A stretch of 11,229 nucleotides of DNA from a virus. Its lineage: Duplodnaviria; Heunggongvirae; Uroviricota; Caudoviricetes. Within the stretch, counting starts at the first letter, position 1. Each line of letters opens with the position of its first letter. Shown here piece after piece: positions 1 to 11,229 of this stretch. Both the position numbers and the translations under genes were made by a program. The notes under the pieces were generated by a model. That model was not told the origin of the DNA. It worked only from the letters and a program-made list of their open reading frames with translations, and did not search any database. Where the stretch lies: positions 1 through 11,229 of the IMG/VR virus record IMGVR_UViG_2778261502_000002. One strand, 5' to 3'.

Positions 1-84
1 ATGGCGGGTTATTTGTCCTGGTTATTCCCCCGTTGTAAAATCTCTCCTAAACTTAACGGTACGGCACCACACTTCGGGGATGAA

Positions 85-276
85 ATGTTCGCGCTGGTAC
101 TTTTTGTTTGCTACCTGGATGGCGGTTGTGAAGATATTGTTGTGGATGTCTACAACACGGAACAGCAGTGTCTTCATTCTATGAGCGATCAACGGATCCG
201 CCAGGGCGGTTGTTTTCCGATTGAGGATTTTATAGATGGTTTCTGGCGACCTGCGCAGGAGTACGGTGATTTTTAA
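85..276 (+). CDS. yebW: small conserved protein, YebW-like (63 aa)
   Basis: Frame is open from position 1 (track ORF 1..276); the internal ATG at 85 gives a 63-aa product MFALVLFVCYLDGG... Its stop abuts the pphA stop (276/277). Identity is recalled from the K-12 yebW-pphA neighbourhood and not verified. Confidence 0.4.
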   Translation: MFALVLFVCYLDGGCEDIVVDVYNTEQQCLHSMSDQRIRQGGCFPIEDFIDGFWRPAQEYGDF

Positions 277-933
277 TTATTGCAATTGCACAAGAGTCAG
301 TTCGCCCCCAAAGACAGCACCGGTATCAATATAATGCAGGTTGCCAATATCCACGCGATGTCGCAACGGTGTATGACCAAACCAGAAATGATCAGCACCT
401 GTAATTCCCTGCCCTTTTGGGCGTTCACCTAATCGTGAGCGGCTCCACAAGACCTGATGCAAATCAACGTCCTTTTGCCATTCATAAACATCATCTGGAT
501 AATCGGCATGAGCAATAACATGTTTGCCGGTGCGGCTGTGTACTTCAAGAATAAAGGGCAAATGCTGACATTTTTCCAGCGCCGTTTTCGCTTGTTTCTG
601 TTGATTATCTGCCAGCGCAATAAACCAGTCGCCGCCATTCATCAACCACAAAGACATCTGCTGGGATGCCAGCGCATCCATCGCCATCTGTTCATGATTG
701 CCTCTTACCGCACGAACCCAATGTTGTTCCAGTAACTGCAGACAACGTAAACTTTGCGGCCCACGATCGATAACGTCTCCCACTGAGATAAGTAAATCTC
801 GCCACGGATCAAAACGACAATGCCATAATTTGCGGCGCAACTGCTCAAGACAACCGTGTATATCGCCAGAAAGCCAGATATGTCGCCATTGATGACCCGC
901 AATTCTCTGATAAACGGGCGCAGGCTGTTTCAT
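277..933 (-). CDS. pphA: serine/threonine protein phosphatase 1 (lambda-phosphatase-like metallophosphoesterase)
   Basis: The track ORF 277..936 starts at a TTG; the first ATG is at 933, giving 218 aa MKQPAPVYQRIAGHQWRHIW... Metallophosphatase motifs GDIHG, GDVIDRG and GNHE are present. The adjacent SdsR-like fragment favours pphA over pphB. Confidence 0.8.
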   Translation of the reverse strand: MKQPAPVYQRIAGHQWRHIWLSGDIHGCLEQLRRKLWHCRFDPWRDLLISVGDVIDRGPQSLRCLQLLEQHWVRAVRGNHEQMAMDALASQQMSLWLMNGGDWFIALADNQQKQAKTALEKCQHLPFILEVHSRTGKHVIAHADYPDDVYEWQKDVDLHQVLWSRSRLGERPKGQGITGADHFWFGHTPLRHRVDIGNLHYIDTGAVFGGELTLVQLQ

Positions 934-1067
934 CAATATTTTCCTCCCGCGCTAAAGATCACATAATCTTAACAAGAATGTTAAAAAACGCTGGACTCAG
1001 ACAGTAGAGTGTGTGTTATGGTTGACTATAAAGTCAGCGAAGGAAATGCTTCTGGCTTTTAACAGAT

Positions 1068-1100
1068 AAAAAGAGACCGAACACGATTCCTGTTTTCGTC
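1068..1100 (-). ncRNA. sdsR: 3'-terminal fragment of sRNA SdsR (RyeB), terminator arm plus U-tract, probably cut by prophage insertion
   Basis: The minus strand reads ...ACAGGAAUCGUGUUCGGUCUCUUUUU (1093 down to 1068), which matches my recollection of the SdsR 3' end. The partner stem arm at 1092-1100 is degenerate (GACGAAAAC), so the hairpin cannot form. The reference sequence is recalled from memory only. Confidence 0.35.
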
Positions 1101-1397
1101 AACAAACAACAAAATCTTTTAGAATTAATGTGTTAAATAAATTTATGCTCATCTTTTAATCCCTAACACATACCATTACATATTAATACATTCAATTAGT
1201 TACCATTTTTTTCGAGTTTTTTAGAGAAATTTTCGGGAATATTTCAGATCAATCCATGCATACACAAGCAATTCCTGTATTGAATAATTCCGTAGCAATT
1301 ATGTAAAATCACCTCCGGCTGATTTTCATTCAAACTCGCGCTATCGAACGTCCATCAGCCAGCCGTGGCACGTTCTTGCATACGACGTGCTACGGTT

Positions 1398-1535
1398 TCA
1401 TTTATCTCCGACCGGACACTTCTTATACAAAGTCGATACGCCAACATCATAGATGATCGCCACCTTCTGGCGAGAAACTCCTGATGCAATTAGTCGTCCA
1501 GCCTGCGCCCATTGCTCCGGCGTGAGAGTAAGACA
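1398..1535 (-). pseudogene. C-terminal remnant of a Pin/Gin/Hin-family DNA invertase (HTH DNA-binding domain only)
   Basis: Minus-strand translation gives ...LTLTPEQWAQAGRLIASGVSRQKVAIIYDVGVSTLYKKCPVGDK*, closely resembling the Gin/Pin C-terminus as I recall it. The frame is closed by a TGA at 1554-1556, so only about 45 residues survive and there is no catalytic domain. Confidence 0.6.
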
Positions 1536-1610
1536 GTAAACTGTAGAAAAATCTCATTAAACTTAATATAATGATAAGTTACAGAATTATATTTACTGAA
1601 TAATAGATAT

Positions 1611-2156
1611 ATGAACATTAGTGAACTTAAAAACTGTATACACTATGAAGTAATAGGTTATAAACGCCCTTTCTCCTGGCGAAAAGCAATTGTTCGCGCA
1701 ATAAAACACAGAAGATTACGTTATTTATTTTGGTGGCGCATAGCAAAATATCTTTTTGATAAAGGCGGATACCGGCGAAAGGTTGCAGGAAAAATAGAAC
1801 GCTTCATTCTTGATAAATACAATGTAACCGTTCCCTTAACTGTAAATATTGGTAAAGGGTTCGACATATCTTATCTCAATGGCGTTGTTATCGGTCACAA
1901 AGTTACAATAGGTGAAAATTGTTCAATTAAGCCTGGAGTAACTATTGGACTTCGCGGTGAATTTAATGATATGGATATTGTCATAGGAAATAATGTAACC
2001 ATCGGCTGTAACGCCACCATCCTTGGTGGCAAAGTGCATATAGGGAATAATGTAAAAATAGGAGCTCATGCATTGGTACTGCATGACATTCCTGATGACT
2101 CCACATTCATTACTAAATTTCACTCTGAAATTATTTATAACTCATCTCACACATAA
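1611..2156 (+). CDS. hexapeptide-repeat (left-handed beta-helix) O-acetyltransferase, WcaB/CysE-like
   Basis: 181-aa ORF with ATG start and tandem hexapeptide repeats (VIGHKVTIGENCSI, VTIGLRG, IVIGNNVTIGCNATILGG, VHIGNNVKIGAHALV). GC content is visibly lower than the flanking phage genes. The only plus-strand gene inside the tail-fibre locus. Confidence 0.7.
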   Translation: MNISELKNCIHYEVIGYKRPFSWRKAIVRAIKHRRLRYLFWWRIAKYLFDKGGYRRKVAGKIERFILDKYNVTVPLTVNIGKGFDISYLNGVVIGHKVTIGENCSIKPGVTIGLRGEFNDMDIVIGNNVTIGCNATILGGKVHIGNNVKIGAHALVLHDIPDDSTFITKFHSEIIYNSSHT

Positions 2157-2166
2157 TTCCGTTTAA

Positions 2167-2739
2167 TCACAGCTCTGGCCATACGATATCCGGGGCTGTA
2201 TTTATATCAATCCGACTCACTAATACCCGGTATTTTTTCCAGGAAGATAGCATCGAGACTTCTTCATCAGTTGCCATTTCAAAATTAACAGCATCCTGCA
2301 GAATTGTTATGTTATCAGTCGCATCCTGGATTAATCTTGCCTTTTTCTCTTCCGCCTCCCGGATCCGGAACAGTTTTTCTGCTTCTGCATCTTTCACCCA
2401 AGCTGTGCCGTTCCACTTCTGAAACTCCCCATCCGGCGACAACCAGGTGACATTTTCCGGTAATGGGCCAAGTTCAGAAATAAATAACGCGTCGCCGGAA
2501 GCCACGTCATAGACGGTTTTATCCCGATGGTCTTCAACGAGATGCCACGATACCTCATCACTGTTGAAAACAGCCACAAAGCCAGCCGGAATATCTGGCG
2601 GTGCAATATCGGTACTGTTTGCTGGCAGACCTGTATGAGGCGGAATATATGCGTCACCTTCACCAATAAATTCATTAGTTCCGGCCAGCAGATTATAAAT
2701 TTTTATGGTCCGTGCTTGTTCAGTCATTCTGAAATCCAT
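2167..2739 (-). CDS. tail fibre assembly protein (Tfa; lambda Tfa / Mu U family)
   Basis: 190-aa ORF, ATG at 2739 with AGAGGT ribosome-binding site 5 nt upstream. Sequence [41 protein letters not shown]... matches the Tfa family as recalled from K-12 TfaE/TfaR. Confidence 0.85.
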
Positions 2740-2747
2740 GTTTACCT

Positions 2748-3650
2748 CTACTTAATATCAGAGACAGAATATTGTTTATTGAGCGTATGGGTGTGAGCAC
2801 CAATAACGATGCTACTTCCGTGGCTATGTGCGCCAGAGGTGACATTACCTACGGGATTTTCTGGATTAATCCGATGTATATGCGAATCAGGGCGAAACCG
2901 GTTATTAGCCTGATGTTGTATCAGTACATCATCAGCCTGATGTTCAGGATTAATACAGACCTGCCCGGAACGTGAGCAATACGTCCGATAATCGCCGCAT
3001 CCAATATATTTAGTATCCGCATAACGGCAAACAGAATTACCCGGACAGTATGCATATGTGCCAAATACTGCCGACTGGCGAGATTGTGCGTATTCCCAGT
3101 TAATTGATTCTGTTTTTTTATTAAAGTTATCCCAGGCCTGCTTCATCTGGCGGGCAACACTTTCAAACGGCACCTGACCACATCCGGCCCCCATTGCAGG
3201 GAATACCACCGTGGTTATTTTCCTGTCTGTTGTTGCGTTTTTATTGTGCTGAAAGATGGCAAGTAAAGCGGCCCACGTAGCGTTATATACAGCGTCTGTT
3301 CCATCAATTGTCAGCGGAACACGCATTGTTGGCGCATGTACCAGCCAGGGGTGATGATTATGCCCCGTTTCAATCACAAATGCAGAACCTACAGGCTGTT
3401 CGCCTAGATATTCACGAAGAATATGATTCTGAACGCGGGACTGTAACTGAGTACCGAAGAATGCGGTAATGGCGGCATCAACGCCTCCATCCATCAGGCC
3501 GAAACTATTTGCCGCACTTACCATGCAGTCAAATTCTCTGATTGTTTCAAATGGCTTTCCGACAATATTCACATTATCTGCATTTGCGAATACCCGCTTA
3601 AATGCTTCAGCCATTTCTGTTACTGGTGCAGAAAGAATGAGCGTAATCAT
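2748..3650 (-). CDS. macro-domain protein (ADP-ribose-binding/processing fold) with Cys-rich, HxH-containing C-terminal module
   Basis: 300-aa ORF whose ATG (3650-3648) overlaps the fibre gene stop as ATGA, with a GAGG site upstream. The N-terminal ~175 aa carry the macro signature: [18 protein letters not shown] (N-x6-GGVD loop) and [14 protein letters not shown] (second phosphate-binding loop). They align colinearly with YmdB/MacroD as recalled. The C-terminal ~125 aa have 6 Cys and HIH/HSH/HTH motifs. Confidence 0.7.
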
Positions 3651-4762
3651 GCAAGCCTCACAATATAGTTAAATGCGATGTTTTTGACGGTGTTTTCCGC
3701 GTTACCAGCAGCGTTAACGGTGATGGTGTGTCCATGTGAGCCAATTGCAACGGAGTGCGTATGTGCACCAATACCGACAGTATGTGTATGCGCCCCAGCA
3801 CTTGCTGCAGTACCTGATACTGAGTGGGTATGCGCGCCAGCAGAATTCGTTGCACCTAAGTGAGTTTGAGCAGAGTTCGACGAAGCTACTCTACCGGAGC
3901 TAACGTTAGCATTATCCCCCTGAGATATCGGATGCGTATGTGCACCTGCTGAAGCTGCTGTTCCGCTAACGCTATGGGTATGCGCACCAGTGTTATTCGT
4001 AGATTTAGTTCCATAATCAAACGATGATGTGTTTTTTGTCCCTAAATCTGTATTTGAAGCACTGGCGCTGTGGGTGTGCGATTTAATGCCGTCCTGTTCC
4101 AGGCTAAGAACATCACGTCCACTTGCAGGCTTACCTTTGATTGTCCAGCCACGCATATCAGGGATCACGCCTGACGGATAAGCGGCTGCAAGTTTCGGGT
4201 ATGCAGACTTGTCAAAAGTCTGTCCCTGCATCAGAGCATAACCAGATGGAACTGTATCTGATGGCCACGGGATCGGGGCACCTACAGGAAAGGTCGAATT
4301 ATTTTCCAAACCAAGATATTTAAGGACATCAGCAACAGAGCTTTTTGCCAAAATATCTCGCCCAACCTGTGTCAGGTCAGCCAAATTAGCGGTATCTTGA
4401 TTGGTAAAATACGGTAATTTGTTTTCGGATGCTGAAAGATTAGCAAGTGCGGTAAGTATGGCATTAATTCTCTGATAGTTCTTATCTAATGCAGACGACA
4501 TTTTTGCGATAAAGCCGGCCTGATCGCCATCGTCCTGTACATCCAGTCCACTTTCATTTGCTGTATATTGTGCTATTGCAGATGCAATAAAGCTGGCCTG
4601 CCGAATAACCTTATTGACTTGCGCACTGGATGCTTTCCCTGCTGTAAATCCGGATAAAAGCGCAGGCAACGCTTCCCATTCCTCCTGCGACATAACATTG
4701 GCATTTTTACCCGTTGCGAATGCTTTAAAGTCATTTTTTGCCATCAGAGTAATACTCCCCAT
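3647..4762 (-). CDS. side tail fibre protein with HxH-repeat distal domain
   Basis: 371-aa ORF. An alternative ATG at 4744 overlaps the upstream gene stop (TGATG) and may be the true start. The C-terminal third contains seven HxH motifs and a duplicated 19-aa unit [19 protein letters not shown]. Position between baseplate genes and tfa fits a fibre gene. Confidence 0.8.
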
Positions 4763-5424
4763 GCCCCTACATCAAAACCACTGATAAATTCGTTATCCAT
4801 ATCAAAACCAAAAAATTTTGAACCTTCCGATGGGGTTTCCACCGAAGGTGTTTCAATGCCACCCGCCCACACCCCGGCGGCTTTTACTGTGAGATATCCC
4901 TGTTTAATTGCAGCAATTAACTCACGCGATACATCTGAAATATCTGTATCAGGAAAGGCCCAGACCGATATCGTCATGTCCTGGTTATCGACAATCTGCA
5001 TTCGCAGCCCGGATCCTGCTGTCGCCGCGTCAAGAATTGCTGGAAGCGAATCATTCCGTCCGTCCCAGTTATTAATCGCAATCTTCGCTTTAAGGATGAC
5101 ACGATAAGTTTCATCGCTGAGGTACATGTATCCGTAATCAGGATCGTATGGCCCCTGCCATACACCCTGATCATATCCAAGCCCGTCGGTATCCCAGCTG
5201 AAATAGACACCTGAGATAAGCTGGCTGACAACACGACTACGTCCGATCCACAATCCCAGAATGTCAAGTTGCACACCAACCGCGGAGTCAATATCAAATG
5301 CAGTAATCAACCCTCTGGTGGCCGCCGCAACATCAATAAGCGGCCGGGTCATCAGATCAACATGCGCAAGAAATTTAGGTTTGGTGGCGTGGTAGTTCGT
5401 GATTAGTTCGGTGTATTTGCTCAT
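4744..5424 (-). CDS. baseplate protein, Mu gp48 / P2 gpI-like (YmfQ/DUF2313-type)
   Basis: 226-aa ORF whose ATG overlaps the J-like gene stop (ATGA at 5421-5424). Assignment rests on position between the J-like gene and the fibre gene, plus family resemblance. Confidence 0.7.
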
Positions 5425-6620
5425 GACTCCACCGTTATAACGATATTTTCCGGGGTACAGGACGCAGATTCGTTATATCTGATATCAATGTTTGATGACG
5501 ACAAAGCCCCCGGAGATTTACCAATCGTCAGTTCCTGAATATCGTAATAGCGTGCATTCCCGCCACTCACCACGCCAAGATTCGCCGGTGAGTAAATGCG
5601 ACTTAAAAGGACCGAATCACCGATCGTCAGACTATTGATATAGTCGGAAATAGCCTGCTGGATCTGCTGCCCTATCTGTGAGGTATAACCCGTAAAAACT
5701 TTTAATTTAATCCGGGCATAAACAGGCACATCACTGGAACGCGAGAATTTGATTACATGGGGATTGCCGTATTTATCCGGAACCGTAACGGATGTTGTAC
5801 CGTGAGTGGCTGTCCCCTGGCCTTTATTCCCTCTGATAGCCTGAGCAATATCCGTTACATCACCGCCATCCACAATTACAGCAACAGAGTGTGGCGGTAA
5901 CCCGTTACCGTCCTCCGAACCAGTATCGTTTTCATAGAGTTTGTGGCGGGTTACACCGGTAACATTAGAAACAGCACCATCCAGTGCTTCAAATGGGGTT
6001 ATTGATGGCAACGCAACACTTTGCGACTGGCGGATACGTAACTCCGCATCAGTTTCTGCCGGAGTGCCCACAGTAGCCGCAGCAGGATTAGTTACCGAAA
6101 CCCAGCCACGGGTTGGCGTATTAATTTCAGTGATAGTTCCAGCCAGCGCCGCCACTGCACCACTGACGGAACATTTTGCGGTCACCATCACTGTACCATC
6201 CACGCCGACCACCACTGAAGCAGGCAAACGCCATATCACATTATTACTGTCTTTCACGCTGCCATTAATGATGGTTGTTCCGGCAGTTCCTGTAAGAAGC
6301 AAATCAACCGTAGAATTCGTCGCGCCTTTACGTGAAATACCATTTATTTTCACGTTACTGGTCAGTGCAGCCCCATAGCCGGTTGCCGGTGAAAAACAGT
6401 TGTAGACAGTTATCGCCATATTATTGGCATCATGAATCGCCAGCGCCATCAGAGCCACCATCTGGCCGTCTTTGCTGTCCGGTTCGAGGTAGGCATCACT
6501 GCCATAAATCTGCTGAAAATAGCTAATCAGGGTGCTGAGTATCGTCTGATAATCAGGCGCACTGATCCCCTCCGCGGTTACCTTTGCAGATAAACCGAGA
6601 GAATCAAGGTTCAGAGCCAT
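5421..6620 (-). CDS. baseplate J-like protein (Mu gp47 / P2 gpJ / T4 gp6 family)
   Basis: 399-aa ORF, ATG at 6620 overlapping the upstream stop (TAATG). Size and position in the spike / gp25-like / J / I gene order support the call. Confidence 0.75.
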   Translation of the reverse strand: MALNLDSLGLSAKVTAEGISAPDYQTILSTLISYFQQIYGSDAYLEPDSKDGQMVALMALAIHDANNMAITVYNCFSPATGYGAALTSNVKINGISRKGATNSTVDLLLTGTAGTTIINGSVKDSNNVIWRLPASVVVGVDGTVMVTAKCSVSGAVAALAGTITEINTPTRGWVSVTNPAAATVGTPAETDAELRIRQSQSVALPSITPFEALDGAVSNVTGVTRHKLYENDTGSEDGNGLPPHSVAVIVDGGDVTDIAQAIRGNKGQGTATHGTTSVTVPDKYGNPHVIKFSRSSDVPVYARIKLKVFTGYTSQIGQQIQQAISDYINSLTIGDSVLLSRIYSPANLGVVSGGNARYYDIQELTIGKSPGALSSSNIDIRYNESASCTPENIVITVES

Positions 6621-6973
6621 TACGCCTCCGATGTAACAGTCGTTATTCCATAGAGAGTGTCGATTTCAGCGGAAAACATGACACGTCGGGTCGTGGTATC
6701 CACCGTCGTATTGAAAGAGAGGATTGATTTAACGCCCCGCGTTTCGAGGATGCGCTTACGGATCGCCAGGTTGTAGGTTTCCGGCTTCTGCTTACCGAGT
6801 ACGGACTGGATCCACGGAGTCCCCTCGGTGGTGTCGAGAAACCATTGCCCATACCACAATTCGAATCGCGTTTTTACCGCCTGCGCCACGGCCTCCGGTG
6901 AGTTAATCAGCCAGGTGTCATCACCGCTGCCAAAGGTGTAATCGCCATCGGCGTCTTCACGTCTGTATCGCAT
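6620..6973 (-). CDS. small baseplate protein (gpW/gp25-like, Mu gp46 position)
   Basis: 117-aa ORF, ATG at 6973 overlapping the spike gene stop (ATGA). Assigned by size and position between spike and J-like genes; the family call is tentative. Confidence 0.55.
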   Translation of the reverse strand: MRYRREDADGDYTFGSGDDTWLINSPEAVAQAVKTRFELWYGQWFLDTTEGTPWIQSVLGKQKPETYNLAIRKRILETRGVKSILSFNTTVDTTTRRVMFSAEIDTLYGITTVTSEA

Positions 6974-7725
6974 CAGTTTACCCCATCGGTATTGCTTCCA
7001 CCGCGCTGAACACCGCCATGAGTGTGCGTATCATCGATTGGCTTGCCGTTAGCCTTCACGCTACCCAAAAACTCAACAGCACCAGTGATTTTTGAAGCCA
7101 CACCAGAAACAACAGACCCCACCATGCCACCCATCCAGGTTAACAGGCCATGAATGGTTACTTTCTCAGAAAAATCAGCCAGGGGGGCAACCACATCAAG
7201 CCCCCCCGGAGCGACAATTTTAATTTTCCTGGTATCAGGATTAAGCTCAAAATAGGTGCTGCCGTCGTCACTACGCAACTGTGTGGCACTGGTATTAATA
7301 CCGCTAATCTTCCTAGCTTGCGACTGGGGACCGACAATACAAAACGCATCCGATAAATCATGCATTCTGTCATCAACAGGCTCCTGTATCCCGCCGCTCT
7401 GCCACCAGAAATCAATACAACGATCGGCAAAAACGACAAGACACTCATCCCCGGCTTTTACCGGAAAAGTCAACGTACAGCCTCCGCCGCGCGGGAATAC
7501 CACTGGCACATCCACCAGCAGGGGTAATGTCGTCGACTGGTTGATTCCATTTGAGTCCGGCTCATAGCCTTTAATCGCAGGTTGAACAACCACTGTTACC
7601 GTGTCCGGATCAAATGACTGGACGATGCCGGGCATAGAAACACGCAGCGCCGACATGACAGAGCCAGCAAGTCTTACATCGGCCTGTTCTTTGCTACCAA
7701 GTTGAGCGCTTAAAGAAACGGGCAT
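6973..7725 (-). CDS. baseplate spike / assembly protein V-like (Mu gp45 / P2 gpV family)
   Basis: 250-aa ORF, ATG at 7725 with a GGAGA site 7 nt upstream. Contains a GDECLVVFADR segment that fits the gpV N-terminal fold as I recall it. C-terminus GKPIDDTHTHGG has an HxH motif as in metal-loaded spike tips. Confidence 0.7.
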   Translation of the reverse strand: MPVSLSAQLGSKEQADVRLAGSVMSALRVSMPGIVQSFDPDTVTVVVQPAIKGYEPDSNGINQSTTLPLLVDVPVVFPRGGGCTLTFPVKAGDECLVVFADRCIDFWWQSGGIQEPVDDRMHDLSDAFCIVGPQSQARKISGINTSATQLRSDDGSTYFELNPDTRKIKIVAPGGLDVVAPLADFSEKVTIHGLLTWMGGMVGSVVSGVASKITGAVEFLGSVKANGKPIDDTHTHGGVQRGGSNTDGVN

Positions 7726-7744
7726 TCATATGTCTCCAGAAAGT

Positions 7745-7766
7745 AAAAAACCCGCCGGGTGGCGGG
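7745..7766 (-). terminator. rho-independent terminator for minus-strand transcription
   Basis: Perfect 6-bp GC stem CCCGCC/GGCGGG (7751-7756 and 7761-7766) with a 4-nt loop, followed on the minus strand by UUUUUU (7750-7745). Lies 19 nt downstream of the small membrane protein gene stop. Confidence 0.7.
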
Positions 7767-7784
7767 TTCATTATTGAAGTTTCA

Positions 7785-8024
7785 TTACTGCTTGTTTGCT
7801 TCTAACGCTTCAGCTATTCGGCGAAGATACTCATTGTTTTTAAATGAAACCATGATGCACTCAAAGAATATTCGGCAAAATACAGCACATAACAAAAGCA
7901 CTAAAGCGCCAGCAGCCTTCCCATTAACAAACGTTATAATGGCGGCAACAACCAGAAGTAACATTGTGATGCCATACAGAACGTTGATGATTTTTGGAGT
8001 TATTAATTTATCAAATCCGAACAT
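7785..8024 (-). CDS. small membrane protein (79 aa, two predicted TM helices), moron
   Basis: ATG at 8024 with AAGGAA site 9 nt upstream. Two hydrophobic stretches: ITMLLLVVAAIITFV and AAGALVLLLCAVFCRIFF. Low GC. Flanked by its own promoter-like sequence and terminator. Confidence 0.55.
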   Translation of the reverse strand: MFGFDKLITPKIINVLYGITMLLLVVAAIITFVNGKAAGALVLLLCAVFCRIFFECIMVSFKNNEYLRRIAEALEANKQ

Positions 8025-8060
8025 GTGACAAATTCCTTATCGTGAAAGTAGAAGTATCAC

Positions 8061-8088
8061 ATTATAATTACGAGTGATTAATCAACAA
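8061..8088 (-). promoter_or_regulatory. candidate sigma70 promoter (TTGTTG-N16-TATAAT) for the small membrane protein gene
   Basis: On the minus strand, -35 TTGTTG is the complement of 8083-8088 and -10 TATAAT is the complement of 8061-8066, with a 16-nt spacer. It sits about 35 nt upstream of the ATG at 8024. Sequence-only prediction. Confidence 0.35.
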
Positions 8089-8163
8089 TCTTTTTGCATG
8101 GAAAGGAACCGATGATTTTCGGCGCATCCATGCTGTTCTGCAGAAGCTGGACGCCAATGTAAT

Positions 8164-8499
8164 TCACTTCACCTTCCGGCAATCATACGTCCAGAACTCC
8201 CGAGGCTCGTCCATATTTTTGCGGATAACTTCAACGTTGAGGATCGCTTTTTTGTTTCGTTTGATGTAGTCCATACCTAACCAACGTCCAGTATTAGGAT
8301 CAGGTAACATCCATTGCATCATGACATTATCGAAATCGTCTTTTTGTTTCAAAAAGGTCATTTTTTGTGTTTCTGGCTTTTGACCATTGATGTGCATGAG
8401 GCCATCATTACCAGCATCAAAGCGGAATGGTCCGCACTGCGTTGCCGCCGAAACTGTTAACGGCAGGGCCAAGAATAAACAAAAAAATACTTTTTTCAC
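8164..8499 (-). CDS. secreted/periplasmic small protein (111 aa, signal peptide), moron
   Basis: GTG start at 8499 overlapping the hub gene stop (GTGA), with a GGAG site 7 nt upstream. N-terminus MKKVFFCLFLALPLTVSA|ATQ is a typical Sec signal peptide with a VSA cleavage motif. Two Cys in the mature part. No lipobox. Confidence 0.6.
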   Translation of the reverse strand: MKKVFFCLFLALPLTVSAATQCGPFRFDAGNDGLMHINGQKPETQKMTFLKQKDDFDNVMMQWMLPDPNTGRWLGMDYIKRNKKAILNVEVIRKNMDEPREFWTYDCRKVK

Positions 8500-9530
8500 T
8501 CTACATCTCCGACTTTGTCCAAAGTGCCTTTTGCCAATAGTTCTTTGCCACCTTTAGCCAGGCAAAGCAGGTCCATATACCACGCCTGCCCTCGGGTGTC
8601 GCCAGTATAATCAATGCTGCCCACAATGTAATCACCGTCAGTATTAATGCTGGCAGGCTGTGACATGCCTGGCAGACCGTTAACGTAGAGATTACCGTCG
8701 CTTTCAGACTCATCCAGTAGTGCTGGCGATTTCGCTACCTGGTCATTACTCAAAGAGGCACGGTATACAGATGCCTGATCCAGACGAATAAGCCCACCGA
8801 GCTTAATATTTGGATTAATCAGACATCTGACATTTACGCCAGCTCCCATCGTCTGCTGTGGCATACCGATAAGCCCGGTGTTAGCATTCAACACCGTAGC
8901 AACACCAATATATTTATCTTCAGGAACAATATTTACCAGATTATTTTCATACCACCAGTTAGCCTTACACTGCCCTGCGATATGATTCATCAACCTTGAT
9001 GTGTTTTGATAAACAACGCGACCCCGGGGAAATACCGTTTCAGGCATGTCAGGAACTGCGCCGGATTCGATGCCATATGGTTCGAATGATTTCATACCCA
9101 GACTGAAAAGATCTCTGTACTTCCAGCCAGCTGCCACTGTGGTTTTCACACTTGCGTTCAGGTGGCCTTCCCAGCTGTCAATACACTGCAACATGATCCA
9201 ACTGTCTGTGGCATTATCTTTACCAGTGACAGTAAAACGGATATCTCCATTGAATATCATACCAACGTTTTCATCAGGATAATTACCTGCTGCATCCGGT
9301 TGCCCCTTGTATCCGGCAATAACCTGTATACGCGAAAACTCCTTCTGCATAATCCGGTTCTGAGTGGTAGGGGACAGGTTATAAACCTTAAAATTCCCAA
9401 CGAATCCATTGAATATGGTCGCAGGCATTTTCTGAATATTGAAAGTGACTTTAAGCTCAGAAATTTTTATCCCGTCGCCCTTATCATCAACAAGCAATAA
9501 TTCAAAGTGACGCATCCAGTTTTTCGACAT
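8496..9530 (-). CDS. baseplate hub / tail protein (Mu gp44 / P2 gpD-like), putative
   Basis: 344-aa ORF, ATG at 9530 with GGAG site 6 nt upstream. It immediately precedes the spike gene block in Mu-type order. The family call is by position and size only. Confidence 0.55.
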   Translation of the reverse strand: MSKNWMRHFELLLVDDKGDGIKISELKVTFNIQKMPATIFNGFVGNFKVYNLSPTTQNRIMQKEFSRIQVIAGYKGQPDAAGNYPDENVGMIFNGDIRFTVTGKDNATDSWIMLQCIDSWEGHLNASVKTTVAAGWKYRDLFSLGMKSFEPYGIESGAVPDMPETVFPRGRVVYQNTSRLMNHIAGQCKANWWYENNLVNIVPEDKYIGVATVLNANTGLIGMPQQTMGAGVNVRCLINPNIKLGGLIRLDQASVYRASLSNDQVAKSPALLDESESDGNLYVNGLPGMSQPASINTDGDYIVGSIDYTGDTRGQAWYMDLLCLAKGGKELLAKGTLDKVGDVE

Positions 9531-9532
9531 TG

Positions 9533-9835
9533 TTACTCCGTGAAAACATAGAGGTGTGAGAGCGTTCCAAGATCGAATTGCGTCGGATTCTCCTGCCCTG
9601 CCACGTCGCAGAGCACCACCAGAGAAAAACCCAGATCCATATATCGATACTGTGCCAGCAGGTCAGCCCCCGTAATCATCGGTATACCTGATATAATGGC
9701 GGAGCCATTGCTGTCAGCAAGATCCAGAACCCAGTACTCGCCTCGCCAGATGACAGACAGGTGATAAACCGAACCGTTAATTGTGGTGGCAAAAGTCTGA
9801 TTGTCAGCAACCAGTGGGATTTCTACGGCTTTCAT
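9533..9835 (-). CDS. hypothetical phage tail-module protein (100 aa)
   Basis: ATG at 9835 with AAGGTGA site upstream; the stop lies 2 nt before the hub gene start. No family recognised. Confidence 0.5.
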   Translation of the reverse strand: MKAVEIPLVADNQTFATTINGSVYHLSVIWRGEYWVLDLADSNGSAIISGIPMITGADLLAQYRYMDLGFSLVVLCDVAGQENPTQFDLGTLSHLYVFTE

Positions 9836-9838
9836 GAA

Positions 9839-10198
9839 TCACCTTCCCAGAAATAAATTGCTCAAATACCCATCAACAGTGGAGATACCTTCTTGCGCCA
9901 TCTGTGGCAGCGATTTCAGAATGGAATTATTCGGCGGCACCGTTGTTTTGGTGCCTGTATTCTGCACAGCAGACGTTCCGACTCCCTCGGTCATATTGTT
10001 TTTCGGGGCAATGCGAATACCTTTGCGGGTCATATCATCCGGGATAGCATCGACTGCTTCGCCGATGATCCAGGACGAACGATAGGACCATTCCACCAGC
10101 ATGCGGTTACGACTGGTGAAATTAGCCCGGTAGGTGGATGCAGAGTGCTGGTTAGGTGTCTGCATCCCTAATGGGCGACGCAACATACCAGGAAACAT
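9839..10198 (-). CDS. hypothetical protein, possibly the 3' fragment of a truncated upstream tail gene
   Basis: 119-aa ORF. An in-frame stop lies 27 nt upstream of its ATG, and its 5' end overlaps the start of the plus-strand exonuclease-like ORF, so the start context looks non-native. Confidence 0.3.
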   Translation of the reverse strand: MFPGMLRRPLGMQTPNQHSASTYRANFTSRNRMLVEWSYRSSWIIGEAVDAIPDDMTRKGIRIAPKNNMTEGVGTSAVQNTGTKTTVPPNNSILKSLPQMAQEGISTVDGYLSNLFLGR

Positions 10199-11229
10199 TC
10201 GATGAAGAGAATCAGGTTGAAGCTAAGGAAAATGATCCGGAGGAAATGGAAGGCGCTGAACATCCGCACAAGGAGAACGCTGGCAGCAATCCGCATTGCG
10301 ATTGCAGTGATGAAGCTGGTGAAGCGACAGCACCTGTAGAAACTGAAATCATGTGGCCGTCATATTTCGAGCCAGGCCGCTATGAAAACCTCCCGAACGA
10401 GGTTTATCACTCCGCCAACGGAATAAGCAGCACAATGCTGAAGGATGCCCGCATCAGCCTGATGTATTACCACGGACGGCACATTGCCGGAACTATTCCG
10501 GGCGAGGAAAGTGATGCATTGCTGCGTGGGCGGATTATTCACAGCTATGTTCTGGAAACGGATAAATTCGCTGATGAGTATGCCATTCCGGTACCGGTTC
10601 CTGAATATGTGGTTACTACTTCTAACGAACTGATCGCCATCATTAAAAAACACAATGCCAGTCTGCCAGCACCGATGACACCAGAGCAGATGAAAGAGTG
10701 GATCGAAAGCTACAACAGCACTCTTATACAGCCACTGTCGGTAAGTGCCGGGGCCGAAGAAACAGGCATCCTTTACTGTTCGCTTCCGGAGGAATTCCGG
10801 CGTATTCCTGAGGGGGAAAAACACACAGCATCAGCAATGAAAGCCTGTATTAAAGAATACAACGCAAACCTCCCTCCTCTGTTGAAAACCAGTGGATCAC
10901 GGGAGCAACTTCTGGAGCAAATTGAAACTGTAGATCCAGAACTGGCAAAAAAAGAACGTGCTAAATCTTTGCCTTACAACATCAGTGGCACAAAAGAGCA
11001 ATTAACCGAAATCGCACGGAAAATTCGCCCGGAACTGGTGACACTGGAAGACTGGCAAAAACGCCAGCAAGAAGAAAACGCCGGGAAAACGTTTATCAGT
11101 CCGGATATGTATGAACAGGCAAAAAATATTCACGCTGCACTGCAAAACAATACCGATGCAGCAAGGCTACTCAACCACCCGGATCGCAAATCTGAAATCA
11201 GCTATTTCGGGTTTGATGAAGAAACCGGG
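10171..11229 (+). CDS. partial ORF (at least 353 codons, runs off the window end), putative phage exonuclease (RecE/exonuclease VIII-like); 5' end uncertain
   Basis: Long open frame not in the ORF track because it has no stop within the window. An in-frame TAG lies at 10153-10155; candidate starts are ATG 10171, 10246 (GGAGG upstream) and 10351. The product is acidic and K/E-rich. The exonuclease assignment is from weak recollection and needs a search. Confidence 0.45.
   Translation, partial: MGDATYQETFDEENQVEAKENDPEEMEGAEHPHKENAGSNPHCDCSDEAGEATAPVETEIMWPSYFEPGRYENLPNEVYHSANGISSTMLKDARISLMYYHGRHIAGTIPGEESDALLRGRIIHSYVLETDKFADEYAIPVPVPEYVVTTSNELIAIIKKHNASLPAPMTPEQMKEWIESYNSTLIQPLSVSAGAEETGILYCSLPEEFRRIPEGEKHTASAMKACIKEYNANLPPLLKTSGSREQLLEQIETVDPELAKKERAKSLPYNISGTKEQLTEIARKIRPELVTLEDWQKRQQEENAGKTFISPDMYEQAKNIHAALQNNTDAARLLNHPDRKSEISYFGFDEETG

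Follow-up and report, generated by a model that had tools for sequence, protein, structure and literature searches.

The question raised by this locus is how phage-like DNA came to be joined to the Escherichia coli chromosome, apparently inside the gene of a small regulatory RNA, and what the joining left behind on either side. The stretch of DNA analysed, called here the window, comprises 11,229 nucleotides assigned to a tailed virus of the Caudoviricetes (IMG/VR record IMGVR_UViG_2778261502_000002). Its first part is nevertheless bacterial: positions 1-1098 correspond to E. coli yebW-pphA DNA, which is matched at ~98-99.9% in all 5426 complete E. coli genomes, and in nearly all of them the match ends at position 1098. 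Two host core genes are found in this part, namely yebW (85-276, plus strand; Pfam DUF1482, E = 2e-35) and pphA (277-933, minus strand; Pfam Metallophos), which encodes a serine/threonine phosphatase, both named after the RefSeq annotation of the colinear loci of strains RM8082 and CM2. The pphA-sdsR-yebY locus is uninterrupted in 5190 of the 5426 genomes, and an alignment with it, which the initial annotation of this DNA had suggested as a check, is colinear up to 1098 and diverges from there on. From 1099 onward the window is prophage, starting with an AT-rich stretch of 300 bp, followed by a pin pseudogene, an acetyltransferase gene and tail-fibre/baseplate genes. The GC content is 26.5% at 1101-1300 versus 45-49% within pphA, and the sequence is colinear with the P′ arm of a phage attP and with tail genes, in line with the phage DNA of high AT content that had been described beyond the junction. 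In annotation, the initial 1098 bp of this predicted viral window are to be regarded as host DNA. Eight other IMG/VR contigs (L005, L007, L010, L011 and L013-L016) start at the very same host base, each with a match to the core at 1084-1110, so that viral-region calls appear to take in the 1098 bp of yebW-pphA.

At the end of the host part lies a remnant of the small RNA gene sdsR, also known as ryeB. Window positions 1067-1101 read TAAAAAGAGACCGAACACGATTCCTGTTTTCGTCA (the junction in a longer reading is AAAAAGAGACCGAACACGATTCCTGTtTTCGtcaACAAAC), and the uninterrupted K-12-like locus (L002) reads TAAAAAGAGACCGAACACGATTCCTGTATTCGGTCC (longer reading, AAAAAGAGACCGAACACGATTCCTGTATTCGGTCCAGGG). 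Three parts are unchanged from the native sequence, namely the 7-nt loop GATTCCT at 1085-1091, the left stem arm GACCGAACAC at 1075-1084 and, at 1068-1075, the U-tract complement. The right arm, native GTATTCGGTC, has become GTTTTCGTCA in the window (1092-1101), with differences at 1094 and from 1099 onward. Alignment with the intact SdsR at positions 4068-4167 of the K-12-like locus, together with folding, identifies the remnant as the last 26 nt of sdsR (SdsR +78 to +103), which comprise the U-tract, the 3′ stem arm and the loop and are located at 1068-1093 on the minus strand. Folding of the SdsR strand gives no terminator hairpin for the remnant (minimum free energy of -5.7 kcal/mol, z = +0.61, with 145 of 200 shuffled sequences folding as well), versus -15.8 kcal/mol for the intact K-12 sequence (z = -3.5; 0 of 200 shuffles as good). 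These data agree with the initial annotation, which had seen the 3′ loop, one arm and the U-tract of SdsR intact beside pphA and a complementary arm so altered that the hairpin is lost; the SdsR 3′ sequence that it had relied on is also the right one, as checked against the Rfam-matched intact locus.

The Rfam searches point in the same direction. On the intact locus, SdsR (RF00111) and RyeA (RF00101) score 114 and 175 bits, respectively. In the window RF00111 finds no match, even at E <= 1, and a full-length sdsR gene with its sigmaS promoter, seed region and terminator hairpin is absent, the 3′ 26 nt being all that is present. A RyeA match at 1064-1152 stays below threshold (24.8 bits against a gathering score of 37, E = 0.32), and just model positions ~1-40 truly align in it. 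Without its partner arm, the 26-nt piece beside pphA is predicted to be non-functional and should not be annotated as sdsR.

The plainest account of such a damaged hairpin would be that the sdsR terminator decayed in place, through point mutation and a small deletion, and that ordinary host DNA follows without any insertion. The cmscan alignment is compatible with this, as positions 1092-1100 differ from the native arm by one substitution (at 1094) and an apparent 1-nt deletion, but the sequence after 1098 bears no similarity to native sdsR-yebY DNA and is colinear with phage DNA, namely the P′ arm of an attP and tail genes. Moreover, the native continuation is the one found in 5190 genomes, and related lysogens keep the remaining sdsR and yebY ~42 kb away. 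Decay without insertion is thus refuted by the native-locus alignment, the far end of the RM8082 prophage and the attP of phage genome PP818812.1, and we grant it practically no probability.

We hold with high confidence that window 1067-1098 is the attL left by a lambda-type site-specific integration into the Rho-independent terminator of sdsR, a target that lies at the same time within the antisense gene ryeA. This reading comes from a four-way comparison, in which attB is represented by the K-12-like locus, attP by phage genome PP818812.1, attL by the window and attR by E. coli RM8082. The attP of PP818812.1 reads AAAAAAAGACCGAATACGATTCCTGTTTTCGTCAAC and is positioned between the tail-fibre genes and the integrase gene, an interval that contains AATTAAAAAAAGACCGAATACGATTCCTGTTTTCGTCAACAAAC and then a close homologue of window 1099-1400; this phage site is a near-copy of the terminator (AAAAAAAGACCGAATACGATTCCTGT|TTTCGTCAAC). 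The junction and the four sites are directly observed: the attL of the window is made of the left of attB and the right of attP, and the attR of RM8082 (L003 20384-20430) is made of the left of attP and the right of attB.

Over the similarity block at 1067-1098, attB and attP are identical at 29 of 32 positions, and two differences are diagnostic for the exchange. Position 1082 is C in the host and T in the phage, and position 1094 is A in the host and T in the phage; the window carries the host-type C and the phage-type T, respectively, while attR and attP both have T at the position equivalent to 1082. Because these polymorphisms bracket the exchange, strand exchange is placed within ACGATTCCTGT, at 1083-1093. 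All 15 attL copies (those of the window, RM8082, strain 99_0288 and 12 IMG/VR contigs) are identical at the junction, and the polymorphisms segregate as predicted. The initial annotation had put the prophage boundary inside the SdsR terminator hairpin, with an att core at roughly 1080-1095, and had proposed integration into the ryeA/sdsR locus. The end of similarity to uninterrupted loci at 1098, a crossover that falls within that range and the relation among attL, attB, attP and attR uphold the three proposals.

The exchange interval, of 11 bp, is wider than an overlap of 6-8 bp and contains the 7-nt loop flanked by the inverted stem arms. A tyrosine integrase would have exchanged strands within this interval, most likely across the loop GATTCCT (1085-1091), which we infer to be the overlap region; the flanking stem arms are candidate core-type Int sites. 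What remains of sdsR at the pphA-proximal junction is its final 26 nt, continued by the AT-rich P′ arm.

The record that supplies attP has a peculiarity of its own. PP818812.1 (L017) is named 'Actinobacillus phage vB_Apl-pPE4', yet it is close to the E. coli RM8082 prophage, with 98.9% amino-acid identity in the integrase and 98.2% nucleotide identity in the int region, and it is 95.8% identical to the recE fragment of the window. Its stated host looks doubtful and its provenance uncertain, the attP sequence itself reading unambiguously.

The other end of the insertion can be followed in RM8082, which shares the junction of the window and its first 2.7 kb at 98.3% identity. In this strain a prophage of ~42 kb is located between pphA and yebY, and its far end consists of an excisionase gene (Pfam Exc), a gene for a tyrosine integrase of 358 amino acids, AATTAAAAAAAGACCGAATACGATTCCTGTATTCGGTCCAGGG, a complete sdsR/ryeA and then yebY. 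Here the integrase is associated with the att site, and the matching att repeat and the integrase that had been anticipated at the opposite prophage end are both present in this relative, along with an excisionase, next to yebY. On this attR side, RF00111 and RF00101 score 118 and 179 bits, respectively, and the hairpin folds at -15.8 kcal/mol. The integrase has the lambda Arm-DNA-binding domain (Arm-DNA-bind_1), a central domain and the catalytic domain (Phage_integrase). The window itself does not contain an integrase; int, xis and attR are documented in its relatives only. If our reading is true, an integrase ~97-100% identical to WP_047087972.1, and after it AAAAAAAGACCGAATACGATTCCTGTATTCGGTCC, an entire sdsR and then yebY, should be found beyond the window end.

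Among the 5426 complete E. coli genomes, an attL of the window type occurs in 228, and this int joined to sdsR also in 228; eight genomes have the locus interrupted in some other way. In E. coli 99_0288 (L004, from 7390 onward), the sequence corresponding to window 1-1390, attL and P′ arm included, leads into another kind of prophage, a lambdoid one with the type III effector gene nleG7, which indicates that the att/int module is common to unrelated phage types.

A second alternative would accept the junction and deny its mechanism: the two sequences could have been brought together by illegitimate recombination, by an IS-mediated rearrangement or by deletion out of a prophage located elsewhere, the likeness to an att site being coincidental. 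The element is indeed clearly rearranged, with a pin pseudogene and internal deletions whose joins are at 10010/10011 and 10170/10171. However, the junction is base-for-base the same in 15 independent sequences with different prophage types and equals half of the attP found in a phage genome record, the reciprocal junction is known and adjoins an integrase gene, and positions 1094-1100 show neither IS ends nor target duplications. We consider such a non-specific joining very improbable, and return to site-specific integration into the sdsR terminator.

If the phage integrates in this way, which of the overlapping host genes pays for it? Integration does not destroy sdsR, because attP brings a second copy of the terminator, and RM8082 shows the gene restored on the integrase side; the piece in the window is accordingly a leftover duplicate and not one half of a split gene. 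On this point the initial annotation has to be corrected, since it expected the SdsR 5′ part alone at the other prophage end, and the far end of RM8082, the one lysogen on which this reading is based, holds a complete sdsR (RF00111, 118 bits). In RM8082 the integrase-proximal junction thus carries a complete sdsR with a terminator supplied by the phage. The rebuilt gene in RM8082 differs from the native one by two base changes at its 3′ end, one of which lengthens the U-tract.

The element that is truly split is, to judge from its sequence, ryeA, whose promoter and 5′ end remain in the window. The end of a published ryeA-CAT fragment equates sdsR +132 with ryeA +10 (PMC6610125), from which ryeA +1 corresponds to sdsR +141, at window ~1030; a RyeA of 270 nt that stops at the T-run of its terminator (L003 20618) fits this start. 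It follows that the promoter and the first 64 nt stay beside pphA, reading into the prophage. The host ryeA promoter region and start (~1029-1030, the start being taken from PMC6610125) occupy 992-1030 on the plus strand, with a sequence identical to that of K-12. Putative hexamers are a -35 box TGGACT (992-997) and an extended -10 box TGtTATGGT (1014-1022); a simple promoter scan gave no flag for this promoter. The first ~64 nt of ryeA (1030-1093, plus strand), K-12-identical up to 1093 and partly covered by the RF00101 match at 1064-1152, are now fused to phage DNA. Thus, an orphaned host ryeA promoter with 64 nt of its transcript would be directed into the prophage, and no intrinsic terminator is predicted between 900 and 1700. 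On the opposite side, upstream of the regenerated locus, the one candidate in the phage P arm is a sigma70-like TTTGCA-16-TACAAT, which is weak evidence for a promoter.

The bidirectional nature of the locus means that even an insertion that regenerates sdsR cuts ryeA from its own promoter and pphA from the promoter of sdsR. In uninterrupted strains most pphA transcription is read-through that starts at the sdsR promoter (PMC6610125), and in the lysogens, where this promoter sits across the prophage, pphA would be separated from its usual transcription. According to the summary of Balbontin 2008 given in PMC7380047, lysogeny by Salmonella PhiW104 lowers ryeA expression and raises that of ryeB, and by analogy the same outcome is likely here. 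One may go further and suppose that the insertion is a regulatory conversion, and not just a neutral scar, in which the native sigma70 promoter of ryeA is taken away from the SdsR/RyeA pair; we offer this as a tentative idea, on the unlikely side of an even judgement. Were it true, the lysogens would be relieved of transcriptional interference and of the RyeA-mediated decay of the SdsR 'toxin' sRNA, and ~4% of E. coli strains would have a stationary-phase sRNA circuit rewired through this integrase family. Other changes that could matter are the longer U-tract of SdsR, the uncoupling of pphA from the sigmaS-dependent sdsR promoter, and the aim of the orphaned ryeA promoter at the acetyltransferase gene on the same strand (1611-2156). 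All these expression consequences are drawn from published work on K-12 and Salmonella, strains other than that of the window. At the level of the DNA, ~4% of complete E. coli genomes have a physical break in the SdsR/RyeA/pphA circuit that was described for K-12 (PMC6610125).

On the phage side of the junction, the P′ arm of attP extends over 1094-1390; it is colinear with the attP of PP818812.1 and ~99% identical in RM8082, 99_0288 and 12 IMG/VR contigs. It contains a candidate arm-type integrase site, TTTCGGGA, at 1231-1238 on the plus strand (+156 from the core), which matches two tandem TTTCGGGG motifs located in the P arm at -59 and -49. The +156 motif occurs in both pPE4 and the window. 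The TTTCGRGG pair at -59/-49 is conserved in the E. coli attR, in the pPE4 attP and in a Salmonella record (there as TTTCGAGG), and the -49 copy is found in phage Tbat2_3. We regard these motifs as good candidates for arm-type sites, and as such they would account for the ~99% conservation of 1099-1390 in prophages that otherwise differ. The attP sites of these phages, whose integrases are 51-99% identical to that of RM8082, all carry the left arm of the SdsR terminator, so defining an integrase clade with members among E. coli and Salmonella records and in a phage from bat faeces.

Some further repeats and relatives deserve mention. A second partial copy of the left half of the core (AAAAAAGACCGgAATACAG) lies in the P arm, 85 bp upstream of the real core (L003 20304-20322), and is conserved in the E. 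coli attR, the pPE4 attP (L017) and the Salmonella record (L019); it could be an extra Int site or the relic of an old att site. At 1271-1281, 185 bp into the P′ arm, ATTCCTGTATT is an 11-nt repeat of the attB-type right half-core, which may be due to chance or be a relic; it was discarded as a second core-like functional site, as it is not conserved in the pPE4 attP. The bat-faeces phage, Flyfo siphovirus Tbat2_3 (L020 3603-3690), with an integrase 51% identical, has the attP AAAAAAAAGACCGAATACcaATCCTGTTTATTG, where the stem arm is the same and the loop is different, suggesting that its target is the sdsR terminator of another enterobacterial host. A search for the host range with the 20-mer CGATTCCTGTTTTCGTCAAC among GTDB species representatives gave as its sole match a Bacteriovoracaceae MAG (L018), which was set aside as a chance occurrence devoid of SdsR or phage context.

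Among known systems, the nearest is the ryeA/ryeB insertion hot spot of Salmonella, described by Balbontin, Figueroa-Bossi, Casadesus and Bossi in 2008 (J Bacteriol 190:4075) and summarised in PMC7380047, so the literature on such a hot spot to which the initial annotation had referred does exist. Following that summary, the att site of Salmonella PhiW104 is the last 23 bp of ryeB, and the target coincides with the one described here (the last ~23 bp of ryeB/sdsR, a terminator internal to ryeA); the same account speaks of a replaced ryeA 5′ portion, and RM8082 also regenerates sdsR. The Salmonella record OK490361.1, which has a gene annotated as SopE, has a partial integrase with 74% identity to that of RM8082 and the same attP layout, with a GACCGAATACGATTCCTGT core, tandem TTTCGAGG at -59/-49 and an upstream copy of AAAGACCGGAATACAG. 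The differences are that the host is here E. coli, whose attB has C at 1082 where Salmonella and the phage have T, which reduces the longest perfect attB/attP match to 11 bp instead of ~20 bp, and that the prophages at the E. coli site are either myovirus-like, with a contractile-tail baseplate, or, in other strains, lambdoid with nleG7. The target has also been catalogued in another species, apparently Citrobacter freundii to go by the 'Cfr' prefix of the Islander-style name 'Cfr111.52.RyeB'. A literature search, in which Balbontin 2008 was covered through its summary, found no E. coli-specific report of a prophage at pphA/yebY or of a lambdoid phage at ryeB. The insertion in the window is the E. 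coli counterpart of the Salmonella hot spot, well resolved, correct and ordinary: the principle was published for Salmonella in 2008, and a specialist would not be surprised. Its value lies in being a cleanly resolved E. coli case of a phage that uses an sRNA terminator hairpin as att site, with four sites and an 11-bp crossover.

With the lambda and HK022 systems, the one studied here shares an integrase with arm-binding N-terminal, central and catalytic domains (41% identical to HK022 Int), a lambda-type excisionase gene upstream of int, an int gene that adjoins attP, and AT-rich attP arms of ~150-300 bp with repeated motifs. The core sequence and the chromosomal target are not the same, and the binding sites and cleavage positions are here putative. 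A further difference from lambda and HK022 is that the core falls on an RNA hairpin, which would make the stem arms the two core-type sites. Another parallel is integration into the 3′ ends of tRNA and tmRNA genes with regeneration of the gene, as known for P4, P22 and many genomic islands (Williams 2002, as cited in PMC3603311); the present insertion is a case of this wider class, in which the 3′ end of a small structured RNA gene is the target and the gene is restored. In both situations attP duplicates the 3′ part of the gene of a small structured RNA, which stays intact, a short dead duplicate remains at the far junction, and strands cross over within a stem-loop whose loop has 7 nt, which is also the case at anticodon-loop sites; the target, however, is here the terminator of a regulatory sRNA and not a tRNA.

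The prophage that entered through this site is a deletion remnant, as indicated by comparison with RM8082. Behind the P′ arm comes a pseudogene for the C-terminal helix-turn-helix fragment of a Pin/Gin-type DNA invertase (1398-1526, minus strand; pinE match, and 'missing N-terminus' in the RefSeq note of RM8082), and next to it a terminator-like hairpin (1364-1395) lies in a region that Rfam partly matches to CssrB, an sRNA of Shigella (1364-1420; 30 bits against a gathering score of 76). An accessory gene for a hexapeptide-repeat acetyltransferase follows at 1611-2156 on the plus strand (~35% GC; Pfam Hexapep, 1e-13; phrog_2154; 'serine acetyltransferase' in RM8082). It has a promoter-like TAGAAA-17-TATAAT of its own at 1544-1572, the orphaned ryeA promoter lying ~580 bp upstream on the same strand. 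The tail module (2167-10010, minus strand), recognised by Pfam and PHROG matches and colinear with the RM8082 prophage, encodes tail-fibre assembly (2167-2739), a 300-amino-acid macro-domain protein (2748-3650), a tail fibre (3647-4762), a DUF2612 protein (4744-5424), baseplate J (5421-6620), wedge (6620-6973), spike (6973-7725), and baseplate hub and plug (8496-9835) proteins, all on the minus strand. It is followed by a 160-bp island of a portal gene (10011-10170, minus strand), 98% identical to L001 40342-40501 in a DUF1073 portal gene, and by an internal fragment of recE (10171-11229, plus strand) that runs off the window end, is 95.7% identical to the recE of RM8082 (L003 15812-16870) and is also present in PP818812.1.

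The junctions at 10010/10011 and 10170/10171, which leave the portal piece between a baseplate gene and mid-recE, correspond to two deletions versus RM8082, of ~11 kb and 18 kb, in which the genes from tail tube to head were lost together with those for terminase, lysis, regulation and replication. The genome and viral contig collections gave 0 matches to a 35-nt pattern bridging 10170/10171, and no complete E. coli genome spans this junction. With most of its genome lost in this way, the attL of the window is probably a fossil. It could instead be the true attL of a still-mobile element, with int, xis and attR kept beyond the window and excision carried out by itself or with a helper. In favour of mobility, recE is reached at the window end, and in RM8082 recE is only ~3.4 kb upstream of xis-int-attR, so that the observed deletions need not have taken these; in addition, attL is undamaged, and full-length prophages have a P′ arm that matches this one at ~99%. 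Against it, the deletions span morphogenesis, terminase, lysis, regulation and replication genes, so that the element is unable to form particles on its own. Mobility is a possibility we rate as rather doubtful, and a fossil remains the more probable reading of this attL.

A few observations on the prophage genes stand apart from the junction. Rfam IS009 gives a full-length match at 2198-2396 (minus strand) that remains below threshold (95 bits against a gathering score of 117, E = 3e-21), and since it lies wholly inside the tail-fibre assembly gene, the family seems to model the coding region of a prophage tfa gene. The CssrB, IS009, snoZ247 and RAGATH-7 matches, all below their gathering scores and in prophage genes, were judged unrelated to the junction. 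Window 8153-9835 represents a divergent allele of the baseplate genes of RM8082. Finally, the macro-domain ORF (Pfam PF01661, 2.6e-18; phrog_2613, 7e-149) sits between the tail fibre gene, which it overlaps by 4 nt, and the tail-fibre assembly gene, where RM8082 has only a truncated tail fibre; a domain for ADP-ribose binding or hydrolysis within a tail-fibre locus is unusual.

Follow-up and report, generated by a model that had tools for sequence, protein, structure and literature searches.

The closest described relatives of the locus analyzed here are the invertible tail-fibre switches of phages and prophages. The G segment of Mu with its invertase Gin follows the same switch logic as the P segment of prophage e14 in Escherichia coli K-12 (PinE) and the C segment of P1 (Cin). 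In the Gin, Cin, Pin, and Hin invertases the catalytic domain is N-terminal, comprises about 140 aa, and bears the nucleophilic Ser; the recombinational enhancer, as established for gin, hin, and cin, lies in the 5' part of the invertase gene. The same switch is found in a decayed state in prophages Rac (stfR-tfaR-pinR) and Qin (stfQ-tfaQ-pinQ), whose related tfa genes show about 88% identity, and we know of no invertible segment left beside pinR or pinQ. The Rac and Qin invertases survive and work in trans, their target being the P segment of a different prophage, e14 (PMC12529663).

The window, by which we mean the whole 11,229-nucleotide stretch of DNA that was analyzed, departs from all of these. 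The e14 P segment and its homologue in E. coli E423 resemble it in the invertase, the position at the prophage end, and the order of tfa and fibre genes, but the window lacks the catalytic domain, the enhancer region, the crossover sites, and the alternative half of the segment and carries a foreign cassette instead. Compared with Rac and Qin, the invertase has been destroyed and a cargo gene added. The invertase remnant aligns to the helix-turn-helix (HTH) domain of Mu Gin (3uj3), but this DNA-binding domain is all that the window has of the enzyme, and gix-like sites are absent from it. Taken as a whole, positions 1398-2160 are probably a Pin/e14-type invertible tail-fibre switch that has gone dead, in a module that would have been imported by recombination and that bears a moron-type cargo.

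Positions 1-1098 of the window are E. coli chromosome (yebW, pphA), as seen from the match to prophage-free strains. In prophage-free E. coli genomes that match stops at about 1098, within the ryeA/sdsR terminal hairpin, and the segment 1064..1098 (no strand assigned), which adjoins pphA and in which the chromosomal homology ends, is the probable prophage/chromosome junction. Rfam matches to SraC_RyeA and SdsR_RyeB at 1064-1152 were both sub-threshold, and no match anywhere in the window reached the gathering threshold. Rightward of the switch region the prophage is of the contractile-tail type, with fibre genes and baseplate genes (DUF2612, baseplate J, gp25-like, spike) that are followed by a portal fragment and a RecE/DUF3799-like ORF; sheath, tube, and tape-measure genes were not found in the window. 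The prophage in the window is a degraded mosaic, a defective E. coli prophage.

We then used the intact 184-aa PinE of E423 as a tblastn query. Its residues 143-184 matched the window at 1526-1401 (95% identity, E=2.3e-22), and no further PinE match was found across the 11.2-kb window, which answers the possibility, raised in the first-pass annotation, of a full-length invertase elsewhere in the locus. The remnant, pin' (1398..1526, minus strand), comprises codons 143-184 of a PinE-type serine invertase plus the stop, its frame ending ...LTPEQWAQAGRLIASGVSRQKVAIIYDVGVSTLYKKCPVGDK* with the stop codon at 1398-1400. The catalytic domain of the serine recombinase is absent from the window and the C-terminal HTH domain is present; a search of the PDB with the fragment retrieved the HTH domains of Gin (residues 143-181 of 3uj3; E=6.8e-11) and Hin. 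That annotation had assigned about 45 C-terminal residues of a Pin/Gin-like protein to 1398-1535; the C-terminal HTH remnant is there, but it has 42 residues and the homology stops at 1526. Alignment with PinE of E423, the kind of comparison it had proposed for finding the deletion endpoints, placed the breakpoint at 1526/1527.

Could this HTH fragment be a working small regulator, or a piece of an unrelated one, and not an invertase scar? It encodes a complete HTH domain, and its 129 bp are conserved across copies. Such a reading is nevertheless very improbable, given the 95% identity and the collinearity with the PinE C terminus and its 3' flank, which speak against an unrelated origin, and given the lack of a start codon and the premature stops in two other copies. 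No start codon in the pin' frame gives an ORF of at least 40 aa, and the HTH is untranslatable because the frame has no start codon. The same 129 bp were called a pseudogene by PGAP in E62, H10407, O177, and RM8082, and the Trp147 codon has independently become a nonsense codon in two copies, TAG in H10407 (L005) and TGA in O177:H21 (L006). On its sequence, the pin' stump is a decaying noncoding scar. Next to it, the pin 3' flank (1326..1397, minus strand, by homology) contains a hairpin and forms part of the left homology arm; it is common to the lambdoid copies of the module, with homology left of pin starting at 1326 for L005 and L006 and at 1354 for E62. Against the 3' end of CssrB in Rfam the hairpin scores 30 bits, which is under the gathering score.

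The locus was compared directly with that of E. coli E423 (L001), whose chromosome has the same prophage, likewise inserted at yebW-pphA-ryeA/sdsR. The flanks agree closely (window positions 1-1514 at 97% identity and 4584-6978 at 98%), and between them E423 has a full-length pinE, an inverted gp53-like fibre tip, two convergent tfa genes, and the fibre gene. Two inverted 26-bp pix-like crossover sites are present, each scoring 19/20, one by pinE (TTTTCATAAACCTTGGTTTTGGAGAA) and the other within the fibre gene (TTCTCCCAAACCAAGGTTTTCGAGAG). The E423 segment is recognizable from these parts as an e14-type P segment. The window differs from it over all of 1527-4583, including both crossover sites, the resident fibre tip, and tfa. 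The DNA for PinE residues 1-142, the expected place of the recombinational enhancer, is absent, and there is no second, oppositely oriented fibre tip with tfa, since the window has one tfa and one fibre gene. The cassette had been proposed to occupy the place of the alternative half and the 5' half of the invertase gene; it does lie there, in place of the alternative half and the first two-thirds of the gene, but the loss relative to E423 is wider than that and takes in the whole of 1527-4583.

Crossover sites were searched for in four variants, namely, the exact core, the core with one mismatch, a 19-mer with three mismatches, and the 26-bp consensus at a score of at least 15/20, the loosest threshold, at which 0.04 sites are expected by chance. 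As a control, the search recovered both E423 sites and one orphan site in a P1-like plasmid. The window yielded none, whether as AAACCNNGGTTT with at most one mismatch, as the 19-mer with three mismatches, or as the consensus at 15/20 or above, and the other cargo-bearing chromosomal loci likewise had no sites at 15/20 or above. The Pin-family enzymes PinE, PinQ, and PinR can work in trans, on segments that belong to other prophages (PMC12529663). With the sites gone, neither a resident invertase nor one acting in trans has anything to flip, so the fibre specificity is fixed. The suggestion of the first-pass annotation that a tail-fibre switch has been frozen here was thus borne out by the intact switch of E423 at the same site, by the empty search for residual crossover repeats, with a method that finds the E423 pair, and by the related prophages at this locus, of which E423 has the switch and RM8082 the cassette. 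Because the prophage is degraded, without sheath, tube, or tape-measure genes, the fibre specificity may have no phenotype in this particular host chromosome.

The AT-rich cassette itself covers 1527-2166 (640 bp) and has 33.9% GC, compared with 46-50% in the neighbouring phage genes. It begins with a 16-bp junction filler, agtaagacagtaaact (1527..1542, no strand assigned), which occurs only in pin'-type copies of the module. An alignment of six loci showed the same breakpoint, ...ccggcgtgag|agtaagacagtaaact|gtagaaa..., in every pin'-bearing copy, and the pin'-cassette-tfa junction was identical in E62, enterotoxigenic E. coli (ETEC) H10407, O177:H21, and RM8082. The P1-like and P2-like copies resemble the window only from 1543 rightwards. 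There the conserved leader of the cassette starts (1543..1610, plus strand), with a sigma-70-like promoter candidate (promoter scan, 10/12): a TAGAAA-17 nt-TATAAT arrangement at 1544-1572, at the left edge of the conserved core and 39 nt 5' of the ATG. Both hexamers and their spacing are kept in the P1-like copy L003, and the -10 hexamer of the P2-like copy L004 differs by one substitution (TACAAT). The ATG of the cargo gene lacks a Shine-Dalgarno sequence. This gene (1611..2156, plus strand) converges with tfa, whose stop codon lies at 2167-2169, leaving a 10-bp spacer (2157-2166) in which no terminator-like site was found; the first reading of an opposite-strand gene ending 10 bp from the tfa stop, with no terminator between, was correct. 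The cargo-tfa junction was homologous in 6/6 contexts examined. The inverted repeats around the cassette were only short, chance-level pairs, which ruled out a new invertible promoter or gene element.

Contiguous matches over both cassette junctions were found in 59 of 5,426 complete E. coli genomes. They come from different phages: E62 has the same prophage type as the window at another chromosomal site, near yfhH, RM8082 shares both the cassette and the chromosomal site with the window, and in ETEC H10407 and an O177:H21 strain pin'-cassette-tfa lies in lambdoid prophages at prfC. Without pin', a diverged cargo gene with tfa (84-89% identical) recurs in the P2-like phage vB_EcoM-613R2 and in P1-like phage-plasmids, about 58 in number. 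Parts of the module are therefore distributed over myovirus-type prophages (at two chromosomal sites), lambdoid and P2-like phages, and P1-like phage-plasmids. In the P1-like plasmids, the same cargo replaces the cin-Sv'-U' side of the switch, again convergent with tfa. Unlike the window, these copies lack any invertase remnant, have a single orphan cix-like site in S, and bear a fragment of a group II intron on the upstream side; their left junction also differs. The cargo gene of one of them, JL22, where it replaces the switch side, has been named 'serine acetyltransferase' and its role called unknown (PMC9603915). Since the P1-like plasmid yielded no cin remnant and keeps one orphan cix-like site in S, the same cargo has displaced the far half of a Cin switch too.

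The identical junction in 59 complete genomes and in the lambdoid prophages leads us to infer that the truncation of pin took place outside this prophage and that the module was imported ready-made. Single-nucleotide differences in pin' and its flank are in keeping with such an import. The stretch 1340-1355 has the resident (E423) type, and at 1497-1524 the window and RM8082 both show the donor type; at 1452 and 1475 the window has the donor variant and RM8082 the resident one. The change from resident to donor type falls between 1355 and 1452 in the window and between 1475 and 1497 in RM8082, although the informative positions are few and only two sites separate the two strains. This mosaic is suggestive of a replacement of the resident switch through homologous recombination, with crossover points that differed between the window and RM8082. 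The ancestral order, as seen in the sister prophage at the same site, is pinE, an inverted fibre tip with tfa', and tfa with the fibre gene, with two 26-bp crossover sites. In the course of events that we propose, a module made up of fibre tip, tfa, cargo, and pin' would circulate among unrelated E. coli phages and enter by one crossover in the conserved 5' region of the fibre gene and another in the 3' end of pin. The 3' end of pin would be the homology arm for the import, and the pin stump could thus plausibly be viewed as a recombination arm.

Another history, in which the low-GC cassette entered this very prophage and deleted the 5' part of pin and the alternative fibre/tfa half, is conceivable, as the sister prophage has an intact switch at the same site. 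We regard it as unlikely, because the breakpoint and the 16-bp filler are identical in lambdoid prophages at prfC and in the prophage at the other site, the difference between the window and E423 extends across 1527-4583 with the resident fibre tip and tfa included, and the pin' positions near the junction are of the donor type. The chance that the junction is an assembly artefact or a chimera is negligible, the contiguous junctions being the same in 59 complete genomes from independent projects. As for the earlier statement that a cargo insertion destroyed phase variation, the switch is dead and the cassette does lie in the gap, but the widely shared junction speaks against a local event. When the module first arose, the cassette may have caused the truncation of pin, or it may have landed in a switch that was already broken.

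We next examined the cargo protein, a 181-aa left-handed beta-helix (LbH, hexapeptide-repeat) protein with an acyltransferase fold (Pfam Hexapep, 1.1e-13, plus Hexapep_2), which PHROGs places in phrog_2154 (function unknown; 1e-77). The gene is intact in all copies examined. The cargo gene of the P1-like plasmids is 87-89% identical to that of the window, and comparison with the P1-like and P2-like copies gave a dN/dS of 0.08-0.12 at a dS of 0.43-0.64, i.e., purifying selection. The best family matches in the PDB and NCBIfam were to serine acetyltransferase (SAT), CysE, EpsC, and WcaB. All NCBIfam matches, however, were under their cut-offs: 77.9 versus 210.65 for TIGR01172 (cysE), 52.8 versus 397 for PRK11132, 85.5 versus 150 for EpsC, and 59-60 versus about 195 for WcaB. 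Alignment to CysE (1t3d) covers the LbH domain together with the final N-terminal-domain helices, but most of SATase_N is missing. An AlphaFold2 model (pLDDT 74) has four N-terminal helices followed by short beta-strands, and Foldseek of this model against the PDB gave no match at E <=0.001. No PADLOC defence-system model matched the protein. Our search of the literature found no functional study of it, only two incidental mentions (PMC9603915, PMC6456863).

In an alignment with E. coli CysE, whose sequence is identical to 1t3d, all six key residues were changed (D92P, D143T, D157S, H158Y, R192M, and H193D). As established for 1t3d and the Haemophilus influenzae SAT, Asp143-His158 is the catalytic dyad of CysE, and Asp92, Asp157, Arg192, and His193 bind serine. 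The first-pass label 'acetyltransferase' was right as to the fold, but with Asp143 replaced by Thr and His158 by Tyr the canonical dyad is lost. Tyr158 is present in 9/9 close relatives of the cargo (52-90% identity), whereas D/E143 and H158 are retained in 15/15 members of a sister clade, whose genes are chromosomal and lie in Citrobacter, e.g., between copA and cueR. Position 193 is Asp in 8/9 and His in 1/9 members of the Tyr clade, which is not so in the sister clade, and this hints at residue 193 as a relocated base. Linkage to tfa is not universal in the cargo family, as two relatives (57-70% identity) were found in other contexts not linked to phages; a 52%-identical relative, in a P2-like prophage, is again convergent with tfa.

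A genuine serine O-acetyltransferase activity of the cargo, as a paralogue of CysE that raises cysteine synthesis in the lysogen, would agree with the name given by PGAP and with the SAT, CysE, and EpsC matches. Such an activity is hardly credible in view of scores far below the curated cut-offs, the missing SATase_N, and the replaced catalytic and serine-binding residues; the sub-cut-off scores and the 6/6 substitutions rule out 'serine acetyltransferase' as a label. The protein would then be either a transferase with a re-wired site, possibly with Asp193 (CysE position) as the base, or an inactive pseudoenzyme. For the latter, a trimeric beta-helix would have been kept for binding or structure (with, e.g., CoA, a glycan, or a phage or host protein as partner), in line with the coordinated loss of the Asp143-His158 dyad, the invariant Tyr, and the strong purifying selection. 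Some LbH transferases, however, need no general base, the sugar N-acetyltransferases QdtC and WlbB being examples, and the Asp or His at position 193 suggests a relocated base; we consider a pseudoenzyme rather unlikely.

WcaB, EpsC, and NeuO (of prophage CUS-3) are, like the cargo, small LbH proteins, and neuO, like the cargo gene, is a low-GC gene beside receptor-binding genes. The HMM similarity of the cargo to EpsC and WcaB is weak, and it differs from the three in scoring under all cut-offs, in the replacement of His by Tyr, in its location outside a polysaccharide cluster, and in the lack of phase-variable repeats. Two of its features are those of a moron: the cassette is polymorphic at this site, occurring in RM8082 but not in E423, and its GC content is deviant. 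The promoter-like site at 1544-1572 is a candidate for a promoter of its own; no terminator was found. By analogy, the cargo might be an accessory gene expressed in the lysogen that modifies an envelope glycan or another small acceptor and so changes the cell surface or phage susceptibility, a proposal that we make tentatively and hold to be less likely than not. A broader and more speculative reading, to which we give only a small chance, would make it a member of an uncharacterized clade of phage-borne LbH proteins without the Asp-His dyad. Such proteins would ride with one fibre tip and tfa, would have repeatedly displaced switch halves (in Pin-type, Cin-type P1-like, and P2-like phages), and would be receptor-masking or exclusion factors of a new kind, or pseudoenzymes, matched to the fibre; the lineage would trade host-range phase variation for protection of the lysogen, with pin' and tfa as portable homology arms. 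If the cargo does alter the cell surface, an effect on phage susceptibility, and possibly on serology, would be expected.

Much of what is described here is largely ordinary prophage mosaicism and decay with one odd cargo protein. The new elements are modest: a ready-made module mobile across phage types, the pin stump as a possible arm for its import, and a misannotated, conserved LbH protein whose active site is atypical. The correction concerns a widespread label, since 'serine acetyltransferase' is the name that the gene bears in the complete genomes of about 1% of E. coli strains, as well as in numerous resistance-gene-carrying plasmids of the P1-like kind.

To the right of the cassette lie tfa and the tail fibre gene. 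The tail fibre assembly gene tfa (2167..2739, minus strand) was identified by Pfam Caudo_TAP PF02413 (1.1e-37, 129.5 bits versus a cut-off of 22.1), and the tail fibre gene (3647..4762, minus strand) was identified by Pfam Collar and Phage_fiber and by blastn against the E423 locus and the P1-like, P2-like, H10407, and O177:H21 copies (L001 and L003-L006). The blastn comparison showed that the distal fibre (3646-4273) travels with the tfa-cargo module and that the fibre part in common with the switch-bearing sister prophage of E423 is only 4584-4762, the N-terminal 59 codons.

In five other loci tfa directly adjoins the fibre gene, whereas in the window a macro-domain gene has come between them. 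Locus comparison delimited this second, independent insertion within the late operon to 912 bp (2734..3645, minus strand); it is absent in the RM8082, H10407, O177, P1-like, and P2-like copies, in which the fibre stop abuts the tfa start. One chromosomal site thereby offers a natural series, from the intact switch of E423 through the frozen one of RM8082 to the window, frozen and with a macro-domain gene, a series that shows the loss of tail-fibre phase variation and the movement of specificity modules between unrelated phages. The macro-domain ORF encodes 300 aa (2748-3650, minus strand; Pfam Macro, 2.6e-18), and its ATG overlaps the fibre stop. The family to which it belongs, as yet uncharacterized, is frequent in E. 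coli and Salmonella prophages.

Between the fibre gene and tfa of the window lies a clean insertion (positions 2734 to 3645), placed after the stop of the former and before the start of the latter, with a minus-strand ORF (2748 to 3650) for a 300-aa macro-domain protein whose ATG overlaps the fibre stop codon. Our locus comparison showed this insertion to be missing from RM8082, whose prophage shares the chromosomal site of the window, and from four further loci. Judged from its sequence, the protein has ADP-ribose-binding motifs (NSFG...GGVD) that look intact, while its C terminus (about 100 aa) is rich in Cys and His and contains the fibre-like motifs GAHSHG and GAHTHT. The family to which it belongs is common in prophages of E. 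coli and Salmonella, where it is annotated as "phage tail protein." The fibre ORF of the window itself (3647 to 4762; 371 aa) is unbroken, whereas in the two closest relatives, E62 (same prophage type at another chromosomal site; L002, 8294 to 8938) and RM8082 (L017, 10840 to 11484), PGAP labels the gene "incomplete, missing N-terminus."

Chromosomal homology ends at about position 1098, within the terminal hairpin common to the convergent small-RNA genes ryeA and sdsR, and the prophage is therefore located in the ryeA/sdsR locus, adjoining pphA. The Rfam matches at positions 1064 to 1152 were only partial, and all were below threshold. The stretch from 1099 to 1325 (227 bp, 28% GC) is restricted to prophages at the same chromosomal site as the window; it differs from that of E423, which has an intact switch, at 25 positions (about 12% over 1110 to 1295) and from that of RM8082 at just five. 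No ORF was called in it, and several promoter-like matches were found there.

The hairpin directly 3' of the stop codon of the invertase gene pin (1364 to 1420, minus strand) resembles the 3' end of CssrB, a Shigella sRNA family, with an Rfam score of 30 bits, below the gathering score of 76. CssrB may thus have its origin in the 3' region of a pin gene.

In the P1-like phage-plasmid pZ1323CEC0005_1-2, a group II intron fragment without an ORF (5236 to 5505; RF02001, 96.9 bits) occupies the expected position of cin, directly upstream of the cargo gene, and one orphan cix-like crossover site (TTCTCTTAAACCAAGGTATTGGATAA; 9848 to 9873) is left, within the S fibre gene.

At the right end of the window, a portal-like N-terminal fragment (9839 to 10198, minus strand) adjoins the baseplate genes and is followed by a RecE/DUF3799-like ORF (plus strand, 10351 to the window end at 11229). 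Sheath, tube, and tape-measure genes are absent from the prophage in the window, which is thus a degraded mosaic. The baseplate operon contains two small, nonstructural minus-strand ORFs, one for a DUF4282 membrane protein (7785 to 8024), in a region (7734 to 8152) with 99% identity to E423, E62, and RM8082, and one of 111 aa (8164 to 8499) with no family match and a hydrophobic, signal-peptide-like N-terminal stretch; both may be additional cargo genes.

Follow-up and report, generated by a model that had tools for sequence, protein, structure and literature searches.

Anatomy of the locus

The stretch of DNA analyzed here (11,229 nucleotides; hereafter 'the window') carries a real, self-contained cargo ORF near the end of an E. 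coli prophage. The ORF occupies positions 1611–2156 on the plus strand and encodes a 181-residue protein, exactly as a preliminary description of the sequence had it. We refer to it as the LbH gene, after the left-handed beta-helix (LbH) of its product, which has the fold of serine acetyltransferases (SATs). The features on which the analysis turns are as follows.

1398–1529, minus strand: remnant of a Cin/Pin/Gin-type DNA invertase, C-terminal helix-turn-helix only, truncated just left of the LbH promoter
1544–1572, plus strand: predicted sigma-70-type promoter-like site, TAGAAA-17 nt-TATAAT (from hexamer match and conservation), at the left edge of the mobile block
1611–2156, plus strand: the LbH gene, SAT-fold protein of 181 residues, PHROG 2154 (from the ORF list, profiles and AlphaFold)
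2167–2739, minus strand: tail-fibre assembly (chaperone) gene, tfa (Pfam Caudo_TAP, E=1e-37), convergent with the LbH gene and 10 bp from its stop
3647–4273, minus strand: C-terminal (distal) part of a tail-fibre gene (whole gene 3647–4762; Pfam Collar, Phage_fiber)

Across the 5,426 E. coli genomes, homology to the window stops at approximately position 1098, which confirms that the LbH gene lies at the end of the prophage, on its tail-fibre side, ∼500 bp from the prophage/chromosome junction. The gene is as AT-rich as had been claimed, with a GC content of 36.1% (the window as a whole is at 46.1%, and its tail, fibre and baseplate genes range from 45.5 to 53.7%), and the upstream stretch from 1496 to 1610 is at 33.9%. 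The ribosome-binding site that had been called weak is in fact missing: the LbH gene has no Shine–Dalgarno sequence, and the duplex energy with the anti-Shine–Dalgarno sequence is +0.4 kcal/mol, as against −5.6 to −10.3 kcal/mol for 12 other genes in the window.

The TATAAT previously noted at 1567–1572 is present and is accompanied by a TAGAAA (1544–1549) located 17 nt upstream. This promoter-like site matches at 10 of 12 positions, the top score between positions 900 and 2900. Nine such sites are found in that interval, where 6.5 are expected by chance; this one stands above chance because both hexamers are kept in the lambdoid and P1-like copies of the locus and because homology between those copies starts at the −35 hexamer (for P1-like plasmids, at window 1537–1543), the sequence upstream of it being unrelated.

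Several other candidates at the locus were tried and rejected. A scan of the AT-rich region 937–1354 against Rfam gave no match at gathering thresholds, which led us to dismiss a non-coding RNA or chromosomal sRNA in that interval. The LbH gene is free of tandem or phase-variable repeats (the sole array, a 14-nt, 1.9-copy, AT-rich element, lies in its leader), and phase variation like that of NeuO was discarded on that basis. The LbH protein matches none of the PADLOC defence models, which disposes of the idea that it is a known defence system.

Fold, family and selection

The assignment of the protein to the hexapeptide, left-handed beta-helix superfamily is well supported. Pfam PF00132 hexapeptide repeats score 50.6 bits (cut-off 27, E=1e-13), and an AlphaFold monomer model built on a 78-sequence alignment (pLDDT 91) predicts a short helical N-terminal domain followed by a left-handed beta-helix, the layout of the SAT fold. 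A first prediction from 21 sequences (pLDDT 67, with the active-site coil below 50) was discarded. The top 50 PDB matches returned by Foldseek are all SATs, with TM scores of 0.6–0.76 (∼0.7 for the best).

Placement within that superfamily is less simple. The protein had been called WcaB/CysE-like, which holds for its fold and its sequence neighbourhood (the best NCBIfam neighbours are EpsC, E=3e-24, and WcaB, E=1.5e-16) but not for membership: all equivalog scores fall far under their cut-offs (EpsC 85.5 vs 150, CysE TIGR01172 77.9 vs 210.65, WcaB 60.3 vs 196), and PRK11132 scores 52.8 against a cut-off of 397. NCBIfam similarity to Vat, CatB, Maa and LacA is weak and much below that to the SAT/EpsC/WcaB group.

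The protein belongs to PHROG 2154, whose profile it matches over its full length (E=1.2e-77, residues 1–180 on profile positions 4–184 of 185), and it is 91% identical to a protein of Escherichia phage vB_EcoM-613R2 and 52% identical to one of Hafnia phage yong2. In the homology search its closest relatives are phage and prophage proteins. The preliminary description had named housekeeping CysE enzymes as the nearest kin that would speak against its view, and these are not the closest relatives. The ratio dN/dS is 0.07–0.11 at dS 0.43–0.75, and 0.16 in the comparison with yong2; such strong purifying selection indicates that the LbH protein is functional. The beta-helix residues that are invariant across the whole family are all kept.

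An altered active site

Alignment with E. coli CysE shows that all five of the alignable active-site residues are replaced in the LbH protein: Asp143 by Thr73, Asp157 by Ser87, His158 by Tyr88, Arg192 by Met121 and His193 by Asp122. In alignments that contain no gaps, made both with solved SATs and with E. coli CysE, Tyr88 pairs with His158 and Thr73 with Asp143. The numbering of the E. coli CysE sequence used here reproduces the published residue numbers. The region that contains Asp92 in CysE is absent from the 181-residue protein.

These changes bear directly on the product name given by RefSeq/PGAP, 'serine acetyltransferase'. A genuine serine O-acetyltransferase that boosts cysteine synthesis, carried as an auxiliary metabolic gene, would suit that name and would suit the best solved-structure and fold matches, all of which are SATs; we nevertheless regard it as scarcely credible. 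The TIGR01172 and PRK11132 scores are far too low, the N-terminal domain bearing Asp92 is missing, and the protein ends in ...SSHT, whereas the C-terminal tail by which SATs bind CysK is Ile-terminated. Its five replaced residues, moreover, are ones that catalyze the reaction or bind serine in SATs (PMC9547175, PMC8786284). Judged by its residues, the LbH protein is not a serine acetyltransferase, and the RefSeq name is wrong.

The substitutions are the property of a clade. Among 249 aligned homologues, the catalytic position is His in 226 and Tyr in 18, of which 17 belong to the clade of the window. This Tyr clade is monophyletic, and the His-type sister clade retains a His + Asp/Glu dyad. 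Six alignment columns discriminate strictly between the clades, and three of these fall on the five alignable SAT active-site positions (hypergeometric estimate, p ∼6e-4). At a position that contacts substrate, the Tyr clade has also gained an invariant-like Met-Asp pair (residues 121–122). In NgSAT the serine hydroxyl forms hydrogen bonds with His162 and His197, the latter being equivalent to position 122 of the LbH protein (PMC8786284).

The catalytic dyad of the family is His158-Asp143 in E. coli CysE numbering (PMC9547175, PMC8786284), and all solved LbH acyltransferases are considered to share the histidine (PMC3046976, PMC8786284). Because this dyad is Tyr-Thr in the clade, acetyl transfer by the standard mechanism is doubtful, and the earlier assumption that the gene encodes a working O-acetyltransferase is weakened. 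The protein might instead have lost acyl transfer and serve, as lysogen-expressed cargo, as a binder of CoA, acyl-CoA or a sugar nucleotide, as a decoy, or as an inhibitor of a host or phage protein. The joint replacement of both dyad residues in a monophyletic clade would fit such a pseudoenzyme, as would the supposed universality of the histidine (PMC3046976) and a level of purifying selection that implies that the altered protein is useful. However, it is in the pocket that the changes cluster, and among them is the newly acquired Met-Asp pair at a substrate contact, a pattern that resembles re-tooling and not decay; the family-conserved beta-helix residues are kept; and the sole conserved candidate partner, tfa, is expressed on a different programme. 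On balance, we consider a pseudoenzyme unlikely.

Mobility and linkage to the tail-fibre tip and tfa

The LbH gene and tfa form one block (window 1537–2733, ∼1.2 kb) that is 85% identical in a P1-like plasmid and 96% identical in a lambdoid prophage at prfC; the block occurs in lambdoid prophages, in P1-like phage-plasmids and in the present myovirus-type prophage. Of 5,426 complete E. coli genomes, 91 carry the LbH gene itself, with 65 of its positions in chromosomes and 27 in plasmids. The copy in ETEC H10407 (NC_017633.1, 5120860–5121525) is 97% identical, and NZ_CP062860.1 is one of the P1-like plasmids that have the same fibre tip and Tfa. It shows the features by which a moron is recognized (its own promoter-like site, deviant GC content, presence/absence polymorphism and unrelated phage contexts). 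The suggestion that it is mobile prophage cargo is accordingly upheld, by its GC contrast, by the conserved promoter-like site at the block boundary, and by its presence in those 91 genomes and in three unrelated types of phage.

Linkage to the fibre genes is close. A convergent tfa lies immediately downstream, within −36 to +51 bp, at 40 of 41 Tyr-type loci and 21 of 48 His-type loci, and this arrangement is found in 9 of 20 sequence clusters (70% identity). Homology to the fibre tip (blastn) extends over at least 250 bp in 27 of 38 Tyr-type loci and over at least 197 bp in 35 of 38. Megablast with tfa only was empty for some P1-like loci; a longer query aligned through tfa at 85%, which marks the empty result as a word-size artefact and not an absence. 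More distant members of the family occupy the same slot in Hafnia phage yong2, Citrobacter phage phiNP and Punavirus JL22. His-type relatives are also found after the integrase in P2-like phages, and others stand alone in chromosomal DNA that is not phage DNA (in Pseudocitrobacter, one lies between copA and cueR); since these relatives are solitary outside phages, the LbH protein needs no phage partner.

The invertase remnant to the left of the gene is a 44-codon stump. What remains matches residues 146–180 of Cin from phage JL22 (tblastn, 63% identity, E=1e-12, window 1413–1517), and at related loci RefSeq labels it either 'helix-turn-helix domain-containing protein' or a DNA-invertase pseudogene. 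Allowing one mismatch, we found no AAACCNNGGTTT-type gix/cix/hix core in the window, and between positions 1200 and 5000 there are no inverted repeats suited to inversion. With only a stump of the invertase, no cores and no such repeats, an invertible tail-fibre segment of the Gin/Cin/Pin type at this locus was rejected. In JL22, the more distant homologue follows S'-U' on their strand, within a segment flanked by cin, and shows the ancestral type of setting for the LbH gene.

That arrangement in JL22, together with the near-obligate adjacency of tfa in the Tyr clade and the invertase remnant that abuts the gene in the window, could point to a role in the virion, in which the LbH protein would either be required by the fibre or Tfa or modify one of them, with late expression that might follow, for instance, the inversion of a fibre segment. 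We consider this very improbable. The LbH gene runs antisense to the late fibre operon and is preceded by a promoter-like site of its own, and inversion is impossible here. In addition, a query containing tfa matches 4,441 of the 5,426 genomes, whereas the LbH gene is in 91, which indicates that fibres assemble without the LbH protein, and His-type relatives exist outside phages.

A conversion gene that modifies a receptor would be expected to be linked to the fibre tip and tfa as the LbH gene is. Adjacency to tfa could, however, have no functional cause and stem from a hotspot of recombination or insertion that both genes share; hotspots of the Z/fun type hold mixed cargo together with invertases (bioRxiv 10.1101/2024.10.15.618418).

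The location of the LbH gene in a phage variability hotspot known for defence and counter-defence cargo (bioRxiv 10.1101/2024.10.15.618418) is one of the points in favour of a target inside the cell. The protein would then acylate a metabolite, an antibiotic, a toxin, a signalling nucleotide or a protein, in the manner of Maa/LacA, Vat or CatB-type enzymes, with detoxification, anti-phage defence or counter-defence as the result. The solitary His-type relatives in the chromosome and beside the integrase in P2-like hotspots suit this possibility, as does the weak similarity to Vat, CatB, Maa and LacA, and homologues are hosted by several genera and several E. coli serotypes, which fits a conserved intracellular acceptor. 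Against it, the PADLOC search was empty, the similarity to antibiotic and sugar acetyltransferases is much weaker than that to the SAT/EpsC/WcaB group, and the tight linkage to the fibre tip and tfa is left unexplained. We judge it quite unlikely.

Independence from the macro-domain gene

A gene encoding a macro-domain protein lies 600 bp from the LbH gene in the window, and macro domains can deacetylate O-acetyl-ADP-ribose (although the NCBIfam matches here are weak and below cut-off). It had been speculated that the two proteins form an acetylation/deacetylation pair, a proposal that their distribution largely refutes and that we regard as most improbable. The LbH gene is found in 91 genomes and the macro gene in 128, with the two adjacent in only seven (7/86 of those bearing the LbH gene and 7/127 of those bearing the macro gene), and 38 further loci are all devoid of the macro gene. 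A prophage that is 98–99% identical, and that encodes an identical LbH protein, is without the macro gene, which corresponds to a 906-bp indel. The two genes are on opposite strands and have different expression signals, that of the macro gene being translational coupling to a late fibre gene.

Proposed function

In our literature search for a characterized phage member of the family, the papers found do no more than annotate such genes or state that they have no known role. The presence of such a gene in phages has been left unexplained (PMC9603915), or the gene has merely been listed as 'fitness' cargo (PMC6456863).

The sections above establish the layout of the locus, its mobility and the selection on the LbH gene, as well as the fold of the protein, its lack of SAT residues and its independence from the macro gene; expression in the lysogen, use of acyl-CoA, the acceptor and the phenotype are what we infer from there. 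The reading that we favour, but would not yet call probable, is that the LbH gene is an autonomous moron whose product is a cytoplasmic, acyl-transferase-like protein, made by the lysogen, that alters the envelope receptor for the linked fibre. The moron would consist of its own sigma-70-type promoter and one AT-rich ORF, fused to a host-range block of tail-fibre tip and Tfa that recombines among lambdoid prophages, P1-like phage-plasmids and P2/Mu-type myoviruses. It would fill a slot beside a decayed DNA invertase, the usual place of alternative fibre genes, and would be expressed at a low level in the lysogen, independently of the late genes.

The product would be soluble and, by analogy with the fold family, presumably trimeric, with three inter-subunit acyl-CoA pockets. 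The pocket in this clade appears to have been rebuilt, with Tyr88 in place of the general-base His, Thr73 in place of its Asp partner, and Asp122 probably contributed by the neighbouring subunit at the point where SAT crystal structures contact the hydroxyl of the acceptor. The role of the base may have moved to Asp122, or to the acceptor itself if that is an amine. The acyl group would pass to an acceptor other than serine, for which the most plausible candidate is a sugar in the precursor of an envelope glycan, the receptor of the linked fibre. The carriers belong to at least two different O-serogroups (O177 and ETEC H10407), which argues against an acceptor specific to one O-antigen. Modification of a surface polysaccharide, as put forward in the preliminary description, may be the activity of the protein, and the outcome would be superinfection exclusion or surface conversion, travelling with the matching receptor-binding module.

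A more specific proposal, which we regard as rather doubtful, is that the Tyr clade is neo-functionalized. A single His-to-Tyr switch, with loss of the Asp/Glu partner and gain of an Asp from the neighbouring subunit, would have produced either a relocated, non-histidine base or a non-catalytic role. The near-obligate link to the fibre tip and Tfa in P1-like, lambdoid and myovirus-type contexts would then join a receptor-binding module to a receptor-masking or exclusion factor, a unit of host range and immunity that would be new for this fold.

An active protein would make this a beta-helix acyltransferase that does without the histidine thought to be universal in its family. In that case the locus would also represent a portable unit of receptor-binding module and receptor modifier, common to P1-like plasmids and E. 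coli prophages (including that of the ETEC reference strain H10407), with a bearing on phage host range, phage therapy and surface antigenicity. An inactive one would mean that phages have retained a conserved pseudoenzyme. In either case, the widely used name 'serine acetyltransferase' is misapplied to this phage family, and the gene should not be taken for an auxiliary gene of cysteine metabolism.

Comparison with known systems

CysE is the closest system in fold and among solved sequences (1T3D, 4N69, 7RA4 and 8I04; E=2e-13, 26–35% identity over the beta-helix, TM ∼0.7), and it has the last helices of the N-terminal domain in common with the LbH protein. The latter differs in being without the first ∼110 residues, and hence without Asp92 and the hexamer interface, and in having no CysK-binding tail. 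With the short, SAT-like O-acetyltransferases of the WcaB (colanic acid) and EpsC types it shares a size class of 160–200 residues and a domain layout. Those enzymes have the His + Asp/Glu dyad, as does the His-type sister clade, whereas the clade of the window does not; and unlike the WcaB and EpsC types, which reside in polysaccharide gene clusters, the LbH gene lies in a prophage between an invertase remnant and tfa, and its scores are below the cut-offs. The phage proteins labelled 'serine acetyltransferase' in PHROG 2154 and RefSeq (vB_EcoM-613R2 and yong2 and, more distantly, sacF of JL22 and sat of phiNP) are of the same family; the category label of PHROG 2154 is 'unknown function'.

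A precedent for the proposed function is NeuO, the polysialic-acid O-acetyltransferase of the E. coli K1 prophage CUS-3, which acts on the K1 capsule and increases resistance to phage (PMC3046976, PMC13001214). Like the LbH gene, that of NeuO is single-gene cargo borne by a prophage, and its product has a left-handed beta-helix fold. The two proteins belong to different beta-helix subfamilies, with no NeuO-type model among the profile matches of the LbH protein. The catalytic residues of NeuO are His and Trp, and its gene bears phase-variable 5' heptanucleotide repeats; in the LbH protein Tyr replaces the His, and the LbH gene is free of repeats. The acceptor of NeuO is known to be the polysialic acid of the K1 capsule.

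The sopE cassette of SopE-phi and lambdoid phages is one that we take to be a comparable moron cassette. The morons of the P2 Z/fun hotspot resemble the LbH gene in being autonomous cargo, downstream of a tail-fibre assembly gene and often near a DNA invertase or its remnant, that is exchanged between unrelated phages (bioRxiv 10.1101/2024.10.15.618418). The LbH cargo differs from these hotspot morons in encoding an enzyme-like beta-helix protein, and in that it appears to move not alone but in a fixed association with tfa and the fibre tip.

Organization of the locus

The window consists of E. coli chromosome fused to one end of a prophage. Homology shared with every one of the 5,426 complete E. 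coli genomes ends at ~1098. An invertase remnant and AT-rich island DNA separate this junction from the LbH gene (named for the left-handed beta-helix, or hexapeptide, protein that it encodes), and to the right of the gene a myovirus-type tail module occupies the minus strand. The features are as follows.

1-276, chromosomal: yebW (DUF1482)
277-936, chromosomal: pphA, metallophosphatase
~1398-1529, minus strand: remnant of a Cin/Pin/Gin-type DNA invertase (63% identity to Cin residues 146-180)
1611-2156, plus strand: LbH gene
2167-2739, minus strand: tfa, tail-fibre assembly protein Tfa (Caudo_TAP)
2748-3650, minus strand: macro-domain protein
3647-4762, minus strand: collar-domain tail fibre
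tail module, minus strand: DUF2612 gene
tail module, minus strand: Pam3-gp18-like plug, baseplate hub, gpV spike and Baseplate_J

The LbH ORF and tfa are convergent, with a gap of 10 bp. A terminator-like hairpin with a T-run (2066-2086, minus strand) lies inside the LbH coding region, ~80 nt beyond the tfa stop; such sites are no more frequent than chance predicts (1 found versus 1.4 expected), and this one could end the late fibre operon in the antisense of the cargo gene.

Several other features were observed in the region. An AT-rich (~32-34% GC), non-coding stretch at 1099-1325, separating the invertase stump from the point where homology to all E. coli ends, gave no Rfam family match and is found in ~89 genomes, the LbH gene being missing from some of them; it may contain the attachment site, or the junction, of elements using this site downstream of pphA. 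The baseplate module encloses two small low-GC ORFs on the minus strand (7785-8024 and 8164-8499), one encoding a DUF4282 membrane protein (37.5% GC) and the other (42.6% GC) a 111-aa protein that begins with a signal-peptide-like stretch and matches no Pfam family; they look like further cargo within the structural operon. A weak portal-protein fragment (9839-10198, minus strand) adjoins the baseplate genes, and beyond it a long plus-strand ORF (~10170-11229) continues past the window end and encodes what we take to resemble a RecE/exonuclease VIII-type protein. These last two features suggest that the prophage is mosaic or degraded, not intact.

Composition and expression signals of the LbH gene

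The preliminary description of an AT-rich ORF (181 aa) with a promoter-like upstream region was borne out: GC content is 36.1%, versus 45.5-53.7% in the flanking phage genes, and 33.9% in the upstream region. The TATAAT at 1567-1572 is preceded 17 nt upstream by TAGAAA, and together they form the top promoter-like match of the region. Such matches alone are near chance (9 found versus 6.5 expected). However, lambdoid and P1-like copies have both the −35 and the −10 hexamer in common, and the similarity of these otherwise unrelated contexts starts at the −35 hexamer. The ribosome-binding site, described as weak, is in fact absent, with an anti-SD duplex energy of +0.4 kcal/mol versus −5.6 to −10.3 in twelve other window genes.

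The LbH protein adopts a serine acetyltransferase fold with a rebuilt pocket

The hexapeptide repeats of the protein score above the Pfam threshold, and a structure confidently predicted from a 78-sequence alignment (pLDDT 91) returned serine acetyltransferases (SATs) as all 50 of its best PDB matches. RefSeq names the product ‘serine acetyltransferase’. The protein nevertheless failed each membership test. NCBIfam scores fell far below their cut-offs (CysE 77.9 against 210.65, EpsC 85.5 against 150, WcaB 60.3 against 196), and gap-free alignments with solved SATs and E. coli CysE equate Thr73, Ser87, Tyr88, Met121 and Asp122 with CysE Asp143, Asp157, His158, Arg192 and His193. In SATs, Asp143 partners His158, which serves as the general base, and the substrate is held by Asp92, Asp157, Arg192 and His193 (PMC9547175, PMC8786284). 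Nothing in the LbH protein corresponds to the N-terminal ~110 residues of CysE, Asp92 among them.

With these residues replaced and the scores below cut-off, the protein is clearly not a housekeeping SAT whose active site is conserved. That its annotated function is wrong is one of the new points here, and that the protein is a true SAT is barely credible. Nor is it safe to assume a standard O-acetyltransferase, as had been done, with Tyr88 and Thr73 at the His158 and Asp143 positions.

The catalytic column was compared across 249 aligned homologues (100-300 aa): 226 have His there (179 of these with Asp or Glu at the partner column) and 18 have Tyr, 17 of them in the window's clade. Within the family alignment, Tyr is combined with Thr, Lys or Val in each of the nine sequences that share 52% identity or more with the window protein, and His with Asp or Glu in each of the twelve that share 43-50%. 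The 30 Tyr-type sequences are monophyletic and sister to the enterobacterial His-type clade (neighbour-joining, 103 unique sequences), implying a single switch. Six columns strictly separate the two clades (window positions 88, 95, 118, 121, 122 and 130); three of them coincide with the five alignable SAT active-site positions (hypergeometric estimate ~6e-4). The Met-Asp pair at 121-122 was gained in the Tyr clade and is nearly invariant there. In the N. gonorrhoeae SAT-serine complex, His197 and the catalytic His hydrogen-bond the acceptor hydroxyl (PMC8786284). Since His197 is the equivalent of position 122, Asp122 could plausibly act as a base.

The family is small (only four 50%-identity clusters at E<=1e-30 among 1.84 billion representatives), and the protein matches end to end PHROG 2154, to which no function is assigned. 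The beta-helix residues invariant across the family are all kept, and dN/dS is 0.07-0.11 against P1-like alleles (dS 0.43-0.75) and 0.16 against a 52%-identical Hafnia phage copy; the gene is not decaying. That the protein is a non-catalytic pseudoenzyme, a reading that the altered catalytic column invites and to which a base at Asp122 would be the alternative, seems to us rather unlikely. Also new is that the catalytic histidine is replaced in this clade despite strong conservation.

The LbH gene moves with tfa and the fibre tip

Of the 5,426 complete E. coli genomes, 91 carry the LbH gene, at 65 places on chromosomes and 27 on plasmids. The plasmid copies reside in P1-like phage-plasmids whose flanks share 97-98% identity with Punavirus JL22, and some chromosomal copies belong to lambdoid prophages, one example lying beside stfR and lom near prfC. 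Positions 1537-2733 form one block (promoter, LbH gene and entire tfa). Its identity is 85% in the P1-like plasmid; in the lambdoid prophage, where the block reaches left to 1326 and takes in the invertase stump, it is 96%. Of the 89 loci whose downstream sequence is long enough, 40 of the 41 Tyr-type and 21 of the 48 His-type have a convergent tfa within −36 to +51 bp, and this adjacency recurs in 9 of 20 clusters (70% sequence identity). The arrangement is also annotated in Hafnia phage yong2, Citrobacter phage phiNP and JL22. Of 38 Tyr-type loci, 27 have a homologous fibre C-terminal tip together with the block when at least 250 bp is required, and 35 have one when the threshold is 197 bp. 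Movement of the LbH gene, tfa and fibre tip as a unit across three phage types is new.

This linkage might point to a virion-related role, which we consider very improbable. A query including the window tfa matched 4,441 genomes, so the LbH gene is plainly dispensable for fibre assembly. His-type relatives also lie elsewhere, behind the integrase of P2-like phages and as single genes in non-phage chromosome; examples, 45-50% identical, are one directly after the integrase of Escherichia phage ESSI2_ev015 (L003 5917-6615) and one alone between copA and cueR (Pseudocitrobacter vendiensis, L090 4989-5540). The tail-fibre slot is therefore not the only location of the family, and His-type relatives as single chromosomal genes indicate that the protein needs no phage partner. 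The general idea of prophage cargo holds: the gene is autonomous, selected and horizontally mobile, and is physically linked to a receptor-binding module.

A frozen arrangement beside an invertase stump

The invertase stump retains 44 codons (the C-terminal helix-turn-helix) and is truncated immediately beside the LbH promoter, which implies that the LbH gene displaced part of the invertase along with the alternative fibre genes of a once-invertible segment. No crossover sites remain in the window and the invertase is a stump, so the present arrangement is frozen. In JL22 (L006 1773-6120), a 37%-identical His-type homologue, sacF, sits between U' and tfa within the cin-flanked invertible C segment and shares the strand of S'-U'. 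Inversion there would put sacF downstream of the late fibre operon, raising the possibility of orientation-dependent cargo expression.

The macro-domain gene belongs to the virion programme

A functional pairing of the LbH protein with the macro-domain protein, suggested earlier for these near neighbours, is highly improbable: 128 genomes carry the macro gene and 91 the LbH gene, but only 7 have them side by side, and the macro gene is absent from all 38 further Tyr-type loci. At the same chromosomal site, the prophage of L007 is 98-99% identical and encodes an identical LbH protein, yet lacks 2740-3645; compared with it, the macro gene is an insertion of 906 bp that separates the tail-fibre gene from tfa. 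The macro ORF lies on the late strand, is translationally coupled to the fibre gene (start/stop overlap ATGA), and encodes a fibre-like, His-rich C-terminus (GAHSHG...GAHTHT), and its macro region also matches a PHROG annotated ‘tail protein’; the gene is part of the virion programme, not a partner of the LbH gene. A macro domain possibly borne on a tail fibre is itself unusual; the gene's 128 genomes are out of 5,426 E. coli genomes.

Proposed function and relation to known systems

Published literature gives no function for the phage LbH family: the JL22 paper calls the reason for the gene's presence unknown (PMC9603915), and a C. rodentium prophage study merely lists it as ‘fitness’ cargo (PMC6456863). 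An action on a small molecule or another intracellular target, defence and counter-defence included, would agree with the mixed cargo of the hotspot (bioRxiv 10.1101/2024.10.15.618418), and the gene's link to a receptor-binding module directs attention to the envelope instead; we judge the former unlikely. We tentatively favour a model in which the protein would be made in the lysogen and would acylate a non-serine acceptor, most plausibly an envelope-glycan precursor that the linked fibre uses, with exclusion or conversion as the outcome. A beta-helix transferase moron beside receptor-binding genes is an already known kind of element. The proposed exclusion or conversion would parallel the action of NeuO on the K1 capsule, which provides the precedent (PMC3046976, PMC13001214).

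Follow-up and report, generated by a model that had tools for sequence, protein, structure and literature searches.

We find that a gene encoding a Poa1p-like macro domain protein is inserted between a tail-fibre gene with a complete gp37-type end and the chaperone gene tfa in an enterobacterial myovirus prophage, and that the encoded protein ends in a variable His-rich tail which, as judged from sequence, is fibre-like at the level of a short motif and shows no homology to the fibre beyond that motif. Our preferred reading, to which we give somewhat less than an even chance, is that the tail acts as a metal-dependent tag, for oligomerisation or docking, by which the macro enzyme is coupled to fibre assembly. 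The main rival to this reading is a cytoplasmic enzyme carried in the locus as cargo.

A macro gene inserted between a tail fibre and its chaperone

The window, by which we mean the whole stretch of 11,229 nucleotides analysed, is the tail module of an enterobacterial myovirus prophage and reads on the minus strand. Its relevant features are:

5421-6620, minus strand: baseplate J gene of the tail module
4744-5424, minus strand: DUF2612 gene of the tail module
3647-4762, minus strand: tail-fibre gene, 371 aa (Pfam Collar and Phage_fiber)
3650-4318, minus strand: gp37-type receptor-binding tip, fibre residues 149-371 (collar, seven-HxH needle, NYIVRLA terminus)
2748-3650, minus strand: macro ORF, 300 aa plus stop, its ATG overlapping the fibre stop
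3063-3650, minus strand: Poa1p-like macro domain, residues 1-196 (Pfam Macro, AF2, Foldseek)
2928-3062, minus strand: Cys-rich core, residues 197-241 (family alignment)
2751-2927, minus strand: variable His-rich tail, residues 242-300 (HIH at 2874-2882, HSH at 2820-2828, HTH at 2787-2795)
2167-2739, minus strand: Tfa, tail-fibre assembly protein, 190 aa (Pfam Caudo_TAP, E 1.1e-37; phrog_105)
1611-2156, plus strand: hexapeptide-repeat acetyltransferase (Pfam Hexapep), convergent with tfa

The 300-residue reading frame at 2748-3650 on the minus strand, on which the original prediction was built, is real, and its residues 176-300 correspond to positions 2751-3125. The macro ATG overlaps the fibre stop in an ATGA at 3647-3650, and Tfa starts 8 nt past the macro stop. 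Between fibre, macro gene and tfa we detect no promoter or terminator signal above that of shuffled sequences. We accordingly rejected the idea that the gene is a self-contained moron bringing its own promoter and terminator, as no such signal exceeds shuffles and the GC content equals that of the neighbouring genes.

The neighbouring fibre matches Pfam Collar with E 2.2e-12, and its residues 149-371 match the tip of T4 gp37 (PDB 2XGF) with E 4.4e-88, with seven of seven HxH motifs aligned and an NYIVRLA-type end identical to that of 2XGF. The HxH motifs of gp37 are the ligands of seven iron ions (PMC11705849). Tfa-type chaperones contact the distal part of the fibre, and T4 gp37 requires gp38 and gp57A (PMC9608196). 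By its sequence, the upstream fibre is complete. In the lambdoid phage mEp460, a gp37-type terminus lies directly against tfa, with no macro gene between them. Since the fibre is complete, the Tfa is canonical and the mEp460 terminus abuts tfa, the macro gene is an insertion between fibre and chaperone and part of neither. Salmonella phage SEN34 was also considered as an example of a gp37-type fibre directly before tfa and was discarded, because reading of its junction revealed a fibre that ends in ...ALQAWSELR, which is a different tip type.

The closest relative of the window is a 97%-identical prophage of E. coli E62, which adjoins yfhH. In this relative (locus L001, 10548-11192) the annotation calls the fibre gene a truncated pseudogene, with macro gene and tfa both intact. 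The block of fibre, macro gene, tfa and acetyltransferase is found both in E. coli E62 and in a P1-like phage-plasmid. The acetyltransferase gene has a GC content of 0.31-0.37, well under that of its neighbours, and is cargo accompanying the cassette, outside the macro feature proper. Its relatives are annotated as “serine acetyltransferase”, and it may be a lysogenic-conversion gene that alters the receptor.

We note two further observations on the rest of the window. At the prophage edge, beyond the acetyltransferase, a 219-aa ORF (277-936, minus strand) contains motifs characteristic of lambda-type Ser/Thr metallophosphatases, namely GDIHG, GDVIDRG and GNHE. Among the baseplate genes lie a small membrane protein, named DUF4282 in the E62 annotation, and a signal-peptide protein (7785-8024 and 8164-8499, both on the minus strand), which may be morons.

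A Poa1p-like macro domain

Sequence and predicted fold together identify residues 1-196 as a Poa1p-like macro domain. Pfam Macro matches residues 44-169 with E 2.6e-18, and the match to Macro_2 is weak. The AF2 model computed from a 145-sequence alignment, which took in stand-alone macro homologues, places residues 1-196 at a pLDDT above 90; it replaced an earlier run on a 17-sequence alignment whose mean pLDDT was 53, macro domain included. The best PDB fold match in Foldseek is 1NJR, the yeast ADP-ribose-1''-monophosphatase Ymx7/Poa1p (E 1.9e-10 over 198 aligned columns). Across the 145 sequences, N48-x6-G55 G56 V57 D58 and G154-x-G-x-G158 are invariant or nearly so.

A genome scan revealed stand-alone bacterial proteins of about 200 aa that are ~50% identical over residues 1-195 and come from Chloroflexota, Cyanobacteria, Acidobacteriota and other phyla. 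They stop just past ...IDWQYAQNRQ...GGG, at residue ~197, and among the matches listed none of 120 such relatives carries the Cys/HxH extension. In the one neighbourhood considered, the homologue of a Chloroflexi genome is set among chromosomal genes of an ordinary kind and has no phage tail genes close by, and we saw no functional clues among these neighbours.

A Poa1p-type enzyme of this kind would bind or hydrolyse ADP-ribose derivatives. Its putative activity as an ADP-ribose-1''-phosphate phosphatase or other ADP-ribose hydrolase is supported by conservation (dN/dS 0.12-0.15 for the macro domain), and its substrate is inferred. When the macro protein was compared with the PADLOC profiles, DarG alone came up, at E 0.007 and 13.8 bits, with no domain passing.

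PHROGs assigns the whole protein to phrog_2613, of unknown function. A second PHROGs family, phrog_14717 (“tail protein”), holds fibre HxH repeats (profile positions 2-95) and a macro domain (101-226) in a single profile. Macro proteins of jumbo phages are likewise annotated “tail protein”, as in Klebsiella phage FBKp24 (L007, 2414-3013) and Pseudomonas phage Noxifer (L008, 2483-3130). In jumbo phages, however, the macro genes adjoin genes for nucleotide and RNA repair, one of them lying beside an RNA 2'-phosphotransferase, and we therefore do not accept these labels as independent evidence for a role in the tail. The label is probably annotation carry-over, derived from phrog_14717 or from NCBI naming.

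A two-part C-terminal add-on with a Cys-rich core

The original prediction placed a C-terminal module at residues 176-300. An add-on is indeed present, but its N-terminal boundary was misplaced: residues 176-196 are the last helix of the macro family (helix 183-196 in the AF2 model and in the stand-alone homologues), and since the stand-alone homologues end there, the true add-on spans approximately residues 197-300. In enterobacterial phages, the macro enzyme would thus have gained a C-terminal extension of ~105 residues in two parts, a Cys-rich core and a His-rich tail.

For the first part, the quoted Cys-containing string is found in the protein, but it contains five Cys residues (C202, C208, C218, C225, C232) rather than the six that had been counted. 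In the 17-member family alignment, C202, C208, C225, C232 and H237 are invariant, while position 218 varies between C, L, F and S; the core follows the pattern YCPx4C...YIGxGDYRTYCxxSGxxCIxxxHQxDD. Its dN/dS is 0.20-0.34. AF2 predicts a beta-hairpin at residues 211-225 with low to moderate confidence, the core as a whole having a pLDDT of 58-71. The spacings within the pairs C202/C208 and C225/C232 (5 and 6 residues) are atypical for a Cys4 zinc module, and no Pfam match was found. The 45-residue segment with its four invariant Cys residues is probably a small Zn-bound or disulfide-bonded knot. Since the family is narrow, the co-variation signal over the add-on is scant.

Searches with the add-on lead back to the macro family. 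A word-index search with the C-terminal 125 aa alone gave 4 matches and was replaced by exhaustive phmmer and full-length searches; with residues 176-300 against 1.84 billion representatives, phmmer returned macro-family members and fragments together with spurious repeat proteins only. No profile of Pfam, NCBIfam or PADLOC matches the add-on.

The homologues of Izhakiella australiensis, also 300 aa long (L013, 2068-2970; L014 and L015, 120-1022), keep the position between fibre and tfa. Their middle segment is unrelated to the Cys core and contains 7-8 Cys residues in CGC, CDCGC and CRC patterns, and they still end in GxHxH units (GAHTHS, GCHDH, GRHNHYIYTGAHTHS...GAHHHGVKK).

The His-rich tail resembles the gp37 needle at the level of the motif

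The second part of the add-on appears to be a fast-evolving tail of ~60 residues with 1-4 G-x-H-x-H units of the kind that builds the T4 gp37 needle. The three motifs named in the original prediction are all present (HIH at residues 257-259, HSH at 275-277 and HTH at 286-288), and GAHSH and GAHTH of the macro tail match the GAHTH unit that is found five times in the neighbouring fibre. Across 59 family members, of which 55 have at least one GxHxH, the motif occurs 5.98 times per 1000 aa, compared with 8.1 in gp37-type fibres and a background of 0.15 in the whole of the remaining six-frame ORFs from these loci, which amounts to a ~40-fold enrichment in the family.

Whatever the clade, the tails align at one place, the three HxH units that close the needle (residues ~322-350 of the window's fibre). 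Against composition-preserving shuffles, the alignment of tail to fibre reaches z 4-8, or z 5-7 for each tail with its own cognate fibre; in local alignment with fibre residues 306-350, the window scores z 4.2 and its relatives as much as 7.8. BLASTP matches ~20 residues of the tail to the fibre with E 0.002. Several Salmonella alleles retain the full 9-residue unit, one example being GAHTHTIDIGAHNHAIHTG opposite a fibre counterpart of 19 residues. Tails score higher with their own fibre than with other fibres (56.0 vs 50.4; 0/5000 permutations), a difference that is confounded by clade structure.

The tail is also the most variable part of the protein. It differs in length and sequence through indels of whole units, with 0-4 HxH per protein, and its dN/dS of 0.45-0.48 exceeds the value for the macro domain three- to fourfold. 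P0005, the most abundant allele of E. coli (a cluster of 579 sequences, 97% identical to the window), carries GTPIH where the last GAHTH would stand. GAYNH or NSHGKH is seen in other alleles, and a few family members are without any HxH. P0005 and its relatives (loci L100-L107) read VIGTPIHT or VIGTPTHT for VIGAHTHT, and the P0005 allele has gained an extra Cys, with RTCC for RTYC. With an AF2 monomer pLDDT of 31-39, the tail is predicted to be disordered as a monomer.

At identical residues of tail and cognate fibre, the codons agree in 294 of 741 cases, and 297 would be expected from codon usage; the sole DNA repeat shared by tail and fibre is a 22-nt match of 82% identity. Codon identity being at chance, the likeness of tail to fibre is not the product of a fresh duplication or gene conversion, and recent copying from the adjacent fibre repeats was excluded on this ground together with that of the single short repeat. 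Combined with a dN/dS below 1, the chance-level codon identity points to maintenance of the tail at the protein level. The tail may still go back to an ancient duplication.

Of the two parts of the module, it is the tail (residues ~242-300) alone that resembles a fibre; the Cys segment has no relative among fibres. Pairwise and database comparisons do not show the module in its entirety to be homologous to the distal domains of fibres, as the Cys core scores z = -0.6 against shuffles when aligned with the fibre and phmmer finds the macro family only. The further elements of a gp37-type tip, that is collar, head domain and NYIVRLA terminus, are all absent from the macro ORF: Pfam Collar (PF07484) gives no match in it even at E <= 10, and no segment of any family member matches an NYIVRLA-type C-terminal strand. 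Pfam Phage_fiber stays under the cut-off on the tail, with E 1.7 for the window's protein and a best value of 0.76 among family members. By sequence, then, the module is a short needle-like repeat at most, and not a fibre tip.

Linkage and distribution of the cassette

We collected 91 loci from phage records, IMG/VR and GTDB genomes, covering E. coli, Salmonella, Erwinia and Izhakiella. In all 91, the start codon of the macro gene and the stop codon of a gp37-type fibre overlap in the same ATGA junction, and in nearly all of them tfa comes next, at a distance of -10 to +31 nt. The cassette is carried on lambdoid (Gifsy-1), P2-like (SEN4/5, Chuche), P1-like phage-plasmid and SEN34-like backbones. 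The macro ORF is open, with a dN/dS below 1, in essentially all complete copies examined.

The gene is nonetheless rare. It is found in 128 of 5426 complete E. coli genomes and in ~6 of 291 phage records with a gp37-type terminus, and since only ~2% of gp37-type fibre loci carry it, fibre assembly does not require the macro gene. The macro gene is optional in the cassette and, over the 91 loci, never misplaced.

Two records deserve a comment of their own. Salmonella phage SEN34 (L005, 3983-4200) contains, downstream of an O-acetyltransferase, a stop-interrupted relic of the 3' part of the macro gene (...YASARQNAVFSTTAYCPSKALCPNARTEYIGFGDYRTYCKKSGNTCISPRHQVDDIYIGAHSHA...); with no macro domain and far from the fibre, it resembles the remnant of a cassette that was lost or rearranged. 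A contig of a “Bacillota bacterium” MAG (JAEWTL010000041.1, locus L009) has an enterobacterial fibre-macro-tfa cassette that is 91-96% identical; the contig is almost certainly a mis-binned one from an E. coli phage.

A proposed docking or oligomerisation tag and its alternatives

How the tail might serve as a tag is suggested by analogy with gp37. The macro enzyme would be made together with the fibre, through translational coupling in a late operon. Its tail could then act in one of two ways: (I) three tails may share metal ions through HxH pairs, as three gp37 chains do, or (II) the tail may dock on the nascent gp37-type needle or on the Tfa chaperone. Either way, the enzyme would be held near the site where the fibre is assembled, and it may even be carried on the virion; that the tail binds metal, that it trimerises or docks, and that the macro protein associates with the virion at all are steps that we infer. 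The gp37 needle consists of six strands, two per chain, and the single-pass tail would consequently be no exact copy of it.

This reading is supported by the strict linkage, the needle-like tail, the signs of selection at the protein level, and the GxHxH units kept in Izhakiella despite a replaced Cys core. The low monomer pLDDT of the tail would likewise fit a segment whose folding awaits assembly. The strand count of the gp37 needle speaks against this reading, and so do other observations. The HxH units are individually poorly conserved, and the tail evolves at the raised dN/dS given above. The nearest macro relatives are cytoplasmic, stand-alone proteins in an ordinary chromosomal context, which does not suggest a virion role. 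Moreover, the Phage_fiber match on the tail is not significant, and the fibre has no need of the macro gene for its assembly.

The strongest alternative, though in our view an unlikely one, is that the protein is a soluble cytoplasmic ADP-ribose enzyme, serving counter-defence or housekeeping in NAD, ADPR or RNA repair, which rides in the slot between fibre and tfa, and whose Cys/His appendix is a generic metal-binding or stabilising element that makes no contact with the fibre. The half-identical stand-alone cytoplasmic proteins of many phyla, the fold match to Poa1p (1NJR) and the jumbo-phage homologues among nucleotide and RNA-repair genes are all in keeping with such an enzyme, as are the relaxed constraint, frequent motif decay and predicted monomer disorder of the tail and the fact that fibre assembly proceeds without the macro gene. 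There is also a phage precedent, since the T4 macrodomain AdfM has been reported as an anti-DarTG2 factor (bioRxiv 10.1101/2025.11.20.689424). However, a cytoplasmic cargo leaves unexplained why the same ATGA junction recurs in 91/91 loci, why a structural repeat of the neighbouring protein is kept at the protein level without DNA exchange, and why GxHxH was regained or retained in Izhakiella despite the replaced middle segment. The DarG match in PADLOC is, moreover, marginal.

It is improbable that the tail is a relic of a fibre 3' end, left when a macro gene landed in or beside a duplicated fibre 3' segment, so that the HxH tail would be a decaying read-through remnant up to the old stop before tfa. 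Such an origin would fit the alignment of the tails with the very last HxH run of gp37-type fibres, the rapid evolution and often decayed motifs of the tail, and the union of fibre repeats and macro domain in PHROG 14717. It is difficult to reconcile with a Cys core that lies between macro domain and tail and has no fibre counterpart, with tail residues past the last HxH that are unlike the C-terminal sequence of the fibre, and with reading frames that have stayed open under a dN/dS below 1. The original prediction put this as a macro domain inserted into a former fibre C-terminus, an idea that is unsupported for the reason that the upstream fibre is complete and matches the 2XGF tip; codon identity with the cognate fibre at chance level also tells against it. 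An invertible segment of the Mu G or P1 C type, with the tail as an alternative Sv' exon, was rejected as a source of the tail because neither an inverted partner nor an invertase flanks the gene in the window; the unchanged linear order of fibre, macro gene and tfa in the P1-like plasmid also counts against it.

A metallochaperone, whose Cys/His-rich extension would hold Fe2+ or Zn2+ in a gp37-like HxH geometry and pass it to the nascent needle, appears very improbable: the extension does stand beside, and is coupled in expression to, a fibre whose trimer needs seven metal ions (PMC11705849), but most gp37-type fibres assemble without a macro gene, and the strongly conserved macro domain would be left without a role.

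Returning to the tag, we also considered a bolder form of it, which we regard as a long shot. Here the HxH tail would recruit the Poa1p-type enzyme to the gp37-type fibre or to Tfa, and the protein would found a new class of enzymes tethered to fibres, whether anti-defence or accessory in role, whose spread follows that of host-range cassettes. Two versions are proposed, namely that the enzyme is present on the virion, or that it is a counter-measure placed at a complex sensed by ADPR-signalling immunity. The latter was prompted by a report that the side tail fibre and its chaperone set the sensitivity of Pseudomonas N4-like phages to type II Thoeris, which signals through His-ADPR (bioRxiv 10.64898/2026.06.04.730250).

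Comparison with known systems

In the literature searched, we found no publication on the fibre-linked macro protein and no report of its function. The closest structural comparison for the tail is the T4 gp37 tip (2XGF; PF03335, PF07484). Both share G-x-H-x-H, in several macro alleles with the 9-residue spacing of the needle, and the macro tail is encoded right after a genuine gp37-type tip and before Tfa. In contrast to gp37, the macro tail has 1-4 units, makes a single pass, is without collar, head or NYIVRLA, and sits on an enzyme rather than on a fibre shaft.

For the enzyme part, Poa1p/Ymx7 (1NJR) and the bacterial stand-alone proteins (PF01661, PF14519) share the fold, the N-x6-GGVD motif and conserved His, Asp and Gly residues with the macro protein, whereas they end at residue ~197-210, and none of the 120 listed has its extension. 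Similarly to T4 AdfM/Tk.4, which acts against DarTG2, and to the macro domain of the DarG antitoxin, the macro protein is a macro domain encoded by a phage, and ADP-ribosyl-hydrolase chemistry is plausible for it; unlike them, it is Poa1p-like and not DarG-like, lies in a late structural operon and bears a fibre-like tail.

With respect to gene order, the macro gene recalls the T2/S16 gp38 adhesins and the Tfa proteins of Mu and Ur-lambda, in that it lies immediately downstream of the distal fibre gene and moves with the host-range cassette. The Tfa proteins of Mu and Ur-lambda remain on the fibre. Unlike these adhesins and chaperones, the macro protein contains an enzyme domain, shows no relation to them in sequence or predicted fold, and is optional, being present in ~2% of gp37-type loci.

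Implications for the host-range cassette

The distal fibre and tfa form the main host-range module exchanged by enterobacterial phages and are much used in phage engineering. Inside this cassette, an optional and strongly conserved macro enzyme is found, including in Gifsy-1 of Salmonella LT2 and in prophages of E. coli ST131 and O157. Whichever reading holds, annotation is affected, as many family members and unrelated jumbo-phage macro proteins are labelled “phage tail protein”. If the tail is functionless, the locus is a well-defined cargo slot. If instead the tail tethers the enzyme to the fibre or its chaperone, ADP-ribose chemistry would be linked to tail-fibre assembly or to immune evasion, and the HxH repeat would be a portable oligomerisation or docking tag.

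Follow-up and report, generated by a model that had tools for sequence, protein, structure and literature searches.

The window (the whole 11,229-nucleotide stretch that was analyzed) opens with E. coli chromosome carrying yebW and pphA (positions 1 to 936) and then runs into the minus-strand tail end of a prophage. From 9835 to 3647, the minus-strand gene order is plug, hub, ORF1, ORF2, spike, sheath initiator, J-like wedge, DUF2612 wedge, and tail fiber, with the following features:

Positions 9533 to 9835, minus strand: plug gene (Pam3_gp18)
Positions 8496 to 9530, minus strand: baseplate hub gene (Pfam E217_GP41; PHROG 196, "baseplate hub"), its stop codon overlapping the ORF1 start
Positions 8164 to 8499, minus strand: ORF1, called sp111 here (111 aa, GTG start), predicted to be secreted, bearing a signal peptide as well as a Cys22/Cys107 pair
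Positions 8078 to 8155, minus strand: recombination scar that preserves the final 25 codons plus stop of another sp111 allele
Positions 7745 to 8090, minus strand: mobile DUF4282 cassette (~350 bp, GC 37%) made up of a promoter-like site, ribosome-binding site, ORF, and terminator
Positions 8061 to 8088, minus strand: promoter-like TTGTTG-16 nt-TATAAT (TTGTTG at 8088-8083, TATAAT at 8066-8061)
Positions 7785 to 8024, minus strand: ORF2 (79 aa, ATG start), a DUF4282 protein predicted to form a two-helix inner-membrane hairpin
Positions 7742 to 7769, minus strand: intrinsic terminator of the cassette, a 9-bp stem (6 G-C pairs; 7769-7748) followed by a T-run
Positions 6973 to 7725, minus strand: membrane-piercing spike gene (Pfam N-terminal spike domain and Apex motif)
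Positions 6620 to 6973, minus strand: sheath initiator
Positions 5421 to 6620, minus strand: J-like wedge
Positions 4744 to 5424, minus strand: DUF2612 wedge
Positions 3647 to 4762, minus strand: tail fiber

The closest isolated relatives of the window prophage are SEN34 (genus Brunovirus), Klebsiella phage Mulock, and the vB_EcoM-606R2 group; SEN34 is a lambdoid phage with myovirus morphology (PMC5261728). The match to an intact relative (L001) ends at position 10009, within a Dit-like tube-initiator gene, and a recE fragment occupies positions 10171 to 11229. The prophage is a decayed deletion remnant that has lost its late promoter and the majority of its late genes. The window as a whole was contained in none of the complete E. 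coli genomes searched, and an Rfam search of the window returned no RNA family.

Both ORFs lie on the minus strand exactly where the original prediction had placed them, and their substitution patterns indicate that they are real genes under purifying selection. The median pN/pS of sp111 is 0.38, similar to that of the hub gene, and ORF2 has a dN/dS of 0.10 to 0.17 in the two pairs whose synonymous sites were not saturated. An antisense ORF at positions 7759 to 8028 (plus strand) was rejected as a gene: it is the mirror ORF of ORF2, and selection acts on the ORF2 frame.

The GTG of ORF1 and the hub stop codon do overlap, as had been described, in the form GTGA within ...GGAGATGTAGAGTGAAAAAAG..., with GGAG ~7 nt upstream. 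A signal peptide had also been proposed for sp111, and the prediction held when the protein and 45 homologues were assessed by inspection and hydropathy. The N-terminus, MKKVFFCLFLALPLTVSA|A, is organized like a signal peptide for signal peptidase I, running from positive to hydrophobic to small-x-small—a positive N-region, a hydrophobic core, small residues at -3 and -1, and no lipobox Cys at +1—and the same layout is kept in the 45 homologues. Over the N-terminal 20 residues of the homologues, the sequence varies while the hydrophobic character is constant. We rejected sp111 as a lipoprotein; the conserved Cys sits several residues past the predicted cleavage site, not at +1, and a lipobox-like FSAC is confined to one clade. 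Cys22, Cys107, and about ten other positions are kept across two sp111 clades that are ~28% identical. The AlphaFold model of sp111 is a confident 8-stranded beta-barrel (pLDDT 87.6) for which no specific structural relative was found.

The second protein conforms to its earlier description as a 79-aa two-helix membrane protein: hydropathy identifies two hydrophobic segments, and the AlphaFold model is a helical hairpin (helices 10-33 and 37-78; pLDDT 86). Contrary to the statement that neither protein belongs to a recognized family, ORF2 matches Pfam DUF4282 (PF14110) over residues 2 to 71 with 42.2 bits (cut-off, 27; E = 1.2e-10) and is also a member of PHROG 12129, and sp111 falls in PHROG 3443 and carries the RefSeq name "STY1065/STY2022 family." Arg51, Glu55 (R51 and E55), and the motif FKNNEYLRRI are conserved in the alignment of DUF4282 homologues. 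The homology and structure searches that had been proposed thus yielded family assignments and confident models, but no functional lead for either protein. There was no Pfam match for sp111, no PADLOC or NCBIfam match for either ORF, and nothing useful in PDB profile searches with both proteins; PHROGs, searched up to E = 10, returned only "unknown function" families for the two. Across Pfam, PHROGs, NCBIfam, and PADLOC, neither protein showed similarity to HK97 gp15/YebO, T4 Imm, T4 Sp, P22 SieA, Cor, or Llp. Literature searches found nothing relevant on STY1065/STY2022 and no paper mentioning DUF4282.

Close homologues of sp111 number 134, and a profile search reaches 673 clusters; all homologues with an organism named by the source come from Enterobacterales, and none bears a functional name. 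Each of the 80 IMG/VR loci examined has the gene directly 3' of the hub gene, and all 78 that extend far enough have the spike gene downstream of it. The same order of hub and sp111 was found in genome and phage loci wherever the hub was recovered. As sp111 is present in 80/80 loci and has no promoter or terminator of its own, it shows neither the variable presence nor the independent transcription of a moron; we read it as a fixed part of the backbone in SEN34-like prophages, which are lambdoid and of myovirus type. No counterpart of sp111 exists in the solved six-component Pam3 baseplate, and Edwardsiella phage GF-2 lacks the gene, its hub gene overlapping the spike gene directly. These two cases, in which the hub runs straight into the spike, argue that sp111 is an old and fixed addition to a minimal baseplate, and they agree with the earlier view of both ORFs as extra to it. 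It is only against distant phages such as Pam3 and GF-2 that sp111 counts as an extra.

Between sp111 and the spike gene, the picture is different. The distance separating the two varies from 64 bp, an empty slot, to 2968 bp, and across 134 loci the slot holds ~60 unrelated cargo families, of which DUF4282 is one. The spike gene forms its downstream border. Cargo includes PD-Lambda-1 (E = 5e-83), PDC-S42 (E = 2e-36), and an Arc-like repressor with a P22-type antirepressor (each family in 12 loci), along with Fic/Doc, a BRO-N protein, a lipoprotein, Phd/Doc, DUF2335, T5orf172, a Clp-protease-like protein, and a bPH_2 membrane protein. Most SEN34-like prophages have no DUF4282 gene, their slot being empty or occupied by other cargo. 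By these annotations, the slot is a cargo hotspot for anti-phage and accessory genes in relatives of the window prophage. A two-gene moron had been proposed for this locus; we rejected a single unit of this kind, since the distributions of the two ORFs differ, ORF1 being found in every relative examined and ORF2 being one of the ~60 slot families. What survives of the proposal is the ORF2 part.

The ORF2 cassette has the sequence-level hallmarks expected of a moron. Its GC content is 37%, versus 45% for the hub gene and 51% for the spike gene, and an AGGA lies 9 nt upstream of the ATG. The strong terminator noted previously is borne out by a folding energy of -16.7 kcal/mol (z = -2.7), and a hairpin with a T-run stands 3' of the DUF4282 gene in 74/78 IMG/VR loci. 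As for the promoter-like sequence, TTG-N19-21-TATAAT occurs at this single site in the entire window, both strands included, and arises in 0.5% of shuffles of the 139-nt spacer (P about 0.005); a stricter promoter scan made no call at 8061 to 8088, where the -35 hexamer is only 3/6. With a promoter-like site and a terminator, the cassette could possibly be expressed from a repressed or decayed prophage.

At positions 8078 to 8155, the sequence translates to GVQLLQNSMDAPKIIGSFPCKKIVD* and aligns with the 3' end of the sp111 allele in L039 and L003. These are the last 25 codons of another allele; a later swap of sp111 alleles thus left the segment behind as a scar, which accounts for the 139-nt spacer. 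In L039 (strain 97-3250), the DUF4282 gene begins 53 nt after a different sp111 allele, and the cassette's left edge is the point at which L039 departs from its cassette-free relative L003. The cassette is thus found combined with two sp111 alleles. It also occurs in unrelated surroundings: an Erwinia-type copy in the sp111-spike slot (L150) and a copy in a lambdoid tail, between a putative gpI-like gene and gpJ (L151), are ~90% identical over ~350 bp, whereas their flanks are unrelated. The stretch common to the two begins ~65 nt before the ATG and ends with the T-run of the terminator. Further DUF4282 copies follow a lysis cassette, are bracketed by IS elements, or adjoin the ends of prophages. 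Of 5426 complete E. coli genomes, 83 carry the cassette at ≥80% coverage. In close relatives (L031, L055, and L092), the slot is empty at the same position. Its own terminator, deviant base composition, transfer as a unit, and absence from close relatives mark the ORF2 cassette, at the level of sequence, as a classical moron.

DUF4282 genes are also found beside tape-measure genes. In 38/39 loci with divergent homologues (37 to 60% identity), the DUF4282 gene comes -1 to 61 nt after a gene encoding 568 to 1102 aa; where the upstream gene was scanned, it matched TMP_3 in 8/10 loci and SLT in 1/10, and the downstream gene matched Dit_like in 6/8. Klebsiella siphovirus prophages and GF-2 likewise have DUF4282 after the tape-measure gene. 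That phages of other types carry ORF2 but not ORF1 is a further reason not to treat the two ORFs as one unit. In GF-2, an Arc/Ant module comes immediately after the DUF4282 gene. The placements of DUF4282 at DNA-delivery genes are after the tape-measure gene in myovirus- and siphovirus-type tails, before gpJ in lambdoid tails, and before the spike gene here.

Taken by itself, the anatomy is very likely as described, namely, two independent accessory genes that a SEN34-like prophage carries between its hub and spike genes. In this arrangement, sp111 is an old, vertically inherited insertion whose translation is coupled to that of the hub protein; it is predicted to be exported to the periplasm and most likely to fold there as a small disulfide-closed beta-barrel. 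Directly 3' of it lies the variable slot, filled in this prophage by the ~350-bp DUF4282 cassette. We assign a probability of about 0.45 to the whole package of this anatomy together with the functions suggested below. The earlier idea of exclusion or host modulation is plausible.

For ORF2, we tentatively favor superinfection exclusion of the HK97 gp15, T4 Imm, or P22 SieA type, in which the DUF4282 protein in the inner membrane would hinder an incoming phage at the stage of DNA entry that involves its tape measure or tail tip. This entry-blocking role is favored mainly because DUF4282 genes are biased toward tail-tip genes. A 99 to 100% identical DUF4282 protein accompanies hubs that are only ~47% identical, and the same protein accompanies tape-measure proteins with and without an SLT domain. 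The pairing of one DUF4282 protein with such different hubs and tape-measure proteins argues against a narrow, self-targeting exclusion, and a host inner-membrane factor appears to be the more likely target.

The position beside tape-measure genes might instead indicate that DUF4282 serves the phage's own lytic cycle together with the tape-measure protein and is not prophage-expressed cargo. For example, it might keep membrane-active proteins of the tape measure or tail tip from harming the producer's inner membrane, or it might offer a site in the membrane at which baseplate and tail are assembled. The 38/39 divergent loci with their short gaps are consistent with such a role, as is the myovirus group, in which the DUF4282 gene begins ~12 nt after the tape-measure stop; this gap leaves no room for a promoter, implying late co-expression as a late-operon gene, and expression in the lysogens of many relatives is accordingly doubtful. 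Nevertheless, we consider a lytic-cycle role unlikely. The gene is dispensable, with most SEN34-like prophages lacking it and the slot of close relatives empty or holding other cargo; the bounded cassette moves into unrelated modules and to non-tail sites, such as after lysis genes and between IS elements; and a terminator follows the gene in nearly all IMG/VR loci.

It is similarly improbable that DUF4282 is a small membrane-active effector, whether holin- or antiholin-like, type I toxin-like, or one that modulates envelope stress or physiology and thereby aids the lysogen in ways that have nothing to do with phages. Class II holins are small proteins with an N-in/C-in two-helix layout, and ORF2 equals them in size and in predicted layout. 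R51 and E55 are invariant inside the second helix, one copy (L012) lies just after a holin-lysozyme-Rz cassette, and there is a weak, sub-threshold match to the inner-membrane protein family YbhQ. However, no holin family in Pfam or PHROGs matches the protein, L012 already encodes a holin within its lysis cassette, and the strong bias toward tail-tip modules would be left unexplained.

The proposed function of sp111 is slightly more doubtful than that of ORF2. Our leading candidate is a binding protein of the periplasm, produced late in infection, that would act at an envelope step through exclusion or through protection of progeny. Lacking its own promoter, sp111 would not be produced in the lysogen unless an internal promoter exists. 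A distinctly unlikely alternative is that sp111 is a virion or baseplate-assembly protein whose hydrophobic N-terminus is not a cleaved signal peptide. Its fixed place between hub and spike and its translational coupling to the hub would suit a structural protein, as would signs of co-evolution with the hub: the identity/distance matrix of sp111 correlates best with that of the hub (rho = 0.54), and median identities are 52% for sp111 versus 56% for the hub. Against a tight structural fit, the hub and spike of L002 are 98% identical to those of the window, yet its sp111 is only 67% identical. The N-terminus changes in sequence but keeps the hydrophobic core and small -3/-1 residues, as signal peptides do, and the invariant Cys pair suggests an oxidizing compartment; in addition, the Pam3 baseplate and GF-2 do without the gene. 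A virion proteomics paper on phage MMNM, which belongs to a different lineage, makes no mention of sp111. Finally, although sp111 is a small (predicted) periplasmic beta-barrel and the tape-measure proteins of SEN34, L002, and L003 have an SLT domain, it is very improbable that sp111 inhibits the phage's own tail-borne lytic transglycosylase in the manner of T4 Spackle or MliC/PliC, and we rejected this candidate: several sp111 phages—Mulock, L004, and the intact L001, which has the same sp111 allele as the window—have tape-measure proteins with no SLT match, GF-2 and probably L190 (not sensitively searched) have SLT tape-measure proteins and no sp111, and a comparison with the MliC/PliC/Ivy lysozyme inhibitors gave no family profile or specific fold match.

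In its boldest form, which we regard as rather unlikely, the proposal would make DUF4282 hairpins a widespread, unrecognized family of entry blockers carried in promoter-gene-terminator cassettes that home to DNA-delivery genes, and sp111 a second new family, a Spackle-like periplasmic barrel, with both together forming the temperate-phage counterpart of T4 Imm and Sp. Should the DUF4282 cassette exclude phages, a function would be gained for a Pfam family without literature that comprises 624 clusters at 50% identity, and the family would represent a second well-defined entry blocker, after HK97 gp15, that is genetically tied to tape-measure genes. As a conserved secreted protein apparently made with tail proteins, sp111 is unaccounted for in current models of tail assembly and lysis. 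The slot itself offers a precisely bounded place in which Enterobacterales prophages can be searched for new anti-phage genes. Should phage infection be affected by neither gene, the locus would be an ordinary moron beside an orphan gene; we value the finding mainly as a well-bounded experimental lead.

Comparison with known systems places the two ORFs in a familiar baseplate. The Pam3/E217-type baseplate shares with the window prophage the Dit-like tube initiator, plug, hub, spike, sheath initiator, J-like wedge, and DUF2612 wedge; in Pam3, nothing lies between hub and spike, and both window ORFs are additions by comparison. Precedents for membrane and periplasmic exclusion proteins are T4 Imm in the inner membrane and Sp in the periplasm (PMC11436027). 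As in T4, the pair considered here combines a membrane protein with a protein secreted to the periplasm (both predicted), each small and phage encoded, and the T4 pair acts on the envelope steps of DNA entry. There is no sequence or fold similarity between the two pairs. T4 Imm and Sp are both small proteins, and Spackle is helical, whereas sp111 is modeled as a beta-barrel. Furthermore, ORF1 and ORF2 are evolutionarily independent, sp111 is apparently expressed late, and T4 is virulent.

DNA entry is likewise blocked by P22 SieA (PMC10883804). The P22 sieA/immI region resembles this locus in being an accessory region inside the late operon, next to DNA-delivery genes, and the sp111-spike slot of relatives carries Arc and a P22-type antirepressor. 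SieA differs in having 162 to 164 aa and three membrane helices and is unrelated to ORF2 in sequence. In P22, sieA is next to immI, and the order of DUF4282 and Arc/Ant in GF-2 recalls this arrangement. Prophage defense hotspots, such as those of P2-like phages and P4 satellites, have a fixed position at which unrelated defense or accessory genes alternate. The slot described here is similar, its cargo including PD-Lambda-1, PDC-S42, and toxin-antitoxin pairs, but it belongs to another phage lineage and another position, extending from a hub-linked secreted-protein gene to the spike gene in SEN34-like prophages.

In HK97, gp15 is a superinfection-exclusion protein, an inner-membrane moron product that blocks DNA entry and whose gene adjoins the tape-measure gene (Cumby et al. 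2012, reviewed in PMC3594210). The two proteins belong to different families, YebO and DUF4282, with no sequence relationship; ORF2 has two membrane helices, and its gene stands between sp111 and the spike gene. What they have in common is a small inner-membrane protein, predicted in the case of ORF2, encoded in a self-contained, AT-rich cassette that interrupts the tail operon. The HK97 gp15 cassette, with its own promoter and terminator, its place next to the tape-measure gene, and its chromosomal homologues outside phages, may be likened to that of DUF4282.

Two copies of the DUF4282 cassette, the unit comprising a promoter-like site, a DUF4282 gene and a terminator, had ~90% identity (L150:3440-3790 and L151:3440-3790, in the coordinates of two phage or prophage loci). 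Their sites differ, as one lies in the baseplate slot of a myovirus and the other in the lambdoid slot immediately 5' of gpJ. The shared cassette has sharp edges, and its right-hand edge coincides with the end of the terminator T-run.

In the window, the spacer between sp111 (the 111-aa signal-peptide protein gene following the baseplate hub gene) and the predicted cassette promoter holds the following feature:

8078-8155, minus strand: 25-codon remnant of another sp111 allele

This scar is the fossil of an allele swap at sp111. Sequence inspection also revealed a 5-bp inverted repeat, ATCAC-N13-GTGAT (8056-8077, minus strand), flanking the TATAAT of the cassette promoter on both sides; the repeat may serve as an operator, or it may have arisen by chance.

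The prophage in the window is what remains after deletion. Its homology to intact relatives extends only as far as 10009, a position within the gene for the Dit-like tube initiator, and genes for the tape-measure, sheath, tube, and head are absent from the prophage. A search of complete E. coli genomes recovered the whole window from none of them. The window has three further features:

10171-11229: recE (exonuclease VIII) fragment
2748-3650, minus strand: 300-aa open reading frame (ORF) fusing a Macro domain (E = 2.6e-18) to a His-rich C-terminus
1611-2156, plus strand: hexapeptide-repeat acyltransferase gene, 35-38% GC

The Macro-domain ORF sits between a fibre gene and a fibre-assembly gene, and its His-rich C-terminus is tail-fibre-like; its defence-related matches were limited to a faint one to DarG. 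The acyltransferase gene, a possible surface-polysaccharide-modifying moron, adjoins the fibre genes at the end of the prophage; in relatives this site is occupied by other acyltransferases or by a pin invertase module.

In relatives, the slot that separates sp111 from the spike gene has varied cargo. In phage Mulock and a Pantoea prophage (L017:4820-5272 and L022:4296-4739), it encodes a 147-150-aa protein with a membrane helix at its N-terminus and a C-terminus that is rich in Cys and bears a weak likeness to the ends of Mu F-like head proteins. Another locus (L020:4463-5625) carries three genes (186, 77, and 120 aa), which may form a toxin-antitoxin-chaperone module, since the last has a weak SecB-like match. 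The candidate defence gene PDC-S42 occupies the slot of a Pantoea prophage (E = 2e-36; L032:4435-5304), and the known defence gene PD-Lambda-1 that of two Erwinia/Pantoea prophages (E = 5e-83; L034:3406-4635, L035:2829-4058).

Follow-up and report, generated by a model that had tools for sequence, protein, structure and literature searches.

Gene content of the window

We analysed a stretch of DNA of 11,229 nt, referred to here as the window. As shown in Table 1, two chromosomal genes of Escherichia coli, yebW and pphA, occupy its left end, and bases 1-1526 were 98.6% identical to the pphA region of E. coli CFS3292. Phage-type genes follow, among them an acetyltransferase gene whose counterpart in E. 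coli RM8082 is annotated as serine acetyltransferase, the tail fibre genes and an intact baseplate operon. The operon encodes, from the left, a DUF2612 wedge protein (226 aa), a Baseplate_J protein (399 aa), a wedge or sheath-initiator protein (117 aa) and a spike (250 aa), and further to the right a DUF4282 protein (79 aa), a 111-aa protein, a hub (344 aa) and a plug (100 aa). All eight open reading frames (ORFs) had the same lengths as those in the intact prophage of E. coli 8178. Remnants of a baseplate gene, a portal gene and recE lie to the right of the operon and meet at two junctions, designated A and B.

Table 1. Features of the window, with junctions A and B.
Feature	Position	Strand	Remarks
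yebW	85..276	+	chromosomal flank left of the prophage; PF07358 (DUF1482), E 2e-35; collinear with RM8082 and CFS3292
pphA (serine/threonine phosphatase 1)	277..933	-	chromosomal; borders the prophage left end; Metallophos domain
Pin-type DNA invertase, 3' stump	1401..1529	-	residues 143-184 of 184; 39/42 residues as in CFS3292 PinE
Hexapeptide-repeat (serine) acetyltransferase	1611..2156	+	moron at the prophage left end; PF00132, E 1e-13
Tail fibre assembly protein	2167..2739	-	PF02413 (Caudo_TAP), E 1e-37
Macro-domain protein, 300 aa	2748..3650	-	between fibre and fibre-assembly genes; PF01661, E 2.6e-18
Tail fibre protein	3647..4762	-	phrog_295, E 7e-135; Collar and Phage_fiber domains
Baseplate operon, 8 genes	4744..9835	-	intact; Pfam and PHROG matches
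Baseplate gene, 3' end	9839..10010	-	final 56 codons and stop; first ~160 codons of the 216-aa gene deleted
119-aa ORF	9839..10198	-	spans junctions A and B
Junction A	10010..10011		baseplate-gene remnant / portal remnant; ~11.4-11.5 kb missing; 1-base microhomology (A at 10011)
Portal (DUF1073) stump	10011..10170	-	codons 26-79 of 488; 160 bases
Junction B	10170..10171		portal codon 26 head-to-head with recE codon 559; ~17.9-18.9 kb missing; 0 microhomology
recE (exonuclease VIII), 3' part	10171..11229	+	codons 559-911 of 1047; runs off the window end

Head-to-head ORFs and the 119-aa chimera

Two ORFs face each other at the right end of the baseplate region. The plus-strand frame of the ATG at 10171 is preceded by a TAG stop at 10153-10155; from the ATG, 353 codons follow without a stop up to the end of the window. 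The minus-strand ORF of 119 aa extends from an ATG at 10198 to a stop at 9839. An earlier reading of this DNA, made from the sequence only, had noticed that the 5' ends overlap, and the overlap measured 28 bases (10171-10198). That reading saw no room for promoters at the junction; in agreement with it, a consensus scan of both strands found no sigma-70-like site nearby. Promoter-like sites were not enriched in 7000-11229 either, where five were seen and 6.4 were expected from shuffled sequences.

The 119-aa ORF is a three-part chimera spanning both junctions. Its codons 1-9 are antisense recE. Residues 10-63 correspond to residues 26-79 of a 488-aa portal protein of the DUF1073 family (53 of 54 identical to the CFS3292 portal), and residues 64-119 are joined to them in frame and correspond to the C-terminal end, residues 161-216, of a 216-aa "phage baseplate protein". 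Aligned with residues 156-216 of the 216-aa protein of CFS3292, residues 59-119 of the ORF were identical at 57 of 61 positions. The sequence-only reading had taken the ORF for a fragment of a tail gene, which holds for the 56 C-terminal baseplate residues and fails for the antisense recE codons and the portal part. It had also proposed one junction; a junction exists, in the form of two breakpoints, 10010/10011 and 10170/10171, that enclose the 160-base portal stump.

The DNA at 10011-10170 matched the portal gene of phage vB_EcoM-606R2 and of that phage's relatives at 98.8% identity. The stump aligned with positions 33-86 of 587 of phrog_146, and with positions 6-32 of 357 of the Pfam profile Phage_portal_3 at 21.7 bits, under the cut-off of 33.8. 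A full-length portal protein comprises about 490 aa, of which only residues 26-79 of 488 are present here. The stump was no more diverged than the remaining segments of the window.

The start ATG of the 119-aa ORF falls within antisense recE sequence, and no Shine-Dalgarno motif was visible upstream of it when the sequence was read. The ORF, for which the scan gave no promoter-like site either, is most likely a meaningless by-product of the rearrangement, and it should not receive a gene annotation. From the gene content we infer that the head-to-head overlap of the two ORFs is a meaningless by-product too.

Anatomy of the junctions

Three-way alignments of the window with both parental sites were used to resolve each junction to a single base. 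At junction A the baseplate-gene parent reads ...CGGGGCAA/CCCTGAC, the portal parent ...GACGTGA/TGCGAAT and the window ...CGGGGCAATGCGAAT, where the slash marks the breakpoint. At junction B the portal parent reads ...CATCCCTA/CGCGGG, the recE parent ...GCGCGGTG/ATGGGCGAC and the window ...CATCCCTA/ATGGGCGAC. Identity to the intact relatives left of junction A was 99.5-99.9% and stopped at 10009-10011. Identity breaks at a single base, with 97-99% identity on each side, are far beyond chance.

No repeat, insertion sequence or recombinase site was involved at the joins. Homologous and site-specific recombination at the breakpoints were considered and rejected, as the parents share 1 base at junction A and none at junction B. 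This scarcity of microhomology indicates that both joins were probably made by illegitimate, homology-independent recombination. The rearrangement could have been a single complex event, with two template switches or with a break repaired by a captured fragment, or else two successive deletions. An island of 160 bases with a large deletion on either side would be an unlikely coincidence if the deletions were independent, and the balance tips towards one complex event, for instance two template switches. Among 5,426 complete E. coli genomes, none carried one junction and lacked the other.

The truncated recE gene

Over its whole length the plus-strand fragment matched residues 559-911 of the 1047-aa RecE of E. 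coli FDAARGOS_1059, with 343 of 353 residues identical (97%). Megablast searches of the 5,426 complete E. coli genomes gave recE matches of 97-98% nucleotide identity that started exactly at base 10171 in thousands of them. The C-terminal PD-(D/E)XK nuclease domain of RecE (Pfam DUF3799) was recognised from the identity to RecE, from an alignment with the crystallised nuclease domain (PDB 3H4R) that begins at fragment residue 77, and from a match to positions 500-752 of 883 of phrog_607 (E 9.5e-69). The match to the DUF3799 profile itself scored 16.9 against a cut-off of 26 bits because the window stops short of the conserved C-terminal half. The N-terminal Exonuc_VIII region of RecE (PF06630; about 550 residues) was absent, and the DNA upstream is portal sequence of the opposite strand.

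The first residue of the fragment is the equivalent of Met535 of K-12 RecE. The nuclease domain of K-12 RecE comprises residues 564-866 (PMC11611040), and the retained ORF begins 29 residues upstream of that boundary. Judged from its sequence, the gene has lost its 558 N-terminal codons and keeps the entire nuclease domain as far as the window reaches; as such, recE would here be a 5'-truncated pseudogene or remnant.

The allele differs from that of K-12: 42% of residues matched K-12 RecE over fragment residues 1-202, and no alignment was obtained past about 202. The acidic linker upstream of the nuclease domain (window 10171-10350) was about 90% identical to K-12 RecE, and the nuclease domains aligned weakly. 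Many phage recE genes have in common only a linker stretch of about 150 bases, which looks like a conserved joint of exchangeable modules.

Comparison with intact prophages

Intact prophages of about 43 kb occupy the site between pphA and yebY in three E. coli strains, 8178, RM8082 and CFS3292. All four segments of the window were collinear and co-oriented with all three. Read from the left, the minus strand of the intact relatives carries a late region with the fibre genes, the baseplate genes, the gene for the 216-aa protein, tape measure, chaperone, tube (DUF3277), sheath (DUF3383), head and portal genes. Terminase, lysis genes, Q-like genes, the replication genes ydaV and ydaT and the first of two divergent helix-turn-helix (immunity) genes come next on this strand. 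The plus strand then carries the second immunity gene, kilR, ydaE, a racC-like gene, recE, recT, ralR, xis and int, and chromosomal yebY follows.

Measured against this order, the window lacks two blocks. Block A (11,374 bp in CFS3292 and 11,520 bp in 8178) spans codon 160 of the 216-aa baseplate gene to codon 80 of the portal gene and contains the tape measure, tube, sheath and head genes and most of the portal gene. Block B (17,922 bp in 8178, 17,998 bp in RM8082 and 18,932 bp in CFS3292) spans portal codon 25 to recE codon 558 and contains terminase, lysis, Q-like and replication genes, both immunity genes, kilR and the 5' half of recE. Three genes were cut at the breakpoints: the 216-aa baseplate gene, the portal gene and recE. 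The best matches to the window were 98-99.9% identical (99.9% to CFS3292 over 7700-10011); the best relative differed by segment, and the exact parent was absent from the collections.

These results support what had been suspected from the sequence. The sequence-only reading held that sheath, tube, tape-measure, head, lysis and regulatory genes were missing between the two ORFs, and the three intact relatives confirm it. Homology searches showed that both ORFs are truncated: the RecE fragment covers residues 559-911 of 1047, and the 119-aa ORF comes from a doubly cut portal gene and the 3' end of a baseplate gene. In the relatives the head and tail genes sit between the baseplate genes and recE, and to the right of recE there are recT, ralR, xis, int and yebY. 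The large deletion that was proposed to join an early-type gene to baseplate genes is borne out by the loss of about 30 kb against the three prophages. So is the suggestion that the element is probably defective, given that the lytic-cycle modules of its collinear relatives are missing. An integrated position is indicated by yebW and pphA at the left end of the window, the relatives being located between pphA and yebY. The losses of 11.4-11.5 and 17.9-18.9 kb, with three genes cut at the breakpoints, mark the element as a defective prophage.

The interval is thus very probably the scar of a deletion of about 30 kb inside an integrated temperate E. coli prophage, in which the 3' part of recE, a portal stump and the baseplate genes were joined. 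As the comparison shows, the parent type is a prophage at the pphA-yebY site with a leftward myovirus late region and a rightward early-left arm of the Rac type, kilR-recE-recT-ralR-xis-int. Against it two blocks are gone, A of about 11.4 kb and B of about 18-19 kb, with 160 bases of the portal gene left between them. Judged by gene content, the element would be without replication, lysis, DNA packaging or tail building. Its baseplate and fibre genes would be stripped of the late promoter and the Q-like gene, and its recE nuclease-domain ORF of the early promoter. The window ends at recE codon 911, and the presence of recT, xis, int, the att site and yebY further right is deduced from the relatives.

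The recE piece might instead have come from another Rac-like prophage elsewhere in the chromosome, in which case junction B would be a large chromosomal deletion, an inversion or a transposition. E. coli genomes hold up to nine matching places, nearly all of them recE copies, and the window stops before any right-hand flank. In addition, a short-read contig described below breaks 30 bases into recE, which suggests a further recE copy in the same genome. However, in the three intact prophages at the pphA site a recE of this long allele type is found, equally oriented, 30 kb rightward of the baseplate genes, the top recE match (98.2%) is itself at the yebY locus, and an internal deletion requires no additional assumption. 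We consider a rearrangement between prophages improbable.

Occurrence of the junctions

The Logan contig SRR3957146_54, a short-read assembly reported in two samples, was 100% identical to positions 4154-10200 of the window (6,047 bases). Both junctions lie inside it, and it stops 30 bases within recE, which is how a k-mer assembler should behave where a true junction borders a multi-copy gene. Junctions A and B were absent from the 5,426 complete E. coli genomes searched by megablast, and neither had an exact match among GTDB species representatives. Junction B, the only one scanned for in JGI metagenome contigs and IMG/VR, had no exact match there, and the exact 119-aa protein was not in a collection of 15 billion proteins. 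Among the collections searched, one Logan contig alone carries the junctions.

Such rarity, and the fact that recE is a multi-copy repeat, could mean that an assembler joined reads across repeated phage sequence and that the junctions do not exist in the cell. We judge this highly unlikely: the junctions share 0-1 bases and offer no repeat to collapse, a separate assembly reported in two samples has both of them at 100% identity, and a 160-base stump between two clean joins is an atypical pattern of misassembly. The internal deletion is probably private to a lineage and recent. That it is recent is suggested by the surviving genes, which are undamaged and share 98-99.9% identity with their counterparts in intact prophages.

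The same searches bear on whether the window represents a purposeful element, a satellite or a tailocin-like particle that needs just the baseplate and fibre genes, all of which are intact. The configuration was absent from the 5,426 complete E. coli genomes, which argues against a propagating type of element. Sheath, tube, tape measure and lysis genes are missing, and truncated stumps lie at the borders. An R-type tailocin dispenses with the head but needs sheath, tube, tape measure, baseplate and lysis functions, whereas the element has no sheath (DUF3383), tube (DUF3277), tape-measure or lysis gene. The tailocin-type genes missing from the window all fall in blocks A and B of the relatives. 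A purposeful element of this kind is barely conceivable, and the baseplate and fibre cluster should be regarded as part of a non-inducible prophage remnant, neither a tailocin nor a live phage.

Position of junction B within recE

The base at which recE begins at junction B is the first of an in-frame Met codon, a property of 19 of 3,144 positions (0.6%) that was spotted post hoc. The retained recE starts at this native in-frame Met (Met559), upstream of a complete nuclease domain, and the coincidence is unexplained under random deletion. One could suppose that the outcome was selected, that is, that the deletion was kept for a RecE reduced to the nuclease domain and starting at Met559. Presumably together with RecT, it would form a natural, unrepressed minimal RecET system comparable to the sbcA activation of K-12 recE. 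The exact placement on the A of the ATG speaks for such selection, as does the start at the equivalent of K-12 Met535 just before the domain at K-12 residues 564-866. The nuclease domain alone can substitute genetically for full-length RecE (PMC11611040), and the repressor gene is among those deleted.

The expression signals speak against it. The closest plus-strand promoter-like site to the recE ATG at 10171 was at 8380-8408, about 1.8 kb upstream, by a consensus scan that leaves room for weak transcription or for read-through. Upstream of the ATG, the plus strand runs antisense to a 9-kb operon. The sole Shine-Dalgarno-like motif read from the sequence was AGGTG, 13 bases from the ATG and poorly spaced. 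Besides having been noted after the fact, the ATG coincidence concerns a Met that becomes the called gene start whenever recE is interrupted upstream, which makes Met559 merely the first ATG before the nuclease domain. Selection for the truncated RecE appears quite unlikely. In a related proposal the deletion would have been retained through the removal at once of the repressor, kilR and the lethal lytic functions, with minimal RecET made from read-through or cryptic transcription; we give it very little credence.

The ATG at junction B also raised the question of an engineered construct. This was rejected, as the recE is a natural 1047-aa allele and not that of K-12, and its neighbour is a portal stump and not a vector. 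A protein search with the recE fragment, meant to recover the right flank, gave a 490-aa protein with the same start Met (P0003). It was rejected as a further instance of the deletion, as its contigs show an interruption of recE upstream or a contig end.

In two metagenome contigs (L009, 345-3512; L010, 231-3398) recE is split into an N-terminal ORF of 547 aa and a nuclease-domain ORF of 490 aa, the latter starting at a Met (MGDATYQ...) where the recE fragment of the window begins. Interruption of RecE just before the nuclease domain may be a recurrent state.

Relation to known elements

Loss of modules by deletion is how, in the textbook account, Rac of K-12 and similar cryptic prophages came about. 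Rac recE shows no evident expression in K-12 without further mutation, as known from sbcA genetics. The element resembles Rac, and DLP12, e14 and Qin in general, as a chromosomally fixed lambdoid prophage that lost essential modules by deletion. Its intact relatives have the early-left order of Rac, kilR-ydaE-racC-recE-recT-ralR-xis-int, and recE of the element would, as in Rac, lack evident expression without a further mutation. Unlike Rac, which is at ttcA, the element is at the pphA/yebY site and has a late region of the myovirus type. Its recE is cut at the equivalent of K-12 Met535 and its immunity region and kilR are gone, whereas Rac retains the immunity region and kilR. The deletion allele, found in 0 of 5,426 complete genomes, is private, which is a further difference from Rac.

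The closest relatives are the prophages of 8178, RM8082 and CFS3292 and the induced phages vB_EcoM-606R2, 611R5, 689R2 and 683R1, which have the same gene order and orientation and 96-99.9% nucleotide identity in each retained segment. They carry 29-30 kb that the element lacks, and in some of them the left-end fibre and invertase region is of another type, as in CFS3292 with its intact pinE. The retained ORF is also comparable to the N-terminally truncated RecE used in recombineering (nuclease domain, PDB 3H4R), in that it keeps the whole nuclease domain as far as the window reaches. The alleles differ, the element has no engineered promoter or ribosome-binding site, and any expression of its recE is putative.

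The scar is the result of ordinary prophage decay, and its importance beyond annotation is slight. It shows cleanly, at base resolution, how a prophage can be disarmed: through one or two deletions independent of homology it would have lost every lethal function (replication, kilR, lysis and packaging), with the peripheral cargo genes spared.

Minor features of the retained left part

The gene for the 79-aa DUF4282 membrane protein (7785-8024, minus strand) inside the baseplate operon is moron-like, and the intact relatives conserve it. A strong terminator-like hairpin comes after it at 7748-7769, with nine pairs (six of them G-C) and then a T run. The PADLOC scan of the Macro-domain gene and other small genes gave no match to a defence system. 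The counterpart of the invertase stump in RM8082 and 8178 is annotated as an incomplete helix-turn-helix pseudogene. The stump appears to reflect an older loss of the fibre-inversion switch, common to these two strains; pinE is intact in CFS3292. At 1401-2156 the stump adjoins the acetyltransferase gene of the opposite strand in DNA of low GC content (0.35-0.39). The cassette of fibre, Macro-domain, fibre-assembly and acetyltransferase genes has a copy of about 90% identity on E. coli plasmid records of 94-101 kb (H97-H100).
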